This document shows positions 1 to 64,000 of a DNA stretch of 64,000 nt, one piece after another. The first letter of the stretch is position 1; every line of letters starts with the position of its first letter. Under the pieces are notes generated by a model. That model was not told the origin of the DNA. It saw only the letters and a program-made list of their open reading frames with translations, and did no database searches. Source of the DNA: Chloroflexota bacterium (lineage in GTDB: Bacteria > Chloroflexota > Dormibacteria > CF-121); assembly GCA_005881175.1 (NCBI GenBank), contig VBEN01000012.1:12667-76666 (forward strand), in the 5' to 3' direction. The position numbers were made by a program, and so were the translations under genes.

Positions 1-29
1 CGGCTCAGTGAGCCGCTCGAAGGCAAACG

Positions 30-263
30 TTGATGGATCAGCTCAAGCATTTGATCGAAGTCTGGACGAGCTATGCCCAGGGACTGACCGGCAGCATCGG
101 CGCGCTTGCGTTCGTCTGCGCCTTCATCTGGAAGATGGTGGCGATCGAGCCGCGCAGCGTGATGGAGGCAAAACGCTGGATCGGCCGCATCGTCTTCGGC
201 ACCATCGGGGTGGAGATGGCCGGCCTCCTCGTCCGGGTGCTTGTGGATTCCGTAAATCATTAG
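30..263 (+). CDS. Small two-TM membrane protein, possibly a VirB2/TrbC-like pilin-type subunit
   Basis: 77-aa ORF with two hydrophobic segments, directly upstream of a VirB6/TrbL-like polytopic protein; no confident motif. Confidence 0.35.
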   Translation: MMDQLKHLIEVWTSYAQGLTGSIGALAFVCAFIWKMVAIEPRSVMEAKRWIGRIVFGTIGVEMAGLLVRVLVDSVNH

Positions 264-296
264 CCGGCTTGAAATCCCTGTTCGTGCGGGTGGTCG

Positions 297-1169
297 GTGT
301 TAGAGGTCTTCTCCGGGCTGGTCACCGGCTTCTTGACCAACCTCGTCAACGATGTGCGGGATTCAATCGCGGGCACGGTCGAGACCTATCTGCTCAGCAC
401 CCACGATCTGTCGACGCTCACACCGCGTCCGCTGACCGACGAACCCACCCTGCAGGCCATGTTCCACCTCACGCTGGCGATGGCGGACCTGTTGCTGGTG
501 CTGGTCTTTACCTGGGCCTTTCTGCGAAGCCTGTGGGAGCGCAGCTTTCGTGCCCACTACACGCTCAAGGCGATCCTGCCGCGCGCGATGGCCGCGGTTG
601 TGATGGCGCACTTCGCGTTGCTCTTTGGCCAGATGGCGATCGATCTGAACAACGCGCTCGTGCACGCCGTCTGGACCCAACCCCTACCGGGCGGACCGCC
701 TCGGCTGCCGTGGATGGATGCGATGACGAACGGTTTCGGAATGCCGTTGTTCCAGATCGCCGTCCGCCTCGCCATCGTCATCATGCTGGTGATCGTCGCC
801 TTTACTTACGTGGTCCGCTTCGCCCTGCTCGCTGTCCTGCTCGCGGTGGCCCCACTGGCCGCCATCTGCATGATCCTTCCCGAAACCAAGCACTATGCCC
901 AGTCCTGGATTCGACTGTTTCTCCTCACCGTGTTCATGCAGTTCGGCCAGGTGCTGGTCCTGCGCTTCGCCAGCCTCTTCACCGCCGACCTCACCGGCAG
1001 CCCGATTGAGGCGCTCTACGGCGCGGCGGTCCTCTACTTGCTGATCAAGGTGCCTGGCTTGATGAATGCTTCCGCGCACCTCGAGTCGAAGACCGAGCAT
1101 CTCGCCGAAGGCCTTGTCAAGCGGGCGGTGAAGGGTGCCATGGCCACGCGCCGGGCTTCTGGCGCATGA
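297..1169 (+). CDS. Polytopic membrane protein, TrbL/VirB6-like (conjugal transfer/T4SS family)
   Basis: 290 aa with about 6 TM helices; composition and architecture typical of the TrbL/VirB6 family; gene order small-TM protein, polytopic protein, M23 peptidase. Confidence 0.4.
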   Translation: MLEVFSGLVTGFLTNLVNDVRDSIAGTVETYLLSTHDLSTLTPRPLTDEPTLQAMFHLTLAMADLLLVLVFTWAFLRSLWERSFRAHYTLKAILPRAMAAVVMAHFALLFGQMAIDLNNALVHAVWTQPLPGGPPRLPWMDAMTNGFGMPLFQIAVRLAIVIMLVIVAFTYVVRFALLAVLLAVAPLAAICMILPETKHYAQSWIRLFLLTVFMQFGQVLVLRFASLFTADLTGSPIEALYGAAVLYLLIKVPGLMNASAHLESKTEHLAEGLVKRAVKGAMATRRASGA

Positions 1170-1732
1170 CGCCACTGGCGGCCGGACGCCTCGCGCTCCT
1201 CGCCTGGTCCTGGCGGCGGCCCGCCATCGCCGCTGGCGTGGCGTTCCTCCTGGTTCCGCTGTTGCTGGCCGGCGTCGTCGTCCGGGCGCAGCAGACCCCA
1301 ACAGGTCCGCTGGTCCTGCCGGTGACCGAAGCGACGCTCACCCAGCCGTACGGCTGTAGCGCGCTCGAAATCGAGCCCTGGTCCGAGACGTGCCCCAGCC
1401 ATCACTTCCACAGCGGGATCGACCTCGCGGCGCCAGTCGGGACGATGGTGTACGCCGCGACCGCCGGGACCATCGCCGTCCACCGTGAGCGCGGCGGCTA
1501 CGGCCTCTACATTCTGCTGACTCACGATTCAAAGCTCAGCACGCTGTACGGGCATCTCGATTGGCCGCTCGTGCAGCCGGGCGACGTCGTTGCCGCGGGA
1601 CAGGCGATCGCCCTGTTGGGATCGACCGGCAACAGCACCGGACCGCACCTGCACTTCGAGGTGCGCATCGCAGGCGTGCCGGTCGATCCGCTCCCGCTTC
1701 TGCATCCTGGGTCCCAGGGAGGTGGTCGGTAG
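1166..1732 (+). CDS. M23 family (LytM-type) metallopeptidase, membrane anchored
   Basis: N-terminal TM segment; conserved M23 motifs HxxxD (HFHSGIDL) and GSTGNSTGPHLHFE; start overlaps the previous gene's stop. Confidence 0.8.
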   Translation: MTPLAAGRLALLAWSWRRPAIAAGVAFLLVPLLLAGVVVRAQQTPTGPLVLPVTEATLTQPYGCSALEIEPWSETCPSHHFHSGIDLAAPVGTMVYAATAGTIAVHRERGGYGLYILLTHDSKLSTLYGHLDWPLVQPGDVVAAGQAIALLGSTGNSTGPHLHFEVRIAGVPVDPLPLLHPGSQGGGR

Positions 1733-1789
1733 AGACTGATCCGTTTTGCCGGCTCGTCGAAACTCGTCTGGAAGGGAGAACGATCCAAC

Positions 1790-2167
1790 ATGGTGAACCG
1801 CGTGATTTTGGTCGGCCGCTTGACTCGTGACCCGGAAATCGTGATCAGCCCCAAGGGGCTCACCATCGCCAAGCTCCGGCTGGCCACGAACAGCTACTCG
1901 AAAGACGATGACGGGAATCGCCAGGAAGACGTCCAGTACCACTCGCTGGTCGCCTTCGATCGGCTGGCCTCCATCTGCCAGGAGTTTCTGACCAGGGGCA
2001 AACTGATCTATGCCGAGGGACGGCTGCGCAGCCACGAGTGGGACGGAAAGGACGGTCTGCGCCGCTACACCACCGAGGTCGTGATGGACCAGATGAAGAT
2101 GCTCAGCCCGAAAGCCGAAAGCGTTGTCGACAACGGTCAACCGGTTGCCGAGCCGGTTAGCGCGTGA
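1790..2167 (+). CDS. ssb: Single-stranded DNA-binding protein (OB fold) lacking the acidic C-terminal tail
   Basis: N-terminal MVNRVILVGRLTRDPE... is the classic SSB start; 125 aa; ends ...EPVSA with no DDDIPF-type tail; not in an rpsF-ssb-rpsR context. Confidence 0.8.
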   Translation: MVNRVILVGRLTRDPEIVISPKGLTIAKLRLATNSYSKDDDGNRQEDVQYHSLVAFDRLASICQEFLTRGKLIYAEGRLRSHEWDGKDGLRRYTTEVVMDQMKMLSPKAESVVDNGQPVAEPVSA

Positions 2168-2177
2168 AGGAGTTGCA

Positions 2178-2313
2178 TATGATCCCCGAGCCGCAACCCT
2201 ACGACCCCGATGACCCGACTTACGACGAGAACGCCGCCGAGCTCGCCTACCTCCTGCCGGACCGCGGCTTTCCGGGCGGGCTGATCGACCGCGACGACCC
2301 GTTAGGGTACTGA
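2178..2313 (+). CDS. Small acidic protein (45 aa), not in the ORF track
   Basis: ATG at 2178 preceded by GAAGGAG 7 nt upstream; encodes MIPEPQPYDPDDPTYDENAAELAYLLPDRGFPGGLIDRDDPLGY; fills the ssb-ychF gap. Confidence 0.3.
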
Positions 2314-2412
2314 CGCCGGCAAGTCGCCTGAGGATGACCAGCTAGCATTTGCCCACACCGGACGCCATCGGCGTAGGTGTGGGCGTTCGTTCGAGTCTCC
2401 AGGAGGTGGCTG

Positions 2413-2454
2413 ATGGCGGTGCAGACGCTCGTCGATGGGCTTGCTCGTCGATGA
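2413..2454 (+). CDS. 13-codon upstream ORF (MAVQTLVDGLARR) coupled to ychF
   Basis: AGGAGG 6 nt upstream of ATG 2413; its TGA stop (2452-2454) overlaps the ychF ATG (2451) as ATGA. Confidence 0.25.
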   Translation: MAVQTLVDGLARR

Positions 2455-3548
2455 CCCTGGGCGTCGGCATCGTGGGCCTGCCGAATGTCGGCAAGACCAC
2501 CCTGTTCAATGCGTTGACGCGGGCGGGCGCCGGTGTGGCCTCGTACGCCTTCAGCACGGTCGAGCCAAACACCGCCATGGTCGAGGTCCCGGACAAGCGG
2601 CTCGACGTGCTGGCGCAGATGTACAAGCCCAAAAAAGTCACACCGACGGTGATGAAGTTTGTCGACGTGGCCGGCCTGGTGGCCGGAGCCAGCCGCGGCG
2701 AGGGCATGGGCAACCAATTTCTTTCCAATATCCGCGAGCTCGACGCGCTAGCCATGGTGGTCCGCTCCTTCAGCGATCCGAACGTGCAGCATGTCGATAG
2801 CAGGCTGGACCCACGCCGGGACATGGCGATGGTCAACCTCGAGCTGGCGCTTGCGGACCTCGATGTGGTGAACAAGCGTCGGGAAAAGATCGCCGGGACC
2901 GCCCGCCTCAAGCCAGGCGCCAAGGAGAAGGAGGAACTCGAGCTCCTCGACCGGCTGGCGGCCCACCTCGACGAGGGCAAACCGATTCGAACCATGAGCT
3001 TCGAGCCTGAGCAGGCGAAACTCCTCAAGAGCTTTTCCTTCCTCACGGCCAAGCCGGTCCTCTATGTCGCCAACATCGGGGAGGACCAGATTGGCAAGGA
3101 GACCCCGGAGCTCAACGCACTCCGCGACGAAGCCAGGAACGAAGGTGCCGATGTCATCGCCCTCTCTGCCCGGCTGGAGGCCGAGATCCGCGAGTTGCCG
3201 GACGATGAGGCAGCCGTCTTCCTCGAGGACGCGGGCCTGAAAGAGGCGGCACTCCCAACCTTCATCCACGCCGCCTATCGATTACTGAGCCTGGTCACCT
3301 TCCTCACCGCGGGCGATCCGGAGGTGCGTGCGTGGACAGTCCGGCACGGAGCGAAAGCGCCCGAGGCCGCCGGCGTGATCCACAGCGACATCGAACGTGG
3401 CTTCATTAAGGCGGAGATCGTCGCCTACGATGATCTGGTCGCGGCGGGAGCCTATGCGGCGGCTCGTGAGCGGGGCAAGGTGAGGCTCGAGGGCCGCGAC
3501 TATGTCATCAAGGATGGGGACGTCTGCCTGTTCCGCTTCAATGTCTGA
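2451..3548 (+). CDS. ychF: Ribosome-binding ATPase YchF (Obg-family GTPase)
   Basis: N-terminal GIVGLPNVGKTTLFNALT P-loop and C-terminal TGS domain; 365 aa; the track ORF starts earlier (2349) but the conserved start is ATG 2451. Confidence 0.9.
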   Translation: MTLGVGIVGLPNVGKTTLFNALTRAGAGVASYAFSTVEPNTAMVEVPDKRLDVLAQMYKPKKVTPTVMKFVDVAGLVAGASRGEGMGNQFLSNIRELDALAMVVRSFSDPNVQHVDSRLDPRRDMAMVNLELALADLDVVNKRREKIAGTARLKPGAKEKEELELLDRLAAHLDEGKPIRTMSFEPEQAKLLKSFSFLTAKPVLYVANIGEDQIGKETPELNALRDEARNEGADVIALSARLEAEIRELPDDEAAVFLEDAGLKEAALPTFIHAAYRLLSLVTFLTAGDPEVRAWTVRHGAKAPEAAGVIHSDIERGFIKAEIVAYDDLVAAGAYAAARERGKVRLEGRDYVIKDGDVCLFRFNV

Positions 3549-4377
3549 CTGGCGTGTCGTCTTCGACCCAGCAGCGAACGGCGCCTGGAACATGGCGGTC
3601 GATGAGGTACTGCTCGACGGCGTCGCCGCCGGTAGCGCGCCGCCGACCCTGCGCTTCTACGCCTGGTCGCCCGCCTGCCTGTCCCTCGGATACTTTCAGC
3701 CGTTCAGCGTCGTCAACCTCGAGGGTTGTCGGCGGCTTGGCGTCGATGTGGTTCGCCGGCCGACCGGAGGCCGGGCCATTCTGCACGATCGCGAGCTGAC
3801 CTACAGCGTGGCGCTGCCGGCGTCCGTTCTCGGTCGGGACGCGGGCATCCTCCCCTCGTACCGACGGCTCAGTCTCGCGTTGCAGACCGGGCTGCGGCGG
3901 CTCGGCATCGATGTCAGCCTTGCCCCGGAATCGGAGGCGCCCAATCGGGCGCTGCATGGACCCGCGTGTTTTGATCGCCCTTCGGCCCACGAGATCCTGC
4001 TTCATGGGCGCAAGCTGGTTGGAAGCGCCCAGGTGCGCCGTGCGGGCGCGCTGCTGCAGCATGGCAGCATCGTGATCGAGCCGCGGATGGCGACCCTGAT
4101 CGCCTGTCTTAAGCCTGACGACGACCCGAAGACGGCGGCGGGGCGGCTCGACGACGGCGTGGCCGGCCTGGCCGAAGTCGGCAATTTCGAGCCGGGTTCG
4201 ATCGGGTGGGCGCTTGCCGGGGCTTTTGCTGGTGAATTTGACGTCCAGCTGGAACAGGGCTGCCTGACGGAGGCGGAAGCGGGGGCGGCGGCCCTCTTGG
4301 AGAAATCGAAATATCGGTCGCCCGGGTGGACGCAGCGGCCGCTGGCGATGCCCCAAAAAACAACAAGGACCAGATGA
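3541..4377 (+). CDS. Lipoate--protein ligase / octanoyltransferase family (BPL/LPL catalytic domain)
   Basis: WRVVFDP...AVDEVLL...RFYAWSP...VVRRPTGGRAILHDRELTYSVAL matches the LplA/LipM catalytic domain; overlaps the ychF stop by 8 nt. Confidence 0.75.
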   Translation: MSDWRVVFDPAANGAWNMAVDEVLLDGVAAGSAPPTLRFYAWSPACLSLGYFQPFSVVNLEGCRRLGVDVVRRPTGGRAILHDRELTYSVALPASVLGRDAGILPSYRRLSLALQTGLRRLGIDVSLAPESEAPNRALHGPACFDRPSAHEILLHGRKLVGSAQVRRAGALLQHGSIVIEPRMATLIACLKPDDDPKTAAGRLDDGVAGLAEVGNFEPGSIGWALAGAFAGEFDVQLEQGCLTEAEAGAAALLEKSKYRSPGWTQRPLAMPQKTTRTR

Positions 4378-4548
4378 GGAGGGGCATTGCAGCGACGATG
4401 GCAGGACGGCTGCAGAATCTGGCCCTTGTTGGCTCGCGGCTTCGGGCACACGCTATATCTTGTACCCAGCGCGCTTTGTACCACAGCCTGTTGGATGTGT
4501 CAAGCGCTTATCCACGTTCGCGCTAAACTGCGATCCGCGTAGGCAGGC

Positions 4549-4908
4549 ATGGCTCGAAAGAACAAGCGTTCGCAACTCAGAAAGCCCCAGCGCGGTGGGT
4601 CCGGCGCCGGGCGGGCGGCCCGGCCGGCCGCGATTCCCCCGCTTGCGCCGGCGCAGCCCGGTCAGCCGCCCGCAGCCGAACCGCCGCCGCCCGCCGCGAG
4701 CGCCGCCCTGCCGGTTCAGCGACCGCTGCCTCGGGCCGCGCGTGGCCGTCAGCCGACCGGCCCACTGCCGGCTCAGGATGCGGCAATCCCGCTGGATCGG
4801 GTGCCGTATTTCCGCGCGGACCTGCGCCGGATCGCGATTACGGCTGGACTCATGTTCGTGCTGCTGATCGCCGGATCGATCGTGCTCCGCGGGCTGCTCC
4901 AGGCGTGA
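4549..4908 (+). CDS. Proline/alanine-rich protein with a single C-terminal TM helix
   Basis: Basic N-terminus, low-complexity P/A-rich middle, hydrophobic C-terminal helix ITAGLMFVLLIAGSIVL; directly upstream of bactofilin. Confidence 0.35.
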   Translation: MARKNKRSQLRKPQRGGSGAGRAARPAAIPPLAPAQPGQPPAAEPPPPAASAALPVQRPLPRAARGRQPTGPLPAQDAAIPLDRVPYFRADLRRIAITAGLMFVLLIAGSIVLRGLLQA

Positions 4909-4974
4909 TGTTTTTCGAGGAAGCAAGAAAGCTCGTCGCGTAACCGTTCTGGCACAAAGGCGATAACAACTTGT

Positions 4975-4980
4975 CAGGAG
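4975..4980 (+). promoter_or_regulatory. Shine-Dalgarno AGGAGG for the bactofilin gene
   Basis: AGGAGG 6 nt upstream of GTG 4987. Confidence 0.5.
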
Positions 4981-4986
4981 GTTTGC

Positions 4987-5403
4987 GTGTTCGACAAAAG
5001 ATCCCCGCGTGAAGCCGCACCGATCGTCGCTGAGACGGTGCTGTCGAATCAGATCAAGCTCGAGGGCCGGCTGCAGTCAACGTCCAATATTCGCTTCGAC
5101 GGCGAAATGCTCGGCGATGTGTCTACCGATGGTGACCTGTCGGTCGGCGAGCATGGCCGGGTGAGGGGCAACGTCACCGGCCGCAACGTCGTGGTCGGCG
5201 GATCGATCCAGGGCAATGTGAGCACCACAGGACGCCTGGAGATCCTGGCGACCGGCAAAGTGTTCGGCGACATCGTGGTCGGTTCGCTGATCATCGACGA
5301 GGGCGGCATCCTTCGAGGGAAGAGCGCCGTCCATGGCGAAGAGGCGAATGCGTCAGTCGTTTCCGTTGGCATGCGTACCGAGGTCGCCGTCGCCGTCGCC
5401 TGA
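4987..5403 (+). CDS. Bactofilin (DUF583 polymer-forming cytoskeletal protein)
   Basis: Repetitive beta-helix motifs (GDVSTDGDLSVGEHGRVRGNVTG...VVVGGSIQGNV...); GTG start with SD. Confidence 0.8.
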   Translation: MFDKRSPREAAPIVAETVLSNQIKLEGRLQSTSNIRFDGEMLGDVSTDGDLSVGEHGRVRGNVTGRNVVVGGSIQGNVSTTGRLEILATGKVFGDIVVGSLIIDEGGILRGKSAVHGEEANASVVSVGMRTEVAVAVA

Positions 5404-5426
5404 CCCGTCGCCTTCATTCGCTAGCG

Positions 5427-5453
5427 GGGCCCGGAACCGTCCGGGCCCTTTTT
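5427..5453 (+). terminator. Rho-independent terminator after the bactofilin gene
   Basis: Perfect GC stem GGGCCCGG / CCGGGCCC around loop AACCGT, followed by TTTTT. Confidence 0.7.
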
Positions 5454-6123
5454 GTTATCGCCGATACTTACTCTCGTGCTGTTCAGCGGCGACCCGATGC
5501 AATTCGTCATCAATGCGCTCTATTTGATTCCGGCGCTGCTTGTCGGACTCATCGGGCACGAGTTCTCCCACGCCGCTGTCGCCGTTGCCCGCGGGGACGA
5601 GACGCCGCGACTCGATGGCCGCCTTTCTCTCAACCCAAGCCATCACCTCGACCCACTCGGGTCGATCGCCGTGTTGCTGGTGGGGTTCGGATGGGCCAAA
5701 CCGGTCCGGATCAACCCGTACCGGATGCGGGGCCCGTTCGACGCCGCTCTGGTCGCCGCGGCGGGTCCCCTCGCCAACCTGGTACTCGCCGTCGCGTTCT
5801 CGATCCCGATCAAGCTCGGCCTCAACGCCGGGACCTTCGATGCCAATTGGCCCCCCTGGCGCCTGCTGGTCGTCGCCTTCTATCTCAATGTTGCTTTGGC
5901 GATTCTGAACATCCTGCCGATTCCACCGCTTGACGGTTACAACTTCTTCTCAACGCTGCTTCGGCGACGATTCGGAGCGTTCTTCTTGTGGATCGACAAG
6001 CACCAGCAGGTCATCATGCTGGTCTTTGTGCTCCTGCTGCTGCTAACCGGCATCCTGAGGTTCATCTATCTTCCCGTCGCCACGCTGATCCTTCGGCTGC
6101 CGCCGTTCCCGGTCGGTACCTGA
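5452..6123 (+). CDS. Site-2 protease family (M50-like) zinc metalloprotease, membrane embedded
   Basis: HEFSHA HExxH motif in a TM helix, LNPxxHLDPLG and LPIPPLDG motifs; alternative start at ATG 5497. Confidence 0.7.
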   Translation: MLSPILTLVLFSGDPMQFVINALYLIPALLVGLIGHEFSHAAVAVARGDETPRLDGRLSLNPSHHLDPLGSIAVLLVGFGWAKPVRINPYRMRGPFDAALVAAAGPLANLVLAVAFSIPIKLGLNAGTFDANWPPWRLLVVAFYLNVALAILNILPIPPLDGYNFFSTLLRRRFGAFFLWIDKHQQVIMLVFVLLLLLTGILRFIYLPVATLILRLPPFPVGT

Positions 6124-6125
6124 CG

Positions 6126-7478
6126 GTGGACGCTCTGCGCGCACTGCCCAGTGTGCATCAGCTGCTCGAGGAGGAGCCGGCAACCACATTGATCGCCGCT
6201 CATGGCCGTCCGCTGGTCCGCTTTGCGGTGCAACGTGTCCTGGAGGAGGAACGCCGGCGAGCGGCGACGAACACATCGCACGCTCGGTGGGCCCGGGTCG
6301 AGGCCACGATTCAGGGCCTGCGCCGGTCGCGTCTTCGGCCGGTGGTCAACGCGACCGGTGTGATTCTGCACACCAACCTGGGGCGGGCACCGCTGGCGGC
6401 GGCGGCGGCCGACGCGACAGCCGGGATCGCGGGGCGCTATTCGACACTCGAGTTCGATCCCCTGACCGGCCGGCGGGGCCGGCGGCATGATCTGCTGGGC
6501 GAGCTGTTGCGCTACCTGACCGGGGCCGAGGCAACGGCGGTGGTCAACAATTGCGCCGCCGCGGTGCTTCTGATGTTGACGGCGCTGGCAAAGGGCAAGG
6601 AGGTCATCGTCGCCCGCGGCGAGCTCGTCGAAATCGGCGGCGGATTCCGGATGCCGGAGGTCATGCGCCTCTCAGGTGCACGCATGGTCGAAGTCGGCAC
6701 CACCAACCGGACTCGCGCAGAGGATTACGCCGCCGCGGTCACGCCCAAAACGGTGGCCATCATGAAGGTGCACGCAAGCAACTTCCAGGTGGTCGGGTTT
6801 ACCGAGAGCGTCGAGCTCAAGCCACTCGCCGCCATCGCCCGGCAGCATCAGTTGCTGCTGCTCCATGACCTGGGAAGCGGCGCCCTGCTCGACACGACGG
6901 CCTTTGGTTTGGCTGCTGAGCCACGTATCCAGGACAGCCTTCTTGCCGATGTCGACCTTGTCGCATCCAGCGCCGACAAGCTGTTGGGCGGCCCTCAGGC
7001 TGGTCTGTTATTCGGTCGAGCGGACCTCGTGGAGCGCGTCATGAAGCACCCGCTGGCGCGCGCGGTGCGGGTCGATAAGCTGACCATTGCGGCCCTCGCC
7101 GCCACCCTCGACCTCTATCTCACCCAATCGTTCGGCGACGTGCCGATCTGGACGATGCTGAGCACCTCCCTCGACTCTGTCCGAAGCCGAGCGCAGGCCT
7201 GGCAGAGCCGCCTGGCGGAACTAGGGGTCGCCGTGGAGCTGGCGGCCGCCGAGTCAACGGTAGGCGGGGGATCGCTACCTGGAGAGAGGCTGCCCACCAC
7301 GGTTGTGGTCATCACGCCGCGGCAGGGCGGTGCCACGGACCTACTGAGGCGTCTCCGTGAGCACGAGCCTCCGGTCATTGGGCGAATCGTTGAGGAGCGC
7401 GTGCTGCTCGACCCACGCACCGTGCTGCCCGATGAAGATGACGTGGTGGTCGACGCCGTAGCCGGCGCGCTGTCATGA
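6126..7478 (+). CDS. selA: L-seryl-tRNA(Sec) selenium transferase
   Basis: SelA hallmarks VVNATGVILHTNLGRAPL and the PLP-lysine motif SSADKLLGGPQAG; GTG 6126 lies immediately after the upstream stop (track ORF start 5988 is inside the previous gene). Confidence 0.85.
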   Translation: MDALRALPSVHQLLEEEPATTLIAAHGRPLVRFAVQRVLEEERRRAATNTSHARWARVEATIQGLRRSRLRPVVNATGVILHTNLGRAPLAAAAADATAGIAGRYSTLEFDPLTGRRGRRHDLLGELLRYLTGAEATAVVNNCAAAVLLMLTALAKGKEVIVARGELVEIGGGFRMPEVMRLSGARMVEVGTTNRTRAEDYAAAVTPKTVAIMKVHASNFQVVGFTESVELKPLAAIARQHQLLLLHDLGSGALLDTTAFGLAAEPRIQDSLLADVDLVASSADKLLGGPQAGLLFGRADLVERVMKHPLARAVRVDKLTIAALAATLDLYLTQSFGDVPIWTMLSTSLDSVRSRAQAWQSRLAELGVAVELAAAESTVGGGSLPGERLPTTVVVITPRQGGATDLLRRLREHEPPVIGRIVEERVLLDPRTVLPDEDDVVVDAVAGALS

Positions 7479-9367
7479 CGGAGCCGATTGCCGGATCGTT
7501 CGTGATTGGCACGGCCGGTCACATCGACCACGGCAAATCCACCCTGGTCAAAGCCCTGACGCAGATCGATCCGGACCGGCTGGAGGAGGAGAAGCGCCGT
7601 GGCATGACCATCGACCTGGGCTTCGCCTACCTGCTGCTTCCCAGTGGACGCCGGGTCGGGATCGTCGACGTGCCCGGACACCAGCGCTTTCTCAAGAACA
7701 TGCTCGCCGGCGTCCATGGCATGGATGCCGTCATGCTGGTCGTGGCCGCCGACGAGGGTCCGATGCCACAAACCCGCGAGCACCTGGCCATCATCGACCT
7801 GCTCGCGATCCAGCATGGGCTCGTGGTGCTGACCAAGGCCGATCTGGTCGATGCGGCATGGCTCCGCCTGATGCGTGAGGAGGTCGCCGGCCTCATCCAG
7901 GGGACCGCGATGCAGCGTGTGCCCATCGTGGCGGTGTCGGGCACGAGCGGCGAGGGCCTCGACGAGCTGCGCGCGGCCCTCGATGCGGAGCTCGCGCAAA
8001 CCCAACCTCGGCCCGACGTGGGCCGGCCGCGGCTGCCAGTCGATCGTTCCTTCGCCATGGCCGGGTTCGGAACCGTCGTTACCGGCACTCTGGTTGGTGG
8101 TGCGCTGCGCCAGGGTGCCGAGGTGATCGTGATGCCGGGCGAGCGCCGGGTCCGGATCCGCGGACTCCAGCAGCACAATCGGCCGGTGGAGGAGGCGCGG
8201 CCGGGGAGCCGCACGGCCGTCAATCTCAGCGGCGTCGACCACTCCCAGCTGCGGCGAGGGCACGTACTGGCGCTGCCGGGGACCTTGCCCGTCACGCGGC
8301 GGCTCGACGCCCGCCTGGTCGTGCTGCCCGATGCCGCGCAACCACTGCGTCACCGCCAGCGCCTCTTGATCTACCACGAGACCGCCGAGGTGATGGTGGA
8401 GCTCAGCTTGCTCGAGCGCGATGAGCTGCGCCCGGGGGAGGAGGGATGGGCCCAGCTGTTCGTGGACAGCCCGATGGTTGCGCTCGACGGTGATCGGTTC
8501 ATCCTCCGCGTCCCATCACCGGCGACGACGGTTGCCGGCGGGGTGATCGTCGACAGCGCGCCGCGCCGCCACCGTCGCCGAGACGGGATGGTCCTCAGCG
8601 ACCTGGAGCTGCGCGAGCGCGCGGACCCGGGAACCGCGGTCGTGCTCGAGCTGGCCAAGCATGCCTGGGGCCTCAGCGAAGCCGAGCTTGGCCGCCGCCT
8701 TGGACGTTCCAAGCTGCAGCTCGACGACACGCTGGCACCCGTCGCCGATCGCGGCGCGATCCGGCGGCTGGCCTCGCGCTGCGTCACCCGCGATCAGTGG
8801 GACCGGCTCTCGGCCCGGGTGACCACAGCCTTGAACGCCTATCACCAGGCGCAACCCCTTCGCCCCGGGATGTCCAAGGAAGAGCTACGTAGCCGCACCG
8901 GTATCCCGGCCGAACTCTTTACGCCGGCGCTCGGCTCGCTCACGAGCGATGGCATCGTGGTCGAGCGCAACGGAGAGGTGGCCGCGGCGGGTCACCGGCA
9001 GGGCCTCACACCGGAGCAGGAGTCGGCGGCGGTTGGCGTGCTCGCCGACCTGGAACGGCAACCGTTCAGCCCTCCGCCGTTGGCCGATCTCGTGCGCCGG
9101 CATCAGCTGCCGCCCGCGCTGCTGCAATACCTCATCACTCAGGGACGCGTCGTACGCGTCAATGACGACACCGTCTTCGCCCGGTCCGCCTACGATGACG
9201 CAGTCAGCCGGTTGCGGGCACATCTCACCGAGCATCGGACCTTGACCGTGGCGGCGGCCCGCGATGTGCTGGGATCGACTCGGCGCTACGTTCTTCCCTT
9301 GCTCGAGTGGCTGGATGCCCAGAAGATCACGCGCCGGGTCGGAGATGACCGTATCCTGAGGGGTTGA
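7475..9367 (+). CDS. selB: Selenocysteine-specific translation elongation factor
   Basis: GTPase G1-G4 motifs ([19 protein letters not shown]) followed by winged-helix domains; 630 aa; ATGA overlap with the selA stop. Confidence 0.9.
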
Positions 9368-10062
9368 TGCACGCCGGCGTTTCGCCGTCTCGTGGTCTCG
9401 CCGCTGGTCTGGCGATCGTCATCAGTCTCAGTGCATGTGGCACCCCGCCGCCCGATGCGACCACCCTGCTGAAACAATCGAGCCAGCGGATGCTCGGCCT
9501 CAAGGGATTTCACTTTCAGATGCAGATCAGCGGATTCACCGGACCTGACGAGCCCGTGCAGAGCGCCCAGGGCGACGCGCATCCGCCCGCCCTGCACGCC
9601 AGGGTCAATCTCAAGGAGGGCGGAATCCTCCTCGAGGTCGAAGTGATCTTTGCAGCCGGCAATATCTATCTCAAGTCGTTCACGGGCGGGTGGCAGCAGC
9701 TCACCCCGGACGAGGTTGCGCAGTACTTCGACGCCCGATCGTTGTTCGATCCACAGGTGGGACTGTTCGCCGCGATGCGCGAGACTACCAAGGCGGCTCG
9801 GGGCAATGTCGAGAAGGTCAATGGGCACGAGACATACCCGATCACCGGCCAGGTCTCGGGGGCGCGAATGCACGAGCTGTTGACGCTGATCCGCGATCAG
9901 GGAAGCTACCAGGCAACCTACTGGATCGGGACCCAGGGGAGCGACCTCTGGCGCGCTCGACTAACCGGAAATCTCTTCGACGCCGAAAAGCCCGCGACCA
10001 TCACCTTCGACTTCAGCAATCATGATCACCCCGTTTCGGTCACACCGCCTCCGCTCGGTTAA
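9367..10062 (+). CDS. LppX/LprG-family lipoprotein
   Basis: Signal peptide with lipobox LSAC-G; about 230 aa; immediately followed and overlapped by an MFS pump as in the mycobacterial lprG-p55 pair; start overlaps the selB stop. Confidence 0.55.
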   Translation: MHAGVSPSRGLAAGLAIVISLSACGTPPPDATTLLKQSSQRMLGLKGFHFQMQISGFTGPDEPVQSAQGDAHPPALHARVNLKEGGILLEVEVIFAAGNIYLKSFTGGWQQLTPDEVAQYFDARSLFDPQVGLFAAMRETTKAARGNVEKVNGHETYPITGQVSGARMHELLTLIRDQGSYQATYWIGTQGSDLWRARLTGNLFDAEKPATITFDFSNHDHPVSVTPPPLG

Positions 10063-11548
10063 CCGCACGGTCCTGCTTGGGCTCACCGGGGCAGGGCTGT
10101 TTCTCGCCTCCCTCGACGCCTACGTCGTGGTGACCGCTTTGTTGCCCATGCTGAAATCCGTGAATATCGCGGTCAACCGTCCGGAACAGGCGACGCCGAT
10201 CATCACCGGCTTCCTGCTGGGCTATCTGGCGGTCATGCCGGTGGCGGGAGGGCTCTCCGACCGCTTTGGGCGCCTGCGCCTGTTCGCCGCCTGCCTGGTG
10301 CTGTTCGCCTTCGGCTCTTTTCTGACCGCGACGGCGCCATCGCTCGCGCAGCTGGTCACGGGCCGCGTACTTCAGGGAGCCGGAGGAGGGGCGCTGGTGC
10401 CGGCCGTGCTGGCGCTGGCTGCCGACCTCTATCCCGCGGGCAACCGCAGTCCGGTGCTCGGCGCCGTCAGCGCCCTCCAGGAGATCGGCAGCGTGCTTGG
10501 ACCGCTGTGGGGCGGCCTGATCACGGCGTCGTCGTTCGGCTGGACCTGGATCTTCTGGATCAACATTCCGGCAGCCGCGCTCTTGTTGTGGGCGCTCTGG
10601 CCCGAGATTCGAGCCGGCGGTGAGGAGCGCCGTCCCGCCAATCTGGACTGGTTGGGGGCATTGCTGGCAACTGCCGGCCTGGCTCTGTTGACGCTCGCGC
10701 TCTATGCGGCCACCCCCGAACAGAGTCCAGTTGGAGAGGGCGTGATCTGGCAGTTGCCGCTGGCCTTACTGTGCTTTGTGCTGTTCGTGTGGCACGAGCG
10801 CCGCACGCCGCATCCGCTGATCAATGTCCGCCGTTTCCGCGACTCGTCGTTTACCGGATCGGCGCTGACCAACGCCATCGCCGGGGCGGGGCTGATGGTT
10901 GCCCTCGTTTATATCCCGGTGCTGGCCAATGCGGTGTTCTCGATGAATGCGAGCAGCGCGGCGCTCCTCCTCTTCCGCCTGATGCTCGGCATCCCCATCG
11001 GCGCTCTGCTGGGCGGCTTCCTGGCGCAGCGGCTGCGCAGCTATCGCTTCGTTGCGGCCCTCGGCCTGGTGCTGGCGGCAATCGGCTTCCTGATGCTCTC
11101 CGGCTGGAACGAAGGCTCGCTCACCCCGCACCTGCTCGGTTCGCCGCTGACGGTCGCCGATGGGGAGCTGCTTCTGACGGGGTTCGGTCTTGGCCTGGAG
11201 ATCGCGCCCGTCAGCGCGGCGCTGCTGGATGCGGTTGGGGACGCCGAGCGGGGCGCCGGCGCGTCATTCCTCATCGTCATGCGCCTGGTGGGCATGCTCG
11301 TGGGGTTTTCGCTGGTGGCCGGTTTCAGCCTCTGGGAATTTCACCGGGCGACGGCCCATCTCATTCCCCCGCTGCCCGGCTTGAACCCGAACTTCGCGAC
11401 CCAGTACGCGATTTACGTGCTGAAGGTGAAGCAGGCGATATTCGACGAATATCACCTCATCTTTCGCGCCACCGCCATCGCCCTATTCATCGGCGCCTTG
11501 CTGGCCGCCCTCACGCTGCGGCCCTTGCCGCGCCCCCGCTGGCGCTGA
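10022..11548 (+). CDS. MFS transporter, 14-TM drug:H+ antiporter (DHA2/EmrB-like)
   Basis: 508 aa with about 14 TM helices; MFS motif GxLSDRFGR-like (GLSDRFGRLRLF). Confidence 0.85.
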   Translation: MITPFRSHRLRSVNRTVLLGLTGAGLFLASLDAYVVVTALLPMLKSVNIAVNRPEQATPIITGFLLGYLAVMPVAGGLSDRFGRLRLFAACLVLFAFGSFLTATAPSLAQLVTGRVLQGAGGGALVPAVLALAADLYPAGNRSPVLGAVSALQEIGSVLGPLWGGLITASSFGWTWIFWINIPAAALLLWALWPEIRAGGEERRPANLDWLGALLATAGLALLTLALYAATPEQSPVGEGVIWQLPLALLCFVLFVWHERRTPHPLINVRRFRDSSFTGSALTNAIAGAGLMVALVYIPVLANAVFSMNASSAALLLFRLMLGIPIGALLGGFLAQRLRSYRFVAALGLVLAAIGFLMLSGWNEGSLTPHLLGSPLTVADGELLLTGFGLGLEIAPVSAALLDAVGDAERGAGASFLIVMRLVGMLVGFSLVAGFSLWEFHRATAHLIPPLPGLNPNFATQYAIYVLKVKQAIFDEYHLIFRATAIALFIGALLAALTLRPLPRPRWR

Positions 11549-12507
11549 TGGGCTTTGTCGGCATCGACCTGGGCGGTACCCAGCTACGGGTCGCCGTGGC
11601 GGATGATCATGGCCGGCTCCGGACGGTCGTCCGGCAGCCCACCCAGGCCGGCCGCGGCCGCGAGCACGTCATCGATCGAATCGTGGCGGCGGTCGCCGAG
11701 GCGCTCCAAAAGGAGGGCACCTCGCCGCGCCGGATCCGGGCGCTTGGAATCGGCCTTCCGGGGCCGGTTGACCCGGCGGCCGGCCTTGTCATCAGCCCCG
11801 CCAACCTGCCTGGCTTCCGCAACGTGCCATTGAACCGCATCCTCACCCGGGCCACGGGCATTCCGAGCTTTCTTCATCACGACGCGCATCTGGCTGCGCT
11901 CGGCGAGCATCGTCGGGGCGCGGCACGTGGCGCCAGCGAGCTGATCTATGTCACCGTATCGACCGGGATCGGCGCGGGGCTCCTGCTTCGCGGTGAGCTC
12001 TACGCGGGTGCCCACGGGATTGCCGGTGAAGTCGGGCACATCGTGGTTCAGTCGGGAGGCCCGCTGTGCCGTTGCGGAAACCATGGATGTGTCGAGGCGG
12101 TCGCCAGCGGCACCGGCATCGCCCACGCCGCCCGGGTTGCCGCCCCGCGCACGCCAGGCAGCGCCTTGCACGGCATCGATAGGCCGACTCCTGAGGAGGT
12201 CGTACGTGCGGCGCGGGCGGGCGATGCGCTGGCGAATTCCATCCTGGAGACGGCTGGAGCCTACCTCGGGATCGCCCTCGGTACGCTGGTCAACCTCTTC
12301 AATCCGCAGCTGATCGTGCTCGGTGGGAGTGTGCTCCAGGCCGGGCGCCCTCTGCTGCAACCGATGCGCAAATCCATGACCGCCTCCTCCTGGAAGGCGG
12401 CACGACGCGGGCTTCGCATCGTTCCTCCTGCGCTGGCGGGCGATGCCGGGTTGATCGGCGCCGTTGAGTTCGCGCGCCTTCATGCAGGACGTGGCCGTCC
12501 GGCTTGA
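11548..12507 (+). CDS. ROK family sugar kinase (glucokinase-like)
   Basis: N-terminal GIDLGGT ATP motif and ROK zinc motif CRCGNHGCVEAVASG; TGATG overlap with the MFS stop. Confidence 0.8.
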   Translation: MGFVGIDLGGTQLRVAVADDHGRLRTVVRQPTQAGRGREHVIDRIVAAVAEALQKEGTSPRRIRALGIGLPGPVDPAAGLVISPANLPGFRNVPLNRILTRATGIPSFLHHDAHLAALGEHRRGAARGASELIYVTVSTGIGAGLLLRGELYAGAHGIAGEVGHIVVQSGGPLCRCGNHGCVEAVASGTGIAHAARVAAPRTPGSALHGIDRPTPEEVVRAARAGDALANSILETAGAYLGIALGTLVNLFNPQLIVLGGSVLQAGRPLLQPMRKSMTASSWKAARRGLRIVPPALAGDAGLIGAVEFARLHAGRGRPA

Positions 12508-13885
12508 CCCGCCGGCGCTTCCAGAATGGGAGCAGCCGTTTGCGGCCGTGCAGGAGCAAGCGCGGCAACGGGGACTCCGGGCGTACGTGGTGGGCGGCTA
12601 CGTCCGCGACCGGCTTCTGGGTGGCGAGCGCGCCAGGACCATCCGCGAGGTTGACATCCTGGTCGACGGCAAGGGCGCGCCCCAGCTGGCGACGGCGGTG
12701 GGCACGGTCCTGAAGCTGCGGCCCCCGGTGATCTTCGAGCGATTCGGCACCGCGCACCTGGATCTGGATCATCGCGCCCTCGAATTCGTGTCGAGCCGCG
12801 TCGAGACCTATGAGCCGAGCAGTCGAAAGCCGGAGGTCCGTCCTGGCACCCTGAGGGACGACGTGATGCGCCGCGACTTTACCGTCAACAGCCTGCTGAT
12901 GGATTGGGACGGGACGGTGCTCGATCTCACCGGTCGAGGCCTGCAGGACCTGGAAGCTCGACGCGTCATGACTCCACTCGAGCCCACGTCTACCTTCGAC
13001 GAAGATCCGCTGCGGATGCTGCGGGCGGTTCGATTCGCCACCACCCTGCGATTCAGCCTCGATCCCAGCGTGGAATCGGCGATCCGGGCGCACGCAGCGC
13101 GGCTGCAGCCGCCGGTGGTCTCGATGGAGCGAATCCGGGAGGAACTCTCCAAGCTGCTCGTGGCGGAGCAGGTGCAGCGCGGCCTCGAGCTGCTCGACGC
13201 GACCAGGCTGCTGCCCCGGATCCTGCCGCAGCTGGAGTCAGGCAAGGGCATGCAGCAGGGCGGCTGGCACAGTCACGACGTCTTTGGGCATTCACTGCTG
13301 ACCGCGTCGCTGGCGCCGCCGGAGTTGATCACACGTCTGGCTGGACTGCTACACGACGTCGGCAAGCCCGCCGTCCACGAGCTCAAAGACGGCAAACCGA
13401 CTTTCATCGGGCACCAGGAAGTTGGGGCGAAGATGGCGGAGCTAGCCCTGCGGCAGCTTCGCTATTCGGGCGAGTTGATCGATGCCGTCGTCAAGCTGGT
13501 CCGCCTGCATATGCGTCCAATCCAGTACGACCCACAGGGATGGGAGGACAAGGCGGTGCGGCGACTGGTGCGCGACGCCGGCGACCAGCTGCAGCGCTTG
13601 CTCGCGCTGGCGCGAGCCGACATGCGTGCCAGTCATTATCCCGACGTGAAGAAGATCGACGACCTCGAAGCACGGATCCGCCGGTTGGATGCGCAGGCGA
13701 TCGCCGCCATTCGCTCGCCCCTGACCGGAGAGGATTTGATGGCTCGCACCGGAAGACCGGCCGGGCCCTGGATCAAGCGCGTGAAGGCCGCGCTGGAGGA
13801 CGCCATCATCGATGGGACGCTGGCTCCCGATCCACAGGCGGCCTGGCGCTATCTCGAGGCGCATCCCGAGCTCCTGGGGCCGTGA
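12464..13885 (+). CDS. cca: CCA-adding tRNA nucleotidyltransferase / poly(A) polymerase family with HD domain
   Basis: GGYVRDRLLG...DIDI-type nucleotidyltransferase head plus an HD motif (HDVGK); alternative start ATG 12482. Confidence 0.8.
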   Translation: MSSRAFMQDVAVRLDPPALPEWEQPFAAVQEQARQRGLRAYVVGGYVRDRLLGGERARTIREVDILVDGKGAPQLATAVGTVLKLRPPVIFERFGTAHLDLDHRALEFVSSRVETYEPSSRKPEVRPGTLRDDVMRRDFTVNSLLMDWDGTVLDLTGRGLQDLEARRVMTPLEPTSTFDEDPLRMLRAVRFATTLRFSLDPSVESAIRAHAARLQPPVVSMERIREELSKLLVAEQVQRGLELLDATRLLPRILPQLESGKGMQQGGWHSHDVFGHSLLTASLAPPELITRLAGLLHDVGKPAVHELKDGKPTFIGHQEVGAKMAELALRQLRYSGELIDAVVKLVRLHMRPIQYDPQGWEDKAVRRLVRDAGDQLQRLLALARADMRASHYPDVKKIDDLEARIRRLDAQAIAAIRSPLTGEDLMARTGRPAGPWIKRVKAALEDAIIDGTLAPDPQAAWRYLEAHPELLGP

Positions 13886-14994
13886 CGGCGGTGCGCCGCT
13901 GGCCGTGGCCCTTTCTGCTGCTATTGGCGGGGGCGATGCTGGCGACCGCGCGCCTGGTCCCAGCCTTCAGGCTCGACCCGACGCTGGTGCTCGCCGTGTT
14001 TCTTCCTCCGCTGCTGTTCGACGCCGGCTTCTCCATGCGCGCCGCGGCCGTGCGCCGGGAGTTGCTCTGGATCCTCTTGCTCGGGCTGGGTGGTTCCGTG
14101 CTGACCGCGGGAGTGGTCTTCGGGCTGTTGCTTGCGGCCCACTTTCCGTTCCCCGCCGCCATGTTGCTGGCCGCCGTCCTCGCCGCCACGGATCCGGTGT
14201 CGGTTTTCGCGGCTCTGCGCCGGCTTCACACGCCGGAACGGCTGAGGGTCGCGCTCGAGGGCGAAAGCCTCGTCAACGACGGTGTCGCCGTCGTCCTCTT
14301 CACTGTTGCGCTGGCGGTCGTCGAGGGCCGCGTGCTCGATGCGCCCGGCGTCACCGGCCTGTCTGTCTGGCTCACGGTTGGCGGCCTGGTTGTCGGGGTT
14401 GGCCTTGGACTGTTGACGCGCCGTTTGCTCGCGATCGTGCCCCGTTCCGCCCAGATCGCCATCACCATCGTCGCTGCCTACGCCGGCTACCTGCTGGCCG
14501 ACTGGATCGGGGCCAGCGGTTTGCTGGCGGTGATCGCCCTGTCACTGATCCTTGGCACTGCCTATCAACCAGCGACCCATCACCAGGTGCATCGCTTCTG
14601 GCGCCAGCTGGGCTTTACCATGTCGAGCGCGATCTTCCTCCTGGTAGGCCTGCAGGTCCGCCTTGACGAGGTCGTGCGGGTCGGCGCCCGCCTGCTACTG
14701 CTTGTCGTCGCGGTCCTGCTGGCTCGGACGCTCATGGTCATGGTGATCACGTCCACCCGGGCCGATCTGTGGCCCTGGAGGTGGCGGGCGGGACTCATCT
14801 GGGCCGGGCTGCGGGGCGCGTTGTCGCTCGCGCTTGCCCTGGGCGTGCCGGCGGCGATCGCCGACCAGCGGGAAATCCTCACGCTGGTTTTCGGTTTCGT
14901 ATTCCTCTCGCTAGTTGTTCAGGGTCTTTCCACAGGGCCGGTATTCAATGCCCTGGGGATATCACGACAGACAGCTGTCACAACGGTTCGTTAG
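13882..14994 (+). CDS. Na+/H+ (cation:proton) antiporter, CPA1 family
   Basis: Polytopic; conserved ATDPVSV motif; GTG start overlaps the cca stop (GTGA). Confidence 0.7.
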   Translation: MTAVRRWPWPFLLLLAGAMLATARLVPAFRLDPTLVLAVFLPPLLFDAGFSMRAAAVRRELLWILLLGLGGSVLTAGVVFGLLLAAHFPFPAAMLLAAVLAATDPVSVFAALRRLHTPERLRVALEGESLVNDGVAVVLFTVALAVVEGRVLDAPGVTGLSVWLTVGGLVVGVGLGLLTRRLLAIVPRSAQIAITIVAAYAGYLLADWIGASGLLAVIALSLILGTAYQPATHHQVHRFWRQLGFTMSSAIFLLVGLQVRLDEVVRVGARLLLLVVAVLLARTLMVMVITSTRADLWPWRWRAGLIWAGLRGALSLALALGVPAAIADQREILTLVFGFVFLSLVVQGLSTGPVFNALGISRQTAVTTVR

Positions 14995-15086
14995 GCTTTT
15001 GCTCTGATAAAATCTGCGGCGCCACGGACGCGTCGTGACCATCCCGGGCTCGACGTGACCTAACTCTCGCGGGGAATAGGGAAAGC

Positions 15087-15488
15087 ATGCTGTTCAGTCT
15101 TCGGCTGCTCCGGCGGATTGCGCGGGAGCTTCCTCGGTATGGCAAGCTCACGTACTGTCTCTATCGAGACCCCCGCGTGCCCCAACGAAACAAGCTGGCG
15201 CTCGCCGCCGCCCTGGCATTGATCCTCAATCCGGTTGTCGACGTTCCGCTTCGCGTACCGGTCTTTGGCGAGATGGATGCGGTCGCCCTCACGGTGCTCG
15301 CCGTGCGGATGTTCGTGGAGAAAGCGCCCAAGGATGTCGTGGCTGAGCACGAGGAGCGGATTGCGCTCGGAACCAGCGTGTTCGACCAGGACTTGCGGCA
15401 GAGCCGCGAGGGTCTGCGGATGCGGCTCGATGAACTGCGCGGCCGCGGTCTTGCGGTGGTGCGCGCTCGCCGGGGAACCGCCAGATGA
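15087..15488 (+). CDS. DUF1232 (YkvA-like) membrane protein
   Basis: [33 protein letters not shown] matches the DUF1232 core. Confidence 0.55.
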
Positions 15489-15931
15489 AGGTGGTCCTGA
15501 TCGAGGACGTCAAAGGCACCGGCAAGGCCGGCGAGACCAAGGATGTTGCCGACGGCTTTGCCCGTAATTTCCTGATCCCTCGCAAGCTGGCCCAGCCGGC
15601 AACCCGCGGCGCGCAGCAGCAGGTCGATCGTCAGAAGGCCACGACGGTCCAGCGGGAGCAGCGCGAGCTGGCCGACGCCAAGACATTAGCCGTGCGGCTC
15701 GAGGCCGTCCAGGTCGTGTTGAAGCTGCGCAGCGGGAAGGAAGGCAAGCTGTTCGGGGCCGTCACCAACGCCGATGTGGCGTCGGCGCTCAAGCAGCAGC
15801 ACGGCATCACGCTCGACCGACGGAAGATCGAGTTCGACGAGCCCGTCAAGGCGATGGGACCGGGCAGCGCGCAGGTGAAGCTCCATCGTGAGGTCACCGC
15901 CCGGATCCCGCTGATGGTCACCTCGGCTTGA
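15485..15931 (+). CDS. rplI: 50S ribosomal protein L9
   Basis: [36 protein letters not shown] is the canonical L9 N-terminus. Confidence 0.9.
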
Positions 15932-18466
15932 CGGTTGACCTAAGGCGCGCGCCGGCTCCGCCGGCGGCCGGTGGCCGCGTGCCGCCTCACAACCTGGAGG
16001 CCGAGGCGTCGGTGCTCGGTTCGCTGATGCTCGATCGCAACGCCGTGGTTCGGGTGGCCGACTTCCTCCGTCCGGAGGACTTCTATCTGGACCATCACGC
16101 GCAGGTCTACCGGGCCGCGCTGAACCTGTACGACCGCGCCGATCCCATCGACCTGCTGACACTCGCGGCCGAGCTGGAGAAGATGCGCGTCCTCGAACGG
16201 ATCGGCGGGCAAGCGTTCCTGGCCGAGCTCGAGAGCGGCGTACCCACCGCCGCCAATGTCGAGTACTACGGCCACCTGGTCGAAGAAGCGGGCACGAAAC
16301 GTAAGTTGATCAGCGCCGGCGGGCGCATCACCGCACTCGGCTTCGACGAGAGCACCCCAGCAAACCAGGCGCTGGATACCGCCGAAGGTGTGATCTTCAA
16401 CATCGCCGAAGGCCGCATCACGCAGGACTTCGTCGCCCTCAAAGACATCCTCAAGACGACCTGGGACCAGATCGAGCAGATCCACAAGGACCAGTCGGTC
16501 ATCTCCGGCGTGCCGAGTGGATTCAACGACCTGGATGCCAAGACCGGAGGCTTCCAAAAGTCCGACCTGATCATCATTGCTGCGAGGCCGGGAGTGGGTA
16601 AGTGCGTAATTTCGACCACACTCGTAGACGATCCCGAGACGGGGGAAAGGCTGTCGATCGAAGAATTCGTTAGACGTAAGAGGCCTTCGGTCTTCGGCCT
16701 TTCACCACACGGTCGGATCGAGCCCCGTCAGATAGGCGCCTGGGTCGACAGCGGTGTCCAGCCGTGTTTTGCGGTCACCACGCAAACGGGTAGGCGAGTT
16801 GAAGTCACTGGACATCATCCGTTTCTAACCGTGTCAGGCTGGCAGCCTCTGCACGACCTCGTGACCGGTGATGCGATCGCCGTTCCTCGGTGCCTGCCGC
16901 TGTTCGGCAAGGAAAGCTTGCCGGCTCCGCTAGCTCGCCTGCTCGGTTACTTCGTTGGCGATGGAGGGCTCTCCGGGAATGCTCCGGAATTTACGAACAT
17001 CGATGCGGAAATAGTCGATGACTTCAAGGACGCCGTCGCGTCCCATTTCCCGACCTGCCATGTGAGACAGCATGGACCTCACTATGTTGTTTCCGCTTTT
17101 CATAAGCTCCTCGGCCCATATTCATGGCAGCCCAATCCAGTCATTCGTTGGCTGAAGGAATTCAGCCTTTGGGGAAAGAAGTCGGAAGCTAAGCGGTTCC
17201 CCGAAGCGGCCTGGCGATGGGACAAGGAGACGCTTAGAGAATTCATTCGCGGATTGATGTCATGCGATGGGAGCATCTTCAGGACGCAGAACGGACGTCC
17301 CCGAGTCGAATTCAGCGTTGCCTCAGAAGGGCTAGCGAAGGATATGCATCACGCGTTCGTCCGATTTGGGATAGTGGCGCGCCTCTATCGAAAATCGGAG
17401 CGATGTTGGCGGATACAAGTAACTGACTCTGAGTCGGTCGCTACGTATCAAAGGGAAATCGGTTGGATTGGCGAGAAGTCCGCCCGGTTCGCGTCAAATC
17501 TTCCTGTATTTCGGCGCAACACGGGTCATCTCCCCGTTGTCGTCTGGGAAATGGTAGGTCAGGCGGCGGCTATGCAGGGTCTTGGCTGGTCCACACTCGC
17601 GGTGCTCTCAGGGGAAAGAGCCCATACTTCGAAATTCGAAACGTATAACCCTCGCACGAGTCATGGCCTGTCTCAGCGACGATTAGGAATTTTCAATGAG
17701 GTCCTTGAGGATTGGTGGCTCAGTGAGCTTGCCAATCCGGAACTCTATTGGGACCGGATCCTCTCCATCGAACCGATCGGCGAACACCAGGTCTACGATC
17801 TCGCGGTCCCTTCAGGAGCGAATTTCATCGCGGAAGACGTCCTCCTCCATAACACGTCTCTGACTCACGCGCTTGTTGTGCAGCGAGGCGTCGGTCGACT
17901 CGTATCGGCTGCGCACCGGGCTGTTGAAGGACGCCGAATGGCCCCGCATCGCGCAGGCCATGGGCGCGCTGTCCGAAGCGCAGATCTTTATCGATGACTC
18001 GCCCAACGTGTCCGTCATGGAAATGCGCACTAAGGCTCGTCGACTCAAATCGGCCAATAATCTCGGATTGATCATTGTCGATTACCTGCAGTTGATGCAG
18101 GGCCGCAACCAGGAGAACCGCGTACAGGAGGTCTCAGACATCTCTCGCGGTTTGAAGAGCTTGGCGCGCGAGTTGCAAATTCCCGTCATTGCATGCTCAC
18201 AGTTGAGCCGCGAGCCCGAGAAACGACCCGACCATCGCCCGCAGCTCTCGGATCTTCGCGAGTCCGGGACCCTCGAGCAAGATTCGGATTTGGTTCTGTT
18301 TATCTACCGGGAGCGTTTTTACAACGACAACGTCGCGGAGGACAGGCGCAATGTCGCGGAGATCATCATCGCCAAGCACCGAAATGGCCCGACCGGAAAG
18401 CTCGAGCTCGCGTTCATCGACGAGCAGACGAAGTTCGCCAATCTCGACCGGCGACGCGGGAACTAA
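15928..18466 (+). CDS. dnaB: Replicative DNA helicase DnaB, interrupted by a P-loop intein; C-extein frameshifted and internally deleted (possible pseudogene or assembly error)
   Basis: N-extein (15928-16602) ends at the Walker [11 protein letters not shown]; intein 16603-17853; C-extein T(+1) is followed in a different frame (17864-18466) by DnaB motifs H2-H4 ([19 protein letters not shown]...EQD); about 30 codons equivalent to B. subtilis AFALNIA...FSLEMS are missing. Confidence 0.8.
16603..17853 (+). mobile_element. DnaB P-loop intein (417 aa) with LAGLIDADG homing endonuclease domain
   Basis: Starts with Cys after GVGK, ends ...[21 protein letters not shown] then Thr; Hint blocks resemble the Ssp DnaB intein ([13 protein letters not shown]..., [12 protein letters not shown]...); two LAGLIDADG motifs ([21 protein letters not shown]). 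Confidence 0.85.
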
Positions 18467-21011
<2,545 letters not shown>

Positions 21012-21121
21012 TGTAGTCGAGGTTCTCTCGAATCACGCTCTTCTGCTGCACGCTCGGTCCAAATTGGCCGCTGCGCCTGCGGATCGTCTGCTATCCTTAC
21101 TCCGTTTTTCCGGGCACCCTC

Positions 21122-22405
21122 GTGAGATTTAGGCGCCGAATCGTCCTGTTTACGCCCATCACGCTGGCCGCTGGGTTGCTCATCACCGTCACGACCGCGA
21201 GCGGGGCGGACACCCGCTGGACCTCGACGGGAGCGCAGCAACCTGGGACGCCGGACCGGCCGGTGTGGTCGATCGCCGCCGCGCCGGCCCATCCCGCGAT
21301 CCTCTTGATGGCGACCCAGGGTCGGGGGGTATTGCGCAGCACCGACTCCGGTGCTACCTGGACCCGTGCAATCGCGGGCGTCGACGGCGCGTGGGTCGTC
21401 CGCTTCGATCCGCAGCAGCCGTCAACGGCATACGCGGGTACCCAGACAGCCGGTCTGTACAAGTCCGTCGACGAAGGGAAGACATGGACCACGCAGAGCC
21501 AGGGGCTGAACAATCTGGACGTACGGTCGATCGATCTGGCCAGCGGACTCATCGTTATCGGGACGGCGCAGGGGGTCTACTACTCCGACGATGGCGGCGG
21601 CGCATGGCATACCCTTGGCCTCGATACGTTGAGCATCGCGGCGGTGGCCGTCCTCCCCCGGGCCAACGCGTTCACGTTGTTCGCCGGTGCGGACAATGGC
21701 CCCGCCGGCGCCGGGTATCTGGTAAAGACCGAAGGATTGGGTGGGAGCTGGGCGGTAGTCAAAGGAAACTTCCCGGCTGACGCCATCGTCGCGGCGCTGG
21801 CAGTGGCGTCGGCAGCCTCGGGAGGTACCGACCCGCCCGTACTGGCCGGGACCTCGCAAGGCCTCTTTCGCAGCGATGATCGCGGTGTCACCTGGAGTCC
21901 GCTCGCCGGTCTGCCCGTAAGCGACTTCAATATCGCGGCTTTCAATCCGGCCAATCCCGACCAGATCTACGTGGGAAGTGACGGCGATCAGGGCACCGGT
22001 GGCGTGTTTCGTTCGCTGGACCGCGGCGCCAGCTGGAGCACGTTCGGCGCCGGTCTACCATCCAAGCCGCGAATCACCGCGCTCGCCCTCCAGCCGCTCA
22101 ACCCGCCTCAGGTGGTGGCCGCCGCCTGGAATCCGACCGATGGCTCCGCCGGGGCGTATCGAATTGCCGACCCGGCCGCCACGGTGGCCGGGGTTACGCC
22201 CACGACGGCGCCGTCCGCCAGCACAGCGACGTCCGCCACGCCCCGCCCGAGCGCCGCCGGACCGGTCCCGGTCCGACGCTCTAGCGGCGCCCCGGCTTAC
22301 GCCAGCTACGCCGTTGCCACGGCCCTGCTGCTGGCCCTGGTTGCCGTAGTCCTCGCCCGGCGCTGGCGCCTGGGTCGCGACGGCCGCCGCTCCTACAGAT
22401 CGTGA
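21122..22405 (+). CDS. Secreted BNR/Asp-box repeat protein (Ycf48/sialidase-like beta-propeller) with C-terminal TM anchor
   Basis: Signal peptide; six SxDxGxTW Asp-box repeats (STDSGATWT, SVDEGKTWT, SDDGGGAWH, SDDRGVTWS, SLDRGASWS...); Ala/Pro/Thr linker and C-terminal TM helix. Confidence 0.7.
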   Translation: MRFRRRIVLFTPITLAAGLLITVTTASGADTRWTSTGAQQPGTPDRPVWSIAAAPAHPAILLMATQGRGVLRSTDSGATWTRAIAGVDGAWVVRFDPQQPSTAYAGTQTAGLYKSVDEGKTWTTQSQGLNNLDVRSIDLASGLIVIGTAQGVYYSDDGGGAWHTLGLDTLSIAAVAVLPRANAFTLFAGADNGPAGAGYLVKTEGLGGSWAVVKGNFPADAIVAALAVASAASGGTDPPVLAGTSQGLFRSDDRGVTWSPLAGLPVSDFNIAAFNPANPDQIYVGSDGDQGTGGVFRSLDRGASWSTFGAGLPSKPRITALALQPLNPPQVVAAAWNPTDGSAGAYRIADPAATVAGVTPTTAPSASTATSATPRPSAAGPVPVRRSSGAPAYASYAVATALLLALVAVVLARRWRLGRDGRRSYRS

Positions 22406-22532
22406 CCCATTGTTACGAGCGGACCCCCGCCGTTAACCATCTTTTCACCGGTTCGGGCTGGCGGTTGCGGATCGGTGGGACTACCCTCGTGGCTACAGGC
22501 CGCCGAAGGCGGGCCCAGGAGGTCGATCGCGC

Positions 22533-23030
22533 GTGCTCACCACTCGGTCGAGGCGAATGCTGAACGTGGATTCGCCTGAGGCAACGCTCCGCACGCTTGG
22601 CCTTGAGCTTCCAGAGCCGCCCAAGGCCCTCGCCTCGTACGTTCCCGTTCAGCAGGTGGGGGAGCTGCTCTACACCTCGGGGGTCATACCGAGCTGGAAT
22701 GGCGAGGTCCAGTTCAGGGGCGCGGTGGGGGCTGAGGTGAGCCTGAAGGACGCCGCGCGCGCCGCAGAAATCTGTGCCCTGAACATCATGGCACTGGTCC
22801 GCCAGCATGCCGGGTCGCTCGATCACGTCGAACAGTTCATCCAGCTCAGCGGCTTCGTCCGCTCGGCCGCGGGCTTCGAGGAGCAACCGAAGGTCCTCAA
22901 CGGCGCTTCGGACCTGATCTACAAGGTGTTCGGCGAGCGTGGCCGGCACACCCGTCAGGCGCTCGGGACGAGTGAGTTGCCGCTCGGCGTTCCCGTCGAA
23001 ATCTCCGCGATCATCCGGCTCAAGCCTTAG
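22533..23030 (+). CDS. RidA/YjgF/RutC-family protein
   Basis: YjgF fold signature (...GELLYTSG...FIQLSGFV...); GTG start with AGGAGG 10 nt upstream; alternative ATG at 22557. Confidence 0.75.
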   Translation: MLTTRSRRMLNVDSPEATLRTLGLELPEPPKALASYVPVQQVGELLYTSGVIPSWNGEVQFRGAVGAEVSLKDAARAAEICALNIMALVRQHAGSLDHVEQFIQLSGFVRSAAGFEEQPKVLNGASDLIYKVFGERGRHTRQALGTSELPLGVPVEISAIIRLKP

Positions 23031-24480
23031 CTTCGGCCGCCAGCGGCAGCCAGGCGGTAAACGTCGCCCCCTTGCCGGGCTCGCTGTGGGCCTCGATGCT
23101 GCCCTTGTGGATCTCGACGATCGACTTGGCGATGGCGAGGCCCAGCCCTGATCCGCCGGCCGATCCATCCCGCGCCTTGTCGCCCCGATAGAAGCGTTCG
23201 AAGATGTGCGGCAGATCCTGGCGGGAGATCCCGGGGCCAGCGTCCTCCAGCCGGATCGCGGCCCGGCCATCCACGGAGAAGACGCTCCAGCGCTGCTCGG
23301 CACCCGGTGCGTACCGGAGCGCGTTCTGGGCGAGATTCACGACCACCCGCTGGAGCGCCTGTGGGTCGGCGTCGACGGTGAGCCCTGGCCGGAGGTCCCG
23401 AGACTCGACCACACCGTGCTCGCGGAGGCCGAGCTCGTCCAGTGCCTGATTGATGAAGGTGTCGAGCTGGAGTCGTTGGCGAGGTGGCGCCGTACCGGAC
23501 TCAAAGCGTGTCAGGGTGAGCAGGTCGTTCACCAAACGGGTCATCCGACTGCTCTCCTGTTGCATGGCGCGCAGCGACTCATGGAGCGTTTCCGAGTCGA
23601 CATTCTGGCGTCGGCCCAGCACGTCGATGTATCCAGCGATCGACGTCAGCGGCGTCCGTAGCTCGTGCGAGGCATCCGCGACGAAATGACGCATCTCCTC
23701 TTCGGACTGCCGGCGGACTTCAAAGGCCTGGTCGATACCGGCCGCCATCTGGTTGAAAGCGACCGCGAGCTTGCCGATCTCGTCATTCGTGTTCGGGACG
23801 GCAACCCGTTGCTTGTAGTCGCCGGCTGCCAGGGCCCCGGCGGTCGCGGACACCTGCTCCAGCGGGCGCAGCGCCCGGCCGATGATCAGCGGGCTCAGCA
23901 ATAAGGCGACGAAGAGCACCAGGAGGGAACCGATGATGGCCAGTTGCCGATCGGCACGAAGTGTCTGATCGATCTCATCGGTTGGAATCGACAGCTGGGC
24001 GAGCCCAAGTGCCTTGGTTCCGTTTCGGATCACGTTGAGGACGACCAGATGCGTCGAGCCATCGCCGGCCGTCGCGATGTAATACGATTTCGGCTCGCCG
24101 CTGATCGCGTCGACGTACTCCTGGGCCCTTAGGGTGGGGACGTCTTCGGTCGAGCTCAGGGTGGCGGGCGCCTGGGCCACCCGGCCGCCATTGAGGTCGA
24201 AGATGGCAGCCGATGTGTGCCGGGACGCCAGCTGGAGACTGAATTGATTCGAGAGAATGAGAGCGCGCAGCGCGGCAGCCGGACGGTTCACGTTCTGTTT
24301 ACGGAAGGCGGTGAGAACGGCCGCGTACTCGCTCGTCAGTACCTGGGCATTGGTCCGGAATAGGACCTCGCGCGCGGCGAAGTATTGGGCGAAGGCCCCG
24401 ACCAGTAGCAGGACGGCGAGCAGCGCCAGATAAAAAGCTGTCAGGCGCCAGCGTAGAGATCGGAAACGGGCCATGATCAA
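23020..24480 (-). CDS. Sensor histidine kinase (TM-HAMP-HisKA-HATPase)
   Basis: H-box HELRTPLTSI, N/G boxes (GSGLGLAI); two TM helices flank a periplasmic domain. Confidence 0.85.
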   Translation of the reverse strand: MIMARFRSLRWRLTAFYLALLAVLLLVGAFAQYFAAREVLFRTNAQVLTSEYAAVLTAFRKQNVNRPAAALRALILSNQFSLQLASRHTSAAIFDLNGGRVAQAPATLSSTEDVPTLRAQEYVDAISGEPKSYYIATAGDGSTHLVVLNVIRNGTKALGLAQLSIPTDEIDQTLRADRQLAIIGSLLVLFVALLLSPLIIGRALRPLEQVSATAGALAAGDYKQRVAVPNTNDEIGKLAVAFNQMAAGIDQAFEVRRQSEEEMRHFVADASHELRTPLTSIAGYIDVLGRRQNVDSETLHESLRAMQQESSRMTRLVNDLLTLTRFESGTAPPRQRLQLDTFINQALDELGLREHGVVESRDLRPGLTVDADPQALQRVVVNLAQNALRYAPGAEQRWSVFSVDGRAAIRLEDAGPGISRQDLPHIFERFYRGDKARDGSAGGSGLGLAIAKSIVEIHKGSIEAHSEPGKGATFTAWLPLAAEAKA

Positions 24481-24508
24481 CCGCGTCCGCCGTGGCGCGG
24501 CCGGTGCT

Positions 24509-25210
24509 TCATGCTTTGATCCGGTACCCGACGCCCCTCACGGTCTGAATCAACTGATGCTTGCCGTCCCCGAGCTTCTGCCTCAGGTATCGGATATATA
24601 CCTCGACGTTGTTCGCGTCGCCGAAGAAGTTGTAGCCCCAAACCTGGTCGAGGATCCGGTCGCGAGGCAACACCTGGTTGGGATGCATCATCAGCAGCCG
24701 CAGGAGATCGAACTCGCGGGCGGAAAGCTCGATCGCGCGGCCTTCACGGCGGACCTCACGGGTCCCTTCGTCCATGACAACGTCCTGGACCTGCAGTTGT
24801 GGCCCGGCAGTCGGATTCCGCCGGCGCATCACCGCCCGAATTCGTGCCAGCAGCTCGCCGAAATCAAACGGCTTGACCAGGTAATCGTCTGCGCCGACCT
24901 CCAGCCCCTTGATCCGGTCCTGGACCTCGTCTTTGGCCGAGAGGATGATGACGCCCGTATCCTTGTTGCCCCGAATCGCCTCGGCGACCCTGAGTCCATC
25001 GAGCTTCGGCATCATCACGTCGAGCACCACCACGTGAGGCTTGAACTCACTGATCAGCCGTAGCGCCACCTGGCCATCGGGCGCCGTCTGCACTTCGAAT
25101 CCCTCGTACTGCAGGCCCAGCTTGAGGAAGTCCACGATGCTGCGCTCATCGTCGACGACGAGCACTCTCGGGTTGCGGACCGGCGTTGCATCCGGGGCCG
25201 TCTCCGCCAT
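24509..25210 (-). CDS. OmpR-family response regulator
   Basis: REC domain (VLVVDDE...D) plus winged-helix trans_reg_C; start ATG 25210 inferred from conservation (track ORF extends further to 25426). Confidence 0.85.
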   Translation of the reverse strand: MAETAPDATPVRNPRVLVVDDERSIVDFLKLGLQYEGFEVQTAPDGQVALRLISEFKPHVVVLDVMMPKLDGLRVAEAIRGNKDTGVIILSAKDEVQDRIKGLEVGADDYLVKPFDFGELLARIRAVMRRRNPTAGPQLQVQDVVMDEGTREVRREGRAIELSAREFDLLRLLMMHPNQVLPRDRILDQVWGYNFFGDANNVEVYIRYLRQKLGDGKHQLIQTVRGVGYRIKA

Positions 25211-25306
25211 TGCAGCCCCAATATAACGGCGCCTATGGCGAAATCCCAGCTGCGTGAACCGGTTCTCAGCGGAATTTAAGAAAGAGGCCTTGAGTAAGCT
25301 CTTCCG

Positions 25307-26248
25307 GTGCAGCCGGCTGACGCGCCGCGGCGTCCTCCTGTAGCCCGCCGGCGCGCCTGGCTCCTTCCCTCGCTGGTGGGCGGGTACCTGGCCGTGGTCA
25401 CCCTGTTCATGGTTTTTGTCCTGCACCTTTCCGTGTCACCGGAGCGGCTGTTGATCCTCATGCTGATCGCGGCCCTTGTGCTCGGACGCGCAAAGCTCTT
25501 TTTGGCGGACTGGATTCCCTTCCTGGTGCTGTTTCTGTCTTACGAGTATCTGCGCGGGCTGGGCGGCCAGGTCGGGATGCCGATCCATGATGTCACCTCC
25601 CTCGAACGCTGGATCAGCTTCGGGCAGGTGCCGAGCCTGACGTTGCAGCAGGCCTTCTACCATGCGGGCCGGGTGAGCTGGTACGACATCGCCGCCACCA
25701 TGTTCTATTTCCTGCATTTCGCCTTTCCTCTCGGCCTTGGATACCTGTTCTGGATCGTCGATCGGCGGACCTTCTTGAGGTTCTCGCGCGCGTTGATCGC
25801 GATGTCGTTCGCGGCCTTTGTGTTTTATTTATTGCTCCCCGTCGCGCCGCCATGGAAGGCCGTTACCGGCGTCGTGAAGGTCATCGACCATACGCTGCCC
25901 AGCTTTACGGATCTGCCCGGTGTTCCGGTTCCGGCGACCGTCTACCACTGGCTGACACCGAACCAGTACGCGGCCATGCCGTCGCTCCACGCCGCGTTTC
26001 CGCTGCTGGGTGCCCTCTTCGCGTTGCGGTTGTGGGGCCGCCGAGCATGGCTCACGCTGGTGTACACCGCCGGCGTCTGGGTCAGCATCGTCTACCTCGG
26101 CGAGCATTACATCGTCGACATCATCGGCGGCGTGATCTTCGCCCTGGCGGCCTTCTACGGCGAAGACGCGTTCACGCGCTGGTGGCAGCGGCGGCAGGCG
26201 CCCAGGGGCGAACCGGAGCTGGTTACGACCTCCAGATCTTCTTCATGA
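25307..26248 (+). CDS. PAP2-superfamily membrane protein (PAP2_3 / inositol-phosphorylceramide-synthase-like)
   Basis: Polytopic; PAP2-type motifs ...PSLH... and ...GEHYIVDIIGG; divergent from the two-component system. Confidence 0.6.
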   Translation: MQPADAPRRPPVARRRAWLLPSLVGGYLAVVTLFMVFVLHLSVSPERLLILMLIAALVLGRAKLFLADWIPFLVLFLSYEYLRGLGGQVGMPIHDVTSLERWISFGQVPSLTLQQAFYHAGRVSWYDIAATMFYFLHFAFPLGLGYLFWIVDRRTFLRFSRALIAMSFAAFVFYLLLPVAPPWKAVTGVVKVIDHTLPSFTDLPGVPVPATVYHWLTPNQYAAMPSLHAAFPLLGALFALRLWGRRAWLTLVYTAGVWVSIVYLGEHYIVDIIGGVIFALAAFYGEDAFTRWWQRRQAPRGEPELVTTSRSSS

Positions 26249-27596
26249 TGGCGCGGGCCAGCTTGTCGGGATCGTGGTGGGTCGAGATCCGTGGGTTGAC
26301 GACGTCCACCAGCACCGCATGGATGCTGCGCTGGTTGACCGTGGCCGGATCATAGACGACCCGCTTGATGCCGGCCGTTTGGGCCGATGACGGCAACGGG
26401 AAATTGTTGTTGCTGTTGACCACCACGAAGTCGAAGATGTTCGTGTCCATGTGGCTCTCGATGGCTCTGAGGTGGTCGCTGACCCGAAAGGCGTCCGTCT
26501 CACCGGGCTGGGTGGCGACGTTGCACACAAAGACCTTGATCGCGGGCGAGGCCTTGAGCGCCTCGGCCATCCCGTCGACGACGAGATTTGGCAGGATGCT
26601 CGTGTAGAGGCTTCCCGGGCCGACGATGATCATCTCGGCGTTCAGGATTGCCTCTTCGGCTTCGGGGTTGATAGTCGGTTCCGGTTCGAGAAACACGCGC
26701 TTGATCGCCGTGGCGACGGCCCCGTTGCCGTCGTCACCGTTGGGATGCGGAATACTCGACTCGCCGACCCGCGTCTGGCCGTCGGCCATCTCAGCCATCA
26801 GGGTGACGTCGCGTAACGTCGACGGCACGATCTGCCCGCGGACGGCCAGGACCCGCCCGGACTCGCGAATGGCATGCTCGAAGTCCCCGGTGATCTCGGC
26901 CATCGCCATGATGAAAAGGTTCCCGAACGAGTGCCCGTTCAGGCTGCCCTCCTTGAAGCGGTGCTGGAAGAGGGTGGTCATGAGCGGCTCGACGTCGGCC
27001 AGCGCTGTGATGCATTGGCGGAAGTCGCCCGGCGGCAGGATCCGGTACTCGGCACGGAGCCGGCCGGAGCTGCCCCCGTCGTCGGCCACGGTGACGATCG
27101 CGGTCAGGTTTCCGGTGTACTTCTTGAGTCCCCGGAGCAGGGTGGAGAGCCCGGTGCCCCCGCCCAGCGCCACCACCCGAGGGCCCTTCTGGAGAAACCG
27201 GTAGTTGTAAATGATCTCGGACAGGGCCCGGTCCCGCCCCGGCAGGAAGGGGCCGAGGACGGACTGGGTCAGCTTGTAGAGCGCATACAGGATGATGCTC
27301 AGACCGAGGGCAGCAAACAGCCCGCCCCTGACGTACCGGTCCAGGAACTGCAGGGTCAGGTAGTAGAAAATGTGGGGAAGCTGGACGCCGGACCGGTAGA
27401 CGTTGGCCAGGGCATAGCCGATCCCGAGGCTGATGAGGACCATCCCGACCATGAGGAGGACGAGCCAACGTTTGACGTGGAGGCCGGGGGTGAACCAGCG
27501 CACCACCCGGGGGTTCATACGTAAGGGGGCCACCGGCGCCCCAAGCTTAGCACAGCATTTTTTGAACTCATTTGGCACCCATTTCGTTACATCCAT
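26223..27596 (-). CDS. YvcK/CofD-like gluconeogenesis-factor family protein (UPF0052) with an N-terminal two-TM extension
   Basis: LVALGGGTGLSTLLRGLKKYTGNLTAIVTVADDGGSSGRLR is the UPF0052 signature; about 90 extra N-terminal residues with two hydrophobic helices; alternative start at 27518. Confidence 0.8.
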   Translation of the reverse strand: MDVTKWVPNEFKKCCAKLGAPVAPLRMNPRVVRWFTPGLHVKRWLVLLMVGMVLISLGIGYALANVYRSGVQLPHIFYYLTLQFLDRYVRGGLFAALGLSIILYALYKLTQSVLGPFLPGRDRALSEIIYNYRFLQKGPRVVALGGGTGLSTLLRGLKKYTGNLTAIVTVADDGGSSGRLRAEYRILPPGDFRQCITALADVEPLMTTLFQHRFKEGSLNGHSFGNLFIMAMAEITGDFEHAIRESGRVLAVRGQIVPSTLRDVTLMAEMADGQTRVGESSIPHPNGDDGNGAVATAIKRVFLEPEPTINPEAEEAILNAEMIIVGPGSLYTSILPNLVVDGMAEALKASPAIKVFVCNVATQPGETDAFRVSDHLRAIESHMDTNIFDFVVVNSNNNFPLPSSAQTAGIKRVVYDPATVNQRSIHAVLVDVVNPRISTHHDPDKLARAIMKKIWRS

Positions 27597-27692
27597 TGGG
27601 CCCTATGCCGGGCCGCGGAAGCGGGCATATAATCGACGCAGGGTACGGGAGCACTATTCTGACCCAGTTCACGCAGCCTGTTCACAGGGCAA

Positions 27693-27698
27693 AAGGAG
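27693..27698 (+). promoter_or_regulatory. Shine-Dalgarno AGGAGG for ilvE
   Basis: AAAAGGAGGT about 11 nt upstream of ATG 27710. Confidence 0.5.
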
Positions 27699-27709
27699 GT
27701 CGTCCCCGG

Positions 27710-28681
27710 ATGGCGATCAAGACAGAGGGCGTCACCCGCGCGGCTGAGGCCCGCCGGAAGGAGCAGGCGCAGTACTGGGTCTTTCTCGATGGCGAGTTCA
27801 AGCGCTACGCCGACGCTCGGCTGGGCTTGATGACGCACGCCCTCCACTACGGCACCGGTGTCTTCGAGGGGATCCGTGCCTACTGGAGCTCGGAGCACGA
27901 ACAGCTCTTTATCCTCAAGCTGCGCGAGCACTACGCCCGGCTGCAGCGTTCGGTGAGGGTGTTAAAGCTCAAGATCCCGATTTCCCTGGACGAGCTCTGC
28001 CAAACCAGTATCGAGCTCGTCCGGAAGAACAATTTTCGACAGGATATCTACATTCGGCCTTTAGCCTTCAAGAGCTCCGAAGAGATCGGGGTCCGGCTCC
28101 ATAACCTGAAAGACTCGTTTGCCGTTTACGTGACGCCATTTGGCAACTACGTCGACATCGAGCGCGGCATCCGTTGCATGGTGTCGAGCTGGCGGCGGAT
28201 CGACGACAACGCCGCTCCGGCCCGGGCCAAGATTACGGGCATTTACGTGAACTCGGCGCTGGCCAAGACGGAAGCCATGGAGAACGGCTTCGACGAAGCC
28301 ATCATGCTCACGCATGAGGGCCATGTCTGCGAAGGTAGCGCTGAGAATATCTTCCTGCTGCGCGATGGCAAGGTGTTCACGCCGCCCACCTCCGACAACA
28401 TCCTGGAGGGTCTCACCCGGCTCGGCATGATGGAGCTGCTGCGTAACGAACTCGATCTGGAAGTCATCGAGCGATCGATCGATCGCTCCGAGTTGTACGT
28501 CGCGGACGAGATCTTTCTCTGCGGCACCGGGGCGCAGATCTCGCCTGTGATCGACGTCGACCGCCGTCCGATCGGCGACGGCCAGGTGGGTCCGGTGGTC
28601 GGTCGACTCCAGAAACTCTACTTCGACATCGTTCGCGGACGCAACAGCAAATACCGTCACTGGCTGACCCCGGTTTACTAG
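27710..28681 (+). CDS. ilvE: Branched-chain amino acid aminotransferase (fold-type IV PLP enzyme)
   Basis: FLDGEF...A...HALHYGTGVFEGIRAY and class IV aminotransferase core; start set at the conserved ATG with SD (track ORF begins upstream at 27572). Confidence 0.85.
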   Translation: MAIKTEGVTRAAEARRKEQAQYWVFLDGEFKRYADARLGLMTHALHYGTGVFEGIRAYWSSEHEQLFILKLREHYARLQRSVRVLKLKIPISLDELCQTSIELVRKNNFRQDIYIRPLAFKSSEEIGVRLHNLKDSFAVYVTPFGNYVDIERGIRCMVSSWRRIDDNAAPARAKITGIYVNSALAKTEAMENGFDEAIMLTHEGHVCEGSAENIFLLRDGKVFTPPTSDNILEGLTRLGMMELLRNELDLEVIERSIDRSELYVADEIFLCGTGAQISPVIDVDRRPIGDGQVGPVVGRLQKLYFDIVRGRNSKYRHWLTPVY

Positions 28682-28696
28682 CTGCCTGATGCGCTG

Positions 28697-29836
28697 ATGC
28701 GCATCGTCGTGGCGCCCAATGCGTTCAAGGGCTCGCTATCGGCGCTTGCGGCTGCGAAGGCGATCGGCGACGGCATTCGCCTCGCCGACCCGGATGCCGA
28801 CCTGACGCTGGTGCCGATTGCCGACGGTGGCGATGGGACGGTCGATGCCCTGGTCGCAGGCGCCGACGGCCAGCATCGGGTACTGCGGGTGCGCGGTCCG
28901 CTCACCGATCCCGTCGATGCCGACTACGGCGTGATCGACGGAGGCAAAACCGCCGTGATCGAGATGGCGAAGGCCGCCGGTCTGGCGCTGCTGCCGCAGG
29001 ACAAACGGGATCCACGGGTCACGACCACCTACGGGGTCGGCGAACTGCTCCAGCATGCGCACGACGGTGGTGCGCGTCACTTCATCGTGGGTATCGGGGG
29101 CAGCGCCACGAATGACGGTGGTGCCGGCATGGCGCAAGCCCTCGGTTATCACTTGCTCGACGCCCAGGGCCATGAGTTGCCCCCTGGCGGCCTGGCCTTA
29201 CAGAATCTGGCCCGCATCCATGTCGGCGGCGTGCACGCGAACTGGAACGATGCCCAGGTCGACGTCGCCTGCGATGTCACCAACCCGCTGACCGGGCCCA
29301 GCGGGGCCAGTGCCGTCTATGGACCCCAGAAAGGAGCGACGCCGGAGATGGTGGCGGAGCTCGACGCGGCACTCAAGCACTTCGCCGAGATCATTCGAAG
29401 GGACCTCGGGGTGGATGTCGAGCCGCTGCCCGGTGCCGGTGCGGCGGGTGGCCTTGGGGCCGGGCTGGTGGCCTTTACCGGCGCGCGCCTGCGCCCGGGT
29501 GCCGAGATGGTGATGGAGGCGCTCAAGCTGGATGACCGGATCAAAGGCGTCGATCTCGTGATCACCGGCGAAGGCCGGCTCGATTCGCAGACGGCGCGGT
29601 TCGGTAAGGGCCCGGCAGCCGTCGCCCGGCATGCACGCAAGGCTGGCATCCCGGTCGTCGGGTTGGCCGGCGGTATCGCCGATGAAGCCGAGCTTCGGCT
29701 GCTCTTCGACGGGCTCGAGGCAACCGTGGTCGAGCCCTGCACCCTTGAAGATGCCATCGCCCAGGCGGAGCCGCTCCTGCTGCGCGCGGCGAACCGCGTC
29801 ATGCGTTTGCTCTTGGCTGGCCGGCGTCTGGCTTAA
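28697..29836 (+). CDS. Glycerate kinase (GlxK/GarK family)
   Basis: MRIVVAPNAFKGSLSA...IADGGDGT and the C-terminal ITGEGRLDSQT motif. Confidence 0.85.
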   Translation: MRIVVAPNAFKGSLSALAAAKAIGDGIRLADPDADLTLVPIADGGDGTVDALVAGADGQHRVLRVRGPLTDPVDADYGVIDGGKTAVIEMAKAAGLALLPQDKRDPRVTTTYGVGELLQHAHDGGARHFIVGIGGSATNDGGAGMAQALGYHLLDAQGHELPPGGLALQNLARIHVGGVHANWNDAQVDVACDVTNPLTGPSGASAVYGPQKGATPEMVAELDAALKHFAEIIRRDLGVDVEPLPGAGAAGGLGAGLVAFTGARLRPGAEMVMEALKLDDRIKGVDLVITGEGRLDSQTARFGKGPAAVARHARKAGIPVVGLAGGIADEAELRLLFDGLEATVVEPCTLEDAIAQAEPLLLRAANRVMRLLLAGRRLA

Positions 29837-29845
29837 GCCCGACGC

Positions 29846-30280
29846 CTACTGGACGTCGAACTCGTTGCCTTCCGGATCGAACATGTTGACGAAATACTCG
29901 CCGCGCTCTTCCAGGCTCCTCGCCTTTCGTGCGCCGAGCCCGATCAACCGTTCCACCTCCGTGTCGATCAGGCGGCGTCGCTCCTCGGGGGGTCCGGTCC
30001 TCGGCCCGCCCACGTTGAGGTCGAGGTGGACACGGTTCTTGACCGTCTTGGGTTCGGGCACCTGCTGGAAGTAGATCCGTGGGCCGCCGGCGTCCGGGTC
30101 CACCACGGCACTGGCCGAGTTCCATTCGCTTTCGGGGATGCCCTGAGCCTTCAAAAACGCTTGCCAGGTGTCAAAGCCGGGCGGCGGATCCTGCTTCTTG
30201 TAGTGCAAGGCGCCGGCCCAAAACGTCGCTAACCGGTCGGGATCCGCGCAATCGAAAACGATCTGCACCGCGGTCGCCAT
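29846..30280 (-). CDS. VOC (glyoxalase/bleomycin-resistance fold) family protein
   Basis: MATAVQIVFDCADPDRLATFWAGALHY... is a typical VOC N-terminus; start chosen at the internal ATG 30280 (track ORF extends to 30553); lies 14 nt downstream of the sigma gene. Confidence 0.65.
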   Translation of the reverse strand: MATAVQIVFDCADPDRLATFWAGALHYKKQDPPPGFDTWQAFLKAQGIPESEWNSASAVVDPDAGGPRIYFQQVPEPKTVKNRVHLDLNVGGPRTGPPEERRRLIDTEVERLIGLGARKARSLEERGEYFVNMFDPEGNEFDVQ

Positions 30281-30294
30281 CGGGCCAATATTAG

Positions 30295-31176
30295 CTAGTG
30301 CTTTCGGTAACCGCCCTGCACGCGGCCATCCATAAATGAGATCTTCGGATGACGCACCTTCGAGGTCAGCCGCCGGGTGATCACGGCCGTGTTGAGCTGG
30401 ACCACCACGTCGTTGCGTTGCAAATGCGGCGGGTTGGGGTAACGTTCGGTGCAGGCGGGACAGGAATCGAGATGCTGGGCAACCATCTTTCGTTGCTCTC
30501 GCCGCAGCGTTCCGGGTGGGAAATTGTCGAGCAGGTAAGCGATCGTGGGGCACCGCGACTCTTCGGTCTGCGCTTTGCCTTCCATGAACAGATACTCTTC
30601 TTTGAAGCGCCGGCGGGCTCGGTGCAGCAGGGTTTCAACCGCGCTTTCCGAGACTTTCATCTTGCGCGCGATGTTCGCGTAGCTCAAACCCTGGAGCTCG
30701 CGCAGGGTTAAGACCAGTCGGTACTTCTCGGGTAGGCGGCGTGCCACCGACCAGACCGCGTCCCGCAGCTCACTGATTTCGAGGGCGACCTCCGGGCTCT
30801 TGCGGGCATCGGCATCGGGCACCTGAAGTACAGAATCTTCGTTTTCTTCGTCATCGATCTCCTGCGCTTCAGGGAATTTCTTCCGTCTTCTCAACTCGTC
30901 GTAGCAAAGGTTGGTGGCAATCCGGTGGATCCATGCCGAGAAATTAAAGCTGTCGTTGATCCGATGGATGGTGCGGAGGATCTGAAAGAACGTTTCCTGG
31001 GTCAGGTCCTCGGCCAACTGCCGGTCGCGCAGCAGCCGGAATGTCAGCCCATAGATGGCCTTGTGGTAGCGCCTGAAGAGGGTATCGAAGGCGGCGACGT
31101 CGCCTGCGAGGTAGTCGCGTATCAGGTCGAGATCCGAGGGCCCCCGGGCAACTCGCGTCACTACCGTGAATACCAC
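30295..31176 (-). CDS. ECF-type sigma-70 factor fused to a C-terminal zinc anti-sigma (ZAS-like) domain
   Basis: Sigma region 2 (FDTLFRRYHKAIYGLTFRLL...DLTQETF) and region 4 (LTLRELQGLSYANIARKM); after region 4, C...(26 aa)...HLDSCPAC matches the ZAS HxxxCxxC motif. Confidence 0.75.
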   Translation of the reverse strand: MVFTVVTRVARGPSDLDLIRDYLAGDVAAFDTLFRRYHKAIYGLTFRLLRDRQLAEDLTQETFFQILRTIHRINDSFNFSAWIHRIATNLCYDELRRRKKFPEAQEIDDEENEDSVLQVPDADARKSPEVALEISELRDAVWSVARRLPEKYRLVLTLRELQGLSYANIARKMKVSESAVETLLHRARRRFKEEYLFMEGKAQTEESRCPTIAYLLDNFPPGTLRREQRKMVAQHLDSCPACTERYPNPPHLQRNDVVVQLNTAVITRRLTSKVRHPKISFMDGRVQGGYRKH

Positions 31177-31295
31177 CCGGACTCGGCAAAATCGTTCGAC
31201 GTGAGGTCCCTCCCGCCGAGTCGCTGGCGAATCATAGCACCCGTTCTTGCGCGGGCTGCACGACCCTCAGACGCATTTTCCAACTTTGTCACACG

Positions 31296-31338
31296 GCCGC
31301 GATCTTTTCGCAGGAGTTCCGCGAATAGCTCGTTATAA
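31296..31338 (+). promoter_or_regulatory. Candidate sigma70-like promoter upstream of the 31372 gene
   Basis: -10 TATAAT at 31333-31338 with a TTTCGC/TTCGCA-like -35 about 17-18 nt upstream; intergenic, AT-richer than surroundings. Confidence 0.3.
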
Positions 31339-31371
31339 TGCCGCTGACGTCCAGTTCCACGAGGGCCACAA

Positions 31372-31950
31372 ATGGGCAGTCCGGGGGCCAGAAAAGCCAC
31401 CACCGTCACCGTCCGATTTCTCGACGACGAGATCATGGAGGGGCAGGTGGGCACCATCAGCCTCAATCAGCCAAATATCGAGCTCGAGATGCCGGAGGCC
31501 AGCAACAACGAGCGCGCCCTCGTCCCGCTGCCCTCGATCAAGCGGATTACCCTCGCCGCCGGCGCCCCCAGCGCGGAGGAGCAGGCGCGTGCCGAGCGCA
31601 AGGTGGCGATTCGGTTCCAGGATGGCGAGGTCCTGAAGGGCTATCTGGACGGGGAGTTACGCCAGGCCAGCCACGGGCTCACCCTTCGGCTGATGAGCGT
31701 TGAGAAAGATCGAATCGAAACCTTGGGCATCCCCTATACGGCGCTCAAGGCCCTCTTCTACCTGAAAACCTGGGATACCAGGCCGCCCGAATTTGACGGT
31801 AAGGAGGATCGGCATCTGAGCAAGCGGCTTTCCTCGCCTCTCGTGGATCTGATCTCCGACATGGGTCAGCTGGACAAGCTTCGCAAGCGCGGAGCCATCA
31901 CGGAGAGTGAATTTCAACGGAAGCGCCGGAAGATCCTCGATAACATCTAG
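31372..31950 (+). CDS. Hypothetical protein with internal duplicated beta-rich module and C-terminal SHOCT-like motif
   Basis: Two similar segments (VTVRFLDDEIMEGQV / VAIRFQDGEVLKGYL); C-terminus LRKRGAITESEFQRKRRKIL resembles the SHOCT short C-terminal domain. Confidence 0.45.
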   Translation: MGSPGARKATTVTVRFLDDEIMEGQVGTISLNQPNIELEMPEASNNERALVPLPSIKRITLAAGAPSAEEQARAERKVAIRFQDGEVLKGYLDGELRQASHGLTLRLMSVEKDRIETLGIPYTALKALFYLKTWDTRPPEFDGKEDRHLSKRLSSPLVDLISDMGQLDKLRKRGAITESEFQRKRRKILDNI

Positions 31951-33676
31951 AGCCGCCGTCCTCGCCCTGGCACTGCCGCTGATCGCCGGCTGCAGCTCTC
32001 TGCCGTCGGTGCACGGACTCTCGCTCGGCACCGCCAGCCCGCTGCCGGCGCCCTATCAGCCGGAGCCGGCCCGCCACGAAGGCGGAACCCTGGTGGTAGG
32101 CGACTGGGAGAGCCCGACCAACTTCTCGCCACTCTTCAACGAAGAGGTCCCCGCGGCCCAGATCGACGCCCTGCTCTATGCCAGCCTGGTACGACTCGAT
32201 GCCAATCTGCAACCCGTCCCGGACCTGGTCCAGCGGGTCCCGACCCTCCAGAACGGTGACGTGACCTGGGACCACGCCAGCGGAACCATGGACGTGACTT
32301 ACCGGCTAAGGCCCGGGCTCCGATGGTCGGACGGCCAGCCCTTAACGGCTCACGACGTTGCCTTCACCTGGAAGCTGATCGTTGACCCGAAAGTCCCGGG
32401 CGTTCTCTCGCCGGACGGCTACACGGCAATCTCCCGGATCGATATTCATGACCCGCAGCGATTCACGCTCCACTTCGATCGGGTCTACCCGAAGTATCTG
32501 ACGCTCTTTCCGGCCGTCCTGCCAGAGCACCGCCTCGGCGCGGTCTCGCCGGAACAGTTACCCGGGGATCCCTTCTGGGCGCGTCCCGACGTGGTCAGCG
32601 GTCCCTTCAAGATCTCGGAGCTCGTGCCAGATAGCCACATCACGCTGGTGCGGAACGATGCCTGGTCGCAGGGACGGTCGGGACGCCGGCCTCACCTGGA
32701 CAGCATTATTTACAAGATTTATCCGGAATCGGGACAGCTGCGCGAGGCCGCCCGCAGCGCCCAGGTTGCCGTCGCGCTGGAGCTCCCCGATGACCAGCTT
32801 GCTGCCCTCTCCGGCACCGGGGCCATGACGGTGCAGCGACGGTCGCAGCTCGCCTACGAACAGGTGACCTTCAACCAGGCCGATCCGAACCCCCTGACCG
32901 GCCAGGCCCCATTGTGGAAAAACGATTCGGCCCTGCTACAGGCGCTTCGGCTGGCCATTGACCGGCCGGCCATCGTCAAGAAATTCTTCCACGATCAGGC
33001 CCAGTTGGCCGACTCACCGATTCCTTCGGCTCTGACCCAGTTTCACGACCCTGACGGCGGCCTCGATTACGACCTGGGCGGCGCCAGGAAGTTGCTGGAC
33101 GGCGATGGTTGGTCCGTCGGAGCCGACGGCATTCGCAGTAAGAAGGGTCGGCGTTTGAGTTTCCAGTTGGTGACCGCGTTGGGCAGCCCATTACGCGACG
33201 GCATTCGCGATGAGCTGATCGCGCAGTGGCGGAAGCTTGGTGCCGACGTCAGCGCCACGCAGGCGCACCCAGGCGCGCTGTTCAGTGGCTATGCCGAGGG
33301 CGGCCTGCTCGAGCGCGGACAGTTCGAGGCCGGGCTGTGGACCTGGAGCATCGGTCCCGACCCGGACGGCGTGTACCCACTCGAGCACTCATCGCAAATC
33401 CCGAGCGACCAAAACCAGCGTCGCGGATCGAACTTCGGTCGTTTCAGCAATCCGGATCTCGATCGCAACCTCGACCGGGGACGCAGCTCACTGAACACGG
33501 TCGAGCGCGCCCGGTCGTATGCTGCGTTCGAGCGAGCCTACGCGCGCCTCGGCTTCGAGCTGCCGCTCTTCGAGCGCGTGCTCGTGGTGCTGGCCAGCCC
33601 GCATCTGCACAATGTTGCACCCAACCCGGCGCCCGATACGACATTGTGGAATGCGGCCGACTGGTGGCTGGACTGA
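31907..33676 (+). CDS. ABC transporter substrate-binding lipoprotein, family 5 (peptide/nickel, OppA/DppA-like)
   Basis: Lipoprotein signal (...AAVLALALPLIAGCSS); family-5 SBP features throughout; 589 aa; overlaps the upstream gene by 44 nt. Confidence 0.8.
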   Translation: MNFNGSAGRSSITSRAAVLALALPLIAGCSSLPSVHGLSLGTASPLPAPYQPEPARHEGGTLVVGDWESPTNFSPLFNEEVPAAQIDALLYASLVRLDANLQPVPDLVQRVPTLQNGDVTWDHASGTMDVTYRLRPGLRWSDGQPLTAHDVAFTWKLIVDPKVPGVLSPDGYTAISRIDIHDPQRFTLHFDRVYPKYLTLFPAVLPEHRLGAVSPEQLPGDPFWARPDVVSGPFKISELVPDSHITLVRNDAWSQGRSGRRPHLDSIIYKIYPESGQLREAARSAQVAVALELPDDQLAALSGTGAMTVQRRSQLAYEQVTFNQADPNPLTGQAPLWKNDSALLQALRLAIDRPAIVKKFFHDQAQLADSPIPSALTQFHDPDGGLDYDLGGARKLLDGDGWSVGADGIRSKKGRRLSFQLVTALGSPLRDGIRDELIAQWRKLGADVSATQAHPGALFSGYAEGGLLERGQFEAGLWTWSIGPDPDGVYPLEHSSQIPSDQNQRRGSNFGRFSNPDLDRNLDRGRSSLNTVERARSYAAFERAYARLGFELPLFERVLVVLASPHLHNVAPNPAPDTTLWNAADWWLD

Positions 33677-33712
33677 GCCTTGTTAGACAGTCTTAGAAAA
33701 CGCCATTTTTCG

Positions 33713-33742
33713 TTGACGCTTGCCGGCGAGCGCTCGTAGAAT
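33713..33742 (+). promoter_or_regulatory. Candidate promoter TTGACG-N18-TAGAAT
   Basis: Near-consensus -35 and -10 in the short gap before the second SBP gene; conflicts with ATG 33741 as start, so either a later start (ATG 33804, MLGAMLLVVAC) or a spurious promoter. Confidence 0.3.
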
Positions 33743-35570
33743 GCTGCCCGACATCAGCGCCATCACCCGGCATCGCCGCCCCCGATGGAGGCTGAGCCTG
33801 ACCATGCTCGGAGCCATGCTATTGGTGGTCGCCTGCGCTCCTGGGAACGGGACGAACCCAACGGCGGTCAAACCCGGCGGTAGAGTCACCGTCGGTTCAT
33901 GGCAAGAGCAGGATAGCCTGCTTTCCTGCAATATCACGGCGGCTGCCTCGCATGCCTGCGCCTATATCAACCCCGCCATGGAGGGGCTGCTGACGGTAAA
34001 GGCCAACCAGGACCCGCTACCGAACAATCCCAAGCTGTCGGACTACTGGGTGCCGGAGCTGGCCACGCAAGTCCCCACCCTCGAAAACGGAAGCGTCAAG
34101 GTGAGCGGCGACAAGATGGACGTCATCTGGAAGCTACGCCGCGGCGTCAAGTGGCAGGACGGCGTGCCCTTTACGTCGAAGGACGTCAAGGCGACGTTTG
34201 AGTTCTGGTGGCTGAAGTACCGGGACAAGAATCCGACGCCCCTGGTTTCGACGAGTGGCTGGGACCAGGTGGAAGGGGTCGAGACGCCGGACGACTACAC
34301 GGCGATCGTGCACTTCCACATTGTTTATGCCGCCTACCTGACGCTCGGGACCGGGCCGTACGGCATATTGCCTGATCACCTGCTGGAGCAGGTCTGGGCC
34401 AAGACCGGTGACATCACTCACGACAAGGTCACCGTGAACATCCCGGGTGGCTATAACGGCTCGGACACCCTCGACAAGATCATGGTCGGCACGGGGCCAT
34501 TCATGTTCAAGGAATGGGTGACCGGGGACCATCTGACGCTGGTCCGCAATCCACGTTGGTGGGGCGGTGGTGGCCGGCCTTACCTGAATGAGATCCGGGT
34601 CAAGTTCGACAGCGATGCCAACCAGGAGCTCAACGAGCTGCGGACGAACGCGATTGACATGGGGTTGGATTTGCGTCCATCACTGTTACCACCGCTGTCG
34701 CGGCTGAGCGATGTCACCACGGTGACCATCCTGGATAGCGCGTCGGAGCACGTCGACATCAATCTGCACAACACGTTCCTCAAGGATGTGACACTTCGAA
34801 AGGCCATCCTGATGGCAATCGATCGCCAGAAGATCGTCGACACACTGCTGCTGGGCAAGACGGTGGTCCCGCCAGATGCCTGGATGTGCATCCAGACGGG
34901 CGCCTGGTGCCTTGATCCAAATGCGAAACATAGCCCGTACGACCCTGCCGCCGCCAACAAGCTGCTCGACGATGCGGGTTACAAACTCCAGGATTCGGGC
35001 GACTGCAAAGGGTTTCGCACCGATCCGCAGGGGCGCTGCGTGCGTCTTCATCTGATTACGACCACCTTGCCGCTACGCGAAGAGCAGGAGATCGTGATCG
35101 CCTCCGACCTGCAGAGCATCGGCGTCGAGATCATCAAACCGTTTGCGAACGTCCCGTCGAGCCGCATGTTCGGATCCTGCACCAGCGGTGGCGTCATCTA
35201 CAGCCACAACTTCGACCTGGCGCTCTACACGAACAATTACAGCTACCCGGCTGAGCCGGACTCGCTCGCCTATACCGCCTACCACAGCTCGCAGATCCCG
35301 ACCGATGTGAACGGCTGTGCTGGTCAAAACACGACCTACATCAGCGATCCGCAACTCGACCAGGCGCTCGACCAGGCGCGACTTTCGGTCAGGCTGTCAG
35401 ATCGGAAGGACAAATATATTGCGGCACAGCGCCGGCTCGCCGACTTGATTCCGGAGATCCCCCTGTATCAGGCGGTGGACGTGGAAGCCTACAACAAGAA
35501 GCTTGGCGGCTATAAGGGCAACGAATTCTGGTGGATGAACCAGACCGCCGACTGGTATATCAACCAGTAG
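33741..35570 (+). CDS. Second ABC transporter substrate-binding lipoprotein, family 5
   Basis: Signal peptide RHRRPRWRLSLTMLGAMLLVVAC-AP (lipobox); family-5 SBP core; start ambiguous (33720/33741/33804). Confidence 0.8.
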   Translation: MLPDISAITRHRRPRWRLSLTMLGAMLLVVACAPGNGTNPTAVKPGGRVTVGSWQEQDSLLSCNITAAASHACAYINPAMEGLLTVKANQDPLPNNPKLSDYWVPELATQVPTLENGSVKVSGDKMDVIWKLRRGVKWQDGVPFTSKDVKATFEFWWLKYRDKNPTPLVSTSGWDQVEGVETPDDYTAIVHFHIVYAAYLTLGTGPYGILPDHLLEQVWAKTGDITHDKVTVNIPGGYNGSDTLDKIMVGTGPFMFKEWVTGDHLTLVRNPRWWGGGGRPYLNEIRVKFDSDANQELNELRTNAIDMGLDLRPSLLPPLSRLSDVTTVTILDSASEHVDINLHNTFLKDVTLRKAILMAIDRQKIVDTLLLGKTVVPPDAWMCIQTGAWCLDPNAKHSPYDPAAANKLLDDAGYKLQDSGDCKGFRTDPQGRCVRLHLITTTLPLREEQEIVIASDLQSIGVEIIKPFANVPSSRMFGSCTSGGVIYSHNFDLALYTNNYSYPAEPDSLAYTAYHSSQIPTDVNGCAGQNTTYISDPQLDQALDQARLSVRLSDRKDKYIAAQRRLADLIPEIPLYQAVDVEAYNKKLGGYKGNEFWWMNQTADWYINQ

Positions 35571-35621
35571 AGTTACTCGCGAACACGGCGCTGGACCTGC
35601 GGCCTCGCTAATCTTCTAGAC

Positions 35622-37064
35622 ATGAAAAACTTCGTGGCGACGGCCCTTAACGCCGCCCAGGTGAAAGGGGCGAGCTATGCCGACGTGCGCCTCGACGAGC
35701 GGGTCCAACAGGACATCACGGTCAAGAATGGCCAACTGGCCGCCGTCTCCGACGACGCCAGCGAAGGCCTCGGCGTTCGGGTGCTCGTCGATGGCGCCTG
35801 GGGATTCGCCGGTAGCGCGCGGCTGGATGAGAACGAAGTCGAACTTGTCGTCGAGCGCGCGATTCGCATCGCCCGGGCCAGCGCCCGGGCCCGCTCAGTG
35901 CCGGTCGATCTCGGGCCGCCCGTTACCTCGCGCGGTCATTACCGAACGCCGGTCGAGCGCGATCCGTTCACCGTGCCGCTCAGCGAAAAAGTCGAGCTGC
36001 TGTTGCGCGCCGATCAGGCGATGGGATCGGTCAAAGGCGTCACCATCCGGGAGGGCTCGATGGAGTTCATCCGGCAGAAGAAAGTCTTTGCCTCCACCGA
36101 GGGCGCCTTGACGGAGCAAGAGCTCTTTGAAAGCGGCGCCGGGATCGAGGCGACGGCGACGTCTCCGGACGAGGTCCAGAATCGGTCCTATCCGAATTCG
36201 TTCGGCCGGCATCAGGGTGCGGCCGGCTACGAGTACATCACAGCGCTGCAACTCGACCGGCACGGACAGCGAATTGGGGAGGAAGCTGTCGCCCTGCTCT
36301 CGGCAGACCAATGTCCGAGTGGCGTCAAGACGCTCATCCTGGATGCCAGTCAGGTCGCGCTTCAGGTTCACGAGTCCTGCGGGCATCCGACTGAACTGGA
36401 CCGTGTTTTTGGCATGGAGGCGGCCTACGCGGGCACCAGTTTCATGACCCCAGAAAAGCTCAGGCATCTCCAGTACGGCTCGCCGAAAGTCACGATTACG
36501 GCCGACGCCCTGACGCCGACCGGGCTGGGCACCTTCGGCTGGGACGATGAGGGGGTGCCCGCCCAGAGATCTTTTCTGATCCAGGAAGGCTTGTTCGTCG
36601 GCTATCTGACCTCCCGGGAAACGGCCAGCGTGCTCGGCCAGCAGAGTAACGGCACGATGCGAGCCGACGGCTGGAATCGGATCCCCTTGATTCGGATGAC
36701 GAATGTCAACCTCGAGCCGGGCGATTCGTCATTGGAGCAAATGATCGCCGAGACCAAGGACGGCATCTATATGGAAACGAACCGCAGCTGGAGCATCGAC
36801 GATAAGCGACTGAACTTCCAGTTCGGCACCCAGCTGGCTTACGAGATCCTGAATGGCAAACGCGGGCGCTTGCTCAAAAACGCCACCTACGCGGGGATCA
36901 CGCCGGAGTTCTGGAACTCGTGCGATGCCGTGGCCGGCAAATCCGAATGGCGGGTGTGGGGGTTGGCGAACTGCGGCAAGGGACAGCCCCCGCAGGTCGC
37001 CCACGTGGCGCATGGCGCGGCTCCCACCCGCTTCCAGAACGTCAGGGTGGGGATCCTCAAATGA
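35622..37064 (+). CDS. tldD: TldD-family metalloprotease
   Basis: HExxxH motif HESCGHPTELD and conserved TldD N-terminus (ASYADVR...); 480 aa. Confidence 0.85.
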   Translation: MKNFVATALNAAQVKGASYADVRLDERVQQDITVKNGQLAAVSDDASEGLGVRVLVDGAWGFAGSARLDENEVELVVERAIRIARASARARSVPVDLGPPVTSRGHYRTPVERDPFTVPLSEKVELLLRADQAMGSVKGVTIREGSMEFIRQKKVFASTEGALTEQELFESGAGIEATATSPDEVQNRSYPNSFGRHQGAAGYEYITALQLDRHGQRIGEEAVALLSADQCPSGVKTLILDASQVALQVHESCGHPTELDRVFGMEAAYAGTSFMTPEKLRHLQYGSPKVTITADALTPTGLGTFGWDDEGVPAQRSFLIQEGLFVGYLTSRETASVLGQQSNGTMRADGWNRIPLIRMTNVNLEPGDSSLEQMIAETKDGIYMETNRSWSIDDKRLNFQFGTQLAYEILNGKRGRLLKNATYAGITPEFWNSCDAVAGKSEWRVWGLANCGKGQPPQVAHVAHGAAPTRFQNVRVGILK

Positions 37065-38404
37065 AAAGCATGGAGGTATCGCGGTTAACGGACACAGGCG
37101 AACTGAAGGACTTTATCTCTGGCGTGCTCCAGCGATCACCGGCGCAGCAGACCGAGGTGATGGTGACGGAGTGGGACAGCGCCCTGACGCGTTTCGCCAA
37201 CAATGGAATCCACCAGAACGTTGCTGAACGCAATGTCAGCGTTCGGGTAAGAGTCGTCAAAGACGGCAAGACTGGGGTGGCTTCGATCAACCAGATGAAC
37301 CAGGCGGCAGCATCAGACGTCCTCAATCGGGCGATCGCCATCGCCGACCTGCAACCCAAGGGCGAGGTCGTGCCGATGCCAGGGCCGGCGCCGGCTCAGC
37401 CGGTTGAGGCCTGGTCCGATGCCACGGCGGCCGCCACGCCCGAAGAGCGGGCCGACTTCGTCGAAGCGATCTGCGTCAAGGCCGGCCACGCCGGGCTCAA
37501 AGCCTTCGGCGCCTACAGCACCAGCGCGGGGCAGCTGGCGATCGCCAATTCGCTCGGCGTGTTCCACCATCACCGATCGACCCAGGCAACGGTTAACGCC
37601 GTAATCATGGGTGATGCCGGGTCGGGCTATGCCGATCGCGGTGCGGTCGACGTTGGGGAACTCGACAGGGACGAGCTGGCCACCGAAGTCATCGACAAGG
37701 CGAAGCGCAACCAGAACGCGCAGCCAGTGGAGCCCGGCGACTACGAGGTGGTACTCGAGGAGTACGCGGTGGCGGAAATGCTGGAGTTCATGAGTTTCAT
37801 GGGCTTCAGCGCCCTGGCCGCTCAGGAAGAACGCAGCTTCATGCGGCTGGACGAACGCATTACGGGGGAAAATGTAAGCATCTGGGACAATGCGCTCGAT
37901 CTGAGCGGCTTACCTGTCTCGTTCGACTTTGAAGGCGTCCCCAAACAGAGAGTGGACCTGATCACCCGCGGCGTGGCACGTGGCCTCGTCTACGACCAGC
38001 TCACCGCGCAGCGTGCCGGCCGGCAATCGACCGGCCATGGCCTGCCCGCCCCGAACACGGAGGGGCCGTTTGCTGTCAACCTGTTCATGGAACCGGGCAC
38101 GACGGCCAAGGCGGAACTCTTGAGTGACATCAAGCGAGGTATCTGGGTGACACGATTCTGGTATGTACGCATCGTGCATCCGAAAGCGTCCATCATTACC
38201 GGCATGACGCGCGAAGGTACGTTCCTCATCGAGAATGGCCGCATCACCCGGCCCGTGAAAGATCTTCGCTTTACCCAGAGCATCCTGGATGCGCTGAACG
38301 GGACGCTGGCGCTGAGCCGTACGACCAAGCTCCAGATCGGCGAGTACATCGGGGCATCGCGCGTGCCGGCGATCCGGCTCAAGGCATTCACGTTTACGAG
38401 TTGA
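37061..38404 (+). CDS. pmbA: PmbA/TldE-family protein (TldD partner)
   Basis: TldD/PmbA fold without the HExxxH motif; ATGA overlap with the tldD stop; 447 aa. Confidence 0.8.
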   Translation: MKSMEVSRLTDTGELKDFISGVLQRSPAQQTEVMVTEWDSALTRFANNGIHQNVAERNVSVRVRVVKDGKTGVASINQMNQAAASDVLNRAIAIADLQPKGEVVPMPGPAPAQPVEAWSDATAAATPEERADFVEAICVKAGHAGLKAFGAYSTSAGQLAIANSLGVFHHHRSTQATVNAVIMGDAGSGYADRGAVDVGELDRDELATEVIDKAKRNQNAQPVEPGDYEVVLEEYAVAEMLEFMSFMGFSALAAQEERSFMRLDERITGENVSIWDNALDLSGLPVSFDFEGVPKQRVDLITRGVARGLVYDQLTAQRAGRQSTGHGLPAPNTEGPFAVNLFMEPGTTAKAELLSDIKRGIWVTRFWYVRIVHPKASIITGMTREGTFLIENGRITRPVKDLRFTQSILDALNGTLALSRTTKLQIGEYIGASRVPAIRLKAFTFTS

Positions 38405-39129
38405 CGAGGCCTCCAGTCATTGGCCTGCCGACGCTGGCGATTCCGCCGGGTGTGAAGCCGGCGCGCTTTGGCGTCAACCAGACGTACGTCCGCGCGCTCG
38501 TCGCGGCCGGCTGTGCCCCTGTCCTGATCCCGTTGATCGACGATCAGGCTCGGCTGCGCGCCATCTACGAGCGCCTGGACGGGATCGTGTTTCCGGGCGG
38601 CGCCGATGTGGCGCCGCAGGAATATGGCGAAGAGCCGATGGATAATTTGAATATCGTCGAGCCCGAGCGTGATCGGACCGAGCTGACACTGGCGCGCTGG
38701 GCCTTTGACGACGATTTGCCGACGCTTGGGATCTGCCGCGGCCAGCAGTTGTTGAATGTCGCCCTGGGCGGAACGCTCTTTCAGGACCTGCGTCACCAGG
38801 GCGCCACGACAGTCGAGCATTCAGACGCCGATGGCCGGGCCCGAACGGCCCTGATACACCGGGTTCGGCTCGATCCCGACTCTCGGCTGGCGCAGCTGAT
38901 CGATGAGACCAGCATCGAGGTGAACAGCCTGCATCACCAGGCCGTAAAGTCCGCGGCGGCGAAATTACGGGTCACTGGGAAATCCGACGACGGCATCATC
39001 GAGGCGATGGAATCGCCGGAACGACGCTTCTGGATAGCCGTTCAGTGGCACCCAGAAGAAATCGACGACCTGATATGGGTGCGGCGCTTGTTCCAGGGTT
39101 TCGCCGAAGCTGCCCAGCCCTCAGGCTGA
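38401..39129 (+). CDS. Class I glutamine amidotransferase-like / peptidase C26 (gamma-glutamyl-GABA hydrolase PuuD-like)
   Basis: LGICRGQQLLNVALGGTL nucleophile-Cys motif and downstream His region (WHPE); overlaps the pmbA stop. Confidence 0.8.
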   Translation: MTRPPVIGLPTLAIPPGVKPARFGVNQTYVRALVAAGCAPVLIPLIDDQARLRAIYERLDGIVFPGGADVAPQEYGEEPMDNLNIVEPERDRTELTLARWAFDDDLPTLGICRGQQLLNVALGGTLFQDLRHQGATTVEHSDADGRARTALIHRVRLDPDSRLAQLIDETSIEVNSLHHQAVKSAAAKLRVTGKSDDGIIEAMESPERRFWIAVQWHPEEIDDLIWVRRLFQGFAEAAQPSG

Positions 39130-39143
39130 ACGCAGAACCAGGC

Positions 39144-40370
39144 TCACTCTCGGCGCGCAAGCACCCTGACGGGAATCTTCCCCGGTGGCTGGACAAGCCA
39201 GTGCTCTTTTCGGCGTTCGACAGACCAGCCGCCTTCATGAACCAGTCGATGATGCGGCCGGCAAAGCAAGGCGAGATTGGTGAGCGCCGTCTTGCCACCT
39301 TTTGTCCACCAGACGAGATGATGTCCATCGCACCAGACCGCGGGCCGCCCGCAGCCCGGCCAGACGCAGCGCCGGTCGCGCGCTTCGAGCGCCCGCCGCG
39401 TCGAGGCCGGTATGGTACGGCTGGCCTGATTGCGCTCGTGTTCGAGCTCGGTCCGGCCGGTCATTCGTATGAGTGCGGTATCGCACGCATAGCGCTGTAC
39501 GGTTTCCGCAGGCACCGTTCCGCCGGCTTCCAATTCGCCGGCGGGCGCGCCCGAGATTCCGGCCAGCGTGTCCAGGCTGGCGCGGATGATCAGCTGCGGT
39601 CGCGGGCCCGAGCTGTCGCCCGTGCTGCCGGACCGCTGGCGGCAGAGTTCGACGAGCGCATCGGCACCGCGCTGCCCGTAGCTGCGATCGTCATTCTTGA
39701 CCGGCTTCATCAGTTCAGCCAGCGCCGTGCGCACGGTTGCGCCACCCTCCGCATCGAGCAAGCCGTCCAGCCGGATGACGCCGTCCTGCGGCTCTCCGAT
39801 GTGCAGGTAGCGGCGCTGGTAAGCGCGGTTCGCCTCCGCCAGCGCGCCCGCGGCATCGACGCGATGTTCGAAGTTCTTGGCCACCGTCGTGAACTGGCCG
39901 GGGTCCATCGTTAGCGCCGCCTTGAGGAGGATGCGCTCTTCGGTTCGCACGGCTGCCGTGCCAACGTTCTCAGCGGTCCGAGCAATGACCGCGACGTGCT
40001 GGTAGCCCAGGTCGCCCCGCGCAAACGCTTCTTCGGTCTTTGGCAGGCGCTCGAGCTGTCTGCCGATTTCAACTCGCTCGGCGGCAGCGCCTCCCGACAG
40101 CTTGCATTTCCATTTCAGCCAGGCAGTGACGCTCAGCGCGCCGTCGGCAGCGTATTCGCCGGACCTGTCAAAGCGGCGCACCCCGGTGGCGAACGCTGCT
40201 TCTAACGGATCAACGCCGGCCTCCCGGATCAATATCAGCAGCTCGCCAAGCCGGGGGCCCTCGGCTTCCTGAACGCAAGCGGCAATGCACCTCACGGCAG
40301 CCTCGAGCTGCAGCGCGGCGGCCCGCACCCGGCTGTTTCTCAGCTCCATAACGCTGCCTGATGCGGCCAT
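39144..40370 (-). CDS. DUF222 + HNH endonuclease protein (REP13E12-like selfish element gene)
   Basis: C-terminal HNH: CVWPGCGRPAVWCDGHHLVWWTKGGKTALTNLALLCRPHHRLVH; N-terminal DUF222-like helical region; 408 aa. Confidence 0.85.
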   Translation of the reverse strand: MAASGSVMELRNSRVRAAALQLEAAVRCIAACVQEAEGPRLGELLILIREAGVDPLEAAFATGVRRFDRSGEYAADGALSVTAWLKWKCKLSGGAAAERVEIGRQLERLPKTEEAFARGDLGYQHVAVIARTAENVGTAAVRTEERILLKAALTMDPGQFTTVAKNFEHRVDAAGALAEANRAYQRRYLHIGEPQDGVIRLDGLLDAEGGATVRTALAELMKPVKNDDRSYGQRGADALVELCRQRSGSTGDSSGPRPQLIIRASLDTLAGISGAPAGELEAGGTVPAETVQRYACDTALIRMTGRTELEHERNQASRTIPASTRRALEARDRRCVWPGCGRPAVWCDGHHLVWWTKGGKTALTNLALLCRPHHRLVHEGGWSVERRKEHWLVQPPGKIPVRVLARRE

Positions 40371-40392
40371 GCTTCGATGATGAACGCCGGTT

Positions 40393-40484
40393 TTGACAGC
40401 TGCCTGTCAATAACCTATTGATGTGCTCGCTTCGCGCTCAGACAAAAACGCAAATGGGTCCGGACCTCGACAGACAGCTGTCAA
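40393..40484. promoter_or_regulatory. Cluster of palindromic sites upstream of the HNH gene
   Basis: TTGACAG-CTGC-CTGTCAA (40393-40410), TCAATA-ACC-TATTGA (40407-40421) and GACAG-CTGTCAA (40473-40484) share half-site CTGTCAA; lie 23-115 nt upstream of the HNH start. Confidence 0.3.
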
Positions 40485-40572
40485 AGTGGGCTGCTAGCCT
40501 CGACCCATGGCTACCTGCCCGGATTGTCAGTCAAGTCCGGCGGCGTACATGTGCGTCGGCTGAGGGCTCGAG

Positions 40573-40962
40573 TCAGCCGGCCTTCCCGGCGTCCTTCAGC
40601 CAGGGCAGCGCGACGCCGAGCGGCCCAACCAGGACCGCGAAAGGATCCGAGGCAAGCCGCCGCCGCGCCGCGAGAGCAGTCGCGGCATCACCCGCGGCCC
40701 ACCAGGTGGGACTGTGCGGCGGATCTCCGGCGCGCTGGGCGGCGCTCTCGAAGATCTCGCGGTAGGATTCGGCACCGAGCGCTTCGCGTGCTGCTTCGCG
40801 CGCTTGCTCGATCTGGTCGCTGGCCTGAAGCCAGGCTTGCTGCTGCCGCTTGCTGATCAGGGCTCTCGCGGGATCGCTGAGCCCGAGCAGTCCCTGGTAG
40901 AAGCGATCGACCAGGGATCCGCTCGTCGCCGAATCACTTTCTTTGACAAAGGCCCCGCTCAT
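40573..40962 (-). CDS. Hypothetical protein (129 aa) coupled downstream of lon
   Basis: ORF starts 11 nt after the lon stop on the same strand; no recognisable domain. Confidence 0.4.
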   Translation of the reverse strand: MSGAFVKESDSATSGSLVDRFYQGLLGLSDPARALISKRQQQAWLQASDQIEQAREAAREALGAESYREIFESAAQRAGDPPHSPTWWAAGDAATALAARRRLASDPFAVLVGPLGVALPWLKDAGKAG

Positions 40963-40972
40963 GACAGCGCCG

Positions 40973-43245
40973 TTAGGCGGCCTGGGTCAGCGGTACGGTC
41001 TTTGCGTCCAGGGCCCAGTCGAGCACCTGGCGAACGTCGCTGGCCAGATGGATCGTCATCGCGTCCCGGACGCTCTGCGGCAGGTCATCGAGATCCGCCT
41101 CGTTGCGCTGGGGCAGGATCACCTCAGTCAGCCCGGCACGGTGAGCCGCCAGCAGCTTCTGCTTGACTCCGCCGATCGGCAAGACCTTACCCTGCAGGGT
41201 CACCTCGCCGGTCATGCCCACGCTACTGCGCACCGGCCGCCCGCTGAAGAGGCTGACCAGCGCCGTCACCATGGTGACGCCGGCGGAGGGTCCGTCCTTC
41301 GGGATGGCGCCCGCCGGCACGTGGACGTGGATCGCCTTCTCTTCGAAGCCCGGCGCGATGCCCAGTTCGGTCATGTGCGACCGCACATACGAGAGGCCGA
41401 TCTGTGCGGACTCTTTCATGACGTCACCCAGTTGCCCGGTTAATGTCAGGCCTTTCTGCCCGTCCATGGCGGCGGCCTCGATAAAGAGGACTTCTCCGCC
41501 GATGCCCGTCACGGCCAGCCCGGTAGCAACGCCGGGCACCTCGGTCCGTTCGGCCACCTCCGGATGGAACTTCGCACGCCCCAGGTAGTCGCGAACGTCC
41601 TTACCGTCGATCTGAACGGGGGCGGTCAGCTGCCCGCTCTCGATACGGGTTGCGGCCTTGCGAAGCAGGCGCCCCAGCTCGCGCTCGAGGTTGCGGACGC
41701 CGGCCTCACCGGTGTGGTCGACGATGATCCGGCGCAGCGCCTCATCGCTGACGGTCACCTCTTCCGGCGTGAGGCCGTTGCGGTCGAGCTGCCGCCGAAG
41801 CAGGTGATCCCTCGCGATGGCCAGTTTCTCCTCCTCGGTGTAGCCGTCGAGCCGGATGATCTCCATCCGGTCGAGCAGCGGCGCCGGAATGGTGTCGGCG
41901 ACATTCGCCGTCGGGATGAACAGGACTTCGGAAAGATCCAGATCGACCTCGAGATAGTGATCCCGGAACGAGTGGTTCTGCGCTGGGTCCAGCACTTCGA
42001 GCAACGCCGACGAGGGATCGCCCCGCCAGTCGCTGCCGACCTTGTCGATCTCGTCGAGCATGATCACCGGGTTGCGGGTGCCGGCTTCCTTGAGGGCACG
42101 GGCGATCCGGCCCGGGAGCGCGCCAACGTAGGTTCGCCGGTGTCCACGGATCTCAGCTTCATCGTGGATGCCGCCAAGAGAAATTCTCGTGAACTTGCGT
42201 CCCAGGGCGCGCGCTACCGACTCACCAAGCGACGTCTTGCCGACGCCTGGTGGTCCGACCAGCGTGATGATGGCACCGGAGCCCCGGCCGCCGATCACCT
42301 GGAGGCCGCGCGAGTCTCGCCGCTTCCGCACGGCGAGGAACTCGATGATTCGATCTTTGACGTCCTCGAGTCCGGTATGGTCCTGGTCGAGCACCCGGCG
42401 AGCCTCCACTACGTCGAACTGGTCGACGGTCCGCTTGTTCCATGGGATGTCGAGCATCCAATCGAGGTAGTTCCGTATCCAGCCGGCCTCCGGGTTCTGC
42501 TCGCTGGTCCGCTCGAACCGGTCGAGCTCGCGCTCGACTTCCTTACGGACGGCGTCGGGCATGCCGGCGTCTTCAATTCTCTTGCGATATTCGGCGGCGA
42601 CGTCGCCGTCGCCTTCGCCGAGTTCCTTCTTGATCGCTTCGAGTTGCTGGCGCAGCAGGAACTCGCGCTGCCGCTTCTCCATGCCTTCCTGGACTTCGCT
42701 ACGGATCTTGTCCTTGAGCGAGGCATCGGCGAGAATCTCGCGGGTCCAGGCGATCAACTTCTTGAGCCGCGCCTCAACGTCGAGCGTCTCCAGGATCTCG
42801 ACCTTGCGCTCCAGCGAAAGGTCCGGAGAGTAGCCCGCCAGGTCGGCGAGCTGGGTCGGACGGTCGATGCCGCGCACCATCTGGATGACCTCGCCTGCGC
42901 CGCGCAGCTCGAGCAGGTTCTCGATCAGGGCCTTGTACTCGCGGGCCAGGACATGCGACGTCTCGGATAGGGCGTTGACATCGCTGGCCGGCTGGGCCAG
43001 CACGCGCAGTGCCGGGCCGGTTCCGGCAGCCGCACTGCCAACGGCGGCCCGGTGCACGTGCCAATGCTGGCATAGCGGCCTTCGACTCGGGGAACGAGCA
43101 GAACGAGGCGGTCTCCTTCTTTCGCGGCGGCGACGGCGGCCTGCGCCTCCTCGCGCTCAAGCGGGATGGTGACCACCATATTCGGCAGGACGACTCCGTT
43201 GTTGAGGGGCAGAAGTGGGATGAATTCGGTTTTTAGTTCAGGCAT
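40973..43245 (-). CDS. lon: ATP-dependent Lon protease; N-terminal ~63 codons are in a different frame from the rest (apparent frameshift near 43050-43065)
   Basis: 43245-43060: MPELKTEFIPLLPLNNGVVLPNMVVTIPLEREE... (Lon N-domain); from 43057 in another frame: ...QREFLLRQQLEAIKKELGE, AAA+ Walker A GPPGVGKTS, and protease serine site PKDGPSAG. Confidence 0.85.
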
Positions 43246-43331
43246 TTGTTGCTTCTCCTTGATGCTCTCGACAGGGACAACCTGCGAGACGTTAGGTTTA
43301 TGCCCAATTTGGCCGGCGCCAAACGATGCGG

Positions 43332-43949
43332 TCAGCCCCCAGGGGAAGGCCCGGTCGGGTCCGCCAGCGAGCCGATCACGTCGTCGATGGCGGCGGCGAC
43401 GAGCTCGGGGGACTGCGTCCCGTCGATCAGCCTGAGCTTGCTCTGCCGGCGATAGTGATCGATCAATGGCGCCGTCTGGTCGAGGAAGACGTCGATCCGG
43501 TGGGCAATGACATCCGGGCGATCATCGCTGCGCTGGTCGACCTCGGCCCGGTGGCTGAGTCGCTCGAGCAGGGACTCCCGGTCGACCTGTAGATACAGGA
43601 CGGCGTCGAGCGGCCGCCCCAGCTCCACAAGCAGAGCATCCAGCGCCTCGGCCTGGCGGACCGTTCGGGGGAACCCGTCGAGGATGAATCCGCGCCGCGT
43701 GTCCGGCTCGGAGAGGCGATGCCGGATGATGTCGATCACCAGGCTGTCCGGCGCCAGCTCGCCGCGGTCCAGATACGCCTTCACCTGAACGCCGAGCGGC
43801 GTGCCGGCCTCGACCTGCGCCCGCAGGATGTCACCGGTCGCGATCGCCGGGATCCGGTATTTCTCCGCCAGCCTGGCTGCCTGGGTCCCCTTGCCAGACC
43901 CTGGCGGACCGAGGAGCACAAGATCGAGGAGCACGCTCAATACCTGCAT
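43332..43949 (-). CDS. adk: Adenylate kinase
   Basis: LLGPPGSGKGTQA P-loop, ...GFILDGFPRT...; possible GTG start about 9 codons downstream of the track start. Confidence 0.85.
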   Translation of the reverse strand: MQVLSVLLDLVLLGPPGSGKGTQAARLAEKYRIPAIATGDILRAQVEAGTPLGVQVKAYLDRGELAPDSLVIDIIRHRLSEPDTRRGFILDGFPRTVRQAEALDALLVELGRPLDAVLYLQVDRESLLERLSHRAEVDQRSDDRPDVIAHRIDVFLDQTAPLIDHYRRQSKLRLIDGTQSPELVAAAIDDVIGSLADPTGPSPGG

Positions 43950-44674
43950 GGAAAGCCGATCGCCTCGTTGTACGCGGCAGCCACCTGCTCCTGGCTGATG
44001 TAGCCATCGTGGGCCATCTGAGCGAGGACATTGAACTGGCGGGCCCGCGCCGAACAGGGATTCCGGTAGAGGTCGTAAAACGAGGGCGCCTGGGGCAGGC
44101 CGGCGAGCATCGACGCGCGGGCCAGGTCCAGCTGGTCGGTTCTCATGTGGAAATAGACGTCGGCGGCCTGGCCGATACCGTAGGCGCCATGTCCGTAGTA
44201 GACGGCATTGAGATAGCTCTCGAGGATCGTGTGCTTGTCGAAGCGGGCTTCGAGCTTGAGGGCCAGCAGCAGATCCTCCGGCTTTCGCCAGCCGTCGTCG
44301 TCATTGTCCATGTAGAGGAGTTTGATCAGCTGCTGGGTCAGGGTGCTGCCACCTTCGAGCGCCCGATGGTGGTAGAGGTCGGTCAGGAGCGCTCGGATCA
44401 ACCCCTGGGTGTCCATCCCGCGGTGCTGGTAAAAGCGCTCGTCTTCGATGGCGATCAGGGCTTCACTCAGCTGATCGGGGACCTGGGTCAGGGGCACGCG
44501 GTCACCACCGTGCTCCTTCAGGATGGCATCCACCCGCTTCGGCATATCGTCGATCGGTGGTGTAATGATCAGCCCGGCAACCACGGCAATCCCGAACAGT
44601 GCCGGGAGGCCCAGCGTGAGGGCGACGATCACGGCGATCACCTGCTGCCGCCGCGTCCGCCGGGGGCCCCGCAT
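43937..44674 (-). CDS. Monofunctional peptidoglycan glycosyltransferase (GT51, MtgA-like)
   Basis: N-terminal TM segment; GT51 motifs EDERFYQHRG, GGSTLTQQLIK, and RKxxE-like RKPEDLLLALKLE. Confidence 0.75.
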   Translation of the reverse strand: MRGPRRTRRQQVIAVIVALTLGLPALFGIAVVAGLIITPPIDDMPKRVDAILKEHGGDRVPLTQVPDQLSEALIAIEDERFYQHRGMDTQGLIRALLTDLYHHRALEGGSTLTQQLIKLLYMDNDDDGWRKPEDLLLALKLEARFDKHTILESYLNAVYYGHGAYGIGQAADVYFHMRTDQLDLARASMLAGLPQAPSFYDLYRNPCSARARQFNVLAQMAHDGYISQEQVAAAYNEAIGFPCRY

Positions 44675-44713
44675 TGCGGATGAATTCTAAGGAGACCGCA
44701 GTAAAATGATCTC

Positions 44714-45622
44714 GTGGACGAACTGACCCCTACCGTGGGCGACCGCCGGGGAACCTGGAAAGTCAAAGCGGGGCTGGCCGAGATGCTCAAAGGGGGCGTC
44801 ATCATGGATGTCGTCACCCCCGAGCAGGCCAAGATCGCCGAGGATGCCGGGGCGGTGGCGGTCATGGCGCTGGAGCGGGTTCCGGCGGACATCCGGCGCG
44901 AGGGTGGGGTGGCGCGGATGAGCGATCCCGGCCTGATCGCGGCCATCATCGATGCGGTGACCATCCCGGTGATGGCCAAGTGCCGCATCGGGCATTTCGT
45001 CGAGGCGCAAATCCTGGAATCGCTCGGCGTCGACTACATCGACGAGAGTGAGGTGCTGACCCCGGCCGACGAGGAGCATCACATCAACAAGCATATTTTT
45101 AAGATCCCGTTCGTCTGTGGGTGCCGAGACCTGGGCGAAGCCCTGCGTCGCATCGCCGAGGGTGCGGCGATGATTCGGACCAAGGGCGAGGCCGGGACCG
45201 GAAACGTCGTCGAAGCCGTCCGCCACATGCGGGCTGTGACCAGCGCCATCCGCAAGCTCCATGGCGCGGGTCCCGAGGAGCTGGTGATGGAGGCCAAGCG
45301 AATCGGTGCGCCGGCGGATCTGCTCGAAGAGAGCGCTCGCCTGGGGCGGCTGCCGGTCGTCAATTTCGCCGCCGGGGGCCTCGCGACTCCGGCTGACGCC
45401 GCGCTCATGATGCAGCTGGGCTGCGATGGGATCTTCGTCGGCTCGGGCATCTTCAAAGCAGAGAATCCGGCCGCCCGCGCCAAGGCCATCGTGGCGGCGA
45501 CCACGTACTTCGATCGGCCGGACATCCTTGCCGACGCGTCCAAGAGCCTCGGCAAGGCGATGCGGGGGTTGGAGATCGGGGCGATTCCCCAGGAGGAGCT
45601 GCTCGCCGGCAGAGGCTGGTGA
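44714..45622 (+). CDS. pdxS: Pyridoxal 5'-phosphate synthase, lyase subunit
   Basis: KGGVIMDVV...[20 protein letters not shown]...GGVARM is the canonical PdxS sequence. Confidence 0.9.
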
Positions 45623-45658
45623 AAGCCCCGGGGCGTCGCCCCGCGCGAGTGGCGCGCA

Positions 45659-46258
45659 GTGCCAAACGAGCGCTTGAGACGTAAGCGCGTCGGCGTCCTT
45701 GCGCTGCAGGGGGATTTTCGAGAGCACCTGGCGGCGCTGCGCGCCTGCGAGGTCGAAGGCGTTCCCATCCGGCTGGCTGCCGACCTGGACGCGGTCGATG
45801 CCCTGATCCTGCCGGGCGGCGAGAGCACGACCATGGCGCGACTGTTGGAACCCGGGCTAGCGGGGTCCATCCAGCGCCGCAGCGCGGCGGGGATGCCGGT
45901 GTTGGGCACCTGCGCCGGGATGATCTTGATGGCCCGAAAAATCCACGGCGGCCGGGCAGACCAGGAGCCGCTGAAGCTGATCGATATCTCGGTGCGTCGC
46001 AACGCGTACGGGCGCCAGATCGACAGCTTCGAGGCGGAGGTGGAATCCCGCGCCATCGGTGGCACTGCCCCGGCGGTCTTCATCCGCGCGCCGCAGGTGA
46101 CCGAGCGGGCGCCGGACGTTCAGGAGCTGGCCAACCACGGTGGCCAGACGGTAGCGGTGAAGCAGGGCAACCGGCTGGCGCTCGCCTTCCATCCCGAGCT
46201 CACGCCGGACCGGCGCTGGCATCAGTACTTCCTGTCGCTCAACGGTGATCATCGATGA
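45659..46258 (+). CDS. pdxT: Pyridoxal 5'-phosphate synthase, glutaminase subunit
   Basis: VGVLALQGDFREH...LILPGGESTT...GTCAGMIL class I GATase triad. Confidence 0.85.
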   Translation: MPNERLRRKRVGVLALQGDFREHLAALRACEVEGVPIRLAADLDAVDALILPGGESTTMARLLEPGLAGSIQRRSAAGMPVLGTCAGMILMARKIHGGRADQEPLKLIDISVRRNAYGRQIDSFEAEVESRAIGGTAPAVFIRAPQVTERAPDVQELANHGGQTVAVKQGNRLALAFHPELTPDRRWHQYFLSLNGDHR

Positions 46259-47262
46259 GCCAGCATGTGCGCCCGGCGCAGCTGAAGGACCTGGGCGCCA
46301 TCGAAGCGCTCTACCGCCAGCAGGCTCGTGAGGCCGAACGACCGCCGCTGAAGCGACAGTTCGCCTCGACGCGGCTCTGGTTCTTGCTGAACAATACCTT
46401 CGCCTCGATCCTGCCCATCACGTCGGCGGCCGACCACGTCTACGTGATGGAGGACGGCCGTCACCGCACGATCCATGGTTTCGTCCAGGCCGAAAACGCC
46501 GCCCTCGGTTCGCATGTCTGGCAGATTCTCAACCTGTGTCTGAGCCCCGATCTGGACCGGTTTCAGGATGGCACCGCCCTGCTCGACCACCTCTTCAACG
46601 AGGGCTTGAAGCGGGGCGTGACCAAGTTCATCGTGCGGGTGCCGGTCGGTGATCCGATCGCCGACCTCTTCAAGGCCCGCGGATTCAGCGCGTACGCGAC
46701 CGAGCACGCCCTGCTCAAGGAAAGCCTTGACCCGCGCCAGGCGCCCGCGGTGCCGGGATGGCGGCCGATGCGGCGCGAGGATGAGCTCGGCCTCTACCTT
46801 CTATATGTTGCGACCACCCCGAAGTCGGTGGCAGCGGTGGAGGCCGCCAACTTCGCCGAGTGGCGGCGGAGCTTTCAACCAGGCTCCTTCAGCGCCCGCA
46901 TTCCCCGCCGCGCCGGCCAGCCGCGGTTCGTCGTCGAGCGTGTTCAGGTGGTGGGCTGGATGAGTCTCGTCACGGGCGGCGGTGGCCGGCCGCACAGCCT
47001 CGGCCTGATGGCCGCGCCCCAACCCGCCGATCTGTGGACGTTGCTCGTTCAGCGTAGCCTTGCCTACGTTGCCGAGCATCAGCCCGGTCCGGTCTGGTGC
47101 AGCCTCCGTCATTACGATGAAGCCGGGATTCGGTTGCTGCAGAAGGAAGGCTTCGAGGTGATTGCCTCACAAATGTTGATGGTCAGGGAGCTTCCGCTGA
47201 AGGTTCCCGCCCGGATGCGGGTAAGAATCAAGGACAAGCGGCTGGTACCACAATATGGCTGA
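46255..47262 (+). CDS. Hypothetical protein with two GNAT-like halves (no clear acetyl-CoA motif)
   Basis: ATGA overlaps with both neighbours (pdxT and the R3H ATPase gene); two segments with GNAT-fold-like patterns; assignment weak. Confidence 0.35.
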   Translation: MSQHVRPAQLKDLGAIEALYRQQAREAERPPLKRQFASTRLWFLLNNTFASILPITSAADHVYVMEDGRHRTIHGFVQAENAALGSHVWQILNLCLSPDLDRFQDGTALLDHLFNEGLKRGVTKFIVRVPVGDPIADLFKARGFSAYATEHALLKESLDPRQAPAVPGWRPMRREDELGLYLLYVATTPKSVAAVEAANFAEWRRSFQPGSFSARIPRRAGQPRFVVERVQVVGWMSLVTGGGGRPHSLGLMAAPQPADLWTLLVQRSLAYVAEHQPGPVWCSLRHYDEAGIRLLQKEGFEVIASQMLMVRELPLKVPARMRVRIKDKRLVPQYG

Positions 47263-48823
47263 CGCACTGCACGAACTGAGGCGATCGCACAATGGCTTGA
47301 CGGACGCGGATCCGGCCGAGCTCGACCAGCTCTTCCAGGCGCTGCCCCCCCACATCAACCGGGCGGTCAAGCGGCTCGATCATCAGGGTCTGCTGCTGGA
47401 GGTGGTGCTCGACCTCGGACGCGAGCCGGAAGCCCGCTTTCCCGACCACGAGGTAATCCTTGACGACACCCCCGTCACGCTCGAGGACCTCGAATTCGTT
47501 TCCACCCGGGTGGGCTCGTTCGGTGATGACAACCGCGCCGGGATCGAACGTACGCTGCATCGGATCTCGGCGATACGAAATCGCTCGGGGCAGATCGTGG
47601 GCGTCACCTGCCGCGTCGGCCGGGCCATCACCGGCACGATCGACATCATCAAGGACATGGTCATCGGCGGCAAGAGCATCCTGCTGTTGGGTCGCCCGGG
47701 GATCGGCAAGACGACGATGCTGCGTGAGTGCGCCCGCGTGCTGGCCGACGAGATGAAAAAGCGTGTCGTAATCGTCGATACCTCGAATGAGATCGGCGGT
47801 GATGGAGACATCCCGCATCCGGGAATCGGTCGCTCGCGACGGATGCAGGTCAGAACGCCGCCGCTGCAGCACTCTGTGATGATCGAAGCCGTCGAAAACC
47901 ATATGCCCCAGGTGATCGTCATTGACGAGATCGGTACCGAGCTGGAGGCGGCGGCCGCCCGCACCATCGCTGAGCGGGGCGTGCAGCTGGTGGCGACGGC
48001 GCACGGCAATTCACTTGAGAATTTGCTGGTCAACCCGACCCTCAACGATCTGCTGGGGGGCATCCAGACCGTCACCCTTTCGGATGAAGAGGCACGCCGC
48101 CGCGGCACCCAGAAGTCGGTGCTGGAACGCAAGTCGCCACCCACATTCGATGTCCTGGTTGAAATTCACGACCGCGATCGTCTGGCCATCCATCAGCCTC
48201 TGGCCGAGGTGGTCGATGCCGCGCTGCGGGGCAGCCTGAAGCCACCCCAGATGCGGATCCGCGGCGCCGATGGAGCGATCGTCGCCCGCCTGGCGGAGAC
48301 GGCGCCGATGCGGACCGCCGCCGTGCGGGAACCGTTGGAAGCTCCGCGATCGCGCAGCCTGCACGAGACGGTCTCGGTCTTTCCCTACGGCGTCAGCCGG
48401 AACTACCTGGAACAGGCGATCAGTGAGTTGCACGTCCCCATCCGGGTCCAGAACCACATCGAAGAGGCTGACCTGATCGTCACTCTCAAGAACTACTATC
48501 GCCGGAAGGATTCGCCGTTGAAAGAGGCGGAGGCCGACGGCATCCCGATCCAGGTGTTGAAAAGCAATACCATCACACAGATCAAGAACGCGCTCAGCCG
48601 GATGTACCAGCTGGACACTCCCGATCCGACCGAGTCGGCCTTGCAGGAAACGCTGGAAGGGATCAGCCGAGCCAAGTCGACGAACTCGATGGTCGAACTC
48701 TCCCCCCAGAACGCCTACGTCCGCCGGCTGCAGCACCAGCTGGTGGAGCGCCACGAGCTGACGGCTCGCAGTACCGGAAAAGAGCCCAACCGGCGACTGC
48801 GCATTTATACGACGGCCGACTGA
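47255..48823 (+). CDS. AAA-type ATPase with R3H domain (Ycf45 / SpoIIIAA-like)
   Basis: Walker A LLLGRPGIGKTTML, Walker B VIVIDEIG, C-terminal R3H-like region. Confidence 0.7.
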   Translation: MADALHELRRSHNGLTDADPAELDQLFQALPPHINRAVKRLDHQGLLLEVVLDLGREPEARFPDHEVILDDTPVTLEDLEFVSTRVGSFGDDNRAGIERTLHRISAIRNRSGQIVGVTCRVGRAITGTIDIIKDMVIGGKSILLLGRPGIGKTTMLRECARVLADEMKKRVVIVDTSNEIGGDGDIPHPGIGRSRRMQVRTPPLQHSVMIEAVENHMPQVIVIDEIGTELEAAAARTIAERGVQLVATAHGNSLENLLVNPTLNDLLGGIQTVTLSDEEARRRGTQKSVLERKSPPTFDVLVEIHDRDRLAIHQPLAEVVDAALRGSLKPPQMRIRGADGAIVARLAETAPMRTAAVREPLEAPRSRSLHETVSVFPYGVSRNYLEQAISELHVPIRVQNHIEEADLIVTLKNYYRRKDSPLKEAEADGIPIQVLKSNTITQIKNALSRMYQLDTPDPTESALQETLEGISRAKSTNSMVELSPQNAYVRRLQHQLVERHELTARSTGKEPNRRLRIYTTAD

Positions 48824-48833
48824 ACTCGCTATA

Positions 48834-49520
48834 GTGCACGCAAAACCGATGGATGCCCCGGGGAAGGCAGGCGGGTTCTTCATCACCCTCGAGGGGCCCG
48901 AGGGCGGCGGGAAGTCGACGCAGATCCATCGCCTGGCGGCGTCCCTTGCCGAGGAAGGCCATGTGGTTTGGACAACTCGTGAGCCTGGCGGTACGCGCGT
49001 CGGTGAGATGATCCGGCCGCTCTTACTGGGACCGCGGCAGAGTCGGCTCGCGCCCTGGACGGAGGCGCTGCTCTTCACGGCTGCGCGGGCCGAGCTGGTC
49101 AATGAAGTGATCCGACCGCGCTTGCAACGTGGCGAAATTGTGCTCTGCGATCGGTTCAGTGATTCAACCCTTGCCTATCAGGGTTACGGCCGAGGCTTGA
49201 ATCTCGAGAGCCTCCGCCGGCTGCAGAAGGAAGCCACCGGAAGTCTCACTCCGGATCTCACCCTGCTGCTGAACCTCCCCGTGGAGGCAGGGCTGGCGCG
49301 AATTCCACGGAGCGCGCAGGACCGGCTCGACCGAGAGACCAAGGCCTTCCATCAGCGGGTGCACGCCGGTTACGAGCAGATGGCGGCAGAGGACCCGCGA
49401 CGTTGGCGAGAAGTCGATGCCTCCGCCGACCCCGACGAGGTCGCCCGACGGGTCCTTGAGCAGGCCTCGAGCGCGCTCCGCCAGGCCGGTGTGCAGCCAG
49501 CGCAGCGGCGATCCGCATGA
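48834..49520 (+). CDS. tmk: Thymidylate kinase
   Basis: FITLEGPEGGGKSTQ P-loop, DRF motif (CDRFSDS), lid region. Confidence 0.85.
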   Translation: MHAKPMDAPGKAGGFFITLEGPEGGGKSTQIHRLAASLAEEGHVVWTTREPGGTRVGEMIRPLLLGPRQSRLAPWTEALLFTAARAELVNEVIRPRLQRGEIVLCDRFSDSTLAYQGYGRGLNLESLRRLQKEATGSLTPDLTLLLNLPVEAGLARIPRSAQDRLDRETKAFHQRVHAGYEQMAAEDPRRWREVDASADPDEVARRVLEQASSALRQAGVQPAQRRSA

Positions 49521-49846
49521 AGCTGCTGATCGCGGTCGTTCATAGCGAAGATGCCTCGTCGACGATGGATGCGCTCAACGACCGCGGGATTTCGGTCACG
49601 CGCTTTGTCAGCTCGGGCGGTTTCCTGCAACACAAGAATGTGACCCTGATGTCCGGGATCGACGACGACCGGATCGAAGAAGTCCTTGGCCTGATCAAGG
49701 AAAACTGCCGCACCCGGAGTGAGTTCATGAACCCGATGCCACCGCTGGTGGAGCCTGGTGACTTCTTCGTTCCCTACCCCGTCGAGGTCCAGGTCGGTGG
49801 CGCGACCGTGTTCATCGTCAACGTCGACCGTTTCGAGAAGCTGTAG
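49517..49846 (+). CDS. darA: PII-like cyclic-di-AMP receptor DarA/YaaQ (DUF970)
   Basis: MKLLIAVVHSEDASSTMDALNDRGISVTRFVSSGGFL... matches DUF970; tmk-darA order as in Bacillus; ATGA overlap. Confidence 0.7.
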   Translation: MKLLIAVVHSEDASSTMDALNDRGISVTRFVSSGGFLQHKNVTLMSGIDDDRIEEVLGLIKENCRTRSEFMNPMPPLVEPGDFFVPYPVEVQVGGATVFIVNVDRFEKL

Positions 49847-49878
49847 CTGGTCGCCCGTCCGGCGCTGCCGGCTCGACG

Positions 49879-50586
49879 ATGATCCCCGGCCTGGGCACCG
49901 CCCTCAATACGGGCACGGTGCTCGCCGGCGCCGCGATTGGCCTGAGCCTGGGGCGGGTCATCCCCGCCAGCCTCCAGCGGACGATTCGCGCTGGTCTCGG
50001 CCTCTTCGTGGCGGTCTACGGGATTCAGATGACACTCCGGACTCGTAACCCGCTCATCCTGCTGATCAGCGTGCTCTTGGGCGTCGTGATCGGCGAGCTG
50101 CTCCACCTCGACGACGGGGTGCAGGCGCTTGGACGCTGGGCGGAGCGGCGAACGCGTCGGGATGGCGAGCCTGGACGGGTCAGCCTGGCCTTCGTCACGA
50201 CCAGCCTGCTGTTCTGTGTGGGGCCGCTGACCATTCTGGGCAGCTTTCTGGATGGGACCCGAGGCGATGTCACCGTGCTGGCCGTAAAGGCGGTCCTGGA
50301 CGGCTTCAGCTCGATCGTCTACGCGGTGACTCTCGGCTGGGGCGTGATCCTTTCAGCCGTCAGCGTGCTGGTCGTCCAGGGCAGCCTCACCCTGATCGCC
50401 TTCCTGGTCCATGCCGGCCTGTCAGAGCCGGAAACGGCCGAGCTGACCGCGGCCGGCGGCATCATCGTGCTCGGCATCGCGCTCGGACTGCTCGACCTGA
50501 AGGTGATCAAGGTCGCCAACTTCTTGCCGGCGCTGGTGGTCGCGCCGCTGCTGGCCGGAGCCCTGCAGGCCGTCGGCGCCGTCTGA
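49879..50586 (+). CDS. DUF554-family membrane protein
   Basis: 235-aa polytopic protein with DUF554-like glycine-rich TM pattern. Confidence 0.6.
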   Translation: MIPGLGTALNTGTVLAGAAIGLSLGRVIPASLQRTIRAGLGLFVAVYGIQMTLRTRNPLILLISVLLGVVIGELLHLDDGVQALGRWAERRTRRDGEPGRVSLAFVTTSLLFCVGPLTILGSFLDGTRGDVTVLAVKAVLDGFSSIVYAVTLGWGVILSAVSVLVVQGSLTLIAFLVHAGLSEPETAELTAAGGIIVLGIALGLLDLKVIKVANFLPALVVAPLLAGALQAVGAV

Positions 50587-50608
50587 CCGATAGACTTATT
50601 CGGCTTCA

Positions 50609-51013
50609 ATGGCGAGGTCTCAGGCGGGCGGCGGGCGGAGGGTCGACTGGTTCGCGGCCGGGTTGGGACTGGTCCTGTCGGTGGTGATTCAATTGGTCGG
50701 GGGCACCCTGCTGTTCGGGAATCATCGCGGGCCGCTCGTCTCACAGGGCCTGCTCACCTTCGGTGCCCTCCTGGCCGGAGGATTTCTGGCCGGCTTCGTC
50801 GGACCCCTGGGTGGCGCCGTCTGGAATGGCGTGATCGTGGCGGTTGCCTTTATCGTGGTGGAGGAGTTGGCTGGCGCGATGGGACCAATCGGCCCACTCG
50901 GGTCCGCCGGGCTTGACACCGTTGGCCTGGTTATCGACGACGTCCTCGTTCTGAGCGGCGGCACAATCGGCGGCCTGGCGGCCGGTGGAGCTCGGCGACT
51001 CAGCCTACGGTAA
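50609..51013 (+). CDS. Small glycine-rich membrane protein (hypothetical)
   Basis: 134 aa with 3-4 TM helices; no known domain. Confidence 0.35.
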   Translation: MARSQAGGGRRVDWFAAGLGLVLSVVIQLVGGTLLFGNHRGPLVSQGLLTFGALLAGGFLAGFVGPLGGAVWNGVIVAVAFIVVEELAGAMGPIGPLGSAGLDTVGLVIDDVLVLSGGTIGGLAAGGARRLSLR

Positions 51014-51090
51014 CGAAGCGGCGGCGCTGCCGTTAAAACAGTACGCGACGATAAGCTCGGAACCGGATTACCGAAAAGGAAGTAAGAAGG

Positions 51091-52077
51091 ATGCAGGTGG
51101 AGAACGGCTCGGTCGAAGCGCTTGGTTTAAGAATTGTCCGGAATGTCAGCCGCGTGCTGGTTGGCAAAGAGGCAGAGATCGAGCTCTGCGTGATCGCCCT
51201 CTTGAGCCGGGGCCACCTCTTGATCGAAGACGTGCCCGGCGTGGGCAAGACGATGCTGGCCAAATCGCTGGCACGATCCCTCGGCTGCTCATTCGAGCGG
51301 CTGCAGTTCACTCCTGATCTCCTTCCTTCGGACGTCACTGGGGTCAACATCTACAGTCCCTCGACCCAGCAGCTCGAATTCCGCCAGGCCCCGATCTTCA
51401 CCCAGGTCCTGCTGGCGGACGAGATCAACCGAGCCACGCCAAAGACCCAATCGGCCCTGCTCGAAGCGATGGAGGAGCGGCAGGTCACGGTGGACGGCAC
51501 GACGTACGCCCTTTCCCTTCCTTTCCTGGTGCTGGCGACACAGAACCCGGTGGAATTCGCCGGGACGTTCCCGCTGCCGGAGGCGCAGGTGGATCGATTC
51601 CTGATGCGGCTCAACGTCGGGTACCTCGACATCGCCCACGAGGTGCAGGTGCTCGACCGCTTCCAGCGGGACTCGCCGATGGAGCAGCTGGAGGCGGTTG
51701 TCCCAGCCAACGAGGTGCTGGCGGCTCAGAAAATGGTCCAGGAAATCTACGTCGATGACCAGCTCAAGGAATATATCGCCCGGGTCACCCATCGGACTCG
51801 ATCGCATGCGGACATTGGCCTGGGCGCCAGCTCTCGCGGATCCCTGGGCTTATTCCGAACCGCGCAGGCCCGAGCCGCCCTCGAGGGACGGGACTTCGTT
51901 ACCCCGGACGATGTGAAGGCGCTGGCTCACCCTGTCCTGGCGCATCGCCTGATTCTCAAGGCCAATGCCGAGCTGCGCGGGCTGACGCCGGTCAAGGTGC
52001 TGAACCAGATCCTGGAGTCGGAGCCGGTGCCGCCACCGAACGTCGTTTCTCGATACGGGCGGCGGGTGGCAAGCTAG
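51091..52077 (+). CDS. MoxR-family AAA+ ATPase
   Basis: LLIEDVPGVGKTMLAKSLARSLG Walker A, Walker B VLLADEINRA, sensor motifs. Confidence 0.85.
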   Translation: MQVENGSVEALGLRIVRNVSRVLVGKEAEIELCVIALLSRGHLLIEDVPGVGKTMLAKSLARSLGCSFERLQFTPDLLPSDVTGVNIYSPSTQQLEFRQAPIFTQVLLADEINRATPKTQSALLEAMEERQVTVDGTTYALSLPFLVLATQNPVEFAGTFPLPEAQVDRFLMRLNVGYLDIAHEVQVLDRFQRDSPMEQLEAVVPANEVLAAQKMVQEIYVDDQLKEYIARVTHRTRSHADIGLGASSRGSLGLFRTAQARAALEGRDFVTPDDVKALAHPVLAHRLILKANAELRGLTPVKVLNQILESEPVPPPNVVSRYGRRVAS

Positions 52078-52089
52078 GCAAGCATTCCG

Positions 52090-53283
52090 ATGCGGCTGCC
52101 TCGTCTCCCCCTTGTCACCGCGCTTACGCTTCTCTTCTTCTTTGCCTACGTCACTGGCGTGCGGCTGGCGTACAGCCTTCTGTACGCGCTCATCCTGCTG
52201 TTCGTCGTCAGCTACCTATGGAGCCGGCTGGCGGCTGACAACCTGGTCGTCGAGCGGGCCAGCCCGGAAGGGCAGTTCCAGGTGGGGGATGCCTTCGAGG
52301 AGTCCTTCGTCATCCAGAACCGCTCCTGGATCCCGGTGCCACTGATCGAGATGACAGATTTCTCCAACTTGCCCGGCTACAATCCGGGACGCGTTTTCAG
52401 CTTGAAGGGACGCCGGGCGCGCCGCTGGACCTCGCGTGGCCGGTTCAAGCAACGGGGCCTGTTCACCTTCGGGCCGGTTGAGCTGCGGTACGGCGACCCA
52501 TTCGGCCTGTTCACCCGCACGCTGCGGATCGCGGGCAGTCAATCCGTGGTCGTCTATCCCGTGGTCCGGCCGGTGGGCGGGTTGGATGCGCTGGCGCCGA
52601 GCACCGCCGGGGACGAGCAGCTGCGCGGCCGCGTGCTCGACATTCCGCCCAACGCCACCACGATTCGAGAATATGTTCCAACCGACAGCGTCAAGCGCAT
52701 CCACTGGGCATCGTCGGCCCGGCTTGGCCGGCTGATGAGCCGCAGTTTCGAAACGCGCGAGGGTGGCGACGCCTGGATCGTGCTCGATCTGCAGGCGTCG
52801 GTTCATGCCGGGGAAGCGCCGGAATCGACGCTCGAGTATGCGATGAGCCTGGCTGCCTCGATTACGGACGCCGCGCTACGTCGCGGAAGCGCCATCGGCC
52901 TGGTTGGCAACGACAGCCACCTCAGCGTGATCGAGGCCGCCCGTGGTGATCAGCAGCGCAAGAAGCTGTTCGAGCACTTCACGTTGGCGCAGGCCGACGG
53001 CACGGTGTCACTGGCCAGCCTGCTCACCTCGCAACGGCAGCAATGGCGGCATCGCGGCGGGCTGGTCGTCATCACCCCATCCGCCGACGAGCACTGGCTC
53101 GAGGCCTTGCTCGATCTGGGGGTTCGAGGTCATCGCAGCCTCGTTGTCTACCTCGATCCACGCGGTTTTGGTGGGAGCCAGCCGACCCTGGCATCGGCCG
53201 GACGCTGGCGGCAGGCGCTGAACTGGTGGATCGTTGGCGGGCCGGACGACCTGGAGCCGGAGCGACGAGTTGCCGCAGGTTAA
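52090..53283 (+). CDS. DUF58 protein (vWA-like partner of MoxR)
   Basis: Two N-terminal TM helices and DUF58 core; conserved MoxR-DUF58 adjacency. Confidence 0.75.
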   Translation: MRLPRLPLVTALTLLFFFAYVTGVRLAYSLLYALILLFVVSYLWSRLAADNLVVERASPEGQFQVGDAFEESFVIQNRSWIPVPLIEMTDFSNLPGYNPGRVFSLKGRRARRWTSRGRFKQRGLFTFGPVELRYGDPFGLFTRTLRIAGSQSVVVYPVVRPVGGLDALAPSTAGDEQLRGRVLDIPPNATTIREYVPTDSVKRIHWASSARLGRLMSRSFETREGGDAWIVLDLQASVHAGEAPESTLEYAMSLAASITDAALRRGSAIGLVGNDSHLSVIEAARGDQQRKKLFEHFTLAQADGTVSLASLLTSQRQQWRHRGGLVVITPSADEHWLEALLDLGVRGHRSLVVYLDPRGFGGSQPTLASAGRWRQALNWWIVGGPDDLEPERRVAAG

Positions 53284-55807
53284 TCCGGCGACGGTCTTCC
53301 TGCTGCTGCTTGCGGTCCTCGGAGGCGCCTGGGCCGCGGGGTTACTTCGTCCGCACTATGAGGGGGGCCGCCTGACGATACGGCTCTTCCGAGCCAATCG
53401 AGTCCTGCTCACGGTTGATTTCCGGGATACCTGGCTGCTGCTGGGATTCGTGCTGCTCATGGGCTGGGCGGTGGCGATCGCCGTGGAGCGTTCGGCCTGG
53501 GTGCCCGACACGGAAGGGCGGCTGGTACCGGCTCTGGCGATCGCAACCGGGCTGGGATGGATCTTTGCGATTGCCCGGGCATCGCGCCTGGCGTATGCCG
53601 CCATGTCGGGTCTGGCGGTGTTTGGCAGCCTGGCGCTCCTGACGCCATCGCCGCTTACCTCGGGCGGAGCGCTGCCGGCGATCAGAACGTGGCTCCTGGC
53701 GCTTCCGAATCGGACCAATACGCTCCTGCTGATGAGCCTGCTGCTGATGTTCGTGGCCACCGGGCTGTGGACCAGTTGGTGGGTGTTCTTGCGGCGCAAT
53801 GGGCTGGTGGCGCTGCTGCCCTCAGGCACCATCCTCGCGGTGGAGATCATCAACGACACCAGCCCCGGCCTTACGCTCTTTACGCTCATCTGGCTCACCG
53901 CCGCCGCCGCCGTCTTGCTGCGGCTGAACTTCGTCGCCCTCAAGGAGGGATGGCGGACACGCCGTCTTCCACGCGCGGCCGATACCGGCTGGACCTTCGG
54001 AGAAGTCGGCATCGAGGCGACCGCAGCCATCCTCGTCATCGCCTTTCTGCTGCTTCCGCCCTTGAGCAGCAGCGACATCAGCGCCGCCCTGATCCCTGGC
54101 ACGATGAACCCCGACGCGATCCACCCGTTCGGGATCGGGAGCAACAATTCCAAACCCGGATCGGTCGGCTCCATCGGCTATAGCGAGGTGGTCCGACCGG
54201 GCTCGCAGCTCAAGGCGAAATCGCAAACCGTGATGGTGGTCACCGGTGACACGCCGGTCTTCTATCCGTACTGGCGTGGCATTGCGCTGGCGGGCTGGGA
54301 CGGCATCACCTGGTACGAGCTGCCCAGCAGGGCCGGCGGCGTCCCGGTGCGACAGCAGCCGCTGGTGGTGGCACGCGCAAGCGTCCCACGCGATGATTTG
54401 CCGGCCGATTCGCAGCGCATCCAGCTGCTTCACAATTCGTTTCACGTCGTGGTGCCGCCCGAGCAAACCCTGGGAACCGTGTTCAGCGCCGGTGAGATCC
54501 TCTCCGTCGACAACCAGCCAACAACCGTCCGCGGCATCATGACGTCGGTTCCGGCGCCACCGGGGTCGAACGTGTCGTTGGTGAATGTCGCCGGAGACAG
54601 CGACTCCACGGCCACCTTCGACACCGTCGATCGCATTCGCTTCGCGAGGCGGCTGCAGCCCCCCTACAACTACTCGGTCACTGAAGCGATTCCCAACGTT
54701 GATATCCAGGATCTGCAGAGCGCGGGCACGGATTATCCAGCGTGGCTGGCACCCTACACCACGCTCTACGAGGATGGCAGGGTCGCCCAGGGATACTCGA
54801 CGGCCCGTGATGCCGAAGTCGCGACGCTCGCCCAGTCGATCGTCCGGTCAGCCGGTGCCACCACCCCGTATGACCAGGCCAAGGCGATCGAATCCTGGTT
54901 CCTGGCCAAGGGCCGTTTTACCTATACGCTGAAGCCGCCCCTCGCCAGGTCCGGCGAGCGGCCGCTGGACTTCTTCCTCTTCACCTCGAAGAAGGGGTTC
55001 TGCCAGGACTTTTCCACCGCCATGAACGTCATGCTGCGGACGCTGCGGATCCCGAGCCGGCAGATGAGCGGGTTTGGCGCGGGTGTCTTCGACGAGAAGA
55101 CGCATCAGTACACGGTGAACTCCCTGGACGCGCATAGCTGGGTGGAAGTCTTCTTCCCCGGGTATGGATGGATCCCCTTCGAACCGACGCCAGACGGCAT
55201 CAACACACCGGTAAACCGGCCGGCCACCAAGGAAGCCCTCAATGCCCCACAGTCGGCCAACGTACAGCCCAGCGCCCGGATTCCGCCCGGCTTGCGAGAG
55301 CCTCCCGGTGCGTCGACGGGATTCGGCTCGAGCGCTCCCTTCGCCGATATATGGCGCCCGATATTGACGGTGGGCGCGGGCCTGTTGCTCCTGGCGCTTA
55401 TCGCCGTTCTCCTCGCGCTGCGCTGGCTGATGGCGGTTCGCGACGTGCCGCGCATCTGGCGCCGGCTGCTCTTCCTGGGAGACCGGCTGAAGGTCCCGCG
55501 GCACCTGGGCGATACGCCGCAAGAATTCGGTGGACGGCTGGCGGCCTCGATGCCGGCACTTGATACCGAGGTGCGGCGGCTGGCGACGCTCTACACGCGC
55601 GCCAGCTTCCGTCGTGGAGGGCTTAGTCCGGATGAGCTCGCTGAAGCCCGAAAGGCCTGGAGCCAGATCCGCGGCAGCTACGCCGGGCTGGTGGCGCGAG
55701 CCTGGCGGGATGCCCTTCGCCAGGGCCGCGTCGTCAGTGCCGACGACGTCGTCAATGCAGAGGTAGTTGCAGGGTCAGAAAGTCACGGGCCATCACGGCC
55801 CCGTTGA
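53234..55807 (+). CDS. Transglutaminase-like domain membrane protein (TgpA-like)
   Basis: Multi-TM N-terminal region, then TGc core GFCQDFSTAMNVMLRTLRIPSR...HSWVEVFFPGYGWIPFEPT (Cys-His-Asp), C-terminal TM. Confidence 0.8.
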   Translation: MAGRTTWSRSDELPQVNPATVFLLLLAVLGGAWAAGLLRPHYEGGRLTIRLFRANRVLLTVDFRDTWLLLGFVLLMGWAVAIAVERSAWVPDTEGRLVPALAIATGLGWIFAIARASRLAYAAMSGLAVFGSLALLTPSPLTSGGALPAIRTWLLALPNRTNTLLLMSLLLMFVATGLWTSWWVFLRRNGLVALLPSGTILAVEIINDTSPGLTLFTLIWLTAAAAVLLRLNFVALKEGWRTRRLPRAADTGWTFGEVGIEATAAILVIAFLLLPPLSSSDISAALIPGTMNPDAIHPFGIGSNNSKPGSVGSIGYSEVVRPGSQLKAKSQTVMVVTGDTPVFYPYWRGIALAGWDGITWYELPSRAGGVPVRQQPLVVARASVPRDDLPADSQRIQLLHNSFHVVVPPEQTLGTVFSAGEILSVDNQPTTVRGIMTSVPAPPGSNVSLVNVAGDSDSTATFDTVDRIRFARRLQPPYNYSVTEAIPNVDIQDLQSAGTDYPAWLAPYTTLYEDGRVAQGYSTARDAEVATLAQSIVRSAGATTPYDQAKAIESWFLAKGRFTYTLKPPLARSGERPLDFFLFTSKKGFCQDFSTAMNVMLRTLRIPSRQMSGFGAGVFDEKTHQYTVNSLDAHSWVEVFFPGYGWIPFEPTPDGINTPVNRPATKEALNAPQSANVQPSARIPPGLREPPGASTGFGSSAPFADIWRPILTVGAGLLLLALIAVLLALRWLMAVRDVPRIWRRLLFLGDRLKVPRHLGDTPQEFGGRLAASMPALDTEVRRLATLYTRASFRRGGLSPDELAEARKAWSQIRGSYAGLVARAWRDALRQGRVVSADDVVNAEVVAGSESHGPSRPR

Positions 55808-56477
55808 CCGAGCTCTCGCCGCCCCGGTGCGTGAGGATGAAGCGCACCGACGGGTGACGCGTCATCAGCTCATCGATGTCTTTGCGGGCGAGGTGCAGCT
55901 CGCCGCCCGGGGCGTCATAGGTCATTTCGCTGATCACGTGATCTGACGCCTCGATCAGCGCGTCGAGCTGGGGCGACATCTCGGCGTCACCCGTGTACCC
56001 GAGGCGGACGCCGTCCCGCTCGATCACAAAGCCGAGGCAGTCCAGCCGGCTCGCGTGCTGCATCTTGAACGCCTGCCCCCGGCTGCCGTCAAGCTGGAAC
56101 GAATCGCCGTCAGCAAGCTCCTGAACGCGCAGCTGCAACCGCTGCCAGCTCATCCGACGCATCTCCTCGCCCCAGGCAAGGTCGAGTAACCGTTCGAGGT
56201 ACGCGGTTGTTCCTCGAGGTCCATAGATACTGAGTGACGGCGGTCGGTCATTCAGCATGACGCGGCCCAGGATCAACCAGGCAAGGCCAAATGTGTGGTC
56301 GGCGTGGAAGTGACTGAGCACGACCGCCCGCGGCTCGTCGAGTGAAACGCCGACACGCGGCAAATGAACAGTCAGCGGCGCGCCGGCATCCATCAGGATC
56401 TTGCGATCGACCAGGATCGACGAGTTATAGGCGTGCGGCGCAAACGCCGCGCCAGTACCCAGAAACGTGACCTCCAC
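55752..56477 (-). CDS. MBL-fold metallo-hydrolase
   Basis: HFHADHTFG metal-binding motif; 241 aa. Confidence 0.75.
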   Translation of the reverse strand: MEVTFLGTGAAFAPHAYNSSILVDRKILMDAGAPLTVHLPRVGVSLDEPRAVVLSHFHADHTFGLAWLILGRVMLNDRPPSLSIYGPRGTTAYLERLLDLAWGEEMRRMSWQRLQLRVQELADGDSFQLDGSRGQAFKMQHASRLDCLGFVIERDGVRLGYTGDAEMSPQLDALIEASDHVISEMTYDAPGGELHLARKDIDELMTRHPSVRFILTHRGGESSVNGAVMARDFLTLQLPLH

Positions 56478-56507
56478 CGGGATGACGGTAGCAGACTGGG
56501 TGACGCG

Positions 56508-56999
56508 TCAATTCAGGTCGACCAGGCCATCGAAGAACTGCGGCCAGTCGTCCTGCCCACCGCCCCAGGTGGCAGAAAGCTGGGCCGGACGCTGGTCGTT
56601 GACGATCAGGATCGTCCAGGTCGCCGGCGGTCCCCCCATGTATTCGCCAGGGATCGCGTAATCGCCTGAAACCGCAATCACCCAGATGAAGTGATCAGGG
56701 CTCGTGTCGTGACCAATGTTCTCTCCCGACCGCGAAGCCGCGCGCTCCAGGTCCGACTCGCGAACCAGTTTGGCGGCGTGATGAGCCGTCTGTTGGGCCT
56801 GCTTGCCGAGGGCCGCATCGATCGCCTCCTGCCTTAAGAGCTGCGGGTGATGCCCGAGTAAGCCGACAAGCAGGAGGACGACCAGAGTCGTGATGGCAAC
56901 CGGAACCCACGGTCGGAGCCGATCAGAGCGGAGCGCGCTCGGCACATCAACGCAACGAGAATCATCGGGGTCTCCTAGCAGGCGTCGAGTACAGTGCAA
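56508..56999 (-). CDS. Hypothetical membrane-anchored protein
   Basis: Single TM helix (VAITTLVVLLLVGLLG) followed by a soluble domain; start uncertain. Confidence 0.35.
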   Translation of the reverse strand: MHCTRRLLGDPDDSRCVDVPSALRSDRLRPWVPVAITTLVVLLLVGLLGHHPQLLRQEAIDAALGKQAQQTAHHAAKLVRESDLERAASRSGENIGHDTSPDHFIWVIAVSGDYAIPGEYMGGPPATWTILIVNDQRPAQLSATWGGGQDDWPQFFDGLVDLN

Positions 57000-57001
57000 T
57001 C

Positions 57002-58051
57002 GTGAGTACGGTTGAGAAAGTGCGGCTCACGCAGTGGTCGCACGGCGCGGGTTGAGCCTGCAAGATCGGTCCTGAGGACCTGGCTCAGGTCTTGAGCCAC
57101 TTGCCCAAAACGCTCGCGAACCCGGATGTGCTGGTGGGGCTGGAGACGGGCGATGACGCCGCCGTCTACCGGCTGCGGCCCGACCTCGCGCTAGTGGTCA
57201 CGACGGACTTCTTCACCCCGGTGGTGGATGATGCGTATACCTTCGGGGCGATCGCCGCCGCCAACGCGCTGAGCGACATCTACGCGATGGGGGCGCAGCC
57301 TTTGATGGCCGTCAATCTCGTCGCGTTCCCCATCAAAGAGCTGCCCGGGTCTGTGCTGGCCGACATCCTTCGCGGCGGCCTCGACAAAGTTCGCGAGGCT
57401 GGGATCGACATCCTCGGTGGTCACAGCATCGATGATCACGAGCCGAAGTACGGGCTCGCGGTCACCGGCACGGTCCACCCCGATCGGGTGGTCCGCAACC
57501 GCGGCGGCCAGCCAGGCGACCGGCTCGTGCTCACGAAAGCGCTCGGCACCGGCATCATCACCACCGCCATCAAGCATCAGGTGGCGCCGGCGGCCTCAGC
57601 CGACGCGGCCATCCAGGGCATGCTGGCACTGAATCGCGAGGCGGCGCAAGCCATGGCCACGGTCTCGGTGCACGCGGCCACCGACGTGACCGGTTTCGGG
57701 TTGCTTGGACACCTCCACTATCTGGCGCGGGCCTCGGGGCTGGCGGCCCGCGTCGATGCCGCCACCGTACCGCTGCTTTTGGGGGCCGAGGCGCTGGCCG
57801 ATGCTGGTGAAGTACCCGGTGGCACACGCGCGAACGAACGGTTCATGGTGTCGAGGGTGCGCTGGCCGGCCGCACTGTCTGCTGCCCGGCGGACGCTGCT
57901 CTGCGACGCGCAGACCTCGGGTGGGCTGCTGATCGCCCTACCGGCCGAGCAGGTTGATCCACTGCTCGAAGCCCTTGGTCGTCGGGGCGCGGCCGGCTGG
58001 ACGGTCGGCGAACTCAGCACCGGCGAAGCCGGCGTCATCACCGTCGTCTGA
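57002..58051 (+). CDS. selD: Selenide, water dikinase (selenophosphate synthetase), a selenoprotein with an in-frame UGA (Sec) codon at 57053-57055
   Basis: Upstream of the track ORF (TTG 57092) the same frame reads VSTVEKVRLTQWSHGAG-[TGA]-ACKIGPEDLAQVL, aligning to E. coli [20 protein letters not shown] with TGA at the Cys17 position; rest of the protein is SelD (AIR-synthase-related); GTG 57002 start (alternative 57020). Confidence 0.8.
57061..57093 (+). ncRNA. Candidate bacterial SECIS element within selD mRNA
   Basis: CAAGA-UC-GGUCC-UGA-GGACC-UGGCUCAGG-UCUUG: inner perfect 5-bp stem with UGA loop starting 12 nt after the UGA codon, closed by an outer CAAGA/UCUUG stem. Confidence 0.5.
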
Positions 58052-58221
58052 GCCACCGGCCAGTAACAATCCGCGCCCGATCGTTACCAGAACGTGTCAG
58101 TCAAGTTTGGCCTCGACATATGGCCTGCCCCTGCTCCCACGTATTAGAAGGTGACCATGCGTGAGCGTGATCGTAACGTCTACCTGTCTGTCCATTTCGG
58201 CAGCGCTGATAATGTCACCCA

Positions 58222-58788
58222 GTGCACGCACTGGGCAAGGCGGCGTCCGATGACGATCGCCCACTCATCGAGCGGGTACGTCGGGGAGACCAGGATGCGG
58301 CCCGCACCCTGTATGAGCGTTACTTCGATCGCATCTACAACTATGTTTATGCCCGGCTGGGACGAGCCGAAGATGCGGAGGACCTGGCCATCGACACGAT
58401 GACCCGGAGCCTGACCCGCCTCGATCTGTTCCAGGACCAGGGCGTCGCCTTCTCCTCCTGGGTCTATCGAATTGCGCACAACGCGACCATTGATCATTAC
58501 CGCCGGAATGGCAAGGTCACCCTCGTCCCCCTGGACAACGCCGTCCTGCCTCAAACGGCGGACCCCGCGGAGCTGGCGCTGGAGCAACTCTCGAACGAGG
58601 ATCTGCGCGTGGCCCTGCGCGAGCTGACCGAGGAGCAGCAGCAGGTCCTGATCCTGCGCTTCTTCCAGGATCTGACCGCGGCCCAGGTGGCCGACATCAT
58701 GGGCAAGTCGGTCGGCGCCGTGCAGGCGCTTCAGCATCGAGCGCTCGGTTCACTCGAGCGCGTGCTGCAAGGACGGGTAGCCAATTGA
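58222..58788 (+). CDS. ECF-type sigma-70 factor
   Basis: Region 2 (LIERVRRGDQDAARTLYERYFDRIYNYVYARL...), region 4 (LTEEQQQVLILRFFQDLTAAQVADIMGKSVGAVQALQHRAL). Confidence 0.8.
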   Translation: MHALGKAASDDDRPLIERVRRGDQDAARTLYERYFDRIYNYVYARLGRAEDAEDLAIDTMTRSLTRLDLFQDQGVAFSSWVYRIAHNATIDHYRRNGKVTLVPLDNAVLPQTADPAELALEQLSNEDLRVALRELTEEQQQVLILRFFQDLTAAQVADIMGKSVGAVQALQHRALGSLERVLQGRVAN

Positions 58789-59507
58789 TGCCAGAAGCGC
58801 GGCGGCTGGAGGCGCTGGCGGAGCGGATGCGAGCCGTCGATCCGGTCGCGCCCTCGCCGGGCGCCAAGATCAGGGGTTGGAACCTGGTGCTCGCCGGCGT
58901 CACCCAATCCGCGACCCGCCGGCCACGCGTCTCCGTGACCCGGCTGGCGCTGGCGGCGGCTGCAGCCGCGGTATTGCTGGTGTCGGGCGCCGTGGCCGCA
59001 TCCGCCGATAGCCTGCCGGATTCAGCCCTATACCCACTGAAGGGCGCCTGGGAGCAGGTCCGCGGGACGCTCGCCTTTAGTCCATCCGACAAGCTGACCT
59101 TCCATCTCGACCTCTCCCGAACGCGGCTCGCCGAGGCGGAGGCGATGATCGCCCGTCACCGGCTCGACCTGGCGGCCCGGGCATTCGACCGGCTCGACAA
59201 CGAGCTCGACGACGCCGCGCAGCTGGTGTGGACGGCGAAGCAGACCAACCAGGCGGCGGCCGCCGACATGGAGAATCGTCTCCAGCAGGCGATTAGCACG
59301 CACGAGCTGCAGCTGGCCGGCCTGCAGGGGCAGGTCACGAATCCAACCGCACTGAGCGCGATCAGCCGGGCTCGCGACCGCGCCGTCGCGGCATGGCAGG
59401 CCGCGGAGAAGTCGGGGAACAATGGCAACTCGAATCAGTCGCCGAATGGCGGCGGCGGCCCGGGGAATGGTACCGCAACCTCCCCCCATCCCACGCCGAA
59501 GCACTAG
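58785..59507 (+). CDS. DUF5667-like membrane protein (putative anti-sigma partner)
   Basis: ATGA overlap with the sigma gene; TM helix then SLPDSALYPLKGAWEQV-type DUF5667 region; Gly/Asn-rich tail. Confidence 0.55.
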   Translation: MMPEARRLEALAERMRAVDPVAPSPGAKIRGWNLVLAGVTQSATRRPRVSVTRLALAAAAAAVLLVSGAVAASADSLPDSALYPLKGAWEQVRGTLAFSPSDKLTFHLDLSRTRLAEAEAMIARHRLDLAARAFDRLDNELDDAAQLVWTAKQTNQAAAADMENRLQQAISTHELQLAGLQGQVTNPTALSAISRARDRAVAAWQAAEKSGNNGNSNQSPNGGGGPGNGTATSPHPTPKH

Positions 59508-59549
59508 CTCAGAGGAGCGACGACCCCTCGCCAGCTAGGATGGCCGCGA

Positions 59550-60047
59550 ATGCGGCGACGCCCGGCGATCATGATCACGGCCCTCAGCGCCCTCCTCGTG
59601 CTGGCTGCGGACCAAGCAAGCAAGGCCTGGGCGGTGGCCTCGTTGGCGCGCGGACAGGAGGTCACCGTCATCCCCGGCTGGCTGTGGTTTCGACTGACCA
59701 GCAACAGCGGTGCCACGCTTGGCCTGCTCAGCGGTCATAACGGGCTCTTCATCGCCGTATCGGTTCTGGTGGCGGCGGCGGTCGCCGTGATCGTCGTGCG
59801 CGGCAACCCGGCCGGAGCACTGGGGGCGGCCGCACTGGGCGGGATCGCCGGCGGGGCCATCAGCAATCTCGCCGACCGCGTCCGGCTGGGTGCCGTGGTC
59901 GATTTCATCGAGGTGCACGGCTGGCCCAGCGACTTCAATCTCGCCGATGCCGGCATCCGTTTGGGCGTCCTGGCGTTCCTGTTGGCGCTGCTACTCGAAT
60001 GGCGTCGCGGCCGGCGACCAAAACCGGCCACCGGCCCCGCCCGCTAG
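59550..60047 (+). CDS. lspA: Lipoprotein signal peptidase II
   Basis: Four TM helices; conserved ...NSGATLGLL..., GNLADR-like NLADRVRLGAVVDFI and FNLADAGI motifs. Confidence 0.8.
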   Translation: MRRRPAIMITALSALLVLAADQASKAWAVASLARGQEVTVIPGWLWFRLTSNSGATLGLLSGHNGLFIAVSVLVAAAVAVIVVRGNPAGALGAAALGGIAGGAISNLADRVRLGAVVDFIEVHGWPSDFNLADAGIRLGVLAFLLALLLEWRRGRRPKPATGPAR

Positions 60048-60048
60048 C

Positions 60049-61113
60049 TCAGCCGCCGGCCGCGATCTTCATGTTGCGGTTGTAGGAGTCGATCAATGGT
60101 TGGAATAAGGCCTTTTGGGCCGCGTCGATCGCATTCTGATCGATGGACTCCAGGGCCTTGCCATCGGCTTCAAGCGCAGCCACGTATTTCTGGATCGCCG
60201 CCTGGTCATTGGCCTGAACGGCCGCGACCAGCCCCCGCACATCGTCGGCGGCTCGCTGCATGCCCTTTACGATGGGCCCGAACGCCTCAGGGACATCGGG
60301 CGGCTGGGCCAGGTCGGCCGCCTTCTTGACGCTGGCCCCGGTTCCGGGCAATTGGGCCGCGGTCCCCGGGAGGTCTTCCGCCTGCATCGTCTTGCCCAGC
60401 GCGATGAAGTTTGCCGAGGCATCGAATAGGGCATCCACGAATGCCGCTTGCTTCTTGAGGATATCGATGCCTCGCTGGGCGCTGCTGAGCGCCGTGAGTG
60501 CCGCATCAACCCGCCGGCGATCACGGCTGATCGTGGATTGCTCCGGCAGCGTGAGGAACGAGCTCTGTAAGTCCGGTCGGACCCGCTGGAGCGCGTTACG
60601 GTCGGACGCGACCGAGGGCTGGACCAGCGAGACTTTCTGCATGTATCCCGCCAGCGCAGCCTTGGCCTTGGGGACGTCGACCGTGCTCGAACTCAGGTCG
60701 ACCCCTTTGAATGGATCTTCGTTGAGGACCACGACGACCGCGTTTTCGTGGTCGATGGTCGTCCGCAGCGCCTTGTCCGCATTGTTGACCGGCACACCAG
60801 CGGCCACCGCTCCGCCCACGACATAGCCGATGATCAGCAAGAACACGATGGCGATGCCACCGATGATCAGCCAGCGGCGGTTCGACCGAGGCCGGCCGCC
60901 TTCGGGCCCGGCGGTCGATTCTGGTACCGACCCCGCGGTGATCGGCGGTGCCGCATCGGGTGCCGCAGAGGCTGGCGGTATCGACGCCGGCGCTGAAGCT
61001 GGTTCGACGCGAGGCTCTCCGCTCTCTGCCACGTTGCCCTCCCCGGTCGTGCCGACCGTTCCCCGCCTCACCATACGCCGAAATGCCTTCCTGTCAATAG
61101 CACCCAGCGGCAC
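60049..61113 (-). CDS. Hypothetical membrane-anchored protein with Pro/Ala-rich N-terminus and helical ectodomain
   Basis: Low-complexity N-terminus, one TM helix (WLIIGGIAIVFLLIIGYVVGG), about 240-aa alpha-rich C-terminal domain; no known domain. Confidence 0.4.
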   Translation of the reverse strand: MPLGAIDRKAFRRMVRRGTVGTTGEGNVAESGEPRVEPASAPASIPPASAAPDAAPPITAGSVPESTAGPEGGRPRSNRRWLIIGGIAIVFLLIIGYVVGGAVAAGVPVNNADKALRTTIDHENAVVVVLNEDPFKGVDLSSSTVDVPKAKAALAGYMQKVSLVQPSVASDRNALQRVRPDLQSSFLTLPEQSTISRDRRRVDAALTALSSAQRGIDILKKQAAFVDALFDASANFIALGKTMQAEDLPGTAAQLPGTGASVKKAADLAQPPDVPEAFGPIVKGMQRAADDVRGLVAAVQANDQAAIQKYVAALEADGKALESIDQNAIDAAQKALFQPLIDSYNRNMKIAAGG

Positions 61114-61171
61114 AAAGCTTGCCAGGCTTTGGACTGCCGGTTAGTCTTGGAGCAGGAGGAGCCACTGATCC

Positions 61172-61666
61172 GTGGATAGCCTGCCAGGGCAGGCACGGCC
61201 GCCCGAAACTGCTGTTCAAACCAGTCACGTCCGTGAGATGGCGGCCAATCTGCTCCTCGGCCGGGCGCTGCAGGTCCTGGACGCAGCCGGGGGCATGGTC
61301 GCCTACTGGGACGCCGAAGGACGCTGGAACAAGGACAGCTTCAGCTTGCCCGGCCGCCCTGACCGGCTCGAGCAGCTGGCGCCTGTGCTCGAAGCGCTGC
61401 TGGAGTGGACCCTCTACACCGAGAGACCGGTAGCCATCCACGACCTGCGGCAGAGCCGGTGGTCCCGGCATCTGCTGCATGGCGACGATCCGCCAGGCGG
61501 CGCCGTCGCGGCCACCCCGATGGCCCAGCGGGGAGCGATCTGGGGCGCCGTGGCCGTCTACCGAGCCGAAGCGGTGATCGATGAAATCACGTTGCTCGGC
61601 CAGCTGGCCGAGCTCGCTACGGAGCCACTGAGTTCGCTGGCTGCCGGCCGCGAGGGCGTGAGCTAG
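61172..61666 (+). CDS. GAF-domain-like protein
   Basis: Pattern (LDAAGGMVAYWDAEGRW...GAIWGAVAVYRAE) consistent with a small GAF fold. Confidence 0.45.
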   Translation: MDSLPGQARPPETAVQTSHVREMAANLLLGRALQVLDAAGGMVAYWDAEGRWNKDSFSLPGRPDRLEQLAPVLEALLEWTLYTERPVAIHDLRQSRWSRHLLHGDDPPGGAVAATPMAQRGAIWGAVAVYRAEAVIDEITLLGQLAELATEPLSSLAAGREGVS

Positions 61667-61707
61667 CCGGCCGGCTTTCTGGCAAGCGCTCCGTATCATG
61701 AGCGGCG

Positions 61708-62793
61708 ATGCGTGCTGAGGAATCGACAGCTCGCGTGGTTGCCGTGCGCAGCCGGCTGACCGACCTCGAGCTTGATGCCCTGATGGTCACGGCCCCGGAG
61801 AATACGCGATACCTCTCGGGCTTCAGTGGGACCCTCGGGTACCTCGTGGTCACCAGGGACGGCGCGGAAATCCTGGGGGACAGCCGCTACTGGATGCAGA
61901 TGGAAGCGGAGGCCCCCGGTTTCACCCTGGTGCGATCGGTGGCCTCGAGCGGTCTCCTGGCCCTGCTGACGGACCGTCTCAAGGGTCTTGGATTGCGCCG
62001 GGTTGGCTTCGAATCCCAGCATGTGACAGTCGACCAGCACCGGCGCCTGAGTGGGGCTGTCCCGGCAGAGATCGCGTTGGTGCCGACGGCCGGGCTGGTC
62101 GAGGACCTGCGAATGCTCAAGACGCCCCATGAAGTGGAGTTGCTGCGACACGTGGCCATGATCGCCAGCCGTGCTTTCGATCGCGTCCGGTCCGCCGTGC
62201 GACCGGGCCTTCGGGAGCGCGATGTCGCGTTTCTGCTCGAGCAGACTTTCCGCGAGCTGGGGGCGGACGGCCCTGCCTTTGACACGATCGTGGCGGCTGG
62301 TGAGCATGGCGCCTTGCCGCACGGTCGCGCCTCTGATCGGGTGCTGGCGCTCGGCGATATGGTGGTCGTCGACTTCGGCGCGGTCGCCGGCGGCTACCAC
62401 AGCGATACCACCCGAACGATCGTGGTGGGCGAGCCCACCGCGGAACAGAGGCGGGTGATCGCCGCCGTGCGACAGGCTCAGACGGAATCGATGGCCCTGA
62501 TGAAGCCGGGTGTGACCGCGGACGCGATCGACCGGCGTGCCCGCGACGTGCTTGCCGGCGAAGCGCATGCCTTCGGTCATGGCCTGGGCCACGGCATCGG
62601 CCTGATGGTGCACGAACGACCCTTTCTATCGGCCAGCGACCAGACGCCGTTAAAGACCGGCATGGTCATCACGAACGAGCCCGGCATCTACCGGCCCGGA
62701 TGGGGCGGGGTACGGCTCGAGGAGATGGTGCTCGTGACCGAGGATGGGCCAGAGGTTCTGACACCGGCCTCGCACGAGGTGGGGGTTGGGTGA
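61708..62793 (+). CDS. M24 family Xaa-Pro aminopeptidase/dipeptidase
   Basis: Creatinase N-domain plus pita-bread domain with metal ligands (DMVVVDFGA...HGLGHGIGLMVHE...NEPGIY). Confidence 0.85.
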   Translation: MRAEESTARVVAVRSRLTDLELDALMVTAPENTRYLSGFSGTLGYLVVTRDGAEILGDSRYWMQMEAEAPGFTLVRSVASSGLLALLTDRLKGLGLRRVGFESQHVTVDQHRRLSGAVPAEIALVPTAGLVEDLRMLKTPHEVELLRHVAMIASRAFDRVRSAVRPGLRERDVAFLLEQTFRELGADGPAFDTIVAAGEHGALPHGRASDRVLALGDMVVVDFGAVAGGYHSDTTRTIVVGEPTAEQRRVIAAVRQAQTESMALMKPGVTADAIDRRARDVLAGEAHAFGHGLGHGIGLMVHERPFLSASDQTPLKTGMVITNEPGIYRPGWGGVRLEEMVLVTEDGPEVLTPASHEVGVG

Positions 62794-63446
62794 CACCCAC
62801 GGAGGCCCTCCGGGAGAAGCTGGACGTCTCGATCTTCGCCGATGAGCTCTTCGGCGAAAACTGCTTCCTGATTCGCCGGCGCGATACGACCGCGGCTCTT
62901 GTCGTCGATCCCGGGCTCCAGGTCGACCGGGTCGAGAGACAGCTGCGGCAAGAGGGGCTCAGCCTCGAGCGCATCATGGTGACCCATGGTCATATCGATC
63001 ACGTCGCGGGTGTGCCCGCGCTTCATGAAGAAACCGGCGCGCCGATCGCCATGCATGCGGAGGATCTGGCCATCCTCGACTGGGATCAGTTCGCTGGGCT
63101 GCCGTTCGTCCCCCGCGGCTTTGCGCCCTTCTCGATTGACCTGGCGCTGGGGCATGGCATGGACATCTCGTTCCAGGATCTCCGGGTGCGGGTGCTGCAC
63201 ACGCCCGGGCACACCGAAGGTTCGGTGTGCTTTCTCTTCGGACTGGATTGCTTCGCTGGTGACACGCTGTTTCAGCGCGGCATCGGCCGGACGGATCTAC
63301 CGGGCGGCGACATGTCAAAGATCGTCTTCAGCATTCGCCATGTGCTCTATACGCTTCCGCCCAAGACGGTGGTCTTCCCCGGGCACGGACCCCGCACCAC
63401 GATTGAAGAGGAGATGCTGCTCAACCCGTTCGTGCCCGCCGGCTGA
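62790..63446 (+). CDS. MBL-fold hydrolase (glyoxalase II-like)
   Basis: THGHIDHVAG metal motif; GTG start overlaps the M24 stop (GTGA). Confidence 0.7.
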   Translation: MTPTEALREKLDVSIFADELFGENCFLIRRRDTTAALVVDPGLQVDRVERQLRQEGLSLERIMVTHGHIDHVAGVPALHEETGAPIAMHAEDLAILDWDQFAGLPFVPRGFAPFSIDLALGHGMDISFQDLRVRVLHTPGHTEGSVCFLFGLDCFAGDTLFQRGIGRTDLPGGDMSKIVFSIRHVLYTLPPKTVVFPGHGPRTTIEEEMLLNPFVPAG

Positions 63447-64000
63447 TGCGGATCGCCTCCCTCCTGCCCAGCGCCACCGAGATCGTCTGCGCGCTTGGAC
63501 TCGAGGACAGCCTGGTGGCGGTCACCCACGAGTGCGATTACCCGGCAGCGGTGCGAGATAAGCCGATCGTGACCCGGAGCGTACTGCCTGGCGACTCGGC
63601 GAGCGCCGACATCGACCGCCACATTCGGGAACTTCTTCACCAGGGAAGCGGCATCTACCGGCTCGATGCCGATCGCCTGACGGCGCTGCGCCCCGATCTG
63701 ATCCTTACCCAGGAGCTTTGCGAGGTCTGCGCCGTCTCTTACCCAATCGTTGAACGCGCCGCGCGCCTCAACGACGCGCAGCCCCACCTCGTATCGCTCG
63801 AACCAGAGACCCTGGCCGACGTCTTCGACCACATTCGGCTGATCGGCCGCCTGACATCGCGGGAGGTACGCGCCGAACAGGTGGTGGCCGGGCTCGAGCA
63901 TCGGTTGGCGGCCGTCCAGCATCGGATAGCCGGTCGACCCGTCCGACGGGTCGTGTTGCTGGAGTGGGTCGCTCCGCCCTTCAACTGTGGGCACTGGACT
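63446..64000 (+). CDS. Periplasmic-binding-protein (TroA/BtuF-like cluster A-II) ABC substrate-binding protein, 5' partial (runs off window)
   Basis: MRIASLLPSATEIVCALGLEDSLVAVTHECDYP is typical of cobalamin/siderophore-type PBPs; no stop before window end. Confidence 0.6.
   Translation, partial: MRIASLLPSATEIVCALGLEDSLVAVTHECDYPAAVRDKPIVTRSVLPGDSASADIDRHIRELLHQGSGIYRLDADRLTALRPDLILTQELCEVCAVSYPIVERAARLNDAQPHLVSLEPETLADVFDHIRLIGRLTSREVRAEQVVAGLEHRLAAVQHRIAGRPVRRVVLLEWVAPPFNCGHWT

Follow-up and report, generated by a model that had tools for sequence, protein, structure and literature searches.

The selD gene in the window (the whole stretch of 64,000 nucleotides that was analysed) very probably encodes a selenocysteine (Sec)-containing selenophosphate synthetase, in which an in-frame UGA stands at the catalytic position and is followed by a SECIS predicted from the aligned sequences to consist of two tandem hairpins (Table 1). 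That selD is a selenoprotein gene had been proposed in a preliminary description of this DNA, and the proposal is borne out by a match to the SelD equivalog family TIGR00476, by TGA at the same codon in 52 loci and by a Sec-specific covarying hairpin downstream of it. The structure that had been assigned to the SECIS is replaced here by a different one.

Table 1. Coordinates of selD, of its predicted recoding signals and of the Sec machinery genes in the window.
Feature	Position	Strand	Description
selD, full CDS	57002..58051	+	GTG start, 349 codons and stop; ordinary TGA stop at 58049-51
Predicted Sec codon UGA	57053..57055	+	Residue 18, equivalent to E. coli Cys17
Suppressed synonymous variation	57050..57103	+	Codons -1 to +16; marks the extent of the RNA element within the CDS
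Basal stem, 5′ arm GCAAG	57060..57064	+	Pairs with 57100-57104; in the MFE and centroid fold
Stem 1, GGUCC-UGA-GGACC	57068..57080	+	Small hairpin, loop sequence not conserved
Stem 2, UGGCUCA(G)-GUC-(U)UGAGCCA	57081..57099	+	7-8 bp hairpin, invariant loop G-U at 57089-90
Basal stem, 3′ arm CUUGC	57100..57104	+	Pairs with 57060-57064
selA, L-seryl-tRNA(Sec) selenium transferase	5988..7478	+	TIGR00474, 537.8 bits against a cut-off of 267.9
selB, Sec-specific elongation factor	7475..9367	+	TIGR00475, 359.7 bits against a cut-off of 242, full length

Read in frame from GTG 57002 the gene gives VSTVEKVRLTQWSHGAG-TGA-ACKIGPEDLAQVL with the TGA at 57053-55, and in its relatives the corresponding start codon is ATG or GTG. 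The list of open reading frames starts selD at TTG 57092 (product 57092..58051, 319 aa) and, as had been pointed out before, is thereby without the SelD N-terminus. When the TGA is translated as Cys the resulting 349-aa protein matches TIGR00476, the NCBIfam equivalog for the SelD family (selenophosphate synthetase, EC 2.7.9.3), with 401.5 bits against a cut-off of 125, positions 1-310 of the 311 in the profile corresponding to selD residues 8-317 such that position 1 lies upstream of the TGA. SelD also matches PRK00943 (382.6 against a cut-off of 299), and the PurM-like domains AIRS (PF00586) and AIRS_C (PF02769) are recorded for the 319-aa product. In a phmmer comparison with the PDB the alignment to E. 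coli SelD (3u0o) spans residues 6-344 and places residue 18, the one encoded by the TGA, opposite Cys17 and residue 21 opposite Lys20, in keeping with the earlier placement of the TGA on the catalytic Cys. The glycine-rich N-terminal loop reads HGAG-[UGA]-ACK where 3u0o has HGAG-C17-GCK20. TTG 57092 is the earliest start codon 3′ of the TGA, and since none lies between the two the catalytic loop is lost with any downstream start, so that no alternative start after the TGA keeps the active-site motif.

The UGA codon is conserved among relatives of the gene. A scan for homologues that took one genome per species returned 80 loci, the closest 33 of which show ~73-90% identity and come from MAGs labelled mostly Chloroflexi or Candidatus Dormiibacterota, which assigns the window to this soil lineage. 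TGA is found at the same codon in every one of these 33 that covers the site and also in distant loci labelled Anaerolineae, Dehalococcoidia, Nitrospirae, Methylomirabilales, Bacillota, Desulfotomaculum and others, such that within the 80-locus scan 52 sequences, the window included, have TGA at the active-site column and 28 loci have TGT or TGC. The 17 codons 5′ of the TGA are kept as protein, with synonymous variation, in the 52 loci across phyla. In the Dormibacterota the third positions of the Gly and Ala codons (GGN and GCN) just 5′ of the TGA vary freely, which shows that the region upstream of it is translated and under protein-level selection. TGA is the stop of 22 of the 31 confident genes in the window, selD included, indicating the standard genetic code with local recoding and ruling out a reassigned code.

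If the TGA were a true stop the gene would yield a truncated SelD from TTG 57092 or from ATC 57065, or would be a pseudogene. This is what the 319-aa and 328-aa products annotated by gene callers and NCBI for the window and its sister genomes amount to, but a SelD truncated in this way would be without the loop that carries the catalytic Sec/Cys17 and Lys20. The protein-level conservation of the 17 upstream codons and the alignment of the SelD profile from a position upstream of the TGA likewise speak against termination at this codon, and a nonsense mutation would not persist jointly with a Sec-specific covarying hairpin. A true stop is as such hardly credible, and a pseudogene, a sequencing error or a downstream start is effectively excluded by the conservation of the TGA, the translation of the codons upstream of it and the standard code.

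The comparative evidence for a SECIS comes from a gapless alignment of 63 nt around the TGA in the 52 Sec-type sequences, comprising 42 distinct rows. RNAalifold recovers a single consensus hairpin 3′ of the UGA, formed by columns 39-45 and 49-55 (57082-88 and 57092-98) with the loop G-U-N, corresponding to stem 2 in Table 1. With the eight pairs of stem 2 (57081-88 with 57092-99) given as a specified structure 95.5% of cells are paired, while sliding of the partner lowers the pairing to 21-45%. At columns 42-52 the pair is UA in 22 rows, GC in 12, CG in three and AU in one, a covariation in which a synonymous Ala change is paired with a change between Ser, Arg, Gly or Cys, and the covariation score of stem 2 was reached by none of 500 shuffles. 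The loop is equally constant, starting with G or CG and continuing with U in all 47 of the 47 distinct Sec-type sequences. The mis-called start TTG 57092 sits within this stem.

In the published bSECIS model the loop has 3-9 nt, with a G at position one or two that mostly precedes another G or a U, the stem has 4-16 bp, the loop is 16-37 nt from the UGA and the MFE does not exceed -7.5 kcal/mol (PMC13188914). Stem 2 falls within all of the published limits, having GUC or GGUCU as its loop, 7-8 bp, a UGA-loop distance of 32-33 nt and a folding energy of -9.7 kcal/mol for the stem alone. The conserved loop G is typically found ~20 nt after the UGA (PMC4605307); in stem 2 it lies ~34-35 nt after the UGA, which puts the G-U ~14 nt beyond the typical distance and near the far end of the accepted range. 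On these comparisons stem 2 is proposed as the SelB-binding core of the SECIS.

The MFE fold of 57050-57112 is a Y shape in which the basal helix GCAAG/CUUGC encloses both stem 1 and stem 2, the 45-nt core (57060-57104) folding at -20.6 kcal/mol. Stem 1 is built from GGTCC at 57068-72 (12 nt after the TGA), TGA at 57073-75 and GGACC at 57076-80. Its arms are paired in 89.5% of cells, and in four sequences both bases of the closing pair have changed, from G-C to A-U; 14 of 42 sequences lack the innermost pair and G is missing from the loop in 12 of 47. The basal helix is paired in 83.3% of cells with three CG to UA double changes, a weaker support that comes mainly from the Dormibacterota. Folding energies of the single sequence are not significantly better than those of shuffles (z = -0.95 and -1.5), and the case accordingly rests on the comparative data. 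Rfam gave no match for the element anywhere in the window at the gathering score, and a search of 56950-57200 at E <= 10 returned two chance matches, both downstream.

The preliminary description had placed the SECIS differently, with the GGUCC-UGA-GGACC hairpin as an apex on an outer (lower) stem CAAGA/UCUUG; in such a structure SelB would read the UGA triloop ~20 nt after the Sec codon. The sequence elements it named are correct (CAAGA at 57061-65, TCTTG at 57090-94 and GGTCC/TGA/GGACC across 57068-80), and the apical hairpin stands as a fairly conserved structure, its loop being the part that is not conserved. The loop of stem 1 is 17 nt away from the UGA, which is near the typical distance of ~20 nt (PMC4605307), and with a G at its second position in the window the hairpin formally falls within the loose bSECIS limits on loop, stem and spacing; stem 1 is also enriched in Sec-type genes. 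The lower stem fares otherwise: 77.6% of its cells are paired, and 29 of 42 sequences do not form the A-U pair at columns 20-49. Because its 3′ arm falls on nucleotides that the covarying stem 2 uses for its loop and 3′ arm, the two stems are mutually exclusive. Stem 1 plus the lower stem gives -7.0 kcal/mol against -20.6 kcal/mol for the Y-shaped fold, while stem 1 alone (-5.8 kcal/mol) is weaker than the bSECIS limit of -7.5 kcal/mol. A SECIS of this form is improbable, and the assignment should move to 57081-57099 with the GGUCC hairpin kept as an accessory stem and the outer stem rejected. Stem 1 is likely to be an accessory or spacer hairpin, though with its loop at the typical distance it may itself be the site that SelB binds.

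The two hairpins distinguish Sec-type from Cys-type genes. Sec-type sequences form 6.8 of the seven stem-2 pairs; in 27 Cys-type selD genes the same coordinates yield 2.7 of seven. When the Dormibacterota are excluded the 19 remaining Sec-type sequences form 6.5 of seven stem-2 pairs (Cys-type 2.7) and 3.6 of the four core pairs of stem 1 (Cys-type 1.6), with Mann-Whitney p values of ~3e-8 and ~4e-8 for the two stems that overstate the independence of what are related sequences. Part of the pairing signal could stem from shared ancestry or from protein constraint, the hairpins overlapping the conserved GPxDLAQVL. In this stretch the Sec-type ...GPxDLAQVL..., whose residues encode both hairpins, stands where the Cys-type has ...RPQxLExVL..., a replacement of the kind that selection for two hairpins would produce. 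Synonymous variation is reduced over the same region, synonymous codon entropy in 32 Dormibacterota genes being 0.25 bits across codons -1 to +16 compared with 1.0 gene-wide, the lowest value of any 16-codon window of selD. The region 57050-57103 also uses codons that are rare in the genome (GGU 14%, CCU 7%, GCU 7% and UUG 9%).

Sec-type and Cys-type SelD can be told apart by the peptide right after the active site, which is U-A-[CSA]-K-[IV]-[GS]-P-x-D-L-A-Q-V-L in the former (loci L033-L076) and C-A-C-K-[LI]-R-P-Q-x-L-E-x-[VI]-L in the latter (loci L038-L080). Locus L049 (DLASVLAVLG) stands apart in that just two of its seven stem-2 pairs form, and it may use a different structure.

In the mechanism proposed for selD translation would begin at GTG 57002, and with the UGA at 57053-55 in the A site SelB carrying Sec-tRNA(Sec) would be tethered via a SECIS within the next ~50 nt, Sec being inserted at the position equivalent to E. 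coli Cys17. The SECIS would be formed by stem 1 at 57068-80 and, directly after it, stem 2 at 57081-99, with the short basal helix (57060-64 with 57100-04) closing both hairpins in this clade. Stem 2, with its 7-8 bp and a G-U in a loop of 3-5 nt, is the putative site for the winged-helix domains of SelB, and the folding of stem 1 probably takes 13 nt out of the spacer. With stem 1 folded 12 single-stranded nt would separate the structure from the UGA, a distance close to the 11 nt of fdhF.

SelB binds the fdhF mRNA of E. coli at a hairpin of minimally 17 nt that is spaced 11 nt from the UGA and needs the bulged U17 and the loop bases G23 and U24 (PMC8659212). The element in selD resembles it in being a hairpin within the CDS with G-U in a small apical loop and differs in that the base of stem 2 lies 25-26 nt rather than 11 nt from the UGA, in having no bulged U in stem 2 and in the extra 13-nt hairpin that occupies the spacer. 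The loop region of stem 2, CAGGUCU, is one that we take to be identical to the fdhF apex. By analogy stem 2 would presumably be read, like the fdhF SECIS, by the winged-helix domains of SelB, and the window SECIS appears to work like the fdhF element while not being of the fdhF subtype.

Among bacterial selenoproteins FdhA and SelD are the two of widest distribution (PMC1794560, PMC13188914), with SelD described in a 2026 review as the second most expansive bacterial selenoprotein family (PMC13188914). The bacterial Sec-SelD proteins of Clostridiales, Deltaproteobacteria, Pasteurellales and Aquifex aeolicus (2yye/2zod) belong to the same enzyme family as that of the window and likewise have UGA at the catalytic position in the glycine-rich N-terminal loop and an in-CDS SECIS directly after it, and the SelD of A. 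aeolicus has the same Sec-type signature, GU-A-[CSA]-K-[IV]-[GS]-P-x-DL. The difference from these known proteins lies in the host lineage, here uncultured soil Dormibacterota, and no paper linking Dormibacterota with selenocysteine was found in the literature searched. The earlier suggestion that selenophosphate synthesis is itself Sec-dependent in this organism is correct in its logic but not new.

For the Sec-SelD of Clostridiales, supplement S6 of Mariotti et al. (2015, PMC4561486; Fig. SM6.1A) reports that stem 2 appears to lie 3′ of stem 1 and that stem 2 alone fits the bSECIS. As far as that supplement describes the Clostridiales-type bSECIS, the UGA is followed there too by two stem-loops that are arranged one after the other (stem 1, then stem 2) instead of nested, and three Firmicutes-like loci (L056, L062 and L070) show this tandem layout in register with the window, the layouts being compared by description. 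Set against the same supplement the Dormibacterota have an extra 5-bp basal helix, GCAAG/CUUGC, which gives the Y shape. Taking the supplement's description of the Clostridiales together with the Firmicutes-like loci the tandem architecture is not new.

A broader proposal, which is possible but rather doubtful, is that the tandem hairpin represents a distinct, ancient and SelD-specific class of bacterial SECIS present in Dormibacterota, Chloroflexota, Firmicutes-like lineages and others, with stem 1 as an obligatory 13-nt spacer. Were this so, SelB would bind the distal G-U loop ~35 nt after the UGA at an effective distance of ~11-12 nt as in E. coli. Sec use in aerobic soil Dormibacterota would then have been systematically overlooked, and SelD might maintain the Sec trait there.

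The selA and selB genes lie ~48-51 kb upstream of selD, their identity and approximate distance (~48 kb) as given in the preliminary description being upheld by equivalog matches to TIGR00474 and TIGR00475. The C-terminus of SelB contains the Pfam domains SelB-wing_2 and SelB-wing_3, the SECIS-binding winged-helix domains. Neither ARAGORN nor Rfam at the gathering score detected a tRNA-Sec (selC) gene in the 64-kb window, and ARAGORN gave none within 3 kb of selD in the 52 related Sec-type loci. The result for the window would fit a reading in which the UGA is read through without Sec, by a near-cognate Cys or Trp tRNA, and the structure acts as a general read-through stimulator; Sec-independent read-through elements beside a UGA have been proposed for hymenopteran SPS1 (PMC4561486). 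Against this stand the complete selA and selB in the window, with a SelB that retains its SECIS-binding domains, and the G-U loop signature of SelB-type bacterial SECIS in stem 2, while bacterial Sec-SelD is itself a well-established family (PMC1794560). Read-through of this kind is very unlikely, and insertion of Sec at the UGA is the reading preferred here.

A GC3 read-through scan of the window yielded no convincing second selenoprotein gene, the scan being insensitive in that it missed selD's own TGA, and two of its nine candidates were examined individually. The first, pdxS/pdxT (44714-45622 and 45659-46258, +), was rejected as a selenoprotein gene as it consists of two complete genes (SOR_SNZ and SNO) in a shared frame. 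The two are separated by a TGA and 36 nt, with GC-rich SECIS-like hairpins. The second, at 55752-56999 (-), was rejected as a TGA-interrupted gene since the match to the RNase Z profile takes in the downstream ORF from its residue 1. Here a TGA separates two reading frames that are in phase, a 163-aa ORF without a match to any family and a gene for an MBL-fold, RNase Z-like protein, and the 163-aa ORF divergently adjoins the start of selD.

The Sec nature of selD has been missed in the public records examined, which comprise sister MAGs and metagenome calls. The truncated 319-aa product has an exact match on seven metagenome contigs, and its 90% cluster holds the NCBI entries TME24649.1 and TMF90631.1, both named 'selenide, water dikinase SelD'. 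These two proteins are 328 aa long and start with MGPEDLAQ after the Sec codon (window 57065-58051), TMF90631.1 being identical to the window across its 328-aa length. The full-length SelD with X at the TGA had no exact match in the protein collection. Automated surveys would score soil Dormibacterota as having a defective SelD or as selenoprotein-free, while the corrected annotation of selD would mark the lineage as a selenocysteine user and adds ~50 sequences with clean covariation to the tandem-hairpin SelD SECIS. The main value of the result is in annotation, with the understanding of selenocysteine decoding unchanged; selD here is an ordinary, hitherto unannotated representative of a widespread selenoprotein family.

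Elsewhere in the window dnaB (15928-18466, +) is interrupted behind the P-loop by an intein that carries a LAGLIDADG domain (…ARPGVGK|CVIS…VLLHN|TSL), and GC falls to 0.59 over 16001-18000 in this region. The dnaB frame after the intein is not DnaB, the remaining C-terminal domain (…RRRGN*) lying in the +1 frame from ~17834, and the window lacks ~25 residues, the FSLEMS motif among them, that normally stand between GKT and …RLLCSEA. An assembly error or a pseudogene could account for this, as could something unusual. Directly 3′ of selD (58222-59507, +) are an ECF sigma factor with a BldN-family match and a DUF5667 protein, the latter probably its anti-sigma partner, and the same sigma-factor gene follows selD on two short metagenome contigs (L081 and L082).
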